Source of the DNA: Actinomycetota bacterium
GTDB lineage: Bacteria; Actinomycetota; UBA4738; HRBIN12
DNA length: 58,796 nt
Assembly: GCA_052388025.1 (NCBI GenBank)
Contig: JBQTIP010000209.1
Coordinates: 1 to 58,796, forward strand
Reading direction: 5' to 3'
Positions 1 through 58,796 of this stretch are shown here, piece after piece (the first letter of the stretch is position 1; the number at the start of each line of letters is the position of its first letter). A program made the translations under genes and the position numbers. Under the pieces are notes generated by a model. The model ran no database searches and was not told where the DNA came from. It saw only the letters and a list, made by a program, of their open reading frames with translations.

Positions 1-20
1 ATCCGGCGGCCGGCGGCCCG

Positions 21-49
21 TTGCCCGCTCTCGGAGCCCGTGCTACGCT
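21..49 (+). promoter_or_regulatory. candidate sigmaA-type promoter upstream of cspA
   Basis: TTGCCC (21-26), 17-nt spacer, TACGCT (44-49), about 30 nt upstream of the cspA start. Pattern match only. Confidence 0.3.
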
Positions 50-79
50 CGCCCGGCTTCAGGCACAGGAGGTACTGGG

Positions 80-286
80 TTGGCGACGCAGGGCACGGTC
101 AAGTGGTTCAGCAACGAGAAGGGCTTCGGGTTCATCGCCCGACCCGACGGCGACGACGTCTTCGTGCACTTCTCCGCGATCGAGGGCGAAGGATTCCGCA
201 GCCTTACCGAGGGCCAGGAGGTGGAGTTCGACGTCGTCGAAGGCCCGAAGGGCAAGCAGGCTGCGAACGTCCGACCCGTCTCCTGA
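80..286 (+). CDS. cspA: cold-shock protein (CspA family, cold-shock domain)
   Basis: 68 aa. RNP1 KGFGFI and RNP2 VFVHF motifs. TTG start 6 nt after AGGAGGT (67-73). Confidence 0.95.
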
Positions 287-319
287 TCCCCTCGCCCGCT
301 CTGCGCGCGCGGCGGCTCG

Positions 320-349
320 TCGACACTCCGATCGACCTGCACCTATACT
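320..349 (+). promoter_or_regulatory. candidate promoter of the infC-rpmI-rplT operon
   Basis: TCGACA (320-325), 18-nt spacer, TATACT (344-349). Pattern match only. Confidence 0.3.
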
Positions 350-380
350 CTGCGGGAATGTCTTGATCACGGTCCTTCAA

Positions 381-405
381 GCGCCGGCGTCGGTCGGTGC
401 TTTTT
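381..405 (+). terminator. hairpin plus T5 tract (cspA terminator and/or infC leader attenuator)
   Basis: Stem GCGCCG 381-386 with CGGTGC 395-400 (one G-U pair), 8-nt loop, then TTTTT 401-405. Confidence 0.5.
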
Positions 406-444
406 GTCAGTGGGAGGTGATGCGGGGTATCGGCTGATCCGCGG

Positions 445-969
<525 letters not shown>

Positions 970-976
970 AGACGGT

Positions 977-1168
977 ATGCCGAAGATGAAGACGCACAGC
1001 GCCAGCTCCAAGCGGTTCCGTATCACGCGCACCGGAAAGGTGCTTCACGGCAAGGCGACGGGCAACCACATGCTCACCAAGAAGAGCGGCTCCCGCCGGC
1101 GCCGAGTCGAGGGCATGTCCGAGGTGACGGCCGAGCGCCGCACGGTGAAGCGCATGCTGGCGGAGTGA
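977..1168 (+). CDS. rpmI: 50S ribosomal protein L35
   Basis: 63 aa, [15 protein letters not shown]-terminus, located between infC and rplT. Confidence 0.95.
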
Positions 1169-1172
1169 CCGA

Positions 1173-1541
1173 ATGGCCAGGGTGAAACGATCCGTCCACG
1201 CGAGGAAGAAGCGCCGGGAGATCCTCGAGCAGGCCAAGGGCTACTACGGGGCCCGGTCGCGGCGCCTGCGGGTGGCCAAGGAGCAGATCATGCACTCCGG
1301 GGCCTACGCCTATCGGGATCGGCGCGACCGCAAGGGCCAGTTCCGTCGCCTGTGGATCACGCGGATCGGGGCGGGCACGCGACAGCACGGCATGTCCTAC
1401 TCGCAGTTCATCCACGGCCTCGACCTCGTCGGCCTCGATCTCGATCGGAAGGTGCTCGCCGACATGGCCGTCCACGACCCGGCGGCGTTCGCCAGCCTCG
1501 TTGAGGCGGCCCGCGGCTCCCTCGCCGGGGTCGCGGGGTAG
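1173..1541 (+). CDS. rplT: 50S ribosomal protein L20
   Basis: 122 aa, [26 protein letters not shown]. Confidence 0.95.
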
Positions 1542-1605
1542 CCGTCCGGTCGCCCGGGCCGCCCGAAGAGCCTTCGCGGAGTCGGGAGCCGGTGAAGGGG
1601 GATCC

Positions 1606-3048
1606 GTGATCACCTCCCCGAACAACCGGCTCGTCGTTCGTGCGGCGAGGCTGAAGAAGCGCGCGTATCGAGAGCGAGATCGCCGGTTCCTGGTGGAGGG
1701 GGCGCAGGGGATCGCCGAGGCGCTTGGCCCCCCGGTCCTCATCGAGCATCTGCTTCACACGGCCGAGTCGCACGCGGTCGTGCAGCGCGCGATCCGGGAA
1801 GGGGTCGCGGTGGACCGGGTGAGCGACGAGGTCATGCAACGGCTCACTTCCACCGTCACGCCGCAAGGGCTTGTCGCGATCGCGCCGTTCGTGGACGTCG
1901 ACCTAGATGCGATCCCGGATCCGGCCCGGTGCGTGGCCGTGCTGCACGCGGTGCGAGACCCCGGCAACGCGGGAACCGTGCTCCGATCGGCGGACGGCGC
2001 CGGAGCGGATGCGGTCGTGTTCACCGCGTCGTCGGTCGACGTCTATAACCAGAAGACCGTCCGGGCGTCCGCGGGGTCCGTGTTCCATCTCCCCATCGTG
2101 CGAGGTGTGGACACCGCTGCGTCGGTCGGGAGGCTTCGGGACCGGGGGTTCAGGGTGTGCGCAACCGCGGCCGGCGGCGACGTCGATCTGTTCGAGCTGG
2201 ACCTCCGGCCGGCGACCGCGTTCCTCTTCGGCAACGAGGCGTGGGGACTTCCGAAGGACGTCGCGGATCTGGCCGACGTCACCGTCCGCGTGCCTCTGGC
2301 AGGGAGAGCGGAGTCCCTGAACCTCGCCGCCGCAGCCACACTCTGCCTCTTCGAGTGGAGCCGCCAACAGCGCGAGGGCCGCAGGGTGGCCCTCGAGGCC
2401 GTCATCGCCTCGGCCGCTCACGACATCCGATCCCCCCTCACGGCGATGAAGGGCTTCGGATATGCCCTTGCGGCGCGATGGACCAACATGACCAACGAGC
2501 AGCGGACGGTGATGCTCCAGGGGATCGTCTACGACACCGACCGTCTGGATGCCATGGTGAAGCAGCTGGTCGACGCGGCCCGGGTCACCTCCGGACACCT
2601 GGATCTCTTCCCCGAGCTCGTGAACGTCGGCGATCTCGTGGCGAACGTGGCGCAGATGCTTGGGCGCGATCCCGAGCTGCCCGAGATCGTCTGGGACGGC
2701 GGAGACGTGGTCGCGATGGTCGATCCGGACCGACTTCGGATGGCGATCGGGGCCTTCGTGGAAGCGGAGGCGTGGTGGGCCTGGGAGGGGCCGATTCACG
2801 TGACCGCGGAGCAGACGGAGGGCCGGCTCCGGGTCGAGGTCTACCGTCGCGGCACCGACCTGGTGAAGGAGGACGGCGAATCCCTGTTCCATCCGCGACC
2901 GCCCGGGGCAGCGGGAGGGAGCAAGGTCGGGCTGTTCGTAGCCCGCGGTGTGGCGGAGGTGCAGGGAGGCACCGCGACCGTGGAGGTCGCGGACGGCCTG
3001 CGGTTCCGTCTGGAGATCCCGTCGGAGGGAGTCGCTCAACCCGTCTGA
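1606..3048 (+). CDS. TrmH/SpoU-family RNA 2'-O-methyltransferase fused to a HisKA plus degenerate HATPase_c (histidine-kinase-like) C-terminal module
   Basis: Single uninterrupted frame. Likely GTG start at 1606 after GAAGGGGGA. SpoU motifs are DPGNAGTVLRSA, LFGNEAWGLP and AESLNLAAAATLCLFE. The H-box AAHDIRSPLTAM follows (His codon 2419-2421), then a kinase-like C-terminus ending GGSKVGLFVARGVAEVQGG. It lacks a recognisable N-box Asn and DxGxG. Confidence 0.8.
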   Translation: MITSPNNRLVVRAARLKKRAYRERDRRFLVEGAQGIAEALGPPVLIEHLLHTAESHAVVQRAIREGVAVDRVSDEVMQRLTSTVTPQGLVAIAPFVDVDLDAIPDPARCVAVLHAVRDPGNAGTVLRSADGAGADAVVFTASSVDVYNQKTVRASAGSVFHLPIVRGVDTAASVGRLRDRGFRVCATAAGGDVDLFELDLRPATAFLFGNEAWGLPKDVADLADVTVRVPLAGRAESLNLAAAATLCLFEWSRQQREGRRVALEAVIASAAHDIRSPLTAMKGFGYALAARWTNMTNEQRTVMLQGIVYDTDRLDAMVKQLVDAARVTSGHLDLFPELVNVGDLVANVAQMLGRDPELPEIVWDGGDVVAMVDPDRLRMAIGAFVEAEAWWAWEGPIHVTAEQTEGRLRVEVYRRGTDLVKEDGESLFHPRPPGAAGGSKVGLFVARGVAEVQGGTATVEVADGLRFRLEIPSEGVAQPV

Positions 3049-3076
3049 GCAGGGGCGCTTGCTAGACTCCCGACCC

Positions 3077-4129
3077 ATGGACGCCTCGGAAGCGCTTCGC
3101 ATACTCCAAGACGAGCGCGCCCGAGGACTCGCGCTGATCGCCGAGGCGGCATCCCCCGAACAGCTCGAGAGAGCCAAGATCGCCGTCCTCGGCCGCAGAA
3201 CCCCGTACTCGGATGTCCAGCGAGCGTTGGGCTCACTGGGGGAAGACGACCGACGGATCGCCGGGAGGCTCGCCAACGAGGTTCGGGAGGCGCTGGAGGC
3301 GGCCCTTGAGGACCGCCGGGCGGAGCTAGGTCGCGAGGAGGAAGGTCGGCTCCTCGCAGCCGACCGGTTCGACGTGACGCTCCCCGGCCGGCGGCTGCGG
3401 ATGGGATCCCTTCATCCACTCACGATCGTGGAGTACGAGATCGTCGAGATCTTCACGCGCATGGGCTACCGGGTGGCCGAGGGTCCCGAGATCGAGAACG
3501 ACTGGTACAACTTTCAAGCCCTGAACATCCCAGCCGATCACCCGGCCCGCACGCTGAAGGACTCGCTGTACCTGGCCGTTCCGGGTCACGACCTGCTCCT
3601 CAGGACTGAGACCTCCGCCGTTCAGATCCGGACGATGGAGGTGCAGGACCCTCCTGTGTACGTCGTCGCACCGGGTCGCACGTACCGTCGCGAAGCCGTC
3701 GACGCGACGCATCTCTCGGTCTTCCACCAGGTCGAGGGGCTCGCCGTAGACGAAGGGATCTCCTTCTCGGACCTGAAGGGGACGCTCGAGGCGTTCGCAC
3801 GGGCGATGTTCGGGCCCGAGCGGCAGGTGCGCATGAACCCCGACTACTTCCCGTTCGTAGAGCCGGGCGCGCAGGTCGCAGTGTCGTGCTTCAGGTGCGA
3901 CGGTGCGGGCTGCGCTCTCTGCGGAAATGGGTGGATCGAGCTCCTCGGGGCGGGGATGGTGCACCCGAAGGTCCTGGAGAACTGCGGCTACGACTCGGAG
4001 CGCTACACGGGGTTCGCCTTCGGCATGGGCATCGAGCGTGTGGCGATGGTCCGCTACGGCGTGAACGACATGCGCCTGTTCGTGGACGGCGACGTGCGGT
4101 TCCTGGAGCAGTTCGAGGGCGTGGCGTGA
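3077..4129 (+). CDS. pheS: phenylalanine--tRNA ligase alpha subunit
   Basis: ATG at 3077 (MDASEALRIL). HPLT, YRREAVDATHLSVFHQVEG, FPFVEPG and GAGMVHP class II motifs. Confidence 0.93.
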   Translation: MDASEALRILQDERARGLALIAEAASPEQLERAKIAVLGRRTPYSDVQRALGSLGEDDRRIAGRLANEVREALEAALEDRRAELGREEEGRLLAADRFDVTLPGRRLRMGSLHPLTIVEYEIVEIFTRMGYRVAEGPEIENDWYNFQALNIPADHPARTLKDSLYLAVPGHDLLLRTETSAVQIRTMEVQDPPVYVVAPGRTYRREAVDATHLSVFHQVEGLAVDEGISFSDLKGTLEAFARAMFGPERQVRMNPDYFPFVEPGAQVAVSCFRCDGAGCALCGNGWIELLGAGMVHPKVLENCGYDSERYTGFAFGMGIERVAMVRYGVNDMRLFVDGDVRFLEQFEGVA

Positions 4130-6498
4130 AGATCGTCCTCTCCTGGCTGCGGGAGCTCTGCCCAACCGATCTGCCCGCCGAGGAGCTCGCGGAGCTGCTT
4201 ACGTCCAAGGGTGCCGAGGTCGAGGAGATCGTTCGGCCCTGGGAGCGGCTGTCCGGGGTCGTCGTCGCCCGCGTGATCGATGTCCGCGACCACCCCGGCT
4301 CGGAGAAGCTGTGCCTTGCGCGAGTCTCCACGGGTGCCGGTGAGCGCGAGGTCGTGGTCGGCGTGAGAAACATGCGGGCCGGAGACCTGGTCCCGCTCGC
4401 GGGTCCAGGGGCGACCGTCCCGGCGCTCCCCGAGCCGCTCACCGCCAAGAGTATCCGCGGTGTCGTGTCCGACGGCATGATCTGCTCACCGATGGAGCTC
4501 GGGATCGCGCCGAGCCACGATGGGATCCTGATCCTCCCCAAGGGCCCGGCACCGGGAGACGACGTCAAGGCCGCACTCGGCCTCGACGATGTCGTCCTCG
4601 ATATCGAAGTCACTCCGAACCGGCCCGACTTCCTGTCAGTCGTCGGCATCGCTCGGGAGGTCGCGGCTGCCACGGGCGTGGCGCTGGCGACGCCGGACGC
4701 CTCGCCCGTGGAGGAGGACGAAAAGGCCGAGGGCGTCGCTACCGTGGATATCTGGGATCTCGAACGCTGCCCCCGTTACCTGGCTCGGATCATCCGCGAC
4801 GTTCGCCACGTGCCGTCTCCCGTGCGGGTCCAGGCGCGGCTCACCGCTGCGGGCGTGCGGCCGATCTCGGCCGCCGTCGACGCTACCAACTACGCGATGC
4901 TCGAGATCGGTCAGCCGCTACACCCCTTCGACCTCGCCCTGTTGAAGGGACCGGGGATCGTCGTTCGCCGCGCCGAGGATGGAGAGCACCTCGTGACGCT
5001 CGACGGCGTCGAGCGCGTGTTCTCGGCCGACGACCTCATGATCGCCGACCTCGAACGGGCCGTCGCCGTCGCGGGCGTGATGGGCGGAGCCCTGGCGGAG
5101 GTCTCCGACGCCACCACCGACATCTTGCTCGAAGGCGCGTCGTTCGAGCGGGGTGGGGTCCAGCGGACCCGCCGGCGGATCGATCTCTCGACCGAGGCGT
5201 CGATGCGTTTCGAGCGGGGCGTGGACCCCGAGGCCGTCGCCTTGGCAGCGGACCGCGCCTGCCGCCTCATGGCGGAGTGGTGCGGGGCACGCGTGCTCGC
5301 CGGGGCGGTGGAGGCGGGCGGAGCGCCCGAGCGTCGCAGGATCGCGATACGTGCCTCGCGGGCCACTCGGCTCCTCGGGTACGAGGTGGCGTCCGCCGAC
5401 GCGGCCCGCGTGTTCGAGCGGCTCGGCATGCCGTCCGAGGGGGACGGCGACGCCGTCACCGTCGAGATCCCCGGGTACCGCGTGGATATCGAACGGGAGA
5501 TCGACCTCATCGAAGAGGTGGTCCGGGTTCAGGGCTACGAGCGCGTCGGCTCCACCCTGCCCCCGGTCCGGCAGGCGGGGGGCATGCCGGATGCCTACGC
5601 GTTCCGCGCTCGCATCCGTCGATCCCTCGTCCGGGCAGGACTCCGAGAGGTACGGCTGCTGTCGTTCGCGTCGTCGGCGGACCTCGATCTCACCGGCGAT
5701 CGCGACGCGGTGCGGGTGGCGAACCCCCTGGACGCCGAGGAGGGGTGGCTTCGAATGCGCCTGCTTCCGGGCCTGCTTCGAGCCCTTCGCACCAACCTGT
5801 CCAGGCAGGTCCGCGGCGCGGCACTTTTCGAGGTAGGGACCGTCTTCCGGCGCGCCGACCCGATCGAGGAGCGACAGATGGTCGCGATGATCCTCGGCGG
5901 CCGAGCCTCCCAGACCTGGACCGAGGCCGAGCGGTCCTTCGACTTCTTCGATGCCAAGGGTGCGGTCGAGGCCCTCCTCGGCGATCTCGGGATCGCCCAA
6001 TGGTCGCTCGGCGAGTCACCGGGGGAGGCTCTCCATCCGGGGCGCTCGGCGGCGGTACTGATCGATGGAGAGCGCGCCGGCGTGGTGGGCGAGCTGCACC
6101 CGGGGGTCGCGGAGCGCACGGACGTCTCGGGACGCGTGGCGGTCGCGGAGCTGGAGGTGGGCGTCCTCGTTAGGCACTCATCCGCCGAGCTCGCCGCCGG
6201 CGAAATCTCCCGCTTTCCCCCGGTCCGGCGGGATCTCTCGTTCCTGGTCGATGCCGAGGCTCCGGCGGGCGCGGTGCGGAGCGCCATCGTGGAGGAGGGG
6301 GGGGACTTGCTCGATTCGTGTCTGCTCTTCGACGTCTTCTCTGGGGACCCGCTGCCGGCCGGCAAGAAGAGCCTGGCCTTCTCCGTGGACTTCCGCGCGG
6401 CTGACCGGACCCTCGAGAACGAGGAGGCCGATGCCGCCGTGGCGGCGATCGTCGATCGGCTTTCGAAGGACTTCGGCGCGGAGCTCCGGGCAGGCTAG
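4126..6498 (+). CDS. pheT: phenylalanine--tRNA ligase beta subunit
   Basis: GTG at 4126 overlaps the pheS stop (GTGA). VKIVLSWLRELCP N-terminus, tRNA-binding domain, B3/4 and B5 regions, FDVF...GKKSLAFS C-terminus. Confidence 0.93.
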   Translation: MKIVLSWLRELCPTDLPAEELAELLTSKGAEVEEIVRPWERLSGVVVARVIDVRDHPGSEKLCLARVSTGAGEREVVVGVRNMRAGDLVPLAGPGATVPALPEPLTAKSIRGVVSDGMICSPMELGIAPSHDGILILPKGPAPGDDVKAALGLDDVVLDIEVTPNRPDFLSVVGIAREVAAATGVALATPDASPVEEDEKAEGVATVDIWDLERCPRYLARIIRDVRHVPSPVRVQARLTAAGVRPISAAVDATNYAMLEIGQPLHPFDLALLKGPGIVVRRAEDGEHLVTLDGVERVFSADDLMIADLERAVAVAGVMGGALAEVSDATTDILLEGASFERGGVQRTRRRIDLSTEASMRFERGVDPEAVALAADRACRLMAEWCGARVLAGAVEAGGAPERRRIAIRASRATRLLGYEVASADAARVFERLGMPSEGDGDAVTVEIPGYRVDIEREIDLIEEVVRVQGYERVGSTLPPVRQAGGMPDAYAFRARIRRSLVRAGLREVRLLSFASSADLDLTGDRDAVRVANPLDAEEGWLRMRLLPGLLRALRTNLSRQVRGAALFEVGTVFRRADPIEERQMVAMILGGRASQTWTEAERSFDFFDAKGAVEALLGDLGIAQWSLGESPGEALHPGRSAAVLIDGERAGVVGELHPGVAERTDVSGRVAVAELEVGVLVRHSSAELAAGEISRFPPVRRDLSFLVDAEAPAGAVRSAIVEEGGDLLDSCLLFDVFSGDPLPAGKKSLAFSVDFRAADRTLENEEADAAVAAIVDRLSKDFGAELRAG

Positions 6499-7574
6499 GG
6501 GTCTGTCTCTCGGCGTTCGCGGGCGGCCGCAACGACCGAGACGGCGAGGAGGGTCAGGATGGCGCCACCCGCGCCGGCCACTGCGGCCAGCTGCCACGGC
6601 AGTTGTCCCCGCGTCACCTGTCGCCGCGCGGGCGGGGAGGCAATCTCGACCTGCTCTCGCCGGGTAACCTCGAACGTGAAACGGCCGATCCAGCCGTAGC
6701 CACGGTCGTGGTAGACGCGCACGGCCACGGGATATAGGTCCGGCCGCAACTCCGGGACCTTGAACTTCAGCTCGTAGTCGCACACGCCTCGAAGCCGTCC
6801 CCCATCCAGCTCCGCGACCGCGAACGGCTGGAGTCCTTCGACGGGCGCCACGGTCTCCTCGTCCAGATGGTCGATGCGCTCGTTCCACCAGAGCTCGATC
6901 CCGGTGGCGGGGTAATAGAAACCGTCCTCGCCACGGAGCGTGGGGCCGAACACAGTGACCGTGTCCCCGGCGGCCCCGTGGTCGACGTTGATCGACGACC
7001 AGTCGTGCGGGCTCCCGGGGCAGCGGTTCACCACGATGCTCGAAAGTGTGGCGAGGGTCGTTTGCCGGATGGACCCCGGAGCCTCGCCCCCGAACACGAT
7101 CCGCGCCCGGATGAACCGATCTGCTTCCTGGAACCTGATGACCGAGGCACCTGTACCTTCGGAGCACCGATCGGTGGCGGGTGCTAGATCCCCAAGGCCG
7201 AAGGGCCGGTCGTGCTCGAGAAATGCGCCTGGATCCCTCGGCGAGTAGATCTCCGAAACCCAGAAGAGGGCGCCGGCTGGGGGAAGAGCCCTCAACGCTC
7301 GCGTGGGCATGCAGTCGCCGCCCCTCCCGATTCGGTACGAGGCCACGGCGAACTCCGCTCCGTAGGAGGGACGCCGGACCAGTGTCCAGTCCACCGGCGT
7401 GAGGATGTGGTAGCGGTCGCCCACCGACCAAGGTATCCCACGCTCGAGAGGTGGTGGCGCCCCGGCGTCGACACCGGACCCTGAAGCCGAGGCTGCCGTG
7501 GTGCTCCAGGCCAGCACCAGGGCGGCGATAATAGCTGCAGCCCTTGTCGCGCGAACCGGGCGATGTCGACGCAT
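6495..7574 (-). CDS. hypothetical secreted or membrane-anchored protein
   Basis: Start chosen at ATG 7574 (MRRHRPVRATRAAAIIAALVLAWSTTAASASG, signal-peptide-like). C-terminal hydrophobic anchor QLAAVAGAGGAILTLLAVSVVAAA followed by RERRE. No family recognised. Its stop overlaps the pheT stop, convergently. Confidence 0.6.
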   Translation of the reverse strand: MRRHRPVRATRAAAIIAALVLAWSTTAASASGSGVDAGAPPPLERGIPWSVGDRYHILTPVDWTLVRRPSYGAEFAVASYRIGRGGDCMPTRALRALPPAGALFWVSEIYSPRDPGAFLEHDRPFGLGDLAPATDRCSEGTGASVIRFQEADRFIRARIVFGGEAPGSIRQTTLATLSSIVVNRCPGSPHDWSSINVDHGAAGDTVTVFGPTLRGEDGFYYPATGIELWWNERIDHLDEETVAPVEGLQPFAVAELDGGRLRGVCDYELKFKVPELRPDLYPVAVRVYHDRGYGWIGRFTFEVTRREQVEIASPPARRQVTRGQLPWQLAAVAGAGGAILTLLAVSVVAAARERRETDP

Positions 7575-7680
7575 GGCGGCTCCAACAAGCATTCCGTGAG
7601 GTAGACAGGCCGGAAGGCATGCTGGTTCCCATCGGGCAGCCGTTTCGCGCACCGAATGAGGCGCGGGATAGACTCCGCGC

Positions 7681-8601
7681 GTGAAGCGAGATTTCCTGTC
7701 GGTCGACGATGTCTCCGATGGCGAGCTGAAGGCTTTGCTCGATCTCTCGGCCAAGGTCAAGGCGACGCCCGAAGACTACGCGGAGCGGCTGCGCGGCAAG
7801 GCCGTCGCGATGGTCTTCGAGAAGCCGTCGACCCGGACCCGGGTGTCGTTCGAGGTGGCCATATCCTCGGCGGGCGGCCACCCCGTGCCGCTCTCTTCCG
7901 GCGAGCTCCAGCTAGGGCGGGGTGAGACCATCGAGGACACCGGGCGGGTGCTGTCGCGATACGTCGACGCGATCGTGCTTCGCACATTCGAGCAGGAGCG
8001 GCTCGAGGTGCTGGCGGCCGCGGCGAGCGTTCCAGTGATCAACGCACTGTCGAACTTCGAGCACCCCTGCCAGTGCCTCGCGGATCTCCTGACCGTGAAA
8101 GAGCAGAAAGGGGACCTCGCCGGTCGCATCCTCACCTACCTGGGGGACGGCAACAACGTGACGCACTCGTTGCTGCTGGGCGGTGCCAAGTGCGGCATGC
8201 GGGTCCGCGTGGCCACTCCACCCGGATTCGAGCCGATCCCGCTCGTCGTCCACCGTGCGGAGGAGATCGCCGCGGAGACGGGCGGCGCTATCGAGATCCT
8301 GCACGATCCCGCCCTGGCCTCCAGCGAAGCCGACGTGCTCTACACGGACGTCTGGGCCAGCATGGGCCAGGAGGCAGAGGCCGACGAGCGCGCCCTGGTC
8401 TTCCCCAGCTACAGGCTGAACAGGCGGCTCGTCGACCTGGCGAAGCCCGACGTCACCGTCCTGCACTGCCTGCCCGCCCATCGGGGCCAGGAGATCACGG
8501 ACGAGGTGATCGACGGCGCTCGATCCGCCGTGTGGGACCAGGCCGAGAACCGCTTGCACACGCAGAAGGCCCTCCTTCTCTGGCTTCTCGGTGTCGCCTG
8601 A
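7681..8601 (+). CDS. argF: ornithine carbamoyltransferase
   Basis: 306 aa. STRTRVSFE, HPCQ, DVWASMGQE and HCLPAHRG motifs. Confidence 0.92.
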   Translation: MKRDFLSVDDVSDGELKALLDLSAKVKATPEDYAERLRGKAVAMVFEKPSTRTRVSFEVAISSAGGHPVPLSSGELQLGRGETIEDTGRVLSRYVDAIVLRTFEQERLEVLAAAASVPVINALSNFEHPCQCLADLLTVKEQKGDLAGRILTYLGDGNNVTHSLLLGGAKCGMRVRVATPPGFEPIPLVVHRAEEIAAETGGAIEILHDPALASSEADVLYTDVWASMGQEAEADERALVFPSYRLNRRLVDLAKPDVTVLHCLPAHRGQEITDEVIDGARSAVWDQAENRLHTQKALLLWLLGVA

Positions 8602-10354
8602 TCTCCCTCTCGTTAGGATCGGAACCGTGCCCCGCTCAAACGACGCCGTCGAAGCGATCCTCATGGAGTACGCGGATCTGCTCTCCATCCTGTCCACTGA
8701 CCGATTCAAGCCGCGCTCGTACGAGAAGGCGGCCCGAGCGGTGGGTGGCTACCACGCCGACGTCGAGGGCTTGGATCTCAAAGGCCTGCTCGCCATCCCG
8801 AACGTTGGGAAGTCCATCGGTGAGAAGGTCCACGAATACCTCCGTAGCGGTTCCATCCAGGATCTGGAGCAGCTTCGTTCCCAGATTCCACCGGGGGTCC
8901 GTCAGCTCATGTCGATCCCCGGCCTCGGTCCGAAGAAGGCGATGGCGCTGTACCAGGAGCTGCGCATCTCATCCGTGGAAGAGCTGCTGGACGCGGTCCA
9001 CGAGCATCGCCTCGCGGAACTGAAGGGATTCGGTGCGAGGACCGAGGAGAACATCCTTCGCGGCGTCCGCCGGATGGGCGAGTCGGGACGGCGGGTGCAG
9101 GTCGGCGTGGCCCTCGATGTCGCCGAGGAGCTGCTGGCGGAGCTGACGGTGCTGAAGCAAGTGAAGCGCAGCGCCTACGCGGGATCTCTAAGGCGCATGG
9201 CCGAGACCATCGGGGACATCGACCTGCTGGTGGCGGCCGAAGCCGCGGGCCCGATCATGCAGGCGTTCACGTCGCTGCCCACCGTCGATCGCGTCCTGGC
9301 TCAGGGGGAGACCAAGTCCTCGATCGTGACGGAGAAGGGCCTACAGGTGGACCTCCGCGTGATTCCGCTCGACGTATGGGGTGCCGCGCTCATCTACTTC
9401 ACGGGCTCGAAGGCGCACAACGTCCGTATCCGGGAGATGGCCGTCCGCAAGGGCCTCAAGCTCTCCGAATACGGGCTCTTCCAAGCGAAGTCGGGAGTTC
9501 TCGTCGCCGCGGAGACCGAGGAGCAGGTCTACGCGCATCTAGACCTGCCGTTCATCCCTCCGACGCTTCGCGAGGATCGCGGCGAGATCGAAGCGGCCAT
9601 AGCCGGCGAGCTCCCCGACGTGCTGGAGCTGCGCCAGGTGAGGGGCGATCTCCACACGCACACCGATCTGACCGACGGGCTCGCGCCGCTCGAAGAGATG
9701 ATCGAAGGAGCTAGCCGGCTGAAGTACGCGTACTACGCGGTCACCGATCACGCGCCGAACCTCGCGATGCAGCGGATGACAGACGAGAAGATCCTCGCCC
9801 AGCGCGCACGGCTCCTCCAGCTCCAGGCCGGAACGAAGACGACGCTTCTCCACGGGTCGGAGCTGAACATCGATCCGGACGGGGGCGTCGACTGGCCGGG
9901 AGGGTTCCTCGGGGGGTTCGACGTGCTCGTGGCCTCGGTGCACTCACACTTCAACCAGAGCAAGGACGAGATGACCCAGCGCATCATCCGGGCGATGGAG
10001 AACCCCTACGTGCACATCATCGGCCATCCGACGGCGCGGCTCATCGGGAGGCGCCCGGCCATCGAGTACGACCTCGAGGAAGTGTTCCGCGCCGCCGCCC
10101 GCACGGGCACCGCTATGGAGGTCAACTCCTTTCCCGACCGCCTCGACCTGAAGGACGAGCACATACTGTGGGCGAGACGCCACGGGGTGAAGTTCGCGGT
10201 CAACACCGACTCGCACTCCTCGGTCCATCTATCGCTGATGCGTTTCGGAGTCGCCACGGCGCAGCGGGGGTGGCTGACGAAGGATGACGTCATCAACGCA
10301 TGGCCGCTGGCGAAGCTGCGGCGGTTTCTTCGTAAGGGCCGGCCCGCCTCCTAG
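8591..10354 (+). CDS. polX: DNA polymerase X family protein with C-terminal PHP domain (PolX)
   Basis: HhH repeats, Pol-beta nucleotidyltransferase core GSLRRMAETIGDIDLLV, PHP motif GDLHTHTDLTDG. The real start may be GTG 8627. Confidence 0.88.
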   Translation: MSPDLPLVRIGTVPRSNDAVEAILMEYADLLSILSTDRFKPRSYEKAARAVGGYHADVEGLDLKGLLAIPNVGKSIGEKVHEYLRSGSIQDLEQLRSQIPPGVRQLMSIPGLGPKKAMALYQELRISSVEELLDAVHEHRLAELKGFGARTEENILRGVRRMGESGRRVQVGVALDVAEELLAELTVLKQVKRSAYAGSLRRMAETIGDIDLLVAAEAAGPIMQAFTSLPTVDRVLAQGETKSSIVTEKGLQVDLRVIPLDVWGAALIYFTGSKAHNVRIREMAVRKGLKLSEYGLFQAKSGVLVAAETEEQVYAHLDLPFIPPTLREDRGEIEAAIAGELPDVLELRQVRGDLHTHTDLTDGLAPLEEMIEGASRLKYAYYAVTDHAPNLAMQRMTDEKILAQRARLLQLQAGTKTTLLHGSELNIDPDGGVDWPGGFLGGFDVLVASVHSHFNQSKDEMTQRIIRAMENPYVHIIGHPTARLIGRRPAIEYDLEEVFRAAARTGTAMEVNSFPDRLDLKDEHILWARRHGVKFAVNTDSHSSVHLSLMRFGVATAQRGWLTKDDVINAWPLAKLRRFLRKGRPAS

Positions 10355-10356
10355 CC

Positions 10357-10989
10357 GTGGGCGGCGGCCGGCGCCTTCCCCGAGCGTTCTTCGCCCGACC
10401 TTCGGTCGTGGTGGCACCCGAGCTCCTCGGCTGCCTCCTCGTGCGCGAGCTACCGCGAGGCCGCCGGCTCGTGGCGCGGATAGTGGAGACCGAGGCTTAC
10501 GAGGAAGGGGATCCGGCCAGTCATTCCTTCCGCGGCAGGACTCGTCGGAACGAGGTCATGTTCGGGCCCCCCGGCTACCTCTACGTGTATTTCACGTACG
10601 GCATGCACTTCTGCATGAACGTGGTCACCGGGCCCGAAGGGTCGGGGAGCGCGGTGCTGCTGCGCGCCGCGGAACCGCTCGAGGGCCTGGCCCAGATGCG
10701 CCGACGAAGAGGAATCGACGACCCGCTGCTGCTCTGCGCGGGCCCCGCACGGCTGTCTCAGGCGTTCGACGTCGGACGCGCGGACAACGGCCTGGATCTC
10801 GTGAAGGGGAGCCGTCTCGCGCTCGAACGCGGCTCTCGGATCCGGCTCGATCGGGTCGCCGCGGGACCCCGCGTGGGCATCCGCACCGGAACCGAGCGGG
10901 CGTGGCGCTTCCACGTCGAGGGGAGTCGGTTCGTGTCACGGGCACGATCTCGATCGGCCCGGCCGGAGGTCAGGGGTTCACCCAGATGA
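10357..10989 (+). CDS. mpg: DNA-3-methyladenine glycosylase (Mpg/AAG family)
   Basis: ARIVETEAYEEGDPASHSFRGRTRRNEVMFGPPGYLYVYFTYGMHFCMNVV is diagnostic. Confidence 0.9.
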   Translation: MGGGRRLPRAFFARPSVVVAPELLGCLLVRELPRGRRLVARIVETEAYEEGDPASHSFRGRTRRNEVMFGPPGYLYVYFTYGMHFCMNVVTGPEGSGSAVLLRAAEPLEGLAQMRRRRGIDDPLLLCAGPARLSQAFDVGRADNGLDLVKGSRLALERGSRIRLDRVAAGPRVGIRTGTERAWRFHVEGSRFVSRARSRSARPEVRGSPR

Positions 10990-13441
10990 TGACCGTCGAG
11001 CCCGGTTCGACCGTGTTTCCGACCCCCGGCGACTGCGACCACACCGTGCCCGACGCGTAGTCGCACTCGGGGCGCCTTCGGTTGCACTGGGCCTGGGTGA
11101 TGACGGCCGGCAGGAGTCCCGCTTGGCTGATCGCTGCCTCGGCCGCGGATTGGGGCAGGCCGAGGACGTTCGGGATCGTTGCCCGGTCGGGCGCCGGTGA
11201 TGAGGTCTCGGTCTTGGCGACGGTGATCGTGACAGTGCTTGCCTGCTGTGCCTGCACCCCGGCCGCCGGATCCTGTCCGATCACCGAGCCGGCCGGAGCG
11301 GTCGTCGACGATTGCACGACCACGCTGACATTGAACCCTGCCGCCTGCAGCGCCAGCGTGGCCTCGTCCTGGGACAGGCCGATCACCGAGGGGACGGTGA
11401 GGAGCGCGTACGACGTCGGCTCCGTGCAGGTCTGCGTGGGCTCGGTTCCCGCGATGAAGATCTGGGTCTGGATGTTGGCGGGGTGGGTGTACTGGTTCGG
11501 CAGGCACAGCGGATACTGCGTCGCGTCCACGGCGACGGTCACGTACTGGACCTCCGTTGATGGGAACCCGCGGATCGGCATGTGGGCCGTCGCGTTGATC
11601 ATGAACGCGCGCCAGATCTGCGCGGGCCACGTTCCACCGAGGACATGGGGCAGGCGAACCCTCGGATAGGTCATGGAGATCAGGCCCTGAGGGAACCCGA
11701 CCCAGACCGCGGCCGTTAGCTGTGGGATCGCACCCACGAACCATGCGTCGCGCCATTCCTGCGCCGTGCCGGTCTTGCCGAGCTGCGGGCGACCGATGTT
11801 GGCCGCGGTTCCCGTTCCGTACTGGACCACCTCCTGCAGGATCCGGCTCGCCACAGCGGCGACGCCGGCGTTCACGACGAGCCTTGGCTCGGGCTGGGCC
11901 TCATACAGCACGTCCCCGTCCGCCGTCGTGATGCGGAGGACCGGAGTCGGCTGCGCGTGATAGCCGCCGGTGGCCAGACTGCCGTACGCCGAGGCCATCT
12001 CCAGCGTGTTGACCTCGTTCGTGCCCAGGACGGCCGAGAGGAAGGCCTTGAGATCGGTGCCCGGCTCCGTGGTCCGCCGGCAGCAGCGGATGCCCATCCG
12101 CTTCGCGACCGAGATGACCTTCTGCGCGCCCAGGTCGCTGATCAACTGCGCGTAGACGGTGTTGACCGAGTCGATGGTGGCCTGCTCGAGCGTCAGGTTG
12201 CCCGATGAGGAGCCGTCGTAGTTCTGCACGCTCCACACCTGGCCGTTCTCGAGAGGAAGCTGGATGGAGGCGGGGGCAGGGTAGACGGTCTCCGGCGCGA
12301 TCCCGCTCTCAAGCGCCGCCACGAGGGCGAACGGCTTGAACGCCGAGCCCGCCTGCCGGCCGGTGATCCCTCCGGTGGCAAGGTTGATCCTTGCGTACCG
12401 ATCGTGCTCGGAGAAGTAGTCGCGGCCACCGACCATGGCCTTCACGTAGCCGTTCCGAGGGTCGATGACGGTCATGGCCGCATAGGGATCGCTCCTGTAG
12501 ATGAGGATCGAGTTGATGGCGTTCTCGGCGGCCTCCTGGAGCCTCGGGACGAGCGTTGTCGTGATCCGAAGTCCCCCCTCGAACAGGAGCCGGTACCGTT
12601 CGTCCTGCGTCTCCCCGAAGCGAGGGCTTGAGAGGAACCACTGCTCGAAGTAGTCGACGAAGTGCGGCGCGATGTACCGAGGGGTGTCCCGGGGAAGGCG
12701 GAGCCGGAGCTCGGACCCCGCGGCCTTGGAATACTCGGCGAGGGTGATCCTCCCCTGTTCCCACATCTGCCGAAGTACCAGGTTGCGCCGCTCGAGGGCG
12801 CGCTGTGGGTGCGTTACGGGGTCGTAGTCGACCGGGGCGGATATGAGCCCGGCGAGAAGCGCCGACTGCGCCAGCGTGAGATCCCTCGCGGGCCGGTCGA
12901 AGAACCCCTCCGCGGCAGACTGGATCCCGTAGGCGCCCTCGCCGAAGTACACCGTGTTCAGGTACCTGGTCAGGATCTCGTCCTTCGTCAGCTCCTGCTC
13001 CAGCTGCCAGGCGAGGGCCGCCTCCCTGATCTTGCGAGAGAGCGTCTGCTCCGCGCCCGTGTACGCGTTCTTCACGTACTGCTGGGTGATCGTCGATCCA
13101 CCCTCCACGATCCGACCCGAGCTCGCATCTACGTAGGCGGCCCGCAGGAGAGCCCGCAGGTCTATGCCCTTGTGCTCGTAGAAGCGCTTGTCCTCGACGG
13201 CGACGACGGCCTCGCGGACCGTCTCCGGGATCTTCTCGAAGGGGACGACGACTCGGTTCTCGCCCGCGTGCAGACGGGTGATCAGCGTGCCGTCCGCCGT
13301 GTACAGGAACGACGTCTGAGGGAGCGCCTCGGCCTGTGTCTCCGCCAGCTCCAGGTCGGGCAGGTCGGGAAGACGGCACGCCTGCGAGAGCACTGCGAGC
13401 AGTACGACTCCGACAATGAGCGGGCCCCGGCGCGCGTTCAT
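10970..13441 (-). CDS. ponA: class A penicillin-binding protein (transglycosylase/transpeptidase) with two C-terminal PASTA domains
   Basis: 823 aa. N-terminal TM segment. GT51 motifs (EDKRFYEHKGID, GGSTITQQ), transpeptidase SAFKP and KTGT motifs. Two PASTA-like units (VPSVIGLSQDEATLALQAAGF and IPNVLGLPQSAAEAAISQAGL). Confidence 0.9.
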   Translation of the reverse strand: MNARRGPLIVGVVLLAVLSQACRLPDLPDLELAETQAEALPQTSFLYTADGTLITRLHAGENRVVVPFEKIPETVREAVVAVEDKRFYEHKGIDLRALLRAAYVDASSGRIVEGGSTITQQYVKNAYTGAEQTLSRKIREAALAWQLEQELTKDEILTRYLNTVYFGEGAYGIQSAAEGFFDRPARDLTLAQSALLAGLISAPVDYDPVTHPQRALERRNLVLRQMWEQGRITLAEYSKAAGSELRLRLPRDTPRYIAPHFVDYFEQWFLSSPRFGETQDERYRLLFEGGLRITTTLVPRLQEAAENAINSILIYRSDPYAAMTVIDPRNGYVKAMVGGRDYFSEHDRYARINLATGGITGRQAGSAFKPFALVAALESGIAPETVYPAPASIQLPLENGQVWSVQNYDGSSSGNLTLEQATIDSVNTVYAQLISDLGAQKVISVAKRMGIRCCRRTTEPGTDLKAFLSAVLGTNEVNTLEMASAYGSLATGGYHAQPTPVLRITTADGDVLYEAQPEPRLVVNAGVAAVASRILQEVVQYGTGTAANIGRPQLGKTGTAQEWRDAWFVGAIPQLTAAVWVGFPQGLISMTYPRVRLPHVLGGTWPAQIWRAFMINATAHMPIRGFPSTEVQYVTVAVDATQYPLCLPNQYTHPANIQTQIFIAGTEPTQTCTEPTSYALLTVPSVIGLSQDEATLALQAAGFNVSVVVQSSTTAPAGSVIGQDPAAGVQAQQASTVTITVAKTETSSPAPDRATIPNVLGLPQSAAEAAISQAGLLPAVITQAQCNRRRPECDYASGTVWSQSPGVGNTVEPGSTVIIWVNP

Positions 13442-13494
13442 CGTCGGGCCATCATACTCACGACGCTCGTTTCCGCTGGTAGCATCGCGTTTCC

Positions 13495-14700
13495 ATGGGT
13501 CCTCCTGAGCCTTCTCGGCTGATCTCCGGCGCCGCTGAAGTCGTCCCCGAGAACGGCCTCGCCGAGAAGCTGGCCCTGGACCGCCCCCTCCGCATCAAGC
13601 TTGGGCTGGACCCCACGGCTTCGGATGTCACGCTGGGCTGGGCGGTCGTGCTCAGGAAGCTCCGTCAGTTCCAAGACGAGGGACACGTGGCGGTTCTGAT
13701 CGTCGGCGACTTCACCGCGCGTGTCGGGGACCCATCCGGCAGGTCCGAGACGAGGCCGCGCCTCGAGCCGGACGTCATCCGCGGGTACGCCGACCGGCTG
13801 CTCGCCCAGTTCTACCGGATCGTGTCTCGGGAGCGGCTGGAGGTCCGGTACAACTCTGAATGGCTCGAGCCGCTCGATATGGAAGGGGTCCTGCGGCTCA
13901 CCGCGTCGTCCACCGTCGCTCGGATGCTCGAGCGGGACGATTTCGCCGTCAGATACAGGGAAGGGCGCCCGATCTCAATCATGGAGTTCCTCTACCCGCT
14001 GCTGCAGGGGATGGACTCCGTGGCCGTCGAGGCCGACGTCGAGCTGGGCGGCTCGGACCAGCTGTTCAATCTGCTCACCGGCCGCGATGTCCAGCGCGTG
14101 CACGGACAGCCGCCGCAGGTGGCGCTGACGGTTCCGTTGCTCGAGGGACTCGACGGGGTCCAGAAGATGAGCCAATCCCTCGGCAACTACGTCGGGATCG
14201 AGGAGCCTGCCGACGCCATGTTCGGCAAGCTGATGAGCATCCCCGATGAGCTGATCGGCAAGTACCTGCGACTGTGCACGGACGTCACCCCAGAGGAAGT
14301 CGATGCGATCCAGGCTGGGCTCGCCGACGGCTCACTCCACCCGGCCGAGCAGAAGCGCCGCATGGCCCGTGAGATCGTCGAGCTGTACCATGGCTTGGGG
14401 GCCGGCAACCGCTCCGAGGAGGCATTCAACCTCGTCCACCGCGACCGCGAGATTCCCGAGGACGTCGAGGAGGTCGCGATCCCCGCCGAGGCGGTACGCG
14501 GTGGGAAGGTGTGGCTGCCCAAGCTGCTTGCTTCACTTGGGCTCGCGGGGTCCAACGCCGAGGCGAGGCGGCTGATCGAACAGGGAGGCGTGCGGCTCGA
14601 CGGGGAGCCCGTCACCGACCCTCAGGCGGAGGTGCCCGCGGAGCGGATCCGCGGCAAGATCCTGCAGATCGGACGCAGGAAGTTCGTCCGCCTGGCGTAG
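13495..14700 (+). CDS. tyrS: tyrosine--tRNA ligase
   Basis: 401 aa. GGSDQLFN, KMSQSLGN (KMSKS motif), C-terminal S4-like domain. Confidence 0.9.
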   Translation: MGPPEPSRLISGAAEVVPENGLAEKLALDRPLRIKLGLDPTASDVTLGWAVVLRKLRQFQDEGHVAVLIVGDFTARVGDPSGRSETRPRLEPDVIRGYADRLLAQFYRIVSRERLEVRYNSEWLEPLDMEGVLRLTASSTVARMLERDDFAVRYREGRPISIMEFLYPLLQGMDSVAVEADVELGGSDQLFNLLTGRDVQRVHGQPPQVALTVPLLEGLDGVQKMSQSLGNYVGIEEPADAMFGKLMSIPDELIGKYLRLCTDVTPEEVDAIQAGLADGSLHPAEQKRRMAREIVELYHGLGAGNRSEEAFNLVHRDREIPEDVEEVAIPAEAVRGGKVWLPKLLASLGLAGSNAEARRLIEQGGVRLDGEPVTDPQAEVPAERIRGKILQIGRRKFVRLA

Positions 14701-14724
14701 ACGCCCGAACAAGTGTTCCCTTGG

Positions 14725-14753
14725 TTGACGCGGGCTCCGCCAGTGCATATCAT
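14725..14753 (+). promoter_or_regulatory. candidate rrn operon promoter
   Basis: TTGACG (14725-14730), 17-nt spacer, TATCAT (14748-14753), about 270 nt upstream of 16S. Confidence 0.45.
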
Positions 14754-14810
14754 GATCGGTTGGCGCGACTCCCTCTCGGAGGTTCTCTTCCGTATGGGTC
14801 GCTGCTCGTA

Positions 14811-14833
14811 CCTTGAGAACTGAACAGTGTGCC
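14811..14833 (+). other. 16S leader element, 5' strand of the 16S processing stem
   Basis: CTGAACAGTGTGCC (14820-14833) is perfectly complementary to GGCACACTGTTCAG (16637-16650) in the 16S-23S spacer. A CCTTGAGAACT box occurs here (14811-14821) and again at 16676-16686. Confidence 0.7.
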
Positions 14834-15025
14834 AGAAGCCAGTGCGTTTCCCCGTCAGCTGGGAGGCGCGGTTTGCCGTGCCTGGAACAGCCGACGGTTA
14901 CGTACGAAACATCCGTCCGGACAAGAACCAACCGGCCGGATCCGACTGACCCGAGGGGGAGTGCCTTCCCCGAAGGTCGTCTCCAACGAACAAGCGAACC
15001 CGGCCTTCGTGTCGGATCGTGGATC

Positions 15026-16559
<1,534 letters not shown>

Positions 16560-16686
16560 AGCCTTGGCAAACCCGGATGGGAGCTCGCTTCGAGATCCCT
16601 GCTGTTCCGGGAGACTCCAGGTCGATACGCGCTGGTGGCACACTGTTCAGCTTTGAGGGTGCGAGCCCTCGGGCACCTTGAGAACT

Positions 16687-16703
16687 CGATAGCGAGCGCG
16701 AGC
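16687..16703 (+). other. 5' strand of the 23S processing stem
   Basis: CGATAGCGAGCGCGAGC (16687-16703) is perfectly complementary to GCTCGCGCTCGCTATCG (21275-21291). This brackets the whole 4.56-kb 23S region including both inserts. Confidence 0.7.
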
Positions 16704-17235
16704 ATCTACAAGTCAAGTTACGAAGGGCTTACGGTGGATGCCTTGGCGCCAGGAGCCGATGAAGGACGCGTCAGGCTGCGAAAAGCTTCGGGGAGCCGCC
16801 GAGAAGGCCGAGATCCGAAGGTGTCCGAATGGGGAAACCCGGCCGGGGTCATGCCCGGTCACCCAGGTCTGAATCCATAGGGCCTGAGGAGGGAACCGCC
16901 CGAACTGAAACATCTCAGTAAGGCGAGGAACGGAAAGCAACCGCGACTCCCCTAGTAGTGGTGAGCGAACGGGGAAGAGCCTAAACCGGCACGGTGTGAC
17001 AGCCCGATGGCGTTGCCGTGCCGGGGTCGTGGGATCCGCGAGAACGCACGTCGGAGCGTTCGGGGAGTTACAAAGACAGCACCTAGCCGAAGGCCATGGA
17101 AAGGGCCGCCACAGACGGTAACAGCCCGGTAGACGAAAGGCGACTGACCTCCCCGCGGAGATCCCGAGTAGCACGGAGCCCGTGGAATTCCGTGTGAATC
17201 TGGAGGGCCCACCCTCTAAGGCTAAGTACTTCCTG

Positions 17236-17283
<48 letters not shown>

Positions 17284-17855
17284 GGGAGGGGAGTGAAATA
17301 GCACCTGAAACCGTGAGCCTACAAGCTGTCGGAGCATCCGTCTGGGTAACCAGGTGGGTGTGACGGCGTGCCTTTTGAAGAATGAGCCGGCGAGTTAGCG
17401 GTGTGCGGCAAGGTTAACCGTTCTCGGGAAGCCGAAGCGAAAGCGAGTCCTAACTGGGCGTCCAGTCGCATGCTCTAGACCCGAAACCGAGTGATCTAGC
17501 CATGGGCAGGCTGAAGCGAGGGTAAGACCTCGTGGAGGGCCGAACCCACCAGGGTTGAAAACCTGGGGGATGACCTGTGGTTAGGGGTGAAAGGCCAATC
17601 AAACTCGGTGATAGCTGGTTCTCCCCGAAATGCCTTTAGGGGCAGCCTCGGGCGTTCAGCAGCGGAGGTAGAGCACTGGTTGGGCTAGGGGGCCTACAAG
17701 CTTACCGACCTCAGCCAAACTCCGAATGCCGTTGCTTCAGAGCCCGGGAGTGAGGCTGCGGGGGCTAAGCTCCGTAGCCGAGAGGGAAACAACCCAGATC
17801 GCCAGCTAAGGCCCCCAAATCCGTGCTAAGTGGAGAAGGATGTGGGATTGCACAG

Positions 17856-17890
<35 letters not shown>

Positions 17891-18816
17891 GAAAGAGTGC
17901 GTAACAGCTCACTGGTCAAGTGGTCCTGCGCCGATGATGTAGCGGGGCTCAAGCACGGTGCCGAAGCTGCGGGATTCGCCGTATGGCCCGGCGCTCACGG
18001 GAAGCCGTGTGCGCCCAGGCCGGCGGATCGGTAGGGGAGCGTTCTCACGCGTGTGAAGCGGCGGGGTAACCCAGCGGTGGACGCGTGAGAAGTGAGAATG
18101 CCGGCATGAGTAGCGAAAGACGGGGGAGGAGCCCGTCCGCCGAATGCCCAAGGGTTCCTGGGGAAGGTTCATCCGCCCAGGGTTAGTCGGGACCTAAGCC
18201 GAGGCCGACAGGCGTAGGCGATGGACGACTGGTTGATATTCCAGTACCACCTCATCCGCGCCCAGGCCGAATCCAGGGCACTAAGGGAACCCCCTTCGGG
18301 GGGCTACCGACCCACCTGGTACTAGGCCAGCGAAGGGGGGACGCAGGAGGGTAGGTCGACCCACGCGATGGTCGTCGTGGGGTAAGTGCGTAGGGGGGTC
18401 CCCCAGGCAAATCCGGGGGGCCGCAACCCTGAGGCACGATGCCGAGCCGCTTTAGGCGAAGCGACTGATCCCAAGCTGCCGAGAAAAGCCTCTAGCGAGT
18501 GGATGAGGTGCCCGTACCCCAAACCGACACAGGTGGGCAAGTAGAGAATACTAAGGCGATCGAGAGAACCCTGGTTAAGGAACTCGGCAAACTACCTCCG
18601 TAACTTCGGGAGAAGGAGGACCACGGTAGGGTGAAGGACCTAGCGTCCCGAGCCCGATGTGGTGGCACAAACCAGGCCCAAGCGACTGTTTACTAAAAAC
18701 ACAGGTCCGTGCTAAGTCGCAAGACGACGTATACGGACTGACGCCTGCCCGGTGCTGGAACGTTAAGGGGAGGGGTTAGCTTCCTTCGGGAAGCGAAGCT
18801 CCGAACCTAAGCGCCA

Positions 18817-18851
<35 letters not shown>

Positions 18852-19556
18852 TCCCGGAGGGATGCCAACCTCCGGCTGCCCCTCTCGCTGGCGACAGCGA
18901 TGAGTGCAGTTGGCTATATGCTGGAAAACCCGAGCATCTCGCGGTACCGGCGATGTCAGACCCCCGGTGTAGGGTAGGTCAATGACCGGTGACAATCCGT
19001 CGAGTGCGGACAATCAGCAGGAAAGGCCAGGACTCGAGCAGTGGATCGTTGGTTTCGTCGACGGTGAGGGCTGCTTTAGCATCCCGATCTTCCTGTGCCG
19101 AACGTGCAAGCTCGGCTGGCAAGTTCAGCCCGACTTCACGGTTACACAGGGTGAGCGGAGCGTGCACGTACTGTACGAGCTGAAGGAGTTCTTTGGATGC
19201 GGCCACGTCTCCATCAACCGGAGACGTGATAACCATCGGGAGCACATGTATCGCTACAGTGTGCGGGCTCTCGATGATCTCACTCGCCGCATCGTCCCGT
19301 TCTTCGAGGCAAATCCACTGAGAACGGCGAAGGCCGATGAATACGCGAAGTTCGCTTCGGTGATTCGGATGATGAGGAAAGCTGAGCAACTCAGCCTCAC
19401 TGGACTGATTCGAATCGCGAAGATCTCGCAGACGATGAATCATCGGAAGCCGTCTCGGTTCCTGGAATCCTCAGAGGCCATACGCCAGCCAGCTCTCGTC
19501 CGACGGGAGAGTTGAAGATATGGTCCGAGCCCCATGGCGACATGGGGGGCGACTCG
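18852..19556 (+). mobile_element. group I-like intron 1 in 23S rRNA (after the E. coli U1931 equivalent), carrying a LAGLIDADG ORF
   Basis: Conserved rRNA ...ACGGTCCTAAGGT stops at 18851 and resumes with AGCGAAATTCCTTGTCGGG at 19557. The insert ends in G. P3 is 18887-92 with 19484-89. P7 is 19476-81 with 19520-25. P9 hairpin with GCGA loop at 19530-47. Confidence 0.85.
18982..19515 (+). CDS. LAGLIDADG homing endonuclease (single motif, I-CreI-like size), intron-encoded
   Basis: 177 aa. Motif WIVGFVDGEGCF. N-terminal DNPSSADNQQER, typical of rRNA-intron LAGLIDADG proteins. The ORF 3' end overlaps the P7-P8 ribozyme core. Confidence 0.85.
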   Translation: MTGDNPSSADNQQERPGLEQWIVGFVDGEGCFSIPIFLCRTCKLGWQVQPDFTVTQGERSVHVLYELKEFFGCGHVSINRRRDNHREHMYRYSVRALDDLTRRIVPFFEANPLRTAKADEYAKFASVIRMMRKAEQLSLTGLIRIAKISQTMNHRKPSRFLESSEAIRQPALVRRES

Positions 19557-19600
<44 letters not shown>

Positions 19601-20140
19601 CAACGACTTGGGCGCTGTCTCAACCAGGGACTCGGCGAAATTGCACTACGAGTAAAGATGCTCGTTACCCGCGACAGGACGGAAAGACCCCGGGACCTTT
19701 ACTGCAGCTTGATGTTGGGTTCTGGCATGTGTTGCGTAGGATAGGCGGGAGGCTTTGAAGCCTCGACTCCGGTCGGGGTGGAGCCAACCTTGAAATACCG
19801 CCCTTCACGTGTTGGGACTCTAACCTTGGCCCGTTATCCGGGTCGGGGACAGCGTCTGGTGGGCAGTTTAACTGGGGCGGTTGCCTCCTAAAAGGTAACG
19901 GAGGCGCCCAAAGGTTCCCTCAGCCTGGTTGGCAATCAGGCGTCGAGTGCAAGGGCACAAGGGAGCTTGACTGCGAGACCGACGGGTCGAGCAGGTGCGA
20001 AAGCAGGGCCTAGTGATCCGACGACCCCTAGTGGTAGGGTCGTCGCTCAACGGCTAAAAGGTACCCCGGGGATAACAGGCTGATCGCTCCCAAGAGTCCA
20101 TATCGACGGAGCGGTTTGGCACCTCGATGTCGGCTCGTCT

Positions 20141-20191
<51 letters not shown>

Positions 20192-20228
20192 AGGCACGCG
20201 AGCTGGGTTTAGAACGTCGTGAGACAGT

Positions 20229-20977
20229 AAGTTGACCGTTGCTGTCGGTAAATCCGGCTAAGTGCTGGGAACACCGTGGATCCCGGGCTACTCGCCTTGT
20301 CAGAGGCAGCTGCTAGCGTGCTGACATGCGCAGTGACAACGCCTCGGGTGCGGTCAATCAGCAGGAAAGGTTGGATGCCTACATAGCGGGATACGTTGAC
20401 GGAGAGGAATCGTTCCACGTCGCCGTCCAGCGGAACCCATCGACGAGAGCCGGATGGCAACTCGTTCCGGAGTTCCACGTCAGCCAGAACGCCGAACGAC
20501 GTCAGGTCCTGGACCTGATCAAGGGACGGCTCGGCTGCGGACGGATCCAGGAGAACCATTGTGGTTCGGCGGACACATCACTGGTGTTCGTTGTTCGGAA
20601 CCGCGAGGACCTCCTGACGAGGGTGATCCCCTTCCTCGAGACGCAGCCTCTTCTGAGCAGCAAGCAGCAGGACTTCCTCGTCTTCGCCGGCATCGTCCGG
20701 GCGATGGGACGAGGGGAGCACCTGAGCTCGGAGGGGTTCCGGTCACTCAGGCGGCGAGCGCTCTCCATGAATGGAGGTGGTCGCTACCGCAGAGTGCATC
20801 GGGTGTAGGTATCCAGAATCCTCAGAGACCATACGCCGGACGCCGCTCCCTCCCCTCGTGCCCGAGGGGGACGGATCACCGCGGCGAAGAGATGGTCCGA
20901 CCTGCATGGCGACATGCAGAGCCGGGCAGAAATGACCCGGCCCCTGCCGAGACAGTCCCGGCGGGGTAACAGAAGTG
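20229..20977 (+). mobile_element. group I-like intron 2 in 23S rRNA (after the E. coli U2604 equivalent), carrying a LAGLIDADG ORF
   Basis: rRNA ...GAACGTCGTGAGACAGT stops at 20228 and resumes with TCGGTCCCTATCCGTCGTGGGCG at 20978. P1: exon GACAGT 20223-28 pairs with GCTGTC 20241-46 (U-G at the splice site). P10: GACCG 20234-38 pairs with 3' exon CGGTC. P3 is 20253-58 with 20835-40. P7 is 20827-32 with 20892-97. P9 with GCGA loop at 20902-19. Terminal G at 20977. Confidence 0.9.
20326..20808 (+). CDS. LAGLIDADG homing endonuclease (single motif), intron-encoded
   Basis: 160 aa. Motif YIAGYVDGEESF. N-terminal DNASGAVNQQER. Alignable along its length with the intron-1 ORF. Confidence 0.8.
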   Translation: MRSDNASGAVNQQERLDAYIAGYVDGEESFHVAVQRNPSTRAGWQLVPEFHVSQNAERRQVLDLIKGRLGCGRIQENHCGSADTSLVFVVRNREDLLTRVIPFLETQPLLSSKQQDFLVFAGIVRAMGRGEHLSSEGFRSLRRRALSMNGGGRYRRVHRV

Positions 20978-21356
20978 TCGGTCCCTATCCGTCGTGGGCG
21001 TAGGAGACTTGAGGGGAGCTGCCCCTAGTACGAGAGGACCGGGGCGGACGTACCTCTGGTGTGCCAGTTGTCGCGCCAGCGGCACGGCTGGTTAGCCACG
21101 TACGGCAGAGATAAGCGCTGAAAGCATCTAAGTGCGAAGCTCGCCTCGAGATGAGGTCTCCCACGGGGTTGACCCGGTAAGGCCCCTCGCAGACTACGAG
21201 GTTGATAGGCCGGAGGTGTAAGCACGGCAACGTGTTGAGCCGACCGGTACTAATAGGCCGAGGACTTGGCTTTTGCTCGCGCTCGCTATCGCGTTCCGAG
21301 GTTCCCTCGGAGCTCGCGCCCTCTTCGGGCCAGCTTGTACAAGGCCCGAGCCAACG

Positions 21357-21474
21357 TTTCGGTGGCCATGGCGGAGGGGAAACACCCGGTCCCATCCCGA
21401 ACCCGGAAGTTAAGCCCTCCAGCGCCGATGGTACTGCCCCGGCGACGGGGTGGGAGAGTAGGTCGCCGCCGGGA
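21357..21474 (+). rRNA. rrf: 5S ribosomal RNA
   Basis: Helix I pairs 21357-21366 with 21465-21474. Conserved CCCGAACCCGGAAGTTAAGC and GGGAGAGTAGG segments. Confidence 0.93.
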
Positions 21475-21481
21475 CATCCTC

Positions 21482-21509
21482 AAGAGAGCCGCCTTCGGGC
21501 GGCTCTCTT
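21482..21509 (+). terminator. rrn operon terminator hairpin
   Basis: 12-bp stem AAGAGAGCCGCC with GGCGGCTCTCTT and a TTCG tetraloop, followed by a pyrimidine-rich tail. Confidence 0.6.
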
Positions 21510-21572
21510 CGTCTCCGGGGCAGGCCGAGGGGACCCCTAGAGAAGAAGACGCGGCCGGGTACCCTAGGTCAC

Positions 21573-22262
21573 GTGCCCAAAGCGCTTCGTCCTCGTCCCG
21601 GCGGCACCGGCCGGGGATCCGCCGCACGAAAGCCCGTCCTGCCGCGCGAGGTAGTCCGTGAGCTTCGACGAGTGGCCAGGGCCGGCCAAGCGGACGATGC
21701 GATCGCTCGCTTGGAACGCGCAGTCGGGCGACTGGAGCGAGGCGACGCCCCAGGAGCCGTGAGCGAAGGGGTCAGGGCGAAGTCCCTCGCCCCCCGCTCG
21801 CCCGCCGTCCGGGAGGTCCTCGGGCTCGCGTTTTACGAGCAGGGACGGTACCGCGATGCGCTCTCCGAGATGCAGGCCTATCGCCGAATGTCCGGCCGCG
21901 CGGACCAGAACCACATCGTCGCCGACTGCGAGCGGGCCTTGGGGCGCCCTGAGCGTTCGGTCGCACTCGCAGACGAGGCGCTGTCGGCGGAGATCCCGAT
22001 AGAGGCCAAAGCGGAGGCGGTCATCGTCGCAGCCTCGGCGCTGGCGGACATGGGCCGCTTCGACCAAGCGCTCGGGATGCTCCGCCGCGTGAGGACCCGC
22101 GATGACGTGGCGAGGCAGGAGGTTCTGCGCGTGTGGTACGTGATCGCCGACATCCTCGAGCGAGCCGGCCGCCGCGGTGAGGCGGCTCGGGAGTTCCGCA
22201 AGATCCTCCGGCACGATGCCGGAGCCTTCGACGTTGCCGAACGCCTCGCTCAGCTCGGCTGA
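21573..22262 (+). CDS. TPR-like repeat protein, function unknown
   Basis: 229 aa, helical-repeat composition (LGLAFYEQGRYRDALSEMQAY, ALADMGRFDQALGML, ERAGRRGEAAREFRKIL). Start uncertain. Confidence 0.65.
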   Translation: MPKALRPRPGGTGRGSAARKPVLPREVVRELRRVARAGQADDAIARLERAVGRLERGDAPGAVSEGVRAKSLAPRSPAVREVLGLAFYEQGRYRDALSEMQAYRRMSGRADQNHIVADCERALGRPERSVALADEALSAEIPIEAKAEAVIVAASALADMGRFDQALGMLRRVRTRDDVARQEVLRVWYVIADILERAGRRGEAAREFRKILRHDAGAFDVAERLAQLG

Positions 22263-23215
22263 GGGGTCGCGACCTCTTCGGCCTCGCGCTCGGCCCGCTT
22301 CTTCCAGTAACGGATCAGGCCCATGGCGTTCGTGCGGACGCTTGAGAGGGTCTCGAATCGCTCCAGTTCGAGGGGCGCGTGCCCCTCGGTCGCAAGCTCC
22401 TGGTTGGTCTCGCGACTCAGGATCTCGACGATCTCGTCCAGGTCGTCAGTCGTTCGGAGCGCGCCCCGCACGATCTCACCCCACCCGCGGATGCGAAGCT
22501 CCGCAAGGTCGCAGATGCGGTCGATGTCCTCGACCGGCCCGAAATGCGCCAGCAGCAGGATGGAGCGGGCCCGCGCTCGTACGCGCTCGATGCTGTCGAT
22601 CGCGAGCTCGATATCGAAGTCGGGTGGAGGGGTCGCGGGCCGCAGCACCGGCAGATCGGGGAGGTGGATGCCCATCGCGTCGCCAGTGAAAACCGCCCCC
22701 GTCTCCGAGTCGGCGAGGCAGATGTGGTGGGAAGCATGCCCCGGCGTGTAAAGGACGTCGAGGCTTCTCGTTCCGAGCGCGATCCGGTCCCCCTCCGCAA
22801 CACTCCTCAGTCGATCGGCCGGCACGGGGTCGACCGGGCCGAACAGCTCGCGCATCTGACCCTCTCCGTAGACGCGAACGGCGCTCGCCACGAGCTTCGT
22901 CGGGTCGACGAGGTGAGGCGCGCCGCGCTCGTGCACCCAGATCGTGGCTCGCGGGAACCGGGCGGAGAGGCGACCCACGCCTCCGGCGTGGTCGAGGTGG
23001 ATGTGTGTGAGGACGATATTGGCGAGCTGGTCGGGCTCGACACCCACGGAAGCGAGAGACTCGGTGACCGGCCCGACTGACGTGGAGGGCCCGGTCTCGA
23101 TCAGCGTCGGCTCGGCGGCGGCCAGGAGGTAGGCCGCCGTGTATCGCTCGCGTCCGGACATGTAGGTGTCGATCGCGGTGATGCCGGGAGCCACCTCGAA
23201 GGTCGCCGTCTCCAC
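22250..23215 (-). CDS. MBL-fold metallo-hydrolase
   Basis: 321 aa. THIHLDHAGG (HxHxDH) motif. Confidence 0.85.
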   Translation of the reverse strand: METATFEVAPGITAIDTYMSGRERYTAAYLLAAAEPTLIETGPSTSVGPVTESLASVGVEPDQLANIVLTHIHLDHAGGVGRLSARFPRATIWVHERGAPHLVDPTKLVASAVRVYGEGQMRELFGPVDPVPADRLRSVAEGDRIALGTRSLDVLYTPGHASHHICLADSETGAVFTGDAMGIHLPDLPVLRPATPPPDFDIELAIDSIERVRARARSILLLAHFGPVEDIDRICDLAELRIRGWGEIVRGALRTTDDLDEIVEILSRETNQELATEGHAPLELERFETLSSVRTNAMGLIRYWKKRAEREAEEVATPQPS

Positions 23216-23298
23216 GGATGGGAGTCTACCGGCAGGTCGGTCGGCTCCTGGATGTCACTGGTGGGTGCTACGGTCGCGATCCGAAAGGGGGGAGCGAC

Positions 23299-23616
23299 GT
23301 GGTTACGGTGAACGTCGTGGTGTTGGCGGGAACCGTGGCGGCCGAGCCGGTGGAGCGCCGGCTGCCATCCGGCGACGAGGTCACCGAGCTTCGGCTCTCC
23401 GTTCCAGAGGCCGGAAAGCGACTCCTCCCCCTCCCGGTCGCGGTCTGGCACAAGGCGGTCGGCAAGCGATCCCTGAAGGGGATCGGTAAGGGCGACGACG
23501 TCTTGGTCTACGGACAGCTGGCCAGGCGCTTCTACAGGGACGGGGCCGGGGCGCGGAGTCTCACGGAGGTGGTGGCCACCGGGATCAAGAAGCTGGAACA
23601 GCGCGACGACGAGTAA
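23299..23616 (+). CDS. small OB-fold, SSB-like protein
   Basis: GTG 23299 lies 5 nt after GGGGGGAG. VNVVVLAGTVAAEPVERRLPSGDEVTELRLSV is typical of an SSB N-terminal OB fold. Only 105 aa, with no Gly/Pro-rich linker or DDDIPF-type tail. Confidence 0.6.
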   Translation: MVTVNVVVLAGTVAAEPVERRLPSGDEVTELRLSVPEAGKRLLPLPVAVWHKAVGKRSLKGIGKGDDVLVYGQLARRFYRDGAGARSLTEVVATGIKKLEQRDDE

Positions 23617-23619
23617 GCG

Positions 23620-24684
23620 TCACTCGAGCGGCCTGATCACCATGCCGGTGCGGGGCTTCGGCCAGAAATAGGTCGACTTCCGCGGGAGCAGTCGTCCTCG
23701 TTCGATCTCGGCCCGGATCCGCTCGGCGGTCGTTGCGGGTAGGAGGAATGCGGCTACGGCGTTGCCGGTTCGCACTGCATCCTCCGCAGCCAGGGCATCG
23801 GGCGTGAATCTCAAGGCATCCTCGACGTCGAGATCGTCGAGCACATGCCGGTGCAGCGCGCTGACGGCAGGAGGCTCATCGTGCAATCCGGCTACCCGAT
23901 GGACGAGATCCCCCTTCTCGCGAGCCATCATGCCGTAGACGAGCTTCTCGTCGGAGATGGAGGCGAGGGTTTCCTGGAGGCCGGGAACCCGAGTGCCCGC
24001 TCGGGGAGGCGCCCCCGAGGCGAGCACCCGGTGGACCGGAAGCACCGGAGGGTCCTCCGTCGCCGCGTCGATCACCAGCATCATCATCTGGTCCCAGGGA
24101 CCGGGCCCGTGGCGCGCTCGCATCTCTTCCCTGAACCGCAGCGCGACCGCGAAACGGTGGTGACCGTCGGCGGAAGGTCCGTGATCTCGTCGAGCAGCCT
24201 GGAGAGCGACCGATGCCTCCGAGGGAACACTGCGTACACCGCCGAGAGGTTCGCGCGGACCGCCTGCAGGAGCTGAAGTCGATCTTCGATTGGGCCCGCC
24301 ATGGTTCGCTCATGCGGGACGATCGAGCCGCCCCACGGCTCCAGCTCGACCTGGCAGATTAGGCCGCGGACCCGCCTGGGCACTCCCCGGAGCGCGAACC
24401 GCATCTCGTAGGGGAAATAGCTGGGGCGCGGGGTGAGCGACAGCACACCGTCCTCGCGCCAGCGGCGAAGTTCGGAGGCGGCGCGCCTATACTTTGCGGC
24501 GACATCGTCGTCGGCGGGATTTTGCTCTCCCAGGCCGAGGCGAACGATGTTGTGCGGGCTGGCCCGGCGGAAACGGTACTGGTCCCTGCGGAGATGGTGT
24601 CGTAGGGAGGTGTCGTCACCCGTCCAGCGGTCCCACGCGCGCCTGGTCGAAGAGCAGGCCGGAGAATGGTGAGATCTGGGGCAC
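23620..24684 (-). pseudogene. DUF1015-family gene disrupted by at least three frameshifts
   Basis: Family motifs are spread over three minus-strand reading frames, with three frame switches (the last returns to the first frame). 24684-24616 reads MPQISPFSGLLFDQARVGPLDG then stop. From 24619, VTTPPYDTIS. To 24084, SPHNIVRLGLG...VPHERTMAGPIEDRLQLLQAVRANLSAVYAVFP then stop. 24171-23620 reads ADGHHRFAVAL...RKSTYFWPKPRTGMVIRPLE. Confidence 0.65.
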
Positions 24685-24687
24685 GTC

Positions 24688-25065
24688 GTGTTGTATAGCA
24701 AACCGACCGCGGAAGGAACCGCCTACGAGCTGTTCTCCCGCGGAGTACGGTTCCTCGACGATGGCCACCCGCACCAAGCGGTCATGTACCTTTCGCAGGC
24801 CAAGCTCCTCGAGCCGGAGAAGGCCTCGATCCGAGAGGCGCTCGGACGCGCCCTGTACATGAGCGGTCGGATGGTGCGGGCGCGCAGGGAGTTCGCCAAG
24901 GCCGTCTCGATCGATCCGGCCAACGACTACGCCCACTTCGCGCTTGCGCTCACATGCGAGCGCACGGGACAGCGGGCCCGGGCCATAGGGCACATCAAGC
25001 TCGCCCTCGCAATGAGGCCGGGCGTGGGCGACTACGAGCAAGCCCTGCAGCGCCTGGCAGGCTGA
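24688..25065 (+). CDS. small TPR repeat protein
   Basis: 125 aa with TPR-like repeats (AVMYLSQAKLLEP, GRMVRARREFAKAVSIDPAN, GQRARAIGHIKLALAMRP). Confidence 0.7.
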   Translation: MLYSKPTAEGTAYELFSRGVRFLDDGHPHQAVMYLSQAKLLEPEKASIREALGRALYMSGRMVRARREFAKAVSIDPANDYAHFALALTCERTGQRARAIGHIKLALAMRPGVGDYEQALQRLAG

Positions 25066-25869
25066 ATGGTGCTGCCCGATCCTTACGATCCTTACCAGTG
25101 CTTCCTGTTTGATCTCGACGGCGTCCTTTATCGGGGGGACGACGCGGTCCCAGGGGCGCCCGATGCGATACAGGAACTCCGCGCGGCCGGCAGGCGCATC
25201 GTGTTCCTCACGAACAACTCCACCCGGTCGCCAGAAGAGGTCGCGGGCAAGCTCACCGCTGTCGGCATCGTCGCGGACCCCTCCGAGGTCGTCACCTCAG
25301 CCGAGGCGACGGCCGCCCTGCTCGCGGTCCGCGGCGGGGGCTCGGCCTTCGTCGTTGGAGAGAGCGGGATCCGGCTCGCCCTTACCGACGCCGGCGTGGA
25401 GGTCCTCGACGGCGAGCCGGATCGCTCTGATTACGTCGTGGTCGGGTGGGACCGTGGCGCCGACTACATGAAGCTGAAGACCGCCTGCCTGTTGGTGCAG
25501 CGAGGCGCCCGCCTCGTGGCCACCAACGCCGACGCCGCCTTTCCGGCGCCGGACGGGCTGTGGCCTGGGGCGGGGGCTCTCCTGGCGGTCATCACCCGCA
25601 CAACCGGCGCGGGTGCCGAGGTAGTCGGCAAGCCCCACGCGCCGCTCTTCCGGGCGGGCTTGGAACGAGGAGGTGGAGGGCGACCCCTGGTCGTCGGCGA
25701 CCGCCTGGAGACCGACATCGCCGGAGCCGTCGCGCTTGGGTGGGACTCGCTCCTGGTCTTGACCGGCGTGACTCAAGAGAGCGACCTCGCTGCCTCGGAG
25801 ATCACGCCCACCTTCGTTGCCCGCGACCTCTCGGCGCTCCTTGCCTCTCCCCACTCGGGAGTGAGCTAA
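25066..25869 (+). CDS. HAD-IIA family hydrolase (NagD-like)
   Basis: FLFDLDGVLYRG, VFLTNNSTRS, GKP and GDRLETDI motifs. Confidence 0.88.
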   Translation: MVLPDPYDPYQCFLFDLDGVLYRGDDAVPGAPDAIQELRAAGRRIVFLTNNSTRSPEEVAGKLTAVGIVADPSEVVTSAEATAALLAVRGGGSAFVVGESGIRLALTDAGVEVLDGEPDRSDYVVVGWDRGADYMKLKTACLLVQRGARLVATNADAAFPAPDGLWPGAGALLAVITRTTGAGAEVVGKPHAPLFRAGLERGGGGRPLVVGDRLETDIAGAVALGWDSLLVLTGVTQESDLAASEITPTFVARDLSALLASPHSGVS

Positions 25870-26684
25870 AAGTCGGGGCGAGGCGGGAGATACACCTCCG
25901 CGCTTCCCGACGTACCCCGGCGGAAGAAGAGAAAGGCCGCGGCTACCCCGAACACGAAGCCGCCGACGTGCGCCCAATAGGCGACGCCGGAATTCAACTC
26001 GGCTCCGATGCCTCCCACCCCGTTGAAGAGCTGCAGAACGAACCAGGCGCCGAGCACGACCACGGCCGGAAGCTCGATTGCCGTGATGAAGAAGAAGATG
26101 ACCAATGTGTACACGCGCGCTCGGGGGTAGAGCACCAGGTAGGCGCCGAGGACCGCGGCGATGGCTCCCGACGCGCCCACGCTCGGGATCACCGAATCGG
26201 GGCCGAACGCGACCTGCAGGAGTGTGGCGGCGATGCCGCCGAGCGCGTAGAAGACCGGGAACACGATCCATCCCAAACGGTCTTCGATGTTGTTCCCGAA
26301 GATCCACAGGAAGAGCATGTTGCCCCCGATGTGAAGCCATCCTCCATGAAGGAACATCGCGACGAACACCGAGGCAAGCCAACTCTTGCCGGGGCACTCC
26401 TCCTGGAGCTCACGCTGAAGTGCTTCACCCACTCCGGGGCCGAACTCGTCCCCGAGATCGCTCTCGATCGCCCGGCGCGCCTCGACGCCGCCGTCCGCAA
26501 GGCTGGTCTGGTGCGTGGTCTCGTATGGGATTTGCGCTTGGCAGTAGAAGAAGAAGAAGGTCCGCGGCTCCGAGTGGCTGAAGGTCGGTTGCCAAAGCAA
26601 GAAGATCGCGATGTTTGCCGCGATAAGCGCCAGCGTGATCCATGGCGTTCGCCGGGTCGGGTTGACATCGCGGATGGGGATCAT
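25866..26684 (-). CDS. rhomboid-family intramembrane serine protease
   Basis: 272 aa, polytopic. WLHIGGNMLFLW (HxxxN) and GASGAIAAVLGAY (GxSG) motifs. Confidence 0.88.
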   Translation of the reverse strand: MIPIRDVNPTRRTPWITLALIAANIAIFLLWQPTFSHSEPRTFFFFYCQAQIPYETTHQTSLADGGVEARRAIESDLGDEFGPGVGEALQRELQEECPGKSWLASVFVAMFLHGGWLHIGGNMLFLWIFGNNIEDRLGWIVFPVFYALGGIAATLLQVAFGPDSVIPSVGASGAIAAVLGAYLVLYPRARVYTLVIFFFITAIELPAVVVLGAWFVLQLFNGVGGIGAELNSGVAYWAHVGGFVFGVAAAFLFFRRGTSGSAEVYLPPRPDF

Positions 26685-26809
26685 CGGGCCGAAGCCTCTC
26701 TGGTGTCGCCCGGGAGCGGCGCGATCGTAACAGGAGGCCCGGCCCGGTTGGAGAAGTTTGGCCGCGGGTATCCTTGAGGTGGAACCCCAGACCCAATGGA
26801 GGAAGAGCG

Positions 26810-27157
26810 ATGCTCGAAGATATGCGCAAGTACATCGAGGCCACCCTCGAGAAGCTCACGCCGGGGAAGGCTCAGGAGATGGCCCGCTCGCTGATGAAAG
26901 GGCAGGGCAAAGAGCAGATCGCGAAGTCGGCTCAAGATCTGCTGGACTGGTCGCAGAAGAATCGCGAGCGGATGACGAAGCTCATCCAGCGCGAGGTGAA
27001 GAACCAGCTGAAGACGCTCGGCGTGGCGAACCGTGAGGATGTAGACGCGCTCCGTAGGCGGGTCCGCGACCTGGAGCGCGCCGGCCGTGGCACGCAGAAG
27101 AAGTCGGCGGCGAAGAAGTCGGGGGCCAAGGGTGGCGCGGGGAGGGCCTCGGCCTGA
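26810..27157 (+). CDS. coiled-coil, phasin-like protein (COG3937-like), Lys/Ala-rich tail
   Basis: ATG 26810 after GGAGGAAGAG. MLEDMRKYIEATLEKLTPGKAQEMARSL... Lies upstream of tlyA, as in many actinobacteria. Confidence 0.65.
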   Translation: MLEDMRKYIEATLEKLTPGKAQEMARSLMKGQGKEQIAKSAQDLLDWSQKNRERMTKLIQREVKNQLKTLGVANREDVDALRRRVRDLERAGRGTQKKSAAKKSGAKGGAGRASA

Positions 27158-27168
27158 GCCGAGCCCCC

Positions 27169-27969
27169 GTGGTCCGTCGCCGGTTGGATTCGGAGCTGGT
27201 CCGTCGCGGGCTCACTCGAACGCGGATGGAGGCGCGGCAAGCCGTCCTCGCCGGCCTGGTCACGGTCGGAGGAAGAGCGGGGTCCAAGCCGTCGACCCTT
27301 GTCTCGGCCGACGACCCTGTGCGCCTCGTCGCACCGGCTCGTCGCTTCGTGTCACGCGGCGGCGAGAAGCTGTCGATCGCGCTTCGCCGGTTCGGGGTCG
27401 ATCCTTCGGGCCGGGACTGCCTGGACGCCGGGGCATCGACCGGGGGGTTCACCGACTGCCTCCTACAGAAGGGAGCGGCCCGGGTCGTCTCGGTCGACGT
27501 TGGATACGGGCAGCTCGCGTGGAGCCTCCGAACCGACCCTCGCGTGACCCTTCTCGAGCGAACCAACGTCCGTGACCTCGATCCTTTCGACCTGCCGTTC
27601 GCGCCGTCCCTGGTCGTCGCGGACCTGTCGTTCATCTCGCTGCGCCTGGTCGTCGCCGCGCTCTCGAACGTCGCCGCCCTCGGCGCCGATCACGTGCTGC
27701 TGGTCAAGCCGCAGTTCGAGGCCGGCCGCCGGGATGTGGGAAGCGGGGGAGTGGTTCGCGACCCGGAGATCTGGCGGCGAGCCATCGACGACGTGGCCGG
27801 CGCGTGCCGGCGGCACGGGCTGGCGCCCCGGGCCCTGATGGCATCCCCCGTGGTCGGGCCGGCGGGCAACGTGGAGTTCCCGCTGTATCTCGTGCGGGGC
27901 GGCGAGGAAGCACGGCTTGCGATCGAGGACGCGATCGAGGAGGGGCGGGCGCTCGGGGGGACCTGGTGA
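27169..27969 (+). CDS. tlyA: TlyA-family rRNA (cytidine-2'-O)-methyltransferase
   Basis: N-terminal S4-like RRRLDSELVRRGL, FVSRGGEKL, CLDAGASTGGFTDCLL SAM motif. Confidence 0.9.
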   Translation: MVRRRLDSELVRRGLTRTRMEARQAVLAGLVTVGGRAGSKPSTLVSADDPVRLVAPARRFVSRGGEKLSIALRRFGVDPSGRDCLDAGASTGGFTDCLLQKGAARVVSVDVGYGQLAWSLRTDPRVTLLERTNVRDLDPFDLPFAPSLVVADLSFISLRLVVAALSNVAALGADHVLLVKPQFEAGRRDVGSGGVVRDPEIWRRAIDDVAGACRRHGLAPRALMASPVVGPAGNVEFPLYLVRGGEEARLAIEDAIEEGRALGGTW

Positions 27970-28838
27970 GGAGGGTGGGGTTCGTCGTCCACTCGGGCCG
28001 GGCCACCGCAGTCGACGCCGCCTCCGCGCTGATGGCGTGGCTGAGGCAAGACGGCGTGACCACCCGCGCGCTGCCGGGCGAGCTGGCCGGCACGGACGAA
28101 GAGGTCGGTGCCCAGGCATTCGCCACGGGCCTCGATCTCGTGGTCTCGGTGGGCGGCGACGGTACGTTCCTCCGGGCCGCGTACTTGGCGTCACGGAACG
28201 GATGCCCCTTGCTCGGCGTGAAGGCCGGACGCCTGGGGTTCCTGACCGAGGTGGAACCCGAGGAGGCCCGCGCGGTCCTCCGGCGAGTCCTGGAAGGCAC
28301 CGCCCTGATCGAGGAGCGCCTGGCCGTGACCGCCGAGCCGGACGGAGCGGCGTCGTTCGAGCCTCAGTGGGCGCTGAACGAGGTCATGGTCGAGAAGCTC
28401 GCCCGCCACCGTCTCATCCGGCTGGCGCTCTTCGTCGGCGGTAGCTACGTCACGACCTTCTCCGCCGATGGCGTCATCGTTGCGACGCCCACCGGCTCGA
28501 CCGCGTACTCCTTCTCTGCGAGAGGACCGATCGTAACGCCGACCGTCCCTTGCCTGGTGGTCACGCCGGTCGCTCCTCACATGGTCTTCGACCGGTCGCT
28601 CGTGCTGGCGGCCTCCGAGCAGGTAAAGCTGGAGGTGGTCGGCGAGGAGCCGGGGCTGCTCTCGGCCGACGGCCGCGAGAGCCTCGAGCTTCCCGTGGGG
28701 GCCAGTGTGCGGATCGGCGCGGCCGACCGACCGGCCCGGCTGGTGCGTCGGGACGACGCCGCCGGATTTCTGACGCTCGTGCGGGAGAAGTTCGACCTGC
28801 CCGAGGACCCCGGCGTGGTTGGGGCATCCGAGCGCTAG
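27966..28838 (+). CDS. nadK: NAD+ kinase
   Basis: GTG 27966 overlaps the tlyA stop (GTGA). GGDGTFLRAA and TPTGSTAYSFSA motifs. Confidence 0.9.
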   Translation: MRRVGFVVHSGRATAVDAASALMAWLRQDGVTTRALPGELAGTDEEVGAQAFATGLDLVVSVGGDGTFLRAAYLASRNGCPLLGVKAGRLGFLTEVEPEEARAVLRRVLEGTALIEERLAVTAEPDGAASFEPQWALNEVMVEKLARHRLIRLALFVGGSYVTTFSADGVIVATPTGSTAYSFSARGPIVTPTVPCLVVTPVAPHMVFDRSLVLAASEQVKLEVVGEEPGLLSADGRESLELPVGASVRIGAADRPARLVRRDDAAGFLTLVREKFDLPEDPGVVGASER

Positions 28839-29038
28839 CGTCGGCAGGGCGGCTACGGCTCATCGAACCCGGCGCGGCGGTCCCGTCTCCGTTACCCTTT
28901 CATGATCCGGCAGCCGAGGGAGTTCCCGTACCGATCGGGGGTCGTGCGACCGGGCAGCGGGAGGCGATCGGCACGTCCACATCGAGATCCAGGAGCCTGC
29001 TCGGGCGGCCGCTAAGGCGGATCAAGCCCCAGGCCGGC

Positions 29039-30196
29039 GTGGCCCGGGTCGACGCGAGGACGAAGAACCTCACCCGCCGCATCCTCCCCGGCGAGGTAGC
29101 CGTGATCGATCACGAGGACGTGGACCGGGTGTCGGCGGAGGGCCTCGTGGCCTCGGGCGTGGCGGCCGTCCTCAACGCGGCGAAGTCGATCAGCGGCCGG
29201 TATCCCAACCTCGGTCCTTTGATCCTGATCCGGGCCGGTATCCCCCTGATCGACGCGGTGGGTCCGCTCCTCATGAGGAAGGTGAACGAGGGAGACGTGA
29301 TCCGCCTGGAGGGAGATCGCGCCTACGTCGAGGACAGCCTCGTGGGTGTGGGGATCCTGCAGACCGAGGCCTCAGTGGAGGAGGACATGCGCCGCGCCAA
29401 AGAGGCGCTGGCGGATCGGTTCGAATCCTTCGCGAGGAACACGGTCGACTTCATGCAGAGGGAACGCGATCTGCTGTTCGGCGGCTCGGGTCTGCCTGCG
29501 CTGGATCTCGACCTGAGCCACCGGCCGGTGCTCGTGGTCGTTCGCGGCTACAACTACAAAGAGGACCTAGCGGCCCTCCGGCCCTACATCCGGGACGTGG
29601 GTCCGGTGCTAGTCGGCGTCGATGGGGGCGCCGACGCGCTGCTGGAGACGGGGTATGTCCCCGACCTGATCGTCGGGGACATGGACAGCGTGTCGGACGG
29701 GGCCCTGGTGATGGCGAACCCCGGGCGCCGCCGGCTCCGTCGCCGGCGACCGACTGAGGTGATCGTCCACGCCTACGCGGACGGGCGCGCGCCGGGGAGG
29801 GTTCGGCTGGACGGCCTGGGCATCCCGTACAAGGTGGTGGAGGCTGCGGGCACGAGCGAGGACCTGGCGTTCCTCCTGGCCCACGAGAAGGGCGCCGAGC
29901 TGATCGTGGCCGTGGGCAGCCACGGCAACCTCCGTGAGTTCTTGGACAAGGGACGAGGAGGTATGGCGAGCACGTTCCTGGTTCGACTTCGCGTCGGGGA
30001 GATCCTCATGGATGCCAAGGGCGTGTCGCGCCTGTACTCGGGTCGGATCCGGGGGTGGGACACTCTGCTGCTCGTGGGATCGGCGCTGTTCGCGATGGTG
30101 ATGGTGGTCGTCATCTCGCCGCCGCTTCGCCTCTACGTCTCCCAGCTGTTCGAACAGTTCCAGCAGTGGCTCTTCCAGATCAAGGAGCTGTTTTGA
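29039..30196 (+). CDS. steA: SteA-like putative cytokinetic ring protein (thiamine-pyrophosphokinase-like domain plus C-terminal TM)
   Basis: GVARVDARTKNLTRRILPGEVAVIDHEDVDRVSAEGLV...SISGRYPNLGP resembles Rv1697/Cg1603 family proteins. The start is uncertain. GTG 29039 is the first canonical start after the nadK stop in this frame. Confidence 0.75.
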   Translation: MARVDARTKNLTRRILPGEVAVIDHEDVDRVSAEGLVASGVAAVLNAAKSISGRYPNLGPLILIRAGIPLIDAVGPLLMRKVNEGDVIRLEGDRAYVEDSLVGVGILQTEASVEEDMRRAKEALADRFESFARNTVDFMQRERDLLFGGSGLPALDLDLSHRPVLVVVRGYNYKEDLAALRPYIRDVGPVLVGVDGGADALLETGYVPDLIVGDMDSVSDGALVMANPGRRRLRRRRPTEVIVHAYADGRAPGRVRLDGLGIPYKVVEAAGTSEDLAFLLAHEKGAELIVAVGSHGNLREFLDKGRGGMASTFLVRLRVGEILMDAKGVSRLYSGRIRGWDTLLLVGSALFAMVMVVVISPPLRLYVSQLFEQFQQWLFQIKELF

Positions 30197-31128
30197 TCTC
30201 GTTTCGGTACCACCTGGTCTCGATCGTCGCGGTCTTCCTGGCGCTGGGGCTCGGCCTGCTTGCCGGGACCAGCGTGCTGGACCAGGAGCTCATCAATCGG
30301 CTCAGGGACCAGACCGAGGACGCCCAGACACGCTCGGCTGAGCTCCGGACCCGGGTGGGGGAGCTCCAGTCGCAGATCGGGCAGCTCGAGGGCTTCACGG
30401 AGGCGGTACTGCCGTACCTGGCCACCGGCCGGCTCAGCGGCCGGGAGGTCATCATCCTCACCCAAGAGGGTGTCGATGGCGCCGTGCTCGCTGAGGCGCG
30501 GGACGCGCTCGACGCCGCCGACGCGCTCGTGGTCGCCGAGCTCGCCGTCACACCCAAGATGGCGTCGTCCGACGCGGGGGCCCAGCAGGAGCTCGCCGAT
30601 GTGCTGGGCATCCTTGCGCCGGCCGACCCCGGCAGCCTCCCTCTGCAGGCTGCCACCGCCCTGGCCGAGCGTCTCGCGACCGAGACCGGCCTAGAGACGG
30701 ATCCCGCGGCTCCAGACCTGCTGCGGGACCTGCTCGCGCAGAACTTCCTGATCCCCAATGGCTCCGGCATCTCCGACGCGACGATCGGGGAGATCGGCGG
30801 CGGAGGGCAGGTCGTCGTGGTACTAGCGGGAGGTCAGTCGGAGCCGTTCCTCGCCCCGGAGTCCTTCATGGTACCGCTGGTCACGACCCTCGTGGTACGC
30901 GGAGTCCCGGTGGCGGCCGCAGAGGGCACGGAAACGACCTACCCGTTCGTGGAGCTGCTCCGAGCCGGCGACGCGGCGGCGATCGGCGCGATCGTGACGG
31001 TCGACGACCTCGATAGGACGATCGGCGGCGTCGCCCTCGTGCTCGGGCTGCAGGAGCTGGTCACGACGGGCCACGGCGGCGATTACGGTGTGAAGGACGG
31101 CGCGGCCCTCATCCCTCCCCTCCCGTGA
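30193..31128 (+). CDS. SteB/MctB-like (copper transporter MctB family) membrane protein
   Basis: TTG 30193 overlaps the steA stop. LISFRYHLVSIVAVFLALGLGLLAG N-terminus followed by a coiled coil, as in Rv1698-family proteins. Confidence 0.75.
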   Translation: MISFRYHLVSIVAVFLALGLGLLAGTSVLDQELINRLRDQTEDAQTRSAELRTRVGELQSQIGQLEGFTEAVLPYLATGRLSGREVIILTQEGVDGAVLAEARDALDAADALVVAELAVTPKMASSDAGAQQELADVLGILAPADPGSLPLQAATALAERLATETGLETDPAAPDLLRDLLAQNFLIPNGSGISDATIGEIGGGGQVVVVLAGGQSEPFLAPESFMVPLVTTLVVRGVPVAAAEGTETTYPFVELLRAGDAAAIGAIVTVDDLDRTIGGVALVLGLQELVTTGHGGDYGVKDGAALIPPLP

Positions 31129-31801
31129 CGCGCCCCCGGATCGTCGCGCTCCTAGCGGCGCGTAACGAGGGGGCGCGTATCGGGGACACGGTGCGTTCCC
31201 TACGTTGCTTTCCGGAGCTGACCGAGATCGTCGTGGTCGACGACGGATCGAGCGACCGTACGGCTTCGGCTGCGCTTGCCGCCGGCGCCACGGTGCTCTC
31301 GATCCCGCGGCGAGCGGGGAAGGGCCGCGCCCTCGAGGGTGCGCTTCGTCGCCTCCCTCCTGCCGATGCGTGGCTTATGGCCGACGGCGATATCGGGGCC
31401 TCGGCCGTCGGCCTGCAGCCGGTGCTTGCCGAGGTGCTCGAGGGAAGGGCCGAGCTGGCGATCGCCGTGCTTCCGGCGGCCGTAGGGGGAGGCTTCGGCA
31501 TCGTGAAGCGCATGGCGGGGCGGGCGATCCGTGCGGCGTGCGGGTTCGACCCTTCGGAGCCGCTCTCCGGACAGCGCGCCGTGACGGACGGTTGCCTCCA
31601 AGCCTGCCGCCCGCTCGCCCGTGGGTTTGGGGTGGAATCCGCCATGACCGTCGACGCGGTCCGGGCCGGTCTGCGGGTTGTCGAAATCCGCGCGGATCTG
31701 TCGCACCGGCCGACCGGCCGGAGCCTCCGTGGTTTCGCTCATCGGGGGAAGCAGGGGCTCGACATCGTGCGGGCCCTGGGCCCGCGGCTCCTCCGGCTCC
31801 G

Positions 31802-31805
<4 letters not shown>
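31125..31805 (+). CDS. glycosyltransferase family 2 protein
   Basis: IVALLAARNEGARIGDTV...IVVVDDGSSDRT...GKGRALEGAL. 4-nt overlap with the upstream gene. Confidence 0.8.
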
Positions 31806-34343
<2,538 letters not shown>

Positions 34344-34466
34344 GCATCCGCAACGCCACCACCATGCTCGCGCTGCTGCTCTCCGTGGAGAAGCTCGAGC
34401 AGCGTTGAGGCGTCGGTTCGGTCCAGTAGTCTTGAACCGCCACCTTCTCAGGGGAGGGCACCGAGA

Positions 34467-35591
34467 GTGATCATCGGGATCCCGCGAGAGGTAAAGGACA
34501 ACGAGTACCGCGTCGCGGCTACGCCGGAAGGGGTTCGCGAACTGAGGCAGGCGGGCCACGACGTCGTGGTCGAAGCCGGCGCCGGGGCCGGATCGGCGCT
34601 CCCCGACGAGCAGTTCGTCGCCGCGGGCGGACGGATCCTCCCGGCGGCCGACACCGTGTTCGAGGCTGCCGACATGATCCTCAAAGTGAAGGAGCCGCAG
34701 GCCTCGGAGTACGAACGGCTGCGCGAGGGACAGATCTTGTTCACGTACCTTCATCTGGCTGCCGGCCGGGAGCTGACCGAGCTCCTCATGGACCGCAAGG
34801 TGGCCGCGGTCGCCTACGAGACCGTCCAAGGCCAGGACGGCCGGCTGCCGCTCCTCGCGCCGATGAGCGAGATCGCCGGGCGCATGGCGCCGCACGCGGG
34901 CGCGACGTACCTGGAGCGCCCCAAAGGCGGGCGGGGCGTGCTGATGGGCGGGGCTTCCGGGGTGGCGCCCGCTCGTGTCGTGGTGCTCGGCGCGGGGATG
35001 GCCGGGACGAACGCGGCATGGATCGCAGCGGGGATGGAGGCCGAGGTCACGATCGTCGACAAGAACGTCGACCGGCTCCGGCTCGTAGACCAGATCCAAC
35101 GAGGGCGCATCCAGACCGAGATGAGCAGTGCCCTCGCCGTCGAGCGGCTGGTGCTCGGGGCCGACCTGGTGATCGGCGCCGTGCTCGTGCCGGGGGCGAG
35201 GGCCCCGAAGCTAGTAACGGAGGAGATGGTCGCGGCCATGCAGCCGGGCTCGGTGATCGTGGACATCTCGATCGACCAGGGCGGATGCGTGGCGACGGCG
35301 CGGATGACCACCCACTCCGACCCCACCTACACCCTCCACGACGTGGTGCATTACTGCGTCGGCAACATGCCGGGGGCGGTGCCGAGGACGTCCACCTATG
35401 CGCTGACGAATGTCACGCTTCCATACGCCCTCGCGATCGCGAGCCAGGGTCTGGAGGAGGCGGTCCACCGCGACCCCGCGCTCGCGGGGGGCGTGAACGT
35501 ATACGCAGGCCAGGTCACCAATCCGGGCGTTGCCGAGGCGCACGGGCTTGCACACACGGAGATCCGTGAGCTCATCGACGGCCGGGGCTGA
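34467..35591 (+). CDS. ald: alanine dehydrogenase
   Basis: 374 aa. MIIGIPREVKDNEYRVA, VVVLGAGMAGTNAA. Confidence 0.93.
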   Translation: MIIGIPREVKDNEYRVAATPEGVRELRQAGHDVVVEAGAGAGSALPDEQFVAAGGRILPAADTVFEAADMILKVKEPQASEYERLREGQILFTYLHLAAGRELTELLMDRKVAAVAYETVQGQDGRLPLLAPMSEIAGRMAPHAGATYLERPKGGRGVLMGGASGVAPARVVVLGAGMAGTNAAWIAAGMEAEVTIVDKNVDRLRLVDQIQRGRIQTEMSSALAVERLVLGADLVIGAVLVPGARAPKLVTEEMVAAMQPGSVIVDISIDQGGCVATARMTTHSDPTYTLHDVVHYCVGNMPGAVPRTSTYALTNVTLPYALAIASQGLEEAVHRDPALAGGVNVYAGQVTNPGVAEAHGLAHTEIRELIDGRG

Positions 35592-35618
35592 GGGAGCTGG
35601 TCGTGGAGGCGATCGTCG

Positions 35619-36563
35619 GTGCGTGACGCCCTCTCTTCTCAGATCGATCGGTTCCTGGATCACCTCGCCGTCGAGCGAGGGCTCTCGACGAACACTATCG
35701 CGGCGTACCGCCGGGACCTCGCTCGTTACGCGTCGTTCCTCGGAGATCGAGGCATTCCCGACGGCAGGAAGGTGGACGACCTCACAGTGGCAGCGTTCGT
35801 GGCCCGGCTCTCTTCCACGACCCTCGACGGCGGCAAGCGGTACCGTGCCTCCTCGGTGGTCCGCGCGCTCTCGGCGGTGCGGACCTTCCACCGGTTCCTG
35901 ATGCGCGAAGGGAAGGCCCACAGGGATCCCTCCGCGGGGGTTGTTCGACCGAAGCTGCCGCGTGCCCTGCCTCGGCCGCTTCCAGTGGAGGACGTGGAGA
36001 GGCTCCTCACGACTCCTCACGAAGAGACCGCTGCCGGGCTACGCGACCGGGCGGTCCTGGAGACGCTCTACGGAGCGGGGCTGCGGATCTCGGAGCTGGT
36101 GGGACTCGACGTCGACGACGTGGATCTGGAGGAGGGGAGCGTCCGAGTGCTCGGCAAGGGCGGGAAGGAGCGGGATGTCCCGCTCGGACGGTACGCGCGG
36201 CGGGCGATTGGCGCCTACCTGACGACGGCGCGTCCCTCGCTGGCGACGCCCCGGTCCCGGGCGGCTCTCTTCCTCAATCAGCGCGGCGGGCGCCTGACCC
36301 GGCAGGGCTCCTCGAAGCTTGTCGCGGGGCACGTGAAGCGCGCGGGGATCGTGAAGCGGGTCACCCCGCACACGCTGCGGCATTCGTTCGCGACGCACTT
36401 GCTTGAGGGCGGCGCCGACGTCCGGGTGGTGCAGGAGCTGCTCGGACATGCGAGCGTGGCAACCACCCAGATCTACACGCTCGTCACGAGGGAGCACCTT
36501 CGTGAGGTGTACTTCACCGCGCATCCGCGGGCGCGCCGGACGACGTCGGCGGGCGGGACGTGA
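35619..36563 (+). CDS. xerD: tyrosine recombinase XerD
   Basis: 314 aa. HTLRHSFATHLLEGGADVRVVQELLGHASVATTQIYT. Housekeeping context, no flanking repeats. Confidence 0.88.
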   Translation: MRDALSSQIDRFLDHLAVERGLSTNTIAAYRRDLARYASFLGDRGIPDGRKVDDLTVAAFVARLSSTTLDGGKRYRASSVVRALSAVRTFHRFLMREGKAHRDPSAGVVRPKLPRALPRPLPVEDVERLLTTPHEETAAGLRDRAVLETLYGAGLRISELVGLDVDDVDLEEGSVRVLGKGGKERDVPLGRYARRAIGAYLTTARPSLATPRSRAALFLNQRGGRLTRQGSSKLVAGHVKRAGIVKRVTPHTLRHSFATHLLEGGADVRVVQELLGHASVATTQIYTLVTREHLREVYFTAHPRARRTTSAGGT

Positions 36564-36925
36564 CGCGGGTGTTCGACGAGGGGACGATCTCGCAGCTGCG
36601 CGCCGGACTGGAGGAGCAGCGTAAGAACCTGCGCACCGAGATCCTGAAGCAGGGAGCCGACCCCGATACCGACGACACCTCGATCGACGTAGAGCGAGGC
36701 TTCGCCGACAGCGCTCACAGCACGGCTGAGCGAGCCAGGGTCATCGCCGTCGTGAGGGCGCTTCGCACGAACCTGCGCGACGTCGACCGGGCCCTGACCA
36801 AGATGGACCTCGGCACGTACGGCGTGTGCGAGCGCTGCGGCAGCCCGATCGATCCGGAGCGACTGGAGGCGCTTCCTTGGGCCATCCTGTGCATCTCCTG
36901 CAAGCAGAAGGGCCTGGGGAGATGA
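36560..36925 (+). CDS. DksA/TraR-family C4-type zinc-finger protein
   Basis: 121 aa. CERCGSPIDPERLEALPWAILCISC. Confidence 0.8.
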   Translation: MTRVFDEGTISQLRAGLEEQRKNLRTEILKQGADPDTDDTSIDVERGFADSAHSTAERARVIAVVRALRTNLRDVDRALTKMDLGTYGVCERCGSPIDPERLEALPWAILCISCKQKGLGR

Positions 36926-36956
36926 GGCCGCGCTGACCCCCGCCCGCACGCCCCGC

Positions 36957-38114
36957 GTGCTGATGCTCGTATGCGACTCCTTCGGGGTGGGCGGTGCGCC
37001 CGACGCGGAGGCATACGGGGACGCGGGGTCCGACACGCTCGGGAACTGTTCCCGGGCCGTTGGCGGCATCCATGCCCCGAACCTCGCCGGGCTCGGCCTA
37101 GGCCTGCTGACGGACATCGAAGGAGTCGAGCCGCGAGCCGATCCCGGGTCCGCTCACGGCCGCCTGACCGAGCTCTCGGCGGGCAAGGACACCACCACGG
37201 GGCATTGGGAGATGGCCGGGGTCGTCCTCGACCGTCCCTTCCCGGTCTATCCCGACGGGTTTCCCGAGGAGATCGTCCGGCCGTTCGAGGAGGCCATCGG
37301 GCGCGAGGTGCTGGGAAACAGGCCTGCATCCGGGACGGAGATCATCGCGGAGCTGGGAGAGCGACACCTGAAGACCGGCAATCCGATCGTGTATACGAGC
37401 GGGGACTCCGTCTTCCAGATCGCCTGCCACAAGGACGTCGTGGCCCTCGCGACGCTCTATCAATGGTGCCGGGTGGCACGGCGGCTGTTGGTCGGTGAGC
37501 ATCGGGTCGGGCGCGTAATCGCACGCCCGTTCACGGGAACGCCCGGGCAGTTCACGCGAACGCCCGAGCGGCGCGACTTCTCGGTGTCGCCGCCCCGCCC
37601 CACGCTGCTCGACTTCTGCCGCGACTCGAGCGTGTCCGTCTACGGCGTGGGGAAGATCCAGGACATCTTCGCCGGGCAGGGCCTCACGGAGGGCCGTTAC
37701 TCGGACTCGAACGACGACGGCATCGACATCACCCTCGAGTTGCTCCGGCGACCGGCGTCGTCATTGATCTTTTCGAACCTCGTGGACTTCGACAGCAAGT
37801 ATGGGCACCGGAACGACCCGGCCGGATACGCGGCGTGCATCGAGCGGCTCGACAGGCGGCTGCCGGAGGTGATCGGTGCGCTGGACGGGGGACTGATGCT
37901 CCTGACCGGCGACCACGGCTGCGACCCGACGACGCCCTCGACCGACCACTCTCGGGAGCGAACGCCGCTGCTCGTGGCCGGGCTGTCCGGGGGGCCCCTG
38001 GACTTGGGAGACCGGTCCACGTTCGCGGACCTCGGGGCCACGGTGGCCGATCTCCTTGGGGTAGAGACTCAAGGTCTGTCCGGAGCGAGCTTCGCCTCGG
38101 AGCTCATGTTGTGA
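36957..38114 (+). CDS. deoB: phosphopentomutase
   Basis: 385 aa. VCDSFGVGGAPDAEAYGDAGSDTLGN, TGDHGCDPT. Confidence 0.9.
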   Translation: MLMLVCDSFGVGGAPDAEAYGDAGSDTLGNCSRAVGGIHAPNLAGLGLGLLTDIEGVEPRADPGSAHGRLTELSAGKDTTTGHWEMAGVVLDRPFPVYPDGFPEEIVRPFEEAIGREVLGNRPASGTEIIAELGERHLKTGNPIVYTSGDSVFQIACHKDVVALATLYQWCRVARRLLVGEHRVGRVIARPFTGTPGQFTRTPERRDFSVSPPRPTLLDFCRDSSVSVYGVGKIQDIFAGQGLTEGRYSDSNDDGIDITLELLRRPASSLIFSNLVDFDSKYGHRNDPAGYAACIERLDRRLPEVIGALDGGLMLLTGDHGCDPTTPSTDHSRERTPLLVAGLSGGPLDLGDRSTFADLGATVADLLGVETQGLSGASFASELML

Positions 38115-38138
38115 AGGTCTCACTCTGGTCTCAGGCTT

Positions 38139-38159
38139 TATCGAGGGTTGAGAGTTGTC
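38139..38159 (+). repeat. 21-nt leader motif TATCGAGGGTTGAGNNTTGTC (copy 1, upstream of deoA)
   Basis: 19 of 21 positions match 49578-49598, including an identical 14-mer. Both copies sit in intergenic leaders. Confidence 0.5.
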
Positions 38160-38247
38160 CCGGCCCTACCCGGGGGAAGGACCCTATCTTTGAACCTCTC
38201 GGGAACAGACAGGCAATCCACGCCCGTAGCCGGAGGGGGGCCTCACG

Positions 38248-39561
38248 GTGAGCCCGGCCGATCCACGCGATGTCGTCGCCGCCAAGAGGGATGGGAAGTC
38301 TCTTCATCCGGACGAGATCCGGAGGTTCGTGGAGCTTTACGTTAGAGGTGAGATTCCCGACTACCTCGCTTCCGCGTTCCTAATGGCCGCGTACATCCGT
38401 GGGCTGGACGCCGAGGAGACGCTCGCATTCACGCAGGCCATGATCGAGTCCGGGGACGTGCTCCCACTCGGCGGGATCTCACGGCCGAAGGTCGACAAGC
38501 ACTCGACAGGAGGCGTAGCCGACGGGGTGACGCTGGTGTTCGCGCCGCTCGCGGCCGCGCTGGGCCTCGCCGTGGCCAAGCTCTCGGGCCGGGGGCTCGG
38601 GCACACGGGCGGCACCCTTGACAAGCTCGAATCCATTCCGGGCTTTCGCGTCGACCTCTCCCCTGAAGGGCTCGAGCGGCAGGTGGAGGCCGTGGGCTGC
38701 GCCGTGGCGGCTCAGAGCGCCGATCTGGTACCCGCGGACGGCGCATTCTACGCACTCCGGGACGCGACCGCCACCGTGCCCTCGATCCCGCTAATAGCCG
38801 CCAGCGTCATGTCGAAGAAGCTCGCGGTCGGAAGCGATCTGGTGCTGCTCGACGTGAAGGCGGGGAGCGGGGCGTTCATGAAGACCCCGGAGGGCGCGTC
38901 GGCCCTTGCGAAGGCGTGCGTCGAGCTCGCCCGCGGATGGGGCCGGCGGGCCCGCGCGGCAGTTACGGACATGTCCCAGCCCCTTGGGGAGGCCGTGGGC
39001 AACGCACTCGACGTCGCCGAGGCCGTGGCCGTCCTGTCCGGACGGGCCAGGGGGCGGCTGCGCGATCTGTCGATCGTCTTCGCGGCCGAGGCTCTCTCTC
39101 GCCTTGGAGGAGTGGGGATGGGGGAGGGGAAAGCACGGGCCGCGGCCGCCCTGGACTCGGGCCAGGCGCTCGATCGGTTCCGCCGGATGGTCGAGGCGCA
39201 GGGAGGCGAGCCGCGCGTCGTGGACGACCCCTCGTCGGTTCTCCCGGTAGCACCCGTCACCCTGCCCGTCGTCTCCAGCGCCTCGGGGTTCCTCGCCGCG
39301 GTCGACGCCGAGGCGATTGGGCGGGCGAGCGGAGACCTCGGGGCCGGCCGGAGACGAAAGGGCGACCCGATCGACCCGTCCGTCGGTATCGTGTTCCGGC
39401 CCAAGGTGGGGGATCGGCTCGAGAGCGGTCAGGAGGTCGCCACAGTGCATGCGAGGGACGAGGACGACGCCGAGGACGCCGGCCGCCGGATCCTGGGTGC
39501 GCTCACGCTCGCGGATCGGCCGGTGGATCCCCCGCCGCTCGTATACGGCTGGTTCCAGTAG
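38248..39561 (+). CDS. deoA: thymidine/pyrimidine-nucleoside phosphorylase
   Basis: 437 aa. KRDGKSL, DKHSTGGVADG, SGRGLGHTGGTLDKLE. Confidence 0.92.
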   Translation: MSPADPRDVVAAKRDGKSLHPDEIRRFVELYVRGEIPDYLASAFLMAAYIRGLDAEETLAFTQAMIESGDVLPLGGISRPKVDKHSTGGVADGVTLVFAPLAAALGLAVAKLSGRGLGHTGGTLDKLESIPGFRVDLSPEGLERQVEAVGCAVAAQSADLVPADGAFYALRDATATVPSIPLIAASVMSKKLAVGSDLVLLDVKAGSGAFMKTPEGASALAKACVELARGWGRRARAAVTDMSQPLGEAVGNALDVAEAVAVLSGRARGRLRDLSIVFAAEALSRLGGVGMGEGKARAAAALDSGQALDRFRRMVEAQGGEPRVVDDPSSVLPVAPVTLPVVSSASGFLAAVDAEAIGRASGDLGAGRRRKGDPIDPSVGIVFRPKVGDRLESGQEVATVHARDEDDAEDAGRRILGALTLADRPVDPPPLVYGWFQ

Positions 39562-39570
39562 GGGACCCCG

Positions 39571-40218
39571 ATGGAGAACGTCAAGTTCGCGCTGTTCCTG
39601 CTCGTCGCGCTCGTGCCGAGCATGATCCTGCACGAGTACGCTCACGCGGTCACAGCCGATCGCCTTGGCGACCCCACGCCCCGGCGGTGGGGCCGCCTTG
39701 GCTTCAATCCAAAGCCCATGATCGACCCGTTCGGAACCATCATCCTTCCCGGGCTCATCCTGCTGCTGGTGGCCTCGGGACACGGCCTCGCCCTGCTTCC
39801 GATCTTCGCCTACGCGAAGCCGATGCCGGTCGATCCCTCATATCTGAAGAACCGCGCCCGTGACACGACGCTCATCGCGCTCGCAGGTCCCCTGACCAAC
39901 CTGGCTATCGCGGCGGTCGCGGGAATCCTGCTGCGTTTGGACTCGAGCGGCGATCTCCGACTTTTCGCCTACGCGGTCCTGGTCGTGAACCTCTTCCTGT
40001 TCGTCTTCAACCTCATGCCGGTTCCGGGGCTCGACGGGGCGAAGATCCTCGCCCGTTTCCTGCCTCCGCGTCCCCGCGAGGTCTATACCGGGCTCGATCA
40101 GTACCTGGTGCTCTTCATCCTGGTGATCTTCTTCCTGCTGGCCGGGCCGCTGCTCGCGGTCGTTCGGGCGCTGGCGGGCGGCGTGTGCGCCGTCCTCGCC
40201 GGCAGCGCCAACTGCTGA
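39571..40218 (+). CDS. site-2 protease family (peptidase M50) membrane metalloprotease
   Basis: 215 aa. HEYAHAV (HExxH), NLMPVPGLDG. Confidence 0.85.
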   Translation: MENVKFALFLLVALVPSMILHEYAHAVTADRLGDPTPRRWGRLGFNPKPMIDPFGTIILPGLILLLVASGHGLALLPIFAYAKPMPVDPSYLKNRARDTTLIALAGPLTNLAIAAVAGILLRLDSSGDLRLFAYAVLVVNLFLFVFNLMPVPGLDGAKILARFLPPRPREVYTGLDQYLVLFILVIFFLLAGPLLAVVRALAGGVCAVLAGSANC

Positions 40219-40329
40219 CCACCCGGACGGGGCGATGCTCCCGGGAACCCGGGCGGCCCGCGCTATCATCGCGGCATCGAGACCGAGCGTGCCTCCACGA
40301 CGTCCACGAAACGGGATCGGAAGGCCAGG

Positions 40330-41301
40330 GTGGTCACCGGGTACCGGCCGACCGGACCTATGCACATCGGGCACTGGTTCGGCAACGTCTTGAACATGCT
40401 CCGGCTGCAAGAGGAGCACGACGACGTCTTCTACTTCATCGCCGACTGGCACATGCTCACGACCCACTACGAGCAAACCGAGGAGCTGGCCGAGAACGTG
40501 CGCGAGCTCGTGCTCGATCTGCTCGCGGCCGGCATCGACCCGGAGAAGGCAACGCTCTACCGTCAGTCGGACATCTCAGAGGTCGCGGAGATGATGCTTC
40601 TGCTCGGGATGATCACGCCGCTCGGGTGGCTGGAGCGCGTACCGACCTTCAAGGAGCGACTGCGCGACATGGCGGGGCGGGACATCGCGAACTTCGGCTT
40701 GCTCGGCTATCCGGTCCTGCAAGCGGTCGACATCGCGATCGTGAAGGGCGAGCTGGTGCCGGTGGGGGAGGACCAGGTGCCGCACCTCGAGCTCTCCCGG
40801 GAGATCGTTCGGCGGTTCAATCGCCTGTACGAGCCGGTGCTCGTCGAGCCGCAGGCGCTCCTGTCCGATGCCCCCGTGATCCCGGGCTCCGACGGCCGCA
40901 AGATGTCGAAGTCGCTCGGCAACGACATCCGTGTCCGCGACGAGGCCGAGGCCATCCGGGCCAAGGTTCGAACGTTCATTACCGATCCACAGAAGGTCCG
41001 GCTGGGCGACCCGGGCCGCCCCGAGATCTGCCCGATCTTCGCCCTTCACCGGCAGCTGTCGAGGGACATCCTCGAGTGGACGGAGGAGAACTGCCGCTCC
41101 GGCGCGCTCGGTTGCGTGGAGTGCAAGGGGAACCTCGCCGATCGCATCATCGATCACTACGGGCCGTTCCGCGAGCGACGGGAGGAGCTGGAGCGGAGCC
41201 CGGAGCTTGCGAACGACGTGCTCGCGGCGGGGGCCGCCAAGGTGCGTCCAGTCGCAGGGGAGACGATGAGGGCGGTCCGGTCGGCCATGCACATGGGATG
41301 A
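40330..41301 (+). CDS. trpS: tryptophan--tRNA ligase
   Basis: 323 aa. TGPMHIGHWFG, GEDQVPHLELSREI, KMSKSLGN. Confidence 0.93.
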   Translation: MVTGYRPTGPMHIGHWFGNVLNMLRLQEEHDDVFYFIADWHMLTTHYEQTEELAENVRELVLDLLAAGIDPEKATLYRQSDISEVAEMMLLLGMITPLGWLERVPTFKERLRDMAGRDIANFGLLGYPVLQAVDIAIVKGELVPVGEDQVPHLELSREIVRRFNRLYEPVLVEPQALLSDAPVIPGSDGRKMSKSLGNDIRVRDEAEAIRAKVRTFITDPQKVRLGDPGRPEICPIFALHRQLSRDILEWTEENCRSGALGCVECKGNLADRIIDHYGPFRERREELERSPELANDVLAAGAAKVRPVAGETMRAVRSAMHMG

Positions 41302-42062
41302 GCGAGGTGAGCGAACAGCCGTCTGTGGTTTCCGGAGTCTTCTCGGTCGAGCTCCCCATGTTCACCGGTCCATTCCGGCTGCTGGCGGATCTGATCCTCG
41401 ACCAGAAGGTGGACGTGTGCGACGTCTCGATCGCCGGCGTGACGGACGGCTTCCTCGCCCACTCCGTACAGGCCGGCAAGTGGGACCTGGAGGAGGCCAC
41501 GTGGTTCCTCGCGGCCTGCGCCGTCCTGCTCGAGCTGAAGGTGGGCCGGCTGATGCCCCGGCACGAGGCGCCGGGCGAGGAGGATCTGCTGGGCGTCTCT
41601 CCCGACCTGGTCTACGCGCGAAGCATCGAGCTCGCCGCCATCCGACGCGTCGCCGAGGACCTGTCGAGGCGGCTCGAGGCTGAGGCGCTTCATTTCACTC
41701 GCGACGTGGGGCCCGGCCCGGAGCTCTCCCATCTCTATCCGGACGTGCTCGAGAAGGCATCGCCGGACGATCTGGCGAACACGGCCGCAGGGCTGCTTCG
41801 ACCCCCGCCCCTCCTAGATCTATCCCACGTGACACCGATCCGCTTCACCGTGGCCGATGCGATGGCCGCGGTGCAAGAGCGGCTGGGCGAGGTCGGCGCC
41901 GCGCGATTCCGGGAGCTCGTCGCCGACTGCGAGGACAGGATCCACGTCGTGGTGCGGTTCTTGGCCTTGCTGGAGCTGTACCGTGAAGGGAAGGTCGAGC
42001 TGGCCCAGGCCGAGACGTTCGGTGAGATCGAGGTCAGGTGGCAGGCGGGGTCGAGGGGTTGA
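41298..42062 (+). CDS. scpA: segregation and condensation protein A
   Basis: ATG 41298 overlaps the trpS stop (ATGA). FTGPFRLLADLILDQKVDVCDVSIAGVTDGFL, FLALLELYREGKV. Confidence 0.88.
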   Translation: MSEVSEQPSVVSGVFSVELPMFTGPFRLLADLILDQKVDVCDVSIAGVTDGFLAHSVQAGKWDLEEATWFLAACAVLLELKVGRLMPRHEAPGEEDLLGVSPDLVYARSIELAAIRRVAEDLSRRLEAEALHFTRDVGPGPELSHLYPDVLEKASPDDLANTAAGLLRPPPLLDLSHVTPIRFTVADAMAAVQERLGEVGAARFRELVADCEDRIHVVVRFLALLELYREGKVELAQAETFGEIEVRWQAGSRG

Positions 42063-42069
42063 TCGAGGA

Positions 42070-42627
42070 GTGAGCGGCCGATCCGATATCCGACGCGCCC
42101 TCGAGGCGCTGCTGTTCGTCTCCGACGAGCCCGTCGCCTCCGGCGTGCTGGCGCAGGGGCTGGAGGTCGACAGGCGCGAGGTCGACGAACTCTGCGAGGA
42201 GCTGGCTCGCGCCTACGAGGAGCGCGGGGCCGGGGTCGTGCTCCGAAACGTCGCCGGCGGCTGGCGCCTCGTGACGCACCCGGACGCCGCGCCGTTCCTC
42301 GAGCGCTACGTGGTCTCCTCACGTCACGCGCGCTTGACGAAGGCGGCCCTCGAGACGCTTTCGATCGTTGCATACAAGCAGCCGGTCACCAGGCACCAGC
42401 TGGCCGCGATACGGGGGGTGAACTCCGAAGGAGTCCTTCGGGCACTCGTGGAACGCGGCCTGGTGGCCGAGGTCGGCCGCGAGGAGGGTCCCGGCCGACC
42501 CATGCTGTACGGCACCACGCCGGCGTTCCTCGAAAGACTGGGGCTTCCCTCACTCTCGGCGCTCCCCTCGCTGGCGCCGCTCCTCGGCGACGGCGCCTCC
42601 GATGCCGAGGCCGCCGGCACCGAGTAG
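42070..42627 (+). CDS. scpB: segregation and condensation protein B
   Basis: GTG 42070. ALEALLFVSDEPV, LSKAALETLSIVAYKQPVTR-like segment, GRPMLYGTT. Confidence 0.85.
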   Translation: MSGRSDIRRALEALLFVSDEPVASGVLAQGLEVDRREVDELCEELARAYEERGAGVVLRNVAGGWRLVTHPDAAPFLERYVVSSRHARLTKAALETLSIVAYKQPVTRHQLAAIRGVNSEGVLRALVERGLVAEVGREEGPGRPMLYGTTPAFLERLGLPSLSALPSLAPLLGDGASDAEAAGTE

Positions 42628-42637
42628 CCGGCCGGCC

Positions 42638-43357
42638 ATGCCCGAGGAACGGCTCCAGCGCGCGCTCGCTCGCGCGGGCCTCGGATCCCGAAGGGCATGC
42701 GAGGAGCTGATCAGACAGGGCCGCGTGAAGGTCGGCGGGCGCGTCGCGGAGCTGGGCGACCGCGTGGACCCGTCTTCGGACCGCGTGGTCGTCGATGGGG
42801 CGCGCGTGCCGATCGATCCCGAGACTCGCTACTTCGCCCTCCACAAGCCCGCCGGGGTGGTGACCACGCTCCGGGACCCGCAGGGGCGCGCCGATCTCTC
42901 GTCGTTCCTGCCCCCCGGGCCGCGCGTGTTCCCGGTCGGGCGACTCGACCGGGACGCAGAGGGGCTCCTGCTGCTCACCAACGATGGAGAGCTCGCGAAC
43001 CGGCTCATGCATCCGCGGCACGGGGTGGAGAAGGAATACCTTGCCGAGGTCGAGGGGACGCCGACCGCGCGCCACTTGGCGCGTCTTCGTCGCGGGGTAG
43101 AGCTCGAGGACGGCCCGGCGCGGTCGCTGCGGGCCCGAGCTTCCAGCGGGACGGGCGGAAGGGGGGCCGTTCGGTTGGTCATGGGGGAGGGGCGCAAGCG
43201 TGAGGTTCGCCGACTGCTTGCCGCGGTCGGGCTGCCCGTTCGAAGATTGGTCCGTCTGCGGGTCGGGCCGGTTCGCCTGGGAGCGACGCCGCCCGGGGCG
43301 CTAAGGGAGCTGACCGTGGAGGAGGTTCGTGCCCTATACCGCGATGCGGGCCTGTGA
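42638..43357 (+). CDS. rluB: 23S rRNA pseudouridine synthase (RluB/RsuA family)
   Basis: ERLQRALARAGLGSRR (S4 domain), VGRLDRDAEGLLLLTNDGEL catalytic motif. Confidence 0.88.
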   Translation: MPEERLQRALARAGLGSRRACEELIRQGRVKVGGRVAELGDRVDPSSDRVVVDGARVPIDPETRYFALHKPAGVVTTLRDPQGRADLSSFLPPGPRVFPVGRLDRDAEGLLLLTNDGELANRLMHPRHGVEKEYLAEVEGTPTARHLARLRRGVELEDGPARSLRARASSGTGGRGAVRLVMGEGRKREVRRLLAAVGLPVRRLVRLRVGPVRLGATPPGALRELTVEEVRALYRDAGL

Positions 43358-43427
43358 GGGGCCCGATACGATCGGTAGCCTGACGGTATCGGCCGGTTCG
43401 GCCGTGACATGTGAGACGAGGACGAAC

Positions 43428-43787
43428 GTGAGGGTGCGCGGGGCCCGCGGGGCCATCCTGGTGGAGAAGGACGACGCCGATGTCGTGCTGTCCACGACAC
43501 AGCGGCTCTTGGATGCGATGATCGACGGGAATGGCGTGGCGCCCGACGACATCGTGAGCGTCCTGTTCACGGCCACGAACGACCTACGCTCAGCCTTCCC
43601 TGCCGAGGCGGCCCGCCGCATGGGGCTCGGCAGGGTCCCGCTCATGTGCGCGCGGGAGATACCGGTCGAGGGATCGATGCCACGGGTAGTGCGGGTCCTG
43701 ATGCACTTCTACACGGAGCTCGACGCGCCCGAAGTGGCGCACGTCTACCTCGAGGGCGCCGAGTCGCTTCGCGATGACCTCAGCTGA
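43428..43787 (+). CDS. aroH: AroH-type monofunctional chorismate mutase
   Basis: VRGARGAILVEKDD...LFTATNDLRSAFPAEAARRMGLGRVPLMCAREIPVEGSMPRVVRVLMH matches the B. subtilis AroH class. GTG 43428 is preferred over ATG 43329, which overlaps rluB. Confidence 0.8.
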   Translation: MRVRGARGAILVEKDDADVVLSTTQRLLDAMIDGNGVAPDDIVSVLFTATNDLRSAFPAEAARRMGLGRVPLMCAREIPVEGSMPRVVRVLMHFYTELDAPEVAHVYLEGAESLRDDLS

Positions 43788-44868
43788 GCGCGTCGCGGTG
43801 CTGGGAACCGGCCTAATGGGGACATCGATCGCCCTGGCCGCCATTCGTGCCGGAGACACGGTCCGCGGGTTCGATGCCGACCCAGAAGTGCAATCCAGAG
43901 CTGCGGGCCGGGCGGGTTTCGAGCCCTGCCGGACCGTTGCCGCCTGCGTTCGCGACGCGAATCTGGCCTTCGTCTGCACCCCGATCCAGGCTATCCCTTC
44001 AGTGGCGGCTCAGGCTCTTGTCGAGGCCCCCGACGCCGTCGTCTCCGACGCCGGGAGCGTCAAGTCTCACGTCGTGGCTGAGGTGCAGGCGAAGGTGTCC
44101 GCCCGGAACATGTCTCGGTTCGTCGGCGGCCATCCTATGGGCGGGTCCGAGCGCTCGGGTCCGGAAGGCGCCTCAGCCTCCGTGGTCGACGGCATCGTTT
44201 GGGTCCTGACGCCAACAGCCGCGACCGATCCGAGCGCCGTGGCCGGAATCGCGTCCTGGGTTGCGAGAATCGGAAGCCAGCCTGTCCGGATGGATCCGGA
44301 GCGCCACGACCGGCTGGTTGCGTTGGTGAGCCATCTACCACAAGTGGCCTCTACGGCACTCATGGGCCTCGCGGCGACGGAAGAGGCCGGCGAACCGGAG
44401 ATCCTGCTGCTTGCGGCCGGGGGGTTCCGTGACCTCACTCGGCTCGCCGCCTCGAACCCCAAGCTCTGGAGCGACATCCTGCTCTCCAACAGGGAGGCGT
44501 TGGCCACCGCCATCGACCTGTACGTGGATCGGCTCGTGGAGTTGCGTGGCCTCGTGAAGGAGGGCCGGGCGGCAGATGTCGAGCGGTCCTTCGCGGAGGC
44601 GAAGCGGGCCCGCCTGGCCCTCGCCGCCAAGCCGCAGGTCAAGGCGGGCGTCGCGCTAATCCAGGTTCCGGTTCCGGACCGGCCGGGGGCCCTCGCCGAG
44701 CTGACGGCCTTGCTTGGGGGTGCCGCGGTGAACATCGAGGACCTGCAGATCGTCCATTCGCCGGAGGGTGGCCGGGGCACCGTGCACCTCACGATCGCCG
44801 CGAGCTCGGCCGAGCAGGCACTGGCCGCCCTGGCCGCCGGCGGCTTCCCGGCGCTCCGGCTGGCGTAG
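43774..44868 (+). CDS. tyrA: prephenate dehydrogenase with C-terminal ACT domain
   Basis: 364 aa. VAVLGTGLMGTS Rossmann motif, GGHPMGGSE, ACT-like tail. Confidence 0.88.
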   Translation: MTSAERVAVLGTGLMGTSIALAAIRAGDTVRGFDADPEVQSRAAGRAGFEPCRTVAACVRDANLAFVCTPIQAIPSVAAQALVEAPDAVVSDAGSVKSHVVAEVQAKVSARNMSRFVGGHPMGGSERSGPEGASASVVDGIVWVLTPTAATDPSAVAGIASWVARIGSQPVRMDPERHDRLVALVSHLPQVASTALMGLAATEEAGEPEILLLAAGGFRDLTRLAASNPKLWSDILLSNREALATAIDLYVDRLVELRGLVKEGRAADVERSFAEAKRARLALAAKPQVKAGVALIQVPVPDRPGALAELTALLGGAAVNIEDLQIVHSPEGGRGTVHLTIAASSAEQALAALAAGGFPALRLA

Positions 44869-44877
44869 GAGGCCGGC

Positions 44878-46242
44878 GTGCGCGTAAGGATCGAACCAGG
44901 GGGGTCCCTCGGCGGCGACGCGTCGGTGCCGGGGGACAAGTCGATCGCGCACCGATTGCTCATCCTGGCTTCCACCGCGAAGGGCAGGAGCGAGCTGCGC
45001 GGCCTCCCCAATTCGCTGGACGTCACGGCCACAGCCCGGTGCCTTGCCAGGCTCATCCCGCGAGCTCGACCTTCCCTTGAGGTATGGGCCTCGAAGCATC
45101 CCAGCGCAGCCGAGCATCACGGTTTCACGTGGGACCCCTCTCGGGCGGCAGGCGCTCGGTCGGCACTTGCGGTCGAGGGTGAGGGTCGGGATGGCCTCGA
45201 GTCGGCCGGCGAACCGCTCGACTGCGCGAACTCGGGAACCACGATGAGGCTTCTCGCCGGCGTGGTGGCTTCCGCCCCGTTCGCCACGACGTTGACCGGG
45301 GACCAGAGCCTCCGGCGGAGACCGATGGAACGGGTGGCCCGTCCTTTGAGAGCCATGGGCGCGGAGGTGACGACGAGCGAAGGGCGACCGCCGATCCGCG
45401 TGGCGGGCGGGAGGCTTCAGGGCATCAGCTGGACACTCGAGGTCCCGAGCGCCCAGGCGAAGGGCTGCCTCCTGCTGGCGGGCTCGGCCGCCGATGGGGA
45501 GACCACCGTCGTAGAGCCGGTGGCCACCCGCGATCACACGGAGCGGGCCCTCGCGGCGCTTGGAGCCCCCGTAACGACGCGAGATGGGACCGTCGGGGTC
45601 TCGGCGTTCCAGCACGAGGGCTTCGAGGCTTCCGTGCCGGGCGATGTCTCCTCGGCGGCCTTCCTCGTCGCGGGCGCGGCCCTCACGGGGTCCGAGCTGC
45701 TGATCCGAGGCGTGGGGCTGAACCCCACCCGCACGCGCTTCCTGGATGTTATGGAGCGCATGGGCGTGAGCTTTGAGCGGCGCGCAACCGTGGAGCGTCT
45801 CGGCGAGCCGGAGGGCGTTCTCCTGGTTCACCCCGCCGCCGGCCTCGTCGGCACCGAGGTAGCCCCCGCGGAGGTCTCCCTTCTCCTCGACGAGGTGCCC
45901 GTCCTGGCGGTCGTCGCTGCTCACGCGGAGGGTGAGACCCGCTTCCGGGGGGCCGGGGAGCTTCGCGTGAAGGAGAGCGACCGACTCACGGGGATTGCGG
46001 AGGGGATCCGTGGGATGGGTGGATTGGCCGCGGTCGAGGGGAACGACCTCGTCGTGGGCGGCGTCGGGCTGGCCGGCGGGTTCTGCCACGCGCGGGGCGA
46101 CCATCGGATGGCGATGGCGTTCGCCGTGGGGGCTCTCCGAGCTCGTTCGAGCTGCGAGATCGAGGGTATGGAGTCCGCCGACGTGTCATTCCCGGGCTTC
46201 CTTCAGGCTCTGGTGCGTCTCGGGGTCCGGGTCGGGTCCTGA
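44878..46242 (+). CDS. aroA: 3-phosphoshikimate 1-carboxyvinyltransferase (EPSP synthase)
   Basis: 454 aa. VPGDKSIAHR, NSGTTMRLL, KESDRL, GDHRMAMAF. Confidence 0.92.
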   Translation: MRVRIEPGGSLGGDASVPGDKSIAHRLLILASTAKGRSELRGLPNSLDVTATARCLARLIPRARPSLEVWASKHPSAAEHHGFTWDPSRAAGARSALAVEGEGRDGLESAGEPLDCANSGTTMRLLAGVVASAPFATTLTGDQSLRRRPMERVARPLRAMGAEVTTSEGRPPIRVAGGRLQGISWTLEVPSAQAKGCLLLAGSAADGETTVVEPVATRDHTERALAALGAPVTTRDGTVGVSAFQHEGFEASVPGDVSSAAFLVAGAALTGSELLIRGVGLNPTRTRFLDVMERMGVSFERRATVERLGEPEGVLLVHPAAGLVGTEVAPAEVSLLLDEVPVLAVVAAHAEGETRFRGAGELRVKESDRLTGIAEGIRGMGGLAAVEGNDLVVGGVGLAGGFCHARGDHRMAMAFAVGALRARSSCEIEGMESADVSFPGFLQALVRLGVRVGS

Positions 46243-46245
46243 TCC

Positions 46246-46947
46246 GTGGGGACCGGGTCCGCTCTGTCGGGCATCGTGATCGCGATCGACGGTCCGGCGG
46301 GTTCGGGCAAGAGCACGCTGGCCCGGCGGCTCGCCCAAGCGCTCGGGCTCCCCTACATCAACACGGGCCTGATGTACCGGGCACTGACGCTCGCGGCACT
46401 GAGAGGGGGAGTCCACCCGGGCGACGGCTCCGCCCTCGCCCGCCTAACCGCAAACTTGAGGTTTGCGGTTAGCTCGACCACGACGCCGCCTTCCCTCGAG
46501 ATCGACGGGAGGCCGCCGTCTGTCGAACTCACGACCCAGGAGGTGGAGCGAACCGTGTCCCAGGTTTCCCGCCACCCGGAGGTTCGTTCCCTCATGCGCA
46601 CGGCGCAACGACGCCTGGGCGAGGCAGGAGCCGTGATGGAAGGCCGCGACATCGGGTCGGTGATCTTCACCGACGCCGCACTGAAAATTTTCCTGGTTGC
46701 ATCGCCGTCGGTGCGCGCGGCCCGGCGAGTGCTCCAGCGCCGGTCCGAGGAGCCCGGGACCCTCCCGGAGCGCGAGCTTCGCGAGGTGGCAGGTCAGCTG
46801 GCGGCGCGCGATGTTCACGACGCCCGGGTAAACCCCCTCGTCCCGGCTGCGGACGCCGTGCGGCTCGACACCACCGGGCGCGACGAGGACGAGATCTTCG
46901 AGGAAGCCATTGCCCTGGCTCGGGAACGAATCGGGGGTTATCGGTGA
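46246..46947 (+). CDS. cmk: (d)CMP kinase
   Basis: 233 aa. IAIDGPAGSGKST, NTGLMYRAL. Confidence 0.92.
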   Translation: MGTGSALSGIVIAIDGPAGSGKSTLARRLAQALGLPYINTGLMYRALTLAALRGGVHPGDGSALARLTANLRFAVSSTTTPPSLEIDGRPPSVELTTQEVERTVSQVSRHPEVRSLMRTAQRRLGEAGAVMEGRDIGSVIFTDAALKIFLVASPSVRAARRVLQRRSEEPGTLPERELREVAGQLAARDVHDARVNPLVPAADAVRLDTTGRDEDEIFEEAIALARERIGGYR

Positions 46948-48251
46948 GCCCGGAGGCGCCGAGGATCGCCATCGTGGGCCGGCAGAACGTCGGGAAGTCG
47001 ACGCTCGCGAACCGGCTCTTCGGCAGACGCGAGGCGATCGCCCACGAGCTCCCGGGTGTCACGAGGGACCGGCTCGAGCTGGAGACCTCCTGGCGAGGTC
47101 GGAAGTTCACGCTGGTGGACACCGGCGGGTACCGTCAGCGCGCCACCGGCATCGAGGCGCTGGTGTCGGCGCAGGCGGAGCGAGCCTCGGAGGAGGCCGA
47201 CGTCGTCCTGCTCGTGGTCGACGCCAGGATCGGCGTCACGGAGGAGGACGGCGCGCTGGCCCGACGTCTCCGAGGGACTCGGACCCCGGTCATGGTCGTC
47301 GCCAACAAGGTGGACTCGGATCGAGACGAGCTCGACGCGTTCGTCTTCGCTCGGCTGGGGCTGGGGGAGCCCGTGACCGTATCGGCCCTCCACGGTCGCG
47401 GCTCCGGTGACCTCCTGGATCGGATCGTCGCGCTCCTGCCGGACCGCTCGGCCGGGCACGAGCTCGAGGGTGAGCCGAGGTTCGCGTTGGTCGGGAGGCC
47501 CAACGTCGGCAAGTCCTCGCTCTTCAACCGACTCGTCGGCGAGGAGCGCTCGGTCGTGTACGAGGAGGCCGGAACGACGCGCGACTCGGTGGATGCCGTC
47601 GTGAACTGGACGACGGGCCCGGTGCGGTTCGTCGACACGGCCGGACTCCGGCGCGCCTCGCGCACGAAGGGGGTCGAGTACTACGGATTCGTCCGGGCAG
47701 TTCGTGCGATCGAGCGGGCGCATGTGGTGGTCCTGGTCCTCGACGGCGGCGAGGGGTTCACGGGGGAGGACAAGCGGATCGCCGCCCGTGTGGTGGACGC
47801 GGGACGCGGCCTGGTCATCGTCGCGAACAAGTGGGACCTGGTGGAGGACAAGCAGAGGGCCTCCAGGACCTTGGAGGAGACGGCGGCGCCCTTCGCTCGA
47901 GCTGCGCTCATGAGGACCTCCGCACGCAGCGGATTCGGCGTTCGCCGGCTGGTCCCCGCGCTCCTGGACCTTCACGACCGCTGGTCTCGGAGGGTCAGCA
48001 CTTCGGAGGTCAACCGCGTCGTGCACGATGCTCAGTCGGAGCGGCCCGCTCCGCATGCGACCGGCCGCTTCCGCTATGCCACACAGGTCGGGGCGGGGCC
48101 TCCGTCGTTCGTACTGTTCGGCGGAAGCGCCCCCGACCCTGCCTACCAGCGGTTCCTCGAGAACCGCCTCCGCAGGTCGTTCGGGTGGGAAGGGGTTCCG
48201 ATCCGGCTCCGATTCCGACCGAAGCGCGAGAGACGACCCGGAAGCGATTAG
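46944..48251 (+). CDS. der: ribosome-biogenesis GTPase Der (EngA)
   Basis: Two GTPase domains (GRQNVGKST and GRPNVGKSS, each with DTGG/DTAG and NKVD/NKWD) plus a KH-like C-terminus. Confidence 0.93.
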   Translation: MSPEAPRIAIVGRQNVGKSTLANRLFGRREAIAHELPGVTRDRLELETSWRGRKFTLVDTGGYRQRATGIEALVSAQAERASEEADVVLLVVDARIGVTEEDGALARRLRGTRTPVMVVANKVDSDRDELDAFVFARLGLGEPVTVSALHGRGSGDLLDRIVALLPDRSAGHELEGEPRFALVGRPNVGKSSLFNRLVGEERSVVYEEAGTTRDSVDAVVNWTTGPVRFVDTAGLRRASRTKGVEYYGFVRAVRAIERAHVVVLVLDGGEGFTGEDKRIAARVVDAGRGLVIVANKWDLVEDKQRASRTLEETAAPFARAALMRTSARSGFGVRRLVPALLDLHDRWSRRVSTSEVNRVVHDAQSERPAPHATGRFRYATQVGAGPPSFVLFGGSAPDPAYQRFLENRLRRSFGWEGVPIRLRFRPKRERRPGSD

Positions 48252-48272
48252 GTCCCGGTACAATCCAGCCTG

Positions 48273-48347
48273 CGGGCCGTGGCGCAGCTTGGTTAGCGCG
48301 TCTGACTGGGGGTCAGAAGGTCGGCGGTTCGAATCCGCCCGGCCCGA
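48273..48347 (+). tRNA. tRNA-Pro (anticodon GGG)
   Basis: Acceptor CGGGCCG with CGGCCCG. Anticodon stem TCTGA with TCAGA and loop CTGGGGG. T-arm GGCGG-TTCGAAT-CCGCC. 75 nt, 3' CCA not fully encoded. Confidence 0.92.
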
Positions 48348-48409
48348 CCGCGGAGCACGGACGGCGCCATGCAGCCCGGGCTGCCCGGGCGGATGGTACG
48401 GTCCGGCCG

Positions 48410-49024
48410 ATGAACGGAAGTCCTGCCGGCGGGGTCACCTCGCGGGTCCTCACGATCCCGAATCTCCTGTCGTTCGCGCGTGTCCTACTGATCCCCTTGT
48501 TCGTCTGGCTGATCGTGCGGGAGGGGAGTGAGGCGGCAGGTCTGCTCCTGTTCGGGATGGTAAGCGCAACCGACTGGGTAGATGGATACGTCGCGAGGAA
48601 GACCGGACAGGTCTCGGAGCTCGGGAAGCTGCTCGATCCGACCGCCGACCGGCTGGCGATCGGCGCAGCGCTCATCGCGATGGTCGTGCGGGATGCGTTC
48701 CCGCTTTGGGCGGCGCTCCTGATCATCGTTCGCGACGGCCTGATACTGATCGCCGGAGTCGTCTTGCTGGCGACCCGGGGCGGTCGGATCGACGTCCGCT
48801 TCATCGGCAAGGTCGCGACGTTCAGCCTCATGACCGGCGTTCCGCTCGTTGCGTGGGGCAGCTTCGAGCTGCCCCAAGCAGCCGCGGCGACCGTGCTCGG
48901 CTGGACGCTATATGCGGTCGGTATCCTCGAGTACTACGTTGCAACGGTGCTATACATCGGGGACCTGCGGCGCGCGTTCGCGGGCGGAAGTGTAGGAAGC
49001 GGGAATTCCCGACGGGGGGGCTGA
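48410..49024 (+). CDS. CDP-alcohol phosphatidyltransferase family protein (PgsA-like)
   Basis: ATG 48410. DWVDGYVARKTGQVSELGKLLDPTADRL matches D(x)2DG(x)2AR...G(x)3D(x)3D. Confidence 0.85.
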   Translation: MNGSPAGGVTSRVLTIPNLLSFARVLLIPLFVWLIVREGSEAAGLLLFGMVSATDWVDGYVARKTGQVSELGKLLDPTADRLAIGAALIAMVVRDAFPLWAALLIIVRDGLILIAGVVLLATRGGRIDVRFIGKVATFSLMTGVPLVAWGSFELPQAAAATVLGWTLYAVGILEYYVATVLYIGDLRRAFAGGSVGSGNSRRGG

Positions 49025-49025
49025 G

Positions 49026-49421
49026 ATGGAATATCCGGAGGACCTGCGGTACACGAAGGAGCACGAGTGGTTGCGCGAGGAGACGGGCGGTCTCGTGCGA
49101 ATCGGTATCACCGACTTCGCCCAAGACGCGCTGGGCGACGTCGTCTACGTCGATATCCCGGAGGTGGGAACGGAGATCCGTGCCTCTCAACCCTTCGGCG
49201 AGGTGGAGTCCACGAAGTCCGTTTCGGATGTTTACAGCCCCGTCACCGGCACGGTCGTCGAACGCAACACGATCCTCGACGAGCGGCCCGAGCTCGTGAA
49301 CGACTCGCCGTACGGGGAAGGGTGGATCGTAGTCGTTCGGGTCGCGGACCCCGCCGAGCTAGAGTCTCTCCTCGACGCCGCCGCGTACCGCGCCTACCTT
49401 CAGGAGGTAGAGGGGCGGTAG
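49026..49421 (+). CDS. gcvH: glycine cleavage system protein H
   Basis: 131 aa. Lipoyl-lysine motif GEVESTKSVSDVYSP. Confidence 0.93.
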   Translation: MEYPEDLRYTKEHEWLREETGGLVRIGITDFAQDALGDVVYVDIPEVGTEIRASQPFGEVESTKSVSDVYSPVTGTVVERNTILDERPELVNDSPYGEGWIVVVRVADPAELESLLDAAAYRAYLQEVEGR

Positions 49422-49540
49422 ACCGTCGGGCTGGAGAGAGGCCCAACATCGGGCGGGTTGAACCTCCAGCGCGGCCGCCGGCCGTTCCTCACGAATCCCT
49501 CAACCCCACGGATGAGTGTGAGCGTGCCCCTCAGGAGCAG

Positions 49541-49569
49541 TTGACCCCCCGACCTACCTGCGCTAACGT
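49541..49569 (+). promoter_or_regulatory. candidate promoter of the garA-like/MerR operon
   Basis: TTGACC (49541-46), 17-nt spacer, TAACGT (49564-69). Confidence 0.35.
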
Positions 49570-49577
49570 CGAGTGCC

Positions 49578-49598
49578 TATCGAGGGTTGAGCCTTGTC
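49578..49598 (+). repeat. 21-nt leader motif TATCGAGGGTTGAGNNTTGTC (copy 2, upstream of the garA-like gene)
   Basis: See copy 1 at 38139-38159. Lies 9 nt downstream of the candidate -10 element. Confidence 0.5.
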
Positions 49599-49646
49599 TT
49601 GAAGCTCGACCTTCTCGCGAAGGAAAAGGGCACGGAGGGAGCGAGG

Positions 49647-50105
49647 GTGTACTGCACAAACTGTGGACATCGCAACCGGGACGAAGCCCGCTTCTGCGCC
49701 AAGTGTGGAAATCCCCTTCAGGAAGAGGCGACCCTCTCGTTCACTCCCGTGGAAGTCGAGGATGAGGTCTCCGACGAGTTCCCGTTCCCTCACGAGGAGC
49801 TGGAGTCCGGACAGGCTCTGCTTGTCGTCAAGCGTGGCCCCAATGCCGGGTCGACGTTCCTGATCGATGTCGACGTCACGACCGCCGGCCGGCATCCGGA
49901 AAGCGATGTATTCCTGGACGACGTCACCGTGTCTCGACGCCACGCCGAGATCCGCCGGCGGGGCGGGGGGTTCTTCATCCACGATGTGGGGAGCCTGAAC
50001 GGCACGTACGTGAACCGTGAGCGTGTCGATGAGACCAAGCTCGCGTCGGGCGACGAGCTGCAGATCGGGAAGTTCAAGCTCGTCTTCTTCGGAGCGGGGG
50101 AGTGA
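49647..50105 (+). CDS. FHA-domain protein with N-terminal zinc ribbon (GarA/OdhI-position homologue)
   Basis: GTG 49647 after GGAGGGAGCGAGG. CTNCGHRNRDEARFCAKCG zinc ribbon. FHA core GRHPESDVFLDDVTVSRRHAEI...SLNGTYVN. Lies immediately after gcvH, as garA does in mycobacteria. Confidence 0.8.
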   Translation: MYCTNCGHRNRDEARFCAKCGNPLQEEATLSFTPVEVEDEVSDEFPFPHEELESGQALLVVKRGPNAGSTFLIDVDVTTAGRHPESDVFLDDVTVSRRHAEIRRRGGGFFIHDVGSLNGTYVNRERVDETKLASGDELQIGKFKLVFFGAGE

Positions 50106-50812
50106 TACGGATGGCGACACGAAACTATCAATCGATCGGTGAGGTACTGGTGTCGGTGAAGACGGAGTTCCCCGACATCACGATCTCGAAGATCCGCTTC
50201 CTGGAGGCCGAGGGCTTGATCGACCCGGAGCGAACACCCTCCGGATACCGCAAGTTCTATGAGGAAGACGTGGAGCGGTTAAGGTCGATCCTGCGGTTGC
50301 AGCGCGACGAATACCTCCCGCTCAAGGTCATCAAGGATCGGCTGCTTCGGGAGGATTCCGAGGGGGACGGGGCGGTTCCCGAGCCAACCGGCGACGAACC
50401 CGAGGAACAGCTGGCGGAGGCCCCGACGGGCCTGCAGATGTCCCTCGAGGAGATGTCGGCCGCCACGGGCGTCGAGCGGGACCGGATCAAGGAGCTTGAG
50501 TCCTACGGCCTCGTGTGCTCGCATGGAACCGAGTCCGCGACGTACTACGACGGGGACGACTACATAGTTCTCTCGATCGTGAAGGACTTCTTCAAGTTTG
50601 GCGTGGAGCCCCGCCACCTGACGATGTACAGGCACTTTGCGGAACGCGAGGCGAACTTCTTCGAGTCGATCATCATGCCGGTCCTTCGGCAGCGGAACCC
50701 GGACGCCCGGAAGACGGCGAGCAACTCTCTCACGGAGCTGGCGAAGACCTCCCGGAAGCTGAAGCAGGCTTTGCTCCGAACCAACCTGCGGCAATACCTT
50801 CAGAGCGCTTGA
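50102..50812 (+). CDS. MerR-family transcriptional regulator (Rv1828/FtsR-position homologue)
   Basis: SIGEVLVSVKTEFPDITISKIRFLEAEGLIDPERTPSGYRKF HTH. Overlaps the FHA gene stop. ATG 50111 is an alternative start. Confidence 0.82.
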   Translation: MIRMATRNYQSIGEVLVSVKTEFPDITISKIRFLEAEGLIDPERTPSGYRKFYEEDVERLRSILRLQRDEYLPLKVIKDRLLREDSEGDGAVPEPTGDEPEEQLAEAPTGLQMSLEEMSAATGVERDRIKELESYGLVCSHGTESATYYDGDDYIVLSIVKDFFKFGVEPRHLTMYRHFAEREANFFESIIMPVLRQRNPDARKTASNSLTELAKTSRKLKQALLRTNLRQYLQSA

Positions 50813-50825
50813 TCCTCCGGGCGTC

Positions 50826-52100
50826 GTGAACGGACTGCGAGGCGTGAGACGCCGGGCCGTCGGGACTGTGGCCGGGCTGCTAACGGCGGTCGTCGGGCTC
50901 TCGTCGCTCGTCGGGGCGCAGACCGGCGGGGCCCCACCCCCGACGCCGGTCCCCCCGGCCGGGTCGCCGTCACCCTTCGTGACTACCCTCCGGACGCCTC
51001 CACCATCGCTCCGGGCACCCGAGACCGGCGCGGCCTCCGCCGTCCTCGCCGACCTTCGATCCGGACAGATCCTGTTCGTCGATAACCCCGACCTGCGCCG
51101 GCCGGTCGCCAGCCTGACCAAGATCATGACCGCGCTCGTAGTGCTCGAGCGCACCGACATGAAGGACGTGGTGACGGTGAGCAACGAGGCGGCGCCGTCC
51201 GGCGTGTCCAGAGGGCTCTCGGAGCTGGGGCTCCGGGTCGGGGAACAGATCAGCGTGCGAGAGCTCTCCTATGCGCTGCTCCTTCAGTCGGCGAACGACG
51301 CGGCGGACGCGCTCGCCGAACACGTCTCCGGATCGGTGGAGGCGTTCGTGGGGGACATGAATGCGCAAGCCGCCTGGTTGGGCCTGGCCGACACGCGCTT
51401 CCTCTCTCCCGGCGGGCTGGATGACCGGGGCTATTCGACGGCCCGAGACCTCGTGACGCTCACGCAGGCGGCCTACCGGCACGCCGGCTTCGCCCGTATC
51501 GTCGGCACTCAGTTCCACGAGATTCCCTCACCCACGGGAGAGCCGCGGCTCGTCCAGAACCGAAATGTCCTCCTTTGGCTGTACCCCGGCGCCATCGGGG
51601 TGAAGACGGGCTTCACTTCGGCGGCCGGGTTCTGCGTCGTGGCGGTGGCGGAGCGCGACGGACGCGCGCTGGTGGCGGTGGTTCTCGGAGCTTCGGGCGA
51701 GGCGTTCTCCGATGCCGCCGCGCTGCTCGACTATGGGTTCGGAGCGTTCGAGGAGCGTGCGCTGGTCGAGGAAGGAGAATCCTTCGGCTTCCTCACGTTG
51801 GGGGGACGGCCGGTACCCATCGTCGCGCGGAGCGCATTCACGGGGCTCGTGCCGCTCGCCGACGCGGCCGAGCCGGTCAGGCGGGTGCGGCTCGATACCG
51901 CCGTTGCGTTCCCTCCGGCTCCCGGCGAGCAGGTCGGAAGCGTCGCCGTGGCCCTCGGCGGTGTCCGCCTGGGCCGCGTTCCCCTCGTGGTGGCCAGCGT
52001 GCCCCCGCCCCCGCCACCTCCTCCAGGGCCGTGGTGGCGACGGACGATATCGGCCGTGGCCGGGGCCGTCGGCGGACTCCTCCACGCGCTGCTCGGATGA
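50826..52100 (+). CDS. D-alanyl-D-alanine carboxypeptidase (S11, PBP5-type)
   Basis: Signal peptide. SLTK (SxxK), SAND (SxN) and KTGFT (KTG) motifs. Pro-rich C-terminal tail. Confidence 0.88.
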   Translation: MNGLRGVRRRAVGTVAGLLTAVVGLSSLVGAQTGGAPPPTPVPPAGSPSPFVTTLRTPPPSLRAPETGAASAVLADLRSGQILFVDNPDLRRPVASLTKIMTALVVLERTDMKDVVTVSNEAAPSGVSRGLSELGLRVGEQISVRELSYALLLQSANDAADALAEHVSGSVEAFVGDMNAQAAWLGLADTRFLSPGGLDDRGYSTARDLVTLTQAAYRHAGFARIVGTQFHEIPSPTGEPRLVQNRNVLLWLYPGAIGVKTGFTSAAGFCVVAVAERDGRALVAVVLGASGEAFSDAAALLDYGFGAFEERALVEEGESFGFLTLGGRPVPIVARSAFTGLVPLADAAEPVRRVRLDTAVAFPPAPGEQVGSVAVALGGVRLGRVPLVVASVPPPPPPPPGPWWRRTISAVAGAVGGLLHALLG

Positions 52101-52119
52101 GCGGCTACAATCGCGCCGG

Positions 52120-52716
52120 ATGTCGGAGGTCGCGAGCGTCTTGTACGGGCGCGAGGATGTCCGCCGGCGGATCGAGGAGCTCGGCCGCACCATCACCGGG
52201 GACTACGAGGGGCGCGAGCCCGTCCTGATCTCGGTCCTGAAGGGCGGGTCGGTGTTCCTCGCGGACCTGTTCCGGGAGATCCGCCTCCCGCTCTCCGTGG
52301 AGTTCATGTCGATCTCGCGCTACGGCGAGGCTGCCGAGTCCATGGGGCGGGTTCGAATCCTGAAAGACCTCGACGCCGACATCGGGGGTCGGGACGTCCT
52401 GATCGTCGAGGACATCGTTGACACGGGCCTCACGCTTTCATATCTGATCTCCGTCCTCGCGTCGCGGAATCCCGCCTCGGTCGAGATCTGCGCGCTGCTG
52501 GACAAGTCCGTACGGCGGATCGCCCCGCTAGAGATCCGCTATCGCGGGTTCGACTGTCCCGATCGGTTCGTGGTCGGGTTCGGACTGGATTTCGAGGAGC
52601 GCTACCGGAACCTGCCCGACATCCTGGCGGTCGAGGACTTCCCGTCCCTCGCGGCGAACCCGAATCTGCTGCTGCCCTTCCTAGTCGCAGACGGCGCCGG
52701 CCGTGAGGTTGTCTGA
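52120..52716 (+). CDS. hpt: hypoxanthine phosphoribosyltransferase
   Basis: ATG 52120. VLIVEDIVDTGLTLSYL PRPP motif, VGFGLDFEERYRNLP. Confidence 0.9.
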   Translation: MSEVASVLYGREDVRRRIEELGRTITGDYEGREPVLISVLKGGSVFLADLFREIRLPLSVEFMSISRYGEAAESMGRVRILKDLDADIGGRDVLIVEDIVDTGLTLSYLISVLASRNPASVEICALLDKSVRRIAPLEIRYRGFDCPDRFVVGFGLDFEERYRNLPDILAVEDFPSLAANPNLLLPFLVADGAGREVV

Positions 52717-52749
52717 CGTGGGGGGTCGGGCTACAGTCGTGCCTGAGCC

Positions 52750-53226
52750 ATGATCGAAATGAATCTCGCCGGCGTTCGGATCGAGCTCCCCGGAAACCAG
52801 CCGATCGTGCTCCTCCGCGAGCGGGAGGGCGAGCGATTCCTCCCTATCTGGATCGGCAACGCGGAGGCGCAGGCCATCGCGCTCGCGCTCCAGGGCGTCG
52901 TCACGCCCCGCCCGATGACGCACGACCTGCTCCGCAACATACTCGAGGAGCTCGCGGTGCAGGTGCAGAGCATCGCGATCACCGAGCTCCGCGACGGCAC
53001 CTTCTACGCCGTGATCAACATGCAGCGCAACGGCACCGCGCTCGCGATCTCTTCGCGGCCGAGCGACGCCATAGCGCTCGCAGTACGCCTCGAGTGCCCG
53101 ATCTTCGCCAGCGAGGACGTTCTGTCCGAGGCCTCCATCCTGATACCTGCCGGTGAGGAGGATGAAGAGGAGGTCGAGCGGTTCCGCGAGTTCCTCGAGA
53201 ACGTCAACCCGGAGGACTTCGTATAG
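52750..53226 (+). CDS. bifunctional nuclease family protein (DUF151)
   Basis: 158 aa. PIVLLREREGERFLPIWIGNAEAQAIALAL...RPMTHDLL is typical of DUF151 (Rv1829 position). Confidence 0.82.
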   Translation: MIEMNLAGVRIELPGNQPIVLLREREGERFLPIWIGNAEAQAIALALQGVVTPRPMTHDLLRNILEELAVQVQSIAITELRDGTFYAVINMQRNGTALAISSRPSDAIALAVRLECPIFASEDVLSEASILIPAGEEDEEEVERFREFLENVNPEDFV

Positions 53227-53437
53227 CGGCCGGCCCGGGGCCGGCTCGTCCGTAGAGGACCGGTCCCTAGACGCTCCCAGCACCACACAGGGAGGCGCTC
53301 TCTTTCGAGATCACGATGAGAACGTAGGCTGCGCGTCATCACTGCACCCGCTGCGGCGAGCGTCGACGGAAAGCGTGGCGATCAGCTTGAGCGAAGAGAG
53401 CCCGTGGTCGGCGCGTGCCGAGTTGAGACCGGGGTGG

Positions 53438-53487
53438 TTGACACCGTCGTCGCGGGTCACTAGCGTACGCTACGCCCGCGTAATTAC
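53438..53487 (+). promoter_or_regulatory. consensus-like promoter with two perfect palindromes upstream of the MerR gene
   Basis: TTGACA (53438-43), 17-nt spacer, TAGCGT (53461-66). 12-nt palindrome TAGCGTACGCTA (53461-72) overlaps the -10. 10-nt palindrome CGTAATTACG (53478-87). Confidence 0.5.
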
Positions 53488-53493
53488 GGAGTT

Positions 53494-53943
53494 GTGATGG
53501 CGGAAGAGGGATATCGTGTCCCCGACGTCTGCAGGATCGTCGGGATCAGCTACCGGCAGCTCGACTACTGGGCCCGGACCGGCCTCGTGAGGCCCTCAGT
53601 CAAGGACGCCCAGGGATCCGGAACCCAGCGCCTGTACTCGTTCCAGGATCTCGTCGCGCTCAAGGTCATCAAGAGCCTGCTGGATACCGGCGTGTCCCTC
53701 CAGCGGGTCCGACGGGCCGTGGAGTATCTCCGGGACATGAAGAAGCCCGCCCACGGCGTCACGTTGATGTCGGACGGCGTGCGAATCTACGAGGCCGAAT
53801 CGCCTGAGGCCATCGTGGACCTCCTCTCCAAAGGGCAGGGCGTGTTCGCCATCGCGGTCGACAGGGTATGGACCGATCTCGAGGGAACCCTGGCCAAGGG
53901 GAGAAGGAAACCTCGCGAGGTCGCTCGGGCAAGCGAGGCGTGA
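53494..53943 (+). CDS. MerR-family transcriptional regulator (Rv1830-position homologue)
   Basis: 149 aa. YRVPDVCRIVGISYRQLDYWARTGLVRPS HTH. Confidence 0.85.
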   Translation: MMAEEGYRVPDVCRIVGISYRQLDYWARTGLVRPSVKDAQGSGTQRLYSFQDLVALKVIKSLLDTGVSLQRVRRAVEYLRDMKKPAHGVTLMSDGVRIYEAESPEAIVDLLSKGQGVFAIAVDRVWTDLEGTLAKGRRKPREVARASEA

Positions 53944-54311
53944 CCTCGCAGACGGCGGCCGACGCGCCGGCCCTCAAGAGCGACACCGTCCGTTTCGCGC
54001 ATGCCAGCGAGCGCCAGTTCGCAAAGCTGTTGGACTTCTACCAGATCGACTGGGAGTACGAGCCGACGTCGTTCGACTTGGACTGGGACAAACAGGGCAA
54101 TGTCATCCAGCGGTTCACGCCCGACTTCTACCTTTCCCAGTACGACCTTCACATCGAGATCACTACGCTCAACCAGAAGCTCGTGACGAAGAAGAACCGG
54201 AAGATTCGCCGCCTGCGGGAACTCTACCCGGGCGTCAACTGCAAGATCTTCTACCAGCGCGACTACCTGTCGCTCGTCACGAAGTACGGCCTGGAGGACG
54301 TGACGACCTGA
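53940..54311 (+). CDS. conserved hypothetical protein with possible PD-(D/E)xK-like core
   Basis: GTG 53940 overlaps the MerR stop (GTGA). ...RFTPDFYLSQYDLHIEITT...KKNRKIRRL. Family not recognised. Confidence 0.6.
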   Translation: MTSQTAADAPALKSDTVRFAHASERQFAKLLDFYQIDWEYEPTSFDLDWDKQGNVIQRFTPDFYLSQYDLHIEITTLNQKLVTKKNRKIRRLRELYPGVNCKIFYQRDYLSLVTKYGLEDVTT

Positions 54312-54354
54312 GCCTCGGGTGACCGTCCGGCCCGCCGTAGACTACGGGGGAGCG

Positions 54355-55677
54355 ATGAGGTTCGCGCCGCATACCGACGAGGACGTCCGCGACATGCTGG
54401 CCCGCTGCGGCCTCGAGTCGCTCGACCGGCTGTTCGACCAGATCCCACCGGAAGTGCGCCTGGATCGACCGCTGTCCATCCCACGCGGCGTCTCGGAGAT
54501 GGAGATCGTTGCGGACCTGCGAGCGCTGGCCGCCCGTGACCGGCACGCCGACGACCTGATCTGCTTTGCGGGCGCCGGCGCCTACGACCACTATGTGCCC
54601 TCCGTCGTGTGGGCCCTCGCCGGACGCTCCGAGATCTACACTTCGTACACCCCTTACCAACCGGAGCTCTCTCAGGGCGTGCTGCAGGCGCTGTTCGAGT
54701 ACCAATCGATGATCTGCGAGTTGACGGGGCTGGACGTGTCCAACGCGTCCCTGTACGACGGCGCCACGGCTCTTTCGGAGGCGGTCAACCTCACGCGTTC
54801 CTCCGACCGCCGACGTGTCCTCGTGTCCTCGGGCGTCGATCCGAGGTACGTGGAGACCCTTCGCACCTACGGAAGGGGTGAGGGATACGAACCGGAGATG
54901 TTCGGGGGAGACGCCGGAAGGGGCGGCGTACCTGAGGTGGGATCCGACGTCGCCGCCGTGGTCGTGCAGCACCCCAACATCTACGGCGTCCTCGAGCCGG
55001 TCCGCGATCTGTTCGACCGGGCACACGATGGGGGAGCGAGCGCCGTCCAGGTGTTCGATCCGCTCTCGCTCGGGATCCTGGCGCCCCCCGGCGAGGTCGG
55101 TGCCGACGTCGCGGTGGCTGAGGGCCAGTCGCTCGGGAACCACCTGAGCTACGGTGGCCCGTACCTCGGGATCATCGCCACCAGGCTGGATCACGTGCGC
55201 AGGCTCCCCGGAAGGATCGTGGGAGAGACCCTCGACGTCGACGGAAGACGCGGGTACGTGCTCACGCTCCAGGCCCGTGAGCAGCACATCCGCCGTGAGA
55301 AGGCCACCTCCAACATCTGCACGAACCAGACGCTGATGGCGGTCGCCGCGACCGTGTACCTGGCCTGGCTCGGCCCAGAGGGGTTGCAAGAGGTCGGTCG
55401 CCAGTGCGCCGCGAAGGCGAGCTACGCGGCGAAGCGCCTGACGGAGATCCCCGGCGTGGAGCTGCTCTTCCCGGACGCGCCCTTCTTCAAGGAGTTCGCG
55501 ATCCGGCTCCCACGCGACGCCGCCGAGGTTCGCGACGACCTGATCGAGCGAGGCTTCCTGGCGGGCGTGCCGCTCGCGGACGGCGACGGACGCGGCCTCG
55601 TGGTGGCGATCACGGAGCGGCGATCTCGCGACGACATCGACCGGCTCGCCGAGGCCATGGCGGAGGCGCTCGGGTGA
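54355..55677 (+). CDS. gcvPA: glycine dehydrogenase (aminomethyl-transferring) subunit 1
   Basis: MRFAPHTDEDVRDML, YTPYQPELSQG, QAREQHIRREKATSNICTNQ. Confidence 0.92.
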   Translation: MRFAPHTDEDVRDMLARCGLESLDRLFDQIPPEVRLDRPLSIPRGVSEMEIVADLRALAARDRHADDLICFAGAGAYDHYVPSVVWALAGRSEIYTSYTPYQPELSQGVLQALFEYQSMICELTGLDVSNASLYDGATALSEAVNLTRSSDRRRVLVSSGVDPRYVETLRTYGRGEGYEPEMFGGDAGRGGVPEVGSDVAAVVVQHPNIYGVLEPVRDLFDRAHDGGASAVQVFDPLSLGILAPPGEVGADVAVAEGQSLGNHLSYGGPYLGIIATRLDHVRRLPGRIVGETLDVDGRRGYVLTLQAREQHIRREKATSNICTNQTLMAVAATVYLAWLGPEGLQEVGRQCAAKASYAAKRLTEIPGVELLFPDAPFFKEFAIRLPRDAAEVRDDLIERGFLAGVPLADGDGRGLVVAITERRSRDDIDRLAEAMAEALG

Positions 55678-57146
55678 TCGGAGCGCCGCTCAGACGCCAA
55701 GGCCCTCCTGGCGGCGGGACCGTGAAGGAGCTGTCCCGGCCGGGCCGGCGGGCCTCGAGCTTCCCGGAGCTGGACGTCCCGAAGGTCGCGACGCCGCCGG
55801 AGCACGCGAGGCGGCGGCCGGCGGAGCTCCCGGAGGTGGGGGAGATCGACCTCATCCGCCACTACACCCGACTCTCCCAGGCGAACTACGGGGTGGACAC
55901 CGGGTTCTACCCGCTCGGCTCCTGCTCGATGAAGTACAACCCGAAGGTCGCCGAGACGGTGGCGGCCCTCCCCGGCTTCCAGAGGGCTCACCCCCTGCAG
56001 CCCGACCACACCATGCAGGGGGCGTTGGAGATGCTGTGGCGCCTGGAGAGCGCCCTGTGCGAGGTGACCGGGATGTCCCGCGCGACGCTCCAGCCGCCCG
56101 CCGGCGCCTGCGGGGAGCTGACGGGCCTGCTCGTCATGCGGGCCCACCACATCGGATCCGGGGTGGCCAGGAGCAAGGTCGTGATCCCGGATTCGTCCCA
56201 CGGCACGAACCCGGCGAGCGTGCGGCTGGCCGGCTATCAGGCAATCGCGGTTCCCTCCGACTCGCGCGGGCTGGTCGACGTGTCGGCCCTCGAGAAGCTC
56301 GTGGACGAGGACATCGCGGGCCTCATGCTGACCAACCCCAACACCCTCGGGCTGTTCGAAGAGGAGATCGAGGAGATCGCCCGCGTGATGCACGGCGTCG
56401 GTGGGTTGCTGTACTACGACGGGGCGAACCTGAACGCGATCCTTGGCCGCTGCAGGCCCGGTGACATGGGATTCGACATCGTTCACATCAACACGCACAA
56501 GACCTTCGCCACCCCCCACGGAGGGGGAGGGCCCGGGGCCGGCCCCGTCGCGGTCACGGCCGAGCTGGCTCGCTATCTCCCCTCGCCGCTCGTCGAGCGG
56601 GACGACGCAACCGGGGCCTTCCGCCTGGAGCACGACCGGCCGGACTCGATCGGACGCATGCACGGGTTCAACGGCAACTTCGGGGTCCTCGTTCGCGCGT
56701 ACGCCTACGTGTTCCTGCACGGCGCCGACGGCTTGCGCGCGGTGGGCGAGCGGGCCGTACTGAACGCCAACTACCTGGCCGAGCTGATCAAGGATGTCTA
56801 CCCGCTCGCGTACCCGTCCGGGCGACCCATGCACGAGTTCGTGTCGACCGCGCGGCGATTCAAGGAAGAGCACAACGTGCGGGCCATGGACATCGCGAAG
56901 CGGGTCATCGACCTCGGGTTCCACCCCTCCACGGTGTACTTCCCGCTCGTGGTGGAGGAGGCGATGATGATCGAGCCCACCGAGACGGAGTCGAAGGAGA
57001 CCCTCGACGCCTTCGCCGCCGCGCTTCTTCAGGCGGCGGAGGAGGCCGGGAGCGAGCCCGAGCTGCTCCACCAGGCCCCGGTCACCACGCCGGTCAGACG
57101 TCTCGACGAAGCTCGCGCGGCCAGGCACCTCAAGCTCCGCTGGTAG
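55674..57146 (+). CDS. gcvPB: glycine dehydrogenase (aminomethyl-transferring) subunit 2
   Basis: GTG 55674 overlaps the gcvPA stop. PLGSCSMKYNP. PLP-lysine region HINTHKTFATPHGGGGPG. Confidence 0.92.
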   Translation: MIGAPLRRQGPPGGGTVKELSRPGRRASSFPELDVPKVATPPEHARRRPAELPEVGEIDLIRHYTRLSQANYGVDTGFYPLGSCSMKYNPKVAETVAALPGFQRAHPLQPDHTMQGALEMLWRLESALCEVTGMSRATLQPPAGACGELTGLLVMRAHHIGSGVARSKVVIPDSSHGTNPASVRLAGYQAIAVPSDSRGLVDVSALEKLVDEDIAGLMLTNPNTLGLFEEEIEEIARVMHGVGGLLYYDGANLNAILGRCRPGDMGFDIVHINTHKTFATPHGGGGPGAGPVAVTAELARYLPSPLVERDDATGAFRLEHDRPDSIGRMHGFNGNFGVLVRAYAYVFLHGADGLRAVGERAVLNANYLAELIKDVYPLAYPSGRPMHEFVSTARRFKEEHNVRAMDIAKRVIDLGFHPSTVYFPLVVEEAMMIEPTETESKETLDAFAAALLQAAEEAGSEPELLHQAPVTTPVRRLDEARAARHLKLRW

Positions 57147-57214
57147 GCCCCCCACACGTGCTCCGTAGAGCGGCCGGCCTACCGCATTGGGCCTGGTCGT
57201 GACCCGATCGAGCT

Positions 57215-57400
57215 AAAGACGGGGGGCCCGTTTGCCGATACGCGTATAGGCAGCAAGAACAGGGTTGGTCCCGAAAGGGCAAACCGTCGGAAACGGCGGC
57301 ACGCAAAGCTCAGGGCCTTAGCGCCGAGAGGCGAAGGCAGCCGAGCCGTCGAAGGACTGAGAGCCCCCAGCAGGGCCCCCGGTCCCAGGGACCCTGGATT
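57215..57400 (+). ncRNA. candidate structured 5' leader (unclassified) upstream of the CAP-domain gene
   Basis: Three GNRA-capped hairpins: 57263-85 (GAAA), 57284-99 (GAAA) and 57322-33 (GAGA). A possible closing helix pairs GGCCC 57225-29 with GGGCC 57313-17. Some resemblance to ydaO-class motifs (GACGGGGGGCCC, CCGAGCCGTC), but not diagnostic. Confidence 0.3.
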
Positions 57401-57411
57401 GGGAGGCTCGC

Positions 57412-57870
57412 ATGGTTCGAGGCGTCGCCGGCCGAAGGGGGCTGGGGGCGATCGTGGCGGCCCTGCTCGCTGCGTTCCTCCTCGTCGGACTCGTCCCGCC
57501 CGCAGACGCCCAGACGAGGGCCCGCAACACGATGCTGGCCCTAACGAACGAGGATCGGGCGGACCGTGAGGTGGCGGGATTGGAGCTCAACATCCGTCTC
57601 TCCCGCGTCGCCAAACAGCACAGCCGTGAGATGGCCAACGCAGGGAGCATCTACCACTCGTCGAACCTGACCGGCGCGCTGGCTCCCTACGATTGGTCGA
57701 TCGGCGGGGAGAACGTGGGGAGCGGCGGGTCGCTCGAGAGCCTGGAGACGGCCTTCATGGCGAGCACCGCCCACAGGAGGAACATCCTCCGGAAGTCCTT
57801 CGATCACGTCGGGATCGGCGTCGTCAAACGGGACGGCACGTACTGGGTGACGCTGATCTTCTACGGCTAA
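57412..57870 (+). CDS. secreted CAP/SCP (YkwD-like) domain protein
   Basis: Signal peptide. NEDRA...HSREMAN...GENVG...AFMASTAHRRNIL...FDHVGIGV. Confidence 0.82.
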   Translation: MVRGVAGRRGLGAIVAALLAAFLLVGLVPPADAQTRARNTMLALTNEDRADREVAGLELNIRLSRVAKQHSREMANAGSIYHSSNLTGALAPYDWSIGGENVGSGGSLESLETAFMASTAHRRNILRKSFDHVGIGVVKRDGTYWVTLIFYG

Positions 57871-57872
57871 CC

Positions 57873-57927
57873 AAGAGGCTCGGGAAGCACGAGGCGGCCA
57901 GGGCTCCGAGAGCCCGGGCAGCCTCTT
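57873..57927. terminator. GC-rich inverted repeat between convergent genes
   Basis: AAGAGGCT (57873-80) pairs with AGCCTCTT (57920-27), enclosing an inner GGGCTC-CGA-GAGCCC hairpin (57901-15). Confidence 0.4.
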
Positions 57928-57950
57928 CGTTCTGTTCGCGCAGGCCTAGC

Positions 57951-58796
57951 CTAGGCGTCCGAGTCGCCGAGCGTCCGGCGGCCTAGGTAGAGCAGGCCAC
58001 TTCCCAGCACAAGCAGGGCGAGCGCAAGGAGGCCGAGACCGGCCGATCCGGCGCCCGTGAATGCGACCCCGCCCACGGTGGGAGTGGGCGTCGGCGTGAC
58101 GACTCCACCCTCAACGCAGTCGACGGTCACGGTGACCGGGTTGCTCTCGGCCGAGCCCTCGTCGTGCGTGACCGTGGCTGTGTTGGTCACGCTCGGGCAG
58201 GCGTCCTCGGTGGCGGTCACGTTGATCGTAATCGTCACGCTCTCGCCCGGGCCCAGGTCTCCTATGAGGCAGGTGACCGTCTGACCGTTCACCGAGCAGT
58301 TCGGGCCGTCGACGCTGTCGATGGTTAGGCCGTCGGGCACCGTGTCGGTGACGATCACGTTGTGGGCGGTGCCGGTGCCGTTGTTGGTCACGGTGATCGT
58401 GTAGCTGAACGACTCGCCGGCGACGACGCCGCCTCCGGGAGCGTCGGCGTTCTTCACGATGCCGACATCGGGCTGGCAGTTCACCCCTACCGTGACCGGG
58501 TTGCTGCCGACCGATACCGAGCCGTCCCCTTGATCGAACGTGACGGTCGCCTGGTTCGTCACGCTCGGGCAGGCGCCCTCGTCGGCGGTCACGTTGATCG
58601 TGATCTCCACGCTCGCGCCAGGGGCCAGGTCGCCGACGTTGCACGTTGCGGTCTGGCCGACGACCGAGCAGTTCGGGCCCGAGACGCTCGTGATCGTGAG
58701 CCCTGCCGGCAAGGTGTCGGTAACGACCACGTCGTGGGCCGTGGCGTCGCCGTTGTTCGTGACGGTGATCGTGAAGCTGAACGAGTCACCTGGCTG
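57951..58796 (-). CDS. cell-surface protein with tandem DUF11 repeat domains and a C-terminal sortase-type sorting signal (5' end outside the window)
   Basis: The frame is open to the window edge. Repeats contain TITVTNNG..AH(D/N)V.VTDT.P.GLTI.SV.GPNCSV. C-terminus is VAFTGAG plus a hydrophobic stretch plus GRR (LAxTG-like). Confidence 0.8.
   Translation of the reverse strand, partial: QPGDSFSFTITVTNNGDATAHDVVVTDTLPAGLTITSVSGPNCSVVGQTATCNVGDLAPGASVEITINVTADEGACPSVTNQATVTFDQGDGSVSVGSNPVTVGVNCQPDVGIVKNADAPGGGVVAGESFSYTITVTNNGTGTAHNVIVTDTVPDGLTIDSVDGPNCSVNGQTVTCLIGDLGPGESVTITINVTATEDACPSVTNTATVTHDEGSAESNPVTVTVDCVEGGVVTPTPTPTVGGVAFTGAGSAGLGLLALALLVLGSGLLYLGRRTLGDSDA
58100..58796. repeat. tandem coding repeat, period 372 nt (124 aa)
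   Basis: GTCACGCTCGGGCAG at 58186 and again at 58558. The protein TDT motif recurs at residues 4-6 and 128-130. Confidence 0.8.

What the first reader, a model, noticed from the sequence alone, without database searches (positions are those of the whole stretch)
18852..19556. Group I-like intron with a LAGLIDADG ORF in 23S rRNA domain IV (after the U1931 equivalent)
Universally conserved rRNA ...CGGCCGTAACTATAACGGTCCTAAGGT ends at 18851. It is followed by 705 nt of non-rRNA sequence and resumes with AGCGAAATTCCTTGTCGGGTAAGTTCCGACCTGCACGAATGG at 19557. Joined, these restore the helix 69-71 region exactly. The insert follows group I rules:
- The 5' exon ends in U and the insert ends in G (19556).
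- U18851 can form a U-G wobble with G18878 at the base of a hairpin (CCGGAGG 18854-60 with CCTCCGG 18869-75).
- P3 pairs GCTGGC 18887-92 with GCCAGC 19484-89.
- P7 pairs GGCCAT 19476-81 with ATGGTC 19520-25. The 3' strand sits in an AGATATGGTCCGA context resembling the P7 3' strand of classical group I introns.
- A P9 hairpin CCCCATG-GCGA-CATGGGG lies at 19530-47.
The P1 exon pairing is weak (3 bp) and I could not find a convincing P10. The ORF (177 aa, WIVGFVDGEGCF) extends into the P7-P8 core. The site is the one I recall as L1931, used by organellar and Thermotoga LSU introns. Group I introns in bacterial rRNA genes are rare, and I am not aware of them in Actinomycetota.
Basis: partly seen in the sequence, partly recalled or inferred. 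Interest (0 to 1): 0.8.

Follow-up and report, generated by a model that had tools for sequence, protein, structure and literature searches.

The report
Group I intron in 23S rRNA
The 705-base insert is a genuine self-splicing-type (group I) intron carrying a LAGLIDADG homing-endonuclease gene at the well-known position 1931 of the 23S rRNA gene; this is an ordinary member of a known kind, though hosts from Actinomycetota do not appear in the literature I could search.

Summary
A 705-nt insert (18852-19556) splits the 23S rRNA gene exactly between E. coli U1931 and A1932, and its borders are unambiguous. It encodes a 177-aa single-domain LAGLIDADG protein.

Comparison with 26 homologous inserts from other genomes gives a complete group I fold:
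- 92.5% of pair cells form pairs.
- 40 of 77 pairs show compensatory changes.
- 0 of 500 shuffles reach these values.

The fold includes a U·G splice-site pair, a guide sequence GCUGCC complementary to the ligated exons GGU^AGC, a covarying P9.0, and a terminal G.

- Its "P3" (18887-92) is really a local GNRA hairpin (P2). The true P3 5' strand is 18909-14.
- A 3-bp P10 does exist.

Rfam's group I model scores only 24 bits because the ORF sits in the P6 loop. ORF-less relatives score 51-66 bits, above threshold.

The kind is well known: L1931 introns with LAGLIDADG genes occur in cyanobacteria, Thermotoga, Simkania, CPR bacteria, archaea and organelles. At least 424 hits in species-representative genomes encode this endonuclease family, and 44 of the best 80 are Actinomycetota MAGs.

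A paralogous second intron sits at L2593 (20229-20977). Splicing and homing are inferred, not shown.

The parts
18852..19556 (+). Group I intron at 23S rRNA position L1931 (705 nt, 58.4% G+C)
   Evidence: Borders read directly. E. coli register. LSU model insertion. G+C.
18849..18851 (+). P1, 5' exon strand GGU. U18851 is the 5' splice-site U and pairs G·U with G18878.
   Evidence: GGU/GCC pairs in 27 of 27 homologues: U·G 27/27 and both G-C pairs 27/27.
18854..18875 (+). Distal part of the P1 hairpin: CCGGAGG-GAUGCCAA-CCUCCGG
   Evidence: Pairs fully in the window. RNAalifold predicts a hairpin here in all homologues, with compensatory changes in 5 of 5 pairs (columns 18-22/41-45).
18875..18880 (+). 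Internal guide sequence GCUGCC. GCC pairs with exon GGU (P1). GCU pairs with 3' exon AGC 19557-59 (P10).
   Evidence: Direct reading. UGCC is invariant in the family. In relatives, intron bases +1/+2 (AG or AA) covary with guide bases CU or UU: G-C 17, A-U 7 (columns 14/47).
18882..18904 (+). P2 hairpin CUC-UCGCUG-GCGA-CAGCGA-U-GAG with a GNRA loop.
Evidence: 9 pairs, 8 with compensatory changes, 92.8% paired (helix 2).
18909..18914 (+). P3 5' strand GUUGGC, pairing with GCCAGC 19484-89
   Evidence: 99.4% paired, 3 of 6 pairs compensatory (helix 3). Same assignment as Rfam's alignment of the ORF-less relative.
18919..18924 (+). P4 5' strand UGCUGG, pairing with UCAGCA 19014-19 (inside ORF codons N11-Q13). 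J3/4 is UAUA and J4/5 is AAAA.
   Evidence: Pairs in 27 of 27 homologues but never varies, so there is no covariation evidence (helix 4). The position matches the Rfam consensus.
18930..19009 (+). P5 and its extension. P5 is CCG 18930-32 / CGG 19007-09. P5a is 18938-44 / 18997-19004. P5b is UACC 18945-48 / GGUG 18988-91. The distal part holds the start codon.
   Evidence: RNAalifold prediction. Helices 5-8 are 96-100% paired, and 6 of 14 pairs are compensatory.
18982..19515 (+). Homing-endonuclease ORF, 177 aa, single LAGLIDADG_1 domain (motif WIVGFVDGEGCF). It starts in the P5 extension, fills the P6 loop, and its C-terminus encodes P6', J6/7, P7, P3' and P8.
   Evidence: Residues invariant among 31 homologues include A9, Q12, Q13, E14, R15 and S158-R168, which lie over ribozyme core strands.
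19020..19032 (+). P6 5' strands: GG 19020-21 (with CC 19469-70) and CCAGGA 19027-32 (with UCCUGG 19460-65). The ORF body is the P6 loop.
   Evidence: helices 9-10: 94-100% paired, 3 of 6 inner pairs compensatory although both strands are coding.
19460..19470 (+). P6 3' strands, followed by J6/7 UCAGA (19471-75)
19476..19481 (+). P7 5' strand GGCCAU, pairing with AUGGUC 19520-25. This forms a pseudoknot with P3 and is the expected guanosine-binding helix.
   Evidence: 99% paired but invariant among close homologues (helix 11). In the wider family the two strands change together: GACUAU/AUAGUC, GACUGU/ACAGUC, GACUUU/AAAGUC.
19484..19489 (+). P3 3' strand GCCAGC
   Evidence: helix 3.
19490..19514 (+). 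P8 hairpin CAGCUCUC...GAGAGUUG
   Evidence: 8 pairs, 6 compensatory (helix 12).
19515..19525 (+). J8/7 (AAGAU) and the P7 3' strand AUGGUC. The motif GAAGAUAUGGUC matches the Rfam group I consensus GAAGAUAUAGUC.
   Evidence: Rfam alignment with posterior probability ~1.0 in this stretch.
19527..19555 (+). P9.0 (GAG 19527-29 / CUC 19553-55) enclosing the P9 hairpin CCCCAUG-GCGA-CAUGGGG (19530-47)
   Evidence: P9.0 is 100% paired with all 3 pairs compensatory (up to 4 pair types each). P9 is 99.5% paired with 4 of 7 pairs compensatory (helices 13-14).
19556..19556 (+). Terminal guanosine (omega-G) at the 3' splice site
   Evidence: G in 26 of 27 homologues (column 364).
20229..20977 (+). Related second group I intron at L2593 with its own LAGLIDADG ORF (20326-20808). 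It is context and not part of the finding's coordinates.

Best explanation
The insert is a mobile group I intron at position L1931 of the 23S rRNA gene, carrying a single-domain LAGLIDADG homing-endonuclease gene in the loop of P6.

Inferred mechanism:
1. In the rrn transcript the intron folds into the P1-P9 core.
2. The guide GCUGCC (18875-80) holds the 5' exon end GGU through a U18851·G18878 wobble.
3. A free guanosine bound in P7 attacks the bond after U18851.
4. P9.0 and P10 (AGC 19557-59 with GCU 18875-77) then bring the terminal G19556 and the 3' exon into the site.
5. The exons are ligated, restoring the H69-H71 strand ...CCUAAGGU-AGCGAAAUU....

The 177-aa protein, presumably as a homodimer, would cut intron-less 23S rDNA around position 1931. 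Repair from an intron-bearing copy then spreads the intron (homing). The protein may also assist folding as a maturase.

Shown here: the exact site, the fold with covariation, the protein family and the wide distribution of homologues. Inferred: splicing, endonuclease activity and homing.
For: Site and gene integrity
- The site and borders are exact.
- Without the two inserts the 23S exons total 3109 nt, and the gene matches the LSU model from end to end.

Fold
- RNAalifold, run blind on 27 homologous ORF-trimmed introns, recovered P1, P2, P3, P4, P5, P6, P8, P9.0 and P9. 43 of 82 predicted pairs were compensatory.
- The curated fold including the P7 pseudoknot gives 92.5% paired cells. Shuffled controls give 80.9% and slid controls 36-46%.
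- 40 of 77 pairs and 260 cells change on both sides. 0 of 500 shuffles reach any of the measures.
- All helices pair in the window itself.
- Splice-site hallmarks are conserved: U·G in 27 of 27, terminal G in 26 of 27, and UGCC of the guide invariant.

Link to recognised group I introns
- The 3' core matches the Rfam group I consensus (GAAGAUAUGGUC, P3', P9) at E = 6e-4.
- The ORF-trimmed intron is 79% identical over 254 aligned positions to an ORF-less relative (L002) that scores 51.1 bits, above Rfam's gathering score, at E = 2.9e-12.
- Other ORF-less family members score 59 and 66 bits.

Endonuclease
- Pfam LAGLIDADG_1 at 3.4e-22.
- Solved LAGLIDADG endonucleases match at E down to 1e-36.
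- 5073 database homologues were found. The ORF is full length and keeps every residue that is invariant in the 31-sequence alignment.

Independent occurrences
- At least 53 loci from independent assemblies carry an insert with this endonuclease at the same exon junction.
- They include a sister intron in the closest rRNA relative, L007 (95% exon identity).
Against: - Rfam's Intron_gpI model does not reach its gathering score on the insert itself: 24.4 and 23.8 bits against 50.
- P4, P5 and P7 do not vary among the 27 close homologues, so they have no covariation support within that set.
- In the window, P1 has only 3 exon base pairs. Intron bases +1/+2 (UC) do not pair with the guide, unlike most relatives.
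- No expression, splicing or cleavage data exist here.
- One published L1931 intron (Simkania) is reported as unspliced (title cited).
Confidence: 0.9

Rival explanations
1. The ribozyme fold is real, but the element is no longer autonomous. Splicing may need the encoded LAGLIDADG protein as a maturase or a host factor, and/or the endonuclease may have lost cleavage activity. The intron would then be inherited vertically rather than by homing.
For: P1 is weak in the window: 3 exon pairs with a UC/CU mismatch next to them. A maturase role is reported for the Thermotoga neapolitana 23S intron protein (review text). The sister intron in L007 suggests some vertical descent.
Against: The ORF is intact. 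It keeps the GFVDGEG catalytic motif and all family-invariant residues. The family occupies many phyla and several neighbouring sites, which points to recent mobility.
Confidence: 0.2
2. The insert is not spliced. It is either retained in the precursor and cut out by RNases, giving a fragmented 23S rRNA like RNase III-processed intervening sequences, or it is retained as reported for Simkania.
For: Fragmented 23S rRNAs and one unspliced L1931 intron are on record (references cited). Rfam's score is below threshold.
Against: Selection clearly maintains the elements needed only for splicing chemistry. These are the U·G pair, a guide sequence complementary to both exons, P9.0 covarying in all 3 pairs, the terminal G and the P3/P7 core. 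The site lies in the H69-H71 region between conserved helices (established ribosome knowledge). RNase III-type intervening sequences are short stem-loops at other sites.
Confidence: 0.05
3. Assembly chimera: intron-containing rDNA from another organism was joined into this contig.
For: rRNA operons are commonly mis-assembled in metagenomes. The intron's G+C (58%) is lower than the window's (68%).
Against: The intron's G+C matches the surrounding rRNA exons (61%). The exon sequence is continuous and the whole gene is full length. The closest rRNA relative, from an independent study, has a sister intron at the same site. Dozens of long contigs, up to megabases, show the same arrangement.
Confidence: 0.01

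Closest known systems
[quoted passage not shown] C9 and S. lividus C1 (Haugen et al. 2007, PMC1995217)
   Same: They have the same two insertion sites in one 23S gene. Sizes are nearly the same: L1931 666-675 nt with a 162-167 aa protein, and L2593 744-748 nt with a 159-189 aa protein. The window has 705 nt/177 aa and 749 nt/160 aa. In both cases the ORFs run from a peripheral loop into the ribozyme core.
   Different: The host phylum differs. The cyanobacterial L1931 intron is described as lacking P2, whereas this one has a well-supported P2 hairpin.
Thermotoga L1931 introns (Nesbo and Doolittle 2003; listed in PMC1995217 Table 1)
   Same: L1931 site, 698-700 nt, single-motif LAGLIDADG protein of 162 aa. 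They are shown to self-splice, and a maturase activity is reported for the protein.
   Different: The host is a hyperthermophile. There is no second intron at L2593. Phylogenetic relation to this intron was not tested.
CPR (Patescibacteria) 23S insertion sequences at 1917/1931/1952/2593 and the endonuclease I-ShaI (PMC11270868)
   Same: LAGLIDADG_1 single-domain proteins sit in group I-like inserts at 1931 and 2593. I-ShaI lies in a 691-nt insert (23IS7; by the order of the listed sites this is 1931, which is my inference). It cuts its insertion site and forms homodimers. CPR genomes are among the homologues found here.
   Different: That survey covers CPR bacteria and treats such inserts as rare elsewhere. 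Here the host group is Actinomycetota. Identity to I-ShaI was not measured.
Archaeal group I introns of subtype IB4 at LSU/1931 and LSU/1923, and IA3 at LSU/2593 (Nawrocki et al. 2018, PMC6125680)
   Same: The insertion sites are the same, and many carry homing-endonuclease genes.
   Different: The domain of life differs. The subtype of the window's intron could not be assigned because no subtype models were available. The window's L2593 intron has a core 72% identical to its L1931 intron, so the two may not follow the IB4/IA3 split.
Simkania negevensis L1931 intron (Everett et al. 1999; cited in PMC11270868 and PMC1995217)
   Same: L1931 site, 654 nt, LAGLIDADG ORF of 143 aa.
   Different: It is reported as unspliced in mature rRNA. 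Nothing is known about splicing here.

Membership tests
Group I intron | P1 helix in which the last base of the 5' exon is a U that forms a U·G wobble with the internal guide sequence | tested here: met
   U18851·G18878 flanked by G-C pairs. The pairs are present in 27 of 27 homologues.
Group I intron | Terminal guanosine (omega-G) at the 3' end of the intron, positioned by P9.0 and P10 | tested here: met
   G19556 is G in 26 of 27 homologues. P9.0 (19527-29/19553-55) is 100% paired with all 3 pairs compensatory. P10 is AGC/GCU, 3 bp.
Group I intron | Conserved core of P3-P4-P5-P6 and P7-P3'-P8 with the P3/P7 pseudoknot | tested here: met
   All helices are present. Overall 92.5% of cells pair and 40 of 77 pairs are compensatory. 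P3, P6 and P8 covary. P4, P5 and P7 are invariant among close homologues. P7 strands change together in wider relatives.
Group I intron | Match to the Rfam RF00028 covariance model at or above its gathering score (a detection criterion, not a biological definition) | tested here: inconclusive
   The window insert scores 24.4 bits (gathering score 50), E = 6e-4 over 821 nt. Only the 3' half is aligned correctly, because the core is split by a ~430-nt ORF-filled P6 loop between the two P6 strands. An ORF-bearing homologue scores the same (24.9 bits). ORF-less relatives score 51.1, 59 and 66.1 bits. The window core is 79% identical to the 51-bit relative.
Group I intron | Guanosine-dependent two-step self-splicing | not testable with these tools
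   This needs in vitro transcription and splicing, or RNA data from the organism.
LAGLIDADG homing endonuclease (single-domain, homodimeric type) | LAGLIDADG_1 domain above Pfam's curated cutoff | tested here: met
   79.7 bits against a cutoff of 23.1, residues 22-127, covering the full profile.
LAGLIDADG homing endonuclease (single-domain, homodimeric type) | One LAGLIDADG motif ending in an acidic metal-binding residue, in a protein of about 160-190 aa | tested here: met
   The motif W21-I-V-G-F-V-D-G-E29-G-C-F occurs once in 177 aa. Each half of double-domain solved enzymes aligns to the whole protein.
LAGLIDADG homing endonuclease (single-domain, homodimeric type) | Site-specific cleavage of the intron-less target and dimer formation | not testable with these tools
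   This needs purified protein and a 23S rDNA target spanning position 1931.
L1931 lineage of LSU rRNA introns | Insertion between E. coli U1931 and A1932 | tested here: met
   plus the register of the known modified positions 1911/1915/1917/1939.
L1931 lineage of LSU rRNA introns | Structural subtype (IB4 in Nawrocki 2018; 'IC1-like without P2' in Haugen 2007) and common descent with the published L1931 introns | not tested
The presence of a P2 differs from the Haugen description.

The most novel reading that the evidence does not exclude
This intron may represent a large reservoir of rRNA group I introns in non-CPR bacteria, centred on uncultured Actinomycetota (Acidimicrobiia and relatives), that I found no description of in the literature I could search.

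In this reading, one paralogous intron family has spread to a cluster of neighbouring 23S sites by changing its guide sequence and endonuclease. The sites are L1911, L1917, L1923, L1931, possibly L1933, and L2593. The result is 23S genes with two to three or more introns. The endonuclease N-terminus (..NQQER..) is hard-wired into the P5'-P4'-P6 strands of the ribozyme. L1911 would be an insertion site not listed in the surveys I could read.
Probability: 0.4. Interest if true: 0.45.

Novelty: new member of a known kind. Interest (0 to 1): 0.3.

Why it matters
For this window, the 4.56-kb "23S gene" is a normal ~3.1-kb gene plus two mobile introns. Annotation, rRNA-based phylogeny and primer design need to account for that.

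More broadly, introns in bacterial rRNA are usually described as confined to a few thermophiles, intracellular bacteria and CPR lineages. The homologues recovered here show the same L1931 element in many soil and groundwater Actinomycetota MAGs, often as one of several introns.

This extends the host range of a known element class. It also offers a good natural data set for studying how an intron-endonuclease pair retargets to nearby sites. It does not reveal a new mechanism.

Tried and rejected
- **Rfam at gathering threshold.** It found no group I hit in the window. At E-value threshold the hit is sub-threshold and aligns the 5' half of the model to ORF sequence, which is spurious. I therefore did not use the Rfam alignment for P3-P6 of the window. 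I used an ORF-less relative and covariation instead.
Rejected.
- **Global MAFFT alignment to E. coli.** It misplaced the second insertion at the 3' end of the gene. BLAST placed it after position 2593.
- **RNAalifold 3'-terminal pairs (columns 322-374).** It cannot draw pseudoknots. These pairs compete with P7 and were discarded.
- **Distal P1 hairpin.** In the MAFFT columns it is only 62% paired with my window-derived register (helix 1), because hairpin lengths differ. RNAalifold's register works better.
- **Loose regular-expression scan for P7 strand pairs.** Mostly noise. Only the recurrent combinations were used.
- **Literature.** Searches for Actinobacteria, Actinomycetota or Acidimicrobiia together with rRNA group I introns found nothing relevant. 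A search for PDB code 5GKK, the best single-domain structural relative, found no paper.
- **Host taxon.** I ran no further search on it. It rests on the evidence set out under "Host" in the full report.
Full report
**What is there**

The window carries one rrn operon: 16S at 15026-16553, 23S at 16711-21273 and 5S at 21358-21474. The 23S match is full length against Rfam's bacterial LSU model but spans 4563 nt.

Reading 18700-19700 confirms the finding's coordinates. The universally conserved ...CGGTCCTAAGGT ends at 18851 and AGCGAAATTCCTTGTCGGGTAAGTTCCGACC resumes at 19557, with 705 nt between. The borders cannot be slid, because the insert's first base (T) differs from the first base of the 3' exon (A) and its last base (G) differs from the last base of the 5' exon (T).

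Alignment to an annotated E. coli 23S puts the insert after the U of GGU. That copy is 2905 nt, so its index is 1932. In the standard numbering this is U1931, as the register of psi1911, m3psi1915, psi1917 and m5U1939 in GUAACUAUAACGGUCCUAAGGU|AGCGAAAUU shows (established knowledge).

The only long ORF on the + strand is 18982-19515 (177 aa). It matches Pfam LAGLIDADG_1 over the whole profile (79.7 bits, cutoff 23.1).

**Is it a group I intron?**

Rfam's Intron_gpI model alone does not settle it. It gives no hit at gathering threshold, and 24.4 bits (gathering score 50) at E = 6e-4 when only 821 nt are searched. That alignment is convincing only for the 3' part: J6/7-P7-P3'-P8, GAAGAUAUGGUC and P9. 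The 5' half of the model is forced onto ORF sequence.

I therefore collected relatives. The endonuclease has 5073 database homologues, the best 75% identical. A scan of one genome per species returned at least 424 confirmed hits. In 53 non-identical loci the endonuclease gene lies in an insert between ...CCTAAGGT and AGCGAAATT.

Several of the same 23S genes also carry ORF-less relatives of the intron at nearby sites, and these pass Rfam's curated threshold:
- L002: 51.1 bits, E = 2.9e-12.
- L007: 59 bits.
- L013: 66.1 bits.

An ORF-bearing L1931 homologue in L013 scores 24.9 bits, just like the window. The low score is therefore a systematic effect of the ORF splitting the core. With the ORF loop trimmed, the window intron is 79% identical over 254 aligned positions to the 51-bit L002 intron.

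**The fold**

I aligned the window intron with 26 close homologues, all 704-735 nt with the same short 3' tail. The ORF interior was removed, and 12 exon bases were kept on each side.

RNAalifold, run without any guidance, predicted P1, a P2 hairpin, P3, P4, P5 with two extensions, P6, P8, P9.0 and P9. 43 of 82 pairs were compensatory.

My curated structure adds the P7 pseudoknot and drops the terminal pairs that compete with it. Counted on the same alignment:

| Measure | Curated structure | Shuffled control | Partners slid 1-3 columns |
|---|---|---|---|
| Cells paired | 92.5% | 80.9% | 36-46% |
| Pairs with changes on both sides | 40 of 77 | 28.9 | 13-22 |
| Cells with changes on both sides | 260 | 82.3 | 40-70 |
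| Covariation score | 0.336 | 0.124 | 0.06-0.11 |

No shuffle out of 500 reached any observed measure. Because the sequences are related, the shuffle count is not a probability. The slid controls and the number of distinct pair types (up to six per pair in P2, P8 and P9.0) make the case.

All helices pair in the window itself:

| Element | 5' strand | 3' strand |
|---|---|---|
| P1 | 18849-51 | 18878-80 |
| Distal P1 hairpin | 18854-60 | 18869-75 |
| P2 | 18882-90 | 18895-904 |
| P3 | 18909-14 | 19484-89 |
| P4 | 18919-24 | 19014-19 |
| P5 | 18930-32 | 19007-09 |
| P5a | 18938-44 | 18997-19004 |
| P5b | 18945-48 | 18988-91 |
| P6 | 19020-21 and 19027-32 | 19460-65 and 19469-70 |
| P7 | 19476-81 | 19520-25 |
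| P8 | 19490-97 | 19507-14 |
| P9.0 | 19527-29 | 19553-55 |
| P9 | 19530-36 | 19541-47 |

The terminal G is G19556.

**Splice-site logic**

The guide sequence GCUGCC (18875-80) is complementary to the ligated exons GGU^AGC. GCC pairs with GGU and includes the U18851·G18878 wobble (P1). GCU pairs with AGC 19557-59 (P10).

UGCC is invariant in the family, and the U·G pair is present in 27 of 27 homologues. In most relatives the first two intron bases (AG or AA) extend P1 and covary with the guide (CU or UU): G-C 17 and A-U 7. The window, its sister L007 and L056 start with UC and lack these two pairs, so their P1 is short.

P9.0 pairs the three bases after P7 with the three bases before the terminal G. 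It is paired in every sequence and compensatory at all three positions. That is hard to explain unless the terminal G has to be positioned for splicing.

The hairpin at 18854-75, the U·G pair, P7 and P9 are right. The proposed P3 (GCTGGC 18887-92 with GCCAGC 19484-89) is not. Across the homologues it forms in 57% of cells, equal to the shuffle mean, with no covariation. The same bases belong to the P2 hairpin with a GNRA loop, in which 8 of 9 pairs are compensatory. The true partner of 19484-89 is GUUGGC 18909-14, the same position as in Rfam's alignment of the ORF-less relative.

P4, P5 and P7 never vary among the 27 sequences, so that set says nothing for or against them. In more distant family members the two P7 strands change together: GGCCAU/AUGGUC, GACUAU/AUAGUC, GACUGU/ACAGUC and GACUUU/AAAGUC.

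**The ORF and its overlap with the ribozyme**

The start codon lies in the distal P5 extension. Codons 9-17 (A-D-N-Q-Q-E-R-P-G) are P5', P4' and the 5' strand of P6. The body of the gene is the P6 loop. The last 20 or so codons (..SRFLESSEAIRQPALVRRES*) are P6', J6/7, P7, P3' and P8.

This explains why A9, Q12, Q13, E14, R15 and S158-R168 are invariant in an alignment of 31 homologues. It also explains why the endonuclease of the second intron shares the NQQER segment although it is only 35% identical overall. ORFs that extend into the core were already noted for the cyanobacterial rRNA introns.

The protein has one LAGLIDADG motif (GFVDGEG) in 177 aa. Both halves of two-domain solved enzymes such as I-PanMI align to it (E = 1.4e-36). 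The best single-domain entry is 5GKK (E = 1.2e-31). By analogy with single-domain enzymes such as I-CreI and I-ShaI it should act as a homodimer. This was not tested here.

**Host**

- The flanks have 66-71% G+C.
- The 23S exons sum to 3109 nt.
- A 68-nt insertion after E. coli ~1401 sits where high-G+C Gram-positive bacteria have a characteristic domain III insertion (my recollection of Roller et al. 1992).
- The closest rRNA exons among the fetched loci belong to MAGs labelled Actinomycetota bacterium (L007, 95%) and Actinobacteria bacterium (L013, 88-91%).

An Actinomycetota host is therefore likely but not proven.

**How it compares with what is known**

L1931 is a classic intron site. Published bacterial examples with single-motif LAGLIDADG genes are:
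- Simkania: 654 nt.
- Three Thermotoga species: 698-700 nt.
- Synechococcus C1 and C9: 666-675 nt. These also carry an L2593 intron of 744-748 nt.

The cyanobacterial pairing of L1931 with L2593 is the arrangement seen in this window (705 and 749 nt). CPR bacteria carry LAGLIDADG_1 inserts at 1917, 1931, 1952, 2593, 2604 and 2657, and one such enzyme, I-ShaI, cuts its site and dimerises. Archaea have IB4-type introns at LSU/1931 and LSU/1923, and IA3-type introns at LSU/2593.

I found no paper in the searchable library that links Actinomycetota or Acidimicrobiia with rRNA group I introns. That is only absence from that library. In sequence databases they are plentiful: 44 of the 80 best genome hits are labelled Actinomycetota lineages. 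The rest are Acidobacteriota, Gemmatimonadales, Planctomycetota, Chloroflexi, Gammaproteobacteria, CPR groups and one contig binned as Nanoarchaeota.

**Verdict**

This is a real, well-formed group I intron with an intact homing-endonuclease gene at L1931. It is a new member of a known kind. Its fold and site are shown. Its splicing, endonuclease activity and mobility are inferred from conserved features that have no other known purpose.

Interest is modest. The host group extends the known range, and the surrounding family shows site-to-site spread, but no new mechanism is involved.

Noticed in passing
window 20229-20977: A second group I intron (749 nt) sits in the same 23S gene after E. coli U2593, the I-CreI site. 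The exon junction reads GAGACAGU|...G|UCGGUCCC. P1 is GACAGU/GCUGUC. Its own LAGLIDADG ORF is 20326-20808 (160 aa, Pfam 7.4e-17, 35% identical to the first endonuclease). Its ORF-trimmed core is 72% identical to the L1931 intron, and it has a longer 3' tail (GCAGAAAUGAC...GUAACAG). Rfam scores it only 14.6 bits.
   Followed up: partly
L002 3893-4576 and 4598-4932 (ENA ERZ534009, 95-kb contig): A homologous intron whose endonuclease is 72% identical to the window's sits about 20 nt upstream. It appears to lie after U1911 (exon GGCGGU|AA...), with a retargeted guide sequence UUGCCGCC. An ORF-less relative follows at L1931/1933. L1911 is not among the insertion sites listed in the surveys I read.
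   Followed up: partly
L007 17-255; L013 1264-1517; 18 of 57 loci overall: Many relatives have two introns within the 24 nt between E. coli 1909 and 1931. In 18 of 57 loci the distance between the exon anchors is 985-1533 nt instead of about 730. Examples are an ORF-less L1917 intron in L007 and an ORF-less L1923 intron in L013, both above Rfam's threshold.
   Followed up: partly
window 19006-19032 and 20350-20376: The conserved N-terminal peptide ..A.NQQER.. of both intron endonucleases is encoded by the P5'-P4'-P6 strands of the ribozyme (AAUCAGCAGGAAAGG). Its conservation probably reflects RNA constraints rather than protein constraints.
   Followed up: partly
L020, L034, L041, L048, L052, L072 and other loci: A second class of homologous inserts has a long GUAACAG 3' tail. 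If delimited at U1931|A1932 they do not end in G. Their first bases repeat the exon's AG, so they may really sit after G1933. L020 ends in A under the L1931 reading. The exact sites were not resolved.
   Followed up: no
L038 (1119-nt contig binned as Nanoarchaeota): The same endonuclease family (52% identity), in an insert at the same junction, occurs on a very short contig assigned to an archaeal MAG. This could be a true archaeal intron (see PMC6125680) or a binning error.
   Followed up: no
window 57268-57353: A c-di-GMP-I riboswitch aptamer: Rfam 64 bits against a gathering score of 35.
   Followed up: no
window 18246-18313, also 16988-17029 and 17061-17096: The 23S rRNA has expansion segments relative to E. 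coli. The 68-nt segment after E. coli ~1401 lies where high-G+C Gram-positive bacteria have a characteristic domain III insertion (the assignment is from memory).
   Followed up: no

Follow-up and report, generated by a model that had tools for sequence, protein, structure and literature searches.

Organisation of the 23S rRNA gene

The window, that is, the whole stretch of 58,796 nucleotides analysed here, comes from an uncultured member of the Actinomycetota and contains an rRNA operon in which an Rfam scan located a 16S gene (15026-16553), a 23S gene (16711-21273) and a 5S gene (21358-21474). The 23S gene is 4563 nt long, against 2925 nt for the Rfam bacterial LSU model, and scored 2581 bits across the full model. 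The positions of its inserts were taken from a MAFFT alignment of the window 23S to an annotated E. coli 23S gene (L001, 2903 nt). This alignment revealed two large inserts, one of 705 nt at 18852-19556 and one of 749 nt at 20229-20977, together with small lineage-specific expansions; apart from these the gene is intact. A 68-nt insert follows E. coli position 1402, which we take to be the place of the signature 23S insertion of the Actinobacteria.

In the 2903-nt E. coli copy, CCUAAGGU ends at position 1931 and GAGACAGUUCGGUC begins at 2596. In the standard E. coli numbering the end of CCUAAGGU likewise falls at 1931, the A of GACAG counts as A2602 and the pair of U's takes the numbers 2604 and 2605; the start at 2596 is one less than in that numbering, the reference copy being 1 nt short. 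By this alignment the 18852-19556 insert is at the classical L1931 site, and the 20229-20977 insert sits between U2604 and U2605, 11 nt downstream of L2593, where a preliminary description of this DNA had placed it. At the second insert the 5' exon ends in GAGACAGU, the insert runs from AAGUUGACCG to CAGAAGUG (in RNA form it starts AAGUUG and ends AAGUG) and the 3' exon resumes with UCGGUCCC. The junction is unambiguous, since any shift would alter conserved exon sequence.

Secondary structure of the insert at 20229-20977

The features of this insert, with the evidence for each, are as follows (+, forward strand):
20229-20977 (+): whole group I intron, 749 nt, after 23S U2604; alignment to E. 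coli 23S and the same junction in 77 other loci
20223-20230 (+): 5' strand of P1, exon GACAGU (20223-28) plus intron A20229 and A20230; pairs with 20239-46
20234-20238 (+): candidate P10 guide GACCG; 5 bp with 3' exon CGGUC 20979-83, marginal family support
20239-20246 (+): 3' strand of P1, internal guide UUGCUGUC; complementarity to the P1 5' strand
20253-20258 (+): 5' strand of P3, UCCGGC; partner GCCGGA 20835-40; covariation
20263-20268 (+): 5' strand of P4, UGCUGG (P element), then J4/5 GAAC 20269-72; pairs with UCAGCA 20358-63; homology to an ORF-less paralogue aligned to RF00028
20273-20276 (+): 5' strand of P5, ACCG; partner CGGU 20351-54
20282-20348 (+): P5 extension; P5a by covariation, P5b and P5c from the fold
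20326-20808 (+): ORF of 160 aa for a LAGLIDADG_1 homing endonuclease with a single motif, IAGYVDGEESF at residues 20-30; ORF list and Pfam
20351-20377 (+): P5' CGGU, J5/4 CAA, P4' UCAGCA (Q element) and P6 5' strand GGA..UUGGAUG; all within ORF codons 9-18
20810-20824 (+): P6 3' strand UAUCCAG (20810-16) and UCC (20819-21), then J6/7 UCA; covariation
20825-20832 (+): P7 5' strand, G20825, bulged A20826 and GACCAU; partner AUGGUCC 20892-98; partial Rfam alignment
20835-20840 (+): 3' strand of P3, GCCGGA; pairs with 20253-58
20841-20885 (+): P8 hairpin, closing pairs GCCGC 20842-46/GCGGC 20881-85; covariation and fold
20886-20898 (+): J8/7 GAAGAG and P7 3' strand AUGGUCC (S element); Rfam alignment and structure map
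20902-20919 (+): P9 hairpin CUGCAUG-GCGA-CAUGCAG with a GCGA loop; covariation
20921-20966 (+): peripheral hairpins P9a (20921-41) and P9b (20942-66); P9a covaries in a MAFFT alignment; folds
20977 (+): terminal (omega) G, with the 3' splice site before U20978 (= U2605); G in 78 of 78 family members

The 5' splice site follows U20228, which forms a U.G wobble with G20241 in P1 (GACAGU 20223-28 with GCUGUC 20241-46), and two more A:U pairs extend P1 of the window beyond the six exon-guide pairs. In P7, G20825 pairs with C20898, and the pair G20827:C20897 presumably occupies the position of the guanosine-binding pair. P7 and the 3' strand of P3 are just 2 nt apart in the window intron, which therefore has no P7.1/P7.2, and its full structure map contains no P2. 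P4 spans 20263-68/20358-63 and P6 spans 20364-77/20810-21. P5a is formed by CCCGGGC 20282-88 and GCCUCGGG 20341-48 with one bulge, P5b by UACU 20289-92 and AGUG 20332-35, while the P5c hairpin (20293-20331) holds the start codon (AUG) of the ORF. The Q element, AAUCAGCAGG, is located inside the ORF (codons N11-R15; N11 Q12 Q13 E14), so that the reading frame starts in the P5 extension, crosses P5', P4' and the 5' strand of P6, and has its body in L6. In the window every tested pair was canonical in P1, P3, P5, P5a, P5b, P6, P7, P8 and P9, and P4 was also fully canonical after its strand offset had been corrected.

The preliminary description had P1, P3, P7, P8, P9 and the terminal G20977 at these same coordinates; the P4-P6 domain was missed there. 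Its placement of the ORF in a peripheral loop upstream of P7 holds for the body, which lies in L6, but not for the first 17 or so codons, which double as strands of P5c, P5b', P5a', P5', J5/4, P4' and P6.

Covariation was examined in 77 family members, in which helices were extracted by fixed offsets from invariant anchors, distinct rows were counted and the partners were shuffled 500 times. These shuffles take no account of kinship, so that the following counts of shuffles reaching the observed value are not probabilities:
P3: 100% canonical, 3 pairs changed on both sides, 0/500 shuffles
P9: 100% canonical, 5 pairs changed on both sides, 0/500 shuffles
P5a: 92.9% canonical, 7/7 pairs changed on both sides, 0/500 shuffles
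P8: 86% canonical, 5/5 pairs changed on both sides, 0/500 shuffles
P6 inner: 85.7% canonical, 4 pairs changed on both sides, 0/500 shuffles
P5: 90% canonical, 2 pairs changed on both sides, 5/500 shuffles
P7: 83.5% canonical, 2 pairs changed on both sides, 13/500 shuffles

The variants of P5 were of the form xCCG/CGGy with A:U, U:A, G:C or C:G, and also CCUG/CAGG. The inner part of P6 was found as CUGGAUG/CAUCCAG, CCAGAUG/CAUCUGG, CUAGAU/AUCUAG and CUAAGUU/AAUUUAG and its outer part, GGA/UCC, varied to GGG/CCC, while P7 was found as GACCAU/AUGGUC, GACUGU/ACAGUC and GACUAU/AUAGUC. P1, whose exon strand and guide are both invariant throughout the family, and P4, which is likewise invariant, carry no covariation signal either way because of this invariance. 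At the level of the alignment, the independent double changes in P3, P5a, P8 and P9 are convincing support for these four helices, and compensatory changes support P5 and P6 along with them. An all-against-all scan of columns was too noisy past the main helices. The P10 pairing, which the preliminary description had called textbook, is present in the window with its 5 bp, but across 50 distinct P1 loops of the family the mean longest pairing was 4.08 bp against 3.74 bp for shuffled loops, which is barely above chance.

The preliminary description had also named failure of a covariance model as a ground for rejecting the intron. The window copy obtained 15.3 bits (E = 0.32) against the Rfam group I model RF00028 (Intron_gpI) and did not reach the gathering score of 50, and cmscan of the 5' half alone gave no group I match. 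The 3' half of the intron (J6/7-P7-P3'-P8-J8/7-P7'-P9) was aligned to the consensus and varies in step across the family alignment. The low score is, in our view, a consequence of the 480-nt ORF in L6 and of a P5 extension 75 nt long. A 207-nt paralogue that lacks an ORF, found at the L1923 site of another locus (L008) and 68.8% identical to the ORF-deleted window core, scored 76.2 bits, above the gathering score. Its alignment to the model places P4 as UGCUGG with UCAGCA, J5/4 as CAA and P5 as UCCGA with GCGGA, with P6 closing just before UCAGAG.

Several other assignments were tried and rejected. The Rfam alignment of the same ORF-less paralogue identified AAUCC-NNNNN-UAC (20279-91), a candidate Q element, as P5a, and UCCAG (20812-16), a candidate P4', as P6'. 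A partner search for the variable block in the candidate Q element region returned nothing consistent, and CCAG was not conserved outside the position-2604 family in a survey of 162 paralogous R elements. A pairing of GUCCGAC with the 3' exon proposed by RNAalifold was discarded as spurious, the ORF-deleted alignment having lost the real Q element.

By its P1, P3/P7 pseudoknot, P4-P6, P8, P9 and omega G, as mapped on the sequence, the 20229-20977 insert is a group I intron with a full core. The predicted fold is a P2-less core with a P5abc-like extension, resembling the IC1-like, P2-less class of Haugen et al. 2007 (PMC1995217).

The encoded endonuclease and the position-2604 intron family

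The ORF is full length, without frameshift or stop, and its product matched Pfam LAGLIDADG_1 (PF00961) at residues 20-123 with 62.6 bits (cutoff 23.1; 7e-17). A sequence search of the PDB retrieved I-OnuI-family domains down to 1.5e-31, I-TnaI at 7e-23, I-Vdi141I and I-CeuI, and a chain derived from I-CreI at 2e-15 over the N-terminal part only (the first 90 residues or so). The AlphaFold2 model (pLDDT 82.8, pTM 0.79) comprises a helix at residues 9-27, four strands and further helices, and as modelled the product has the alpha-beta-beta-alpha-beta-beta-alpha fold of one LAGLIDADG domain. Its best Foldseek match was I-TnaI (5gkk; TM 0.78/0.84, rmsd 1.5 A, 37% identity), with I-Vdi141I and I-CeuI also matched. 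The two intron-encoded endonucleases of the window are 35% identical to each other. Among relatives, N11, Q12, Q13, R15, L16 and D17 are invariant and E14 nearly so; these NQQERLD residues coincide with the P4' and P6 strands and are thus doubly constrained.

The protein has 1415 relatives in a metagenome protein collection, with more than 120 clusters at least 73% identical. When each GTDB species was scanned through a single genome, 110 encoding stretches came to light, and 80 loci were kept. Their hosts are mostly Actinomycetota MAGs (Acidimicrobiia, Gaiellales and Solirubrobacterales); the others are one Kazan (CPR) genome, Armatimonadota, and Gamma- and Deltaproteobacteria. In all loci with both exon flanks (77 and the window) the insert, 689-781 nt long, lies at exactly the same place, between GAGACAGU and UCGGUC, and ends in G. 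In the Kazan genome (CP011216.1, locus L076) a family member is found at the identical junction and its endonuclease shows 57% amino-acid identity to that of the window. Complete chromosomes assembled as MAGs from several phyla, OY970234.1 among them, contain the element as well. The nearest relatives by flanking exon identity are Actinomycetota MAGs, with 96-97% identity in the exons and about 80% in the intron. A 191-nt 'mini-intron' in locus L008 was set aside, because the exon pattern had matched there by chance, at an intron of the L1917 type. Judged by its sequence, the window insert is a member of a large position-2604 intron family of many uncultured bacteria.

The claim of a group I intron with a LAGLIDADG ORF, already made in the preliminary description, is thus borne out by the full core, the 77 loci sharing the junction and the Pfam match, and the recurrence of the junction together with the helix statistics goes well beyond what chance would give. 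We hold with high confidence that 20229-20977 is a mobile group I intron encoding a LAGLIDADG endonuclease, inserted between U2604 and U2605 in the peptidyl-transferase region of the 23S rRNA of an uncultured actinomycetote.

A second reading of the locus concerns the state of this particular copy. Homing introns follow a cycle in which invasion and fixation give way to decay of the endonuclease and finally to loss, and the window copy could be a decaying relic, inherited vertically late in that cycle, in which the ribozyme looks intact and the endonuclease is dead through G28E and R79C. Comparison with a 99%-identical metagenomic protein showed that these two substitutions are private to the window copy. 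The catalytic acidic residue is presumably E27, which is present in the window protein and which we align to I-CreI D20, position 28 then corresponding to I-CreI G21. Residue 28 is a glycine (DGEGSF or DGEGTF) in 119 relatives out of 120, and the one other sequence did not match the search pattern. The endonuclease of the window copy may be inactive because a glutamate replaces this otherwise invariant glycine beside E27 and because of R79C; impairment by G28E, which the sequence comparison suggests as a possibility, would be in keeping with an element that has come far along this cycle. The higher identity of the exons than of the intron to those of the nearest MAGs also points in this direction. 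On the other hand, the ORF is uninterrupted and all ribozyme helices are intact, and G28E could be a sequencing or assembly variant. We therefore regard the relic as an unlikely, though serious, alternative to a mobile intron.

An RNase III-type intervening sequence, excised without religation to leave a fragmented 23S rRNA, or a non-functional pseudogene operon would be a very improbable account of the same insert. Bacterial 23S genes do carry intervening sequences, and insertion sequences were counted in 18.5% of non-CPR RefSeq 23S genes in the survey of Tsurumaki et al. 2024 (PMC11270868), but the RNase III-type sites named there, 23IS2 and 23IS4, lie in less-conserved regions and not in the peptidyl-transferase core at 2604/2605. 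The insert has a complete group I core with covariation, a U.G wobble at its splice site and a G at its 3' end, none of which an intervening sequence would need. The score of the remaining 23S over the full model and the recurrence of the element in complete MAG chromosomes of several phyla also argue against this account.

The mobile intron lies just 11 nt from L2593, inside what we take to be the 22-bp I-CreI recognition sequence, and the E. coli numbering copy is 1 nt short, but the idea that it is an L2593 (I-CreI) family member merely appearing shifted through alignment or numbering is practically negligible, the junction being set by the sequence itself (GAGACAGU before the insert; its terminal G, then UCGGUC after it) and the protein being closer to I-TnaI and to I-OnuI-type domains than to I-CreI, to which it is only distantly related. 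L2593 introns have, in addition, P7.1/P7.2 and a short P2 (Haugen et al. 2007, PMC1995217), both of which are absent from the window intron. With the Cr.LSU/I-CreI introns of L2593 the window intron shares a location in LSU domain V and a LAGLIDADG gene of the homodimer type, and the DNA targets of the L2593 and 2604 enzymes probably overlap since their insertion points are 11 nt apart.

Known insertion sites, proposed mobility and significance

Haugen et al. 2007 found bacterial LSU introns encoding endonucleases only at L1917, L1931, L1951 and L2593 (PMC1995217). The rRNA insertion sequences of CPR bacteria were then catalogued by Tsurumaki et al. 2024 in J Bacteriol (PMC11270868), and according to that article LAGLIDADG_1 ORFs predominate in CPR 23S insertions at 1917, 1931, 1952, 2593, 2604 and 2657 (23IS6-8 and 23IS12-14). 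Position 2604 is listed there as 23IS13, a group I/LAGLIDADG_1 site of CPR 23S genes described as not reported in other bacteria (PMC11270868). The preliminary description, whose author knew of no catalogued LSU intron at this position, was therefore mistaken about the novelty of the insertion site, and a Kazan genome is itself among the related loci. Further full-text literature searches returned no other mention of the site; the name 'L2604' gave nothing relevant, while 'position 2604' did.

The window intron has the features of 23IS13, namely insertion at 2604, a single-domain LAGLIDADG_1 ORF and the group I class. It differs from it in its host, which is an actinomycetote instead of a CPR bacterium, and the accessible portion of that article (PMC11270868) gives neither a secondary structure nor an enzyme assay for site 2604, the enzyme characterised there being I-ShaI at 23IS7. 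To this knowledge the window contributes a host lineage outside the CPR, a secondary structure backed by covariation and the abundance of the family in Actinomycetota MAGs.

The L1917/L1931 introns (Thermotoga I-TnaI, Synechococcus C9/C1, Simkania; PMC1995217) resemble the window intron in their single-motif LAGLIDADG genes, in their IC1-like core without P2 and with a complex P5, and in an ORF whose start lies within or close to P6 and which shares sequence with core helices. I-TnaI, the best structural match to the modelled 2604 product, is the enzyme of the Thermotoga L1931 intron. The P, Q, R and S elements of the window L1931 intron and of the L1917 and L1923 introns of locus L008 are near-verbatim those of the 2604 intron, and by this sequence likeness the introns, although they occupy different 23S sites, are paralogues of one another. 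The 2604 intron differs from those at L1917/L1931 in its internal guide and presumably in its DNA target because its insertion site is different.

Splicing, homodimerisation, cleavage and homing of the window element are what we infer from its family membership. In the proposed pathway, an exogenous guanosine bound in P7 would attack after U20228, the terminal G20977 would then take the same site in P7, and ligation of the exons would restore GACAGU-UCGGUC. The endonuclease, being a single domain, is predicted to work as a homodimer. Comparison with I-TnaI, I-CeuI and I-CreI suggests that it would cut 23S rDNA lacking the intron in the neighbourhood of position 2604 and thereby drive homing, which would explain the same element at the same site in several phyla. 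The joined-exon site CGTCGTGAGACAGTTCGGTCCCTATCCGTCG, the candidate target, is weakly palindromic, with 5/11 matches at the junction and 7/11 when centred 5 bp downstream; with 23 axes tried, this palindromy is not significant and serves as a lead only. A new endonuclease specificity at 2604 is plausible. On balance the evidence leans, modestly, towards a fuller picture in which a homodimeric enzyme would have a candidate specificity of about 22 bp at about 2604-2610, overlapping but unlike the I-CreI/I-MsoI site, the family would be spread over at least five phyla with soil Actinomycetota, not CPR, as its major reservoir, and the first 17 codons would be dual-coded.

The new part of these results is modest and consists of the non-CPR hosts, a putative enzyme specificity and the private G28E in the catalytic motif of the window copy. 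The 2604 intron is a solid but fairly ordinary find, and the current understanding of group I introns and of homing is unchanged by it. The Q element and P6 strand overlapping the codons for NQQERLD offer a clean example of dual coding, and this overlap explains the invariance of the peptide. The encoded enzymes form a pool of candidate compact homodimeric meganucleases with a target in an extremely conserved stretch of DNA, and rRNA introns in 'ordinary' soil bacteria can cause missed or mis-sized genes in rRNA surveys and annotation. For the family itself, the results extend the host range of group I introns at position 2604 beyond CPR bacteria, to uncultured Actinomycetota, where such introns are common, and to several other phyla.

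Related group I introns within a single 23S gene

The 23S gene of the window also carries a first group I intron, inserted at the classical L1931 site. The exon arithmetic of the preliminary description had implied position 1932 for this first intron, a placement that was corrected to 1931 by alignment.

Introns of the L2604 family locus L008 and of the window (L1931)
Window 18852-19556: group I intron, 705 nt, site L1931
Window 18982-19515: LAGLIDADG_1 ORF, 177 aa, within the L1931 intron
L008, about 1717-2439: intron with an ORF, site ~L1917
L008, 2453-about 2660: ORF-less intron, ~207 nt, site L1923, 76.2 bits against the Rfam model RF00028
L008, 3404-4157: L2604 intron

The P, Q, R and S elements of the L1931 and L2604 introns of the window are nearly identical, and these two introns are therefore paralogues. 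At least three introns of this core family were found within one 23S gene of L008, an Actinomycetota MAG, and multiple copies of the P element were also present upstream of the L2604 intron in many other loci.

Other RNA features of the window

Three expansion segments relative to E. coli were observed in the 23S gene, the longest of which is probably the Actinobacteria-specific domain III insertion. A riboswitch aptamer scoring over its gathering score was also found.

RNA features
16988-17029: 23S expansion, 42 nt, after E. coli position 274
17061-17096: 23S expansion, 36 nt, after E. coli position 305
18246-18313: 23S expansion, 68 nt, after E. coli position 1402
57268-57353, + strand: c-di-GMP-I riboswitch aptamer, 64 bits

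Variation and constraint in the L2604 endonucleases

Comparison of the window endonuclease with a 99%-identical metagenomic protein showed two substitutions, which could reflect endonuclease decay or a sequence variant.

Substitutions
20407-20409: G28E (codon 28), in the otherwise invariant DGEGSF motif
20560-20562: R79C (codon 79)

The L2604 endonuclease of L063 (CADDYU010000240.1), a 6-kb contig binned and labelled as Methylococcaceae, is 68% identical to that of the window and as close to it as many Actinomycetota copies; its presence in this bin could result from mis-binning or from a recent transfer.

An additional hairpin of ~25 nt is located between P5a' and P5' in the family members L060, L062, L065 and L082, where it splits GGUG from CGG (the 3' side of P5) within the N-terminal coding region.

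Codons N11-D17 (AAU CAG CAG GAA AGG UUG GAU; window 20356-20377) also form J5/4-P4'-P6 of the ribozyme. The NQQERLD peptide, which is present as well in the L1931 and L1917 endonucleases, is invariant in the L2604 endonucleases because of this double role of its codons.
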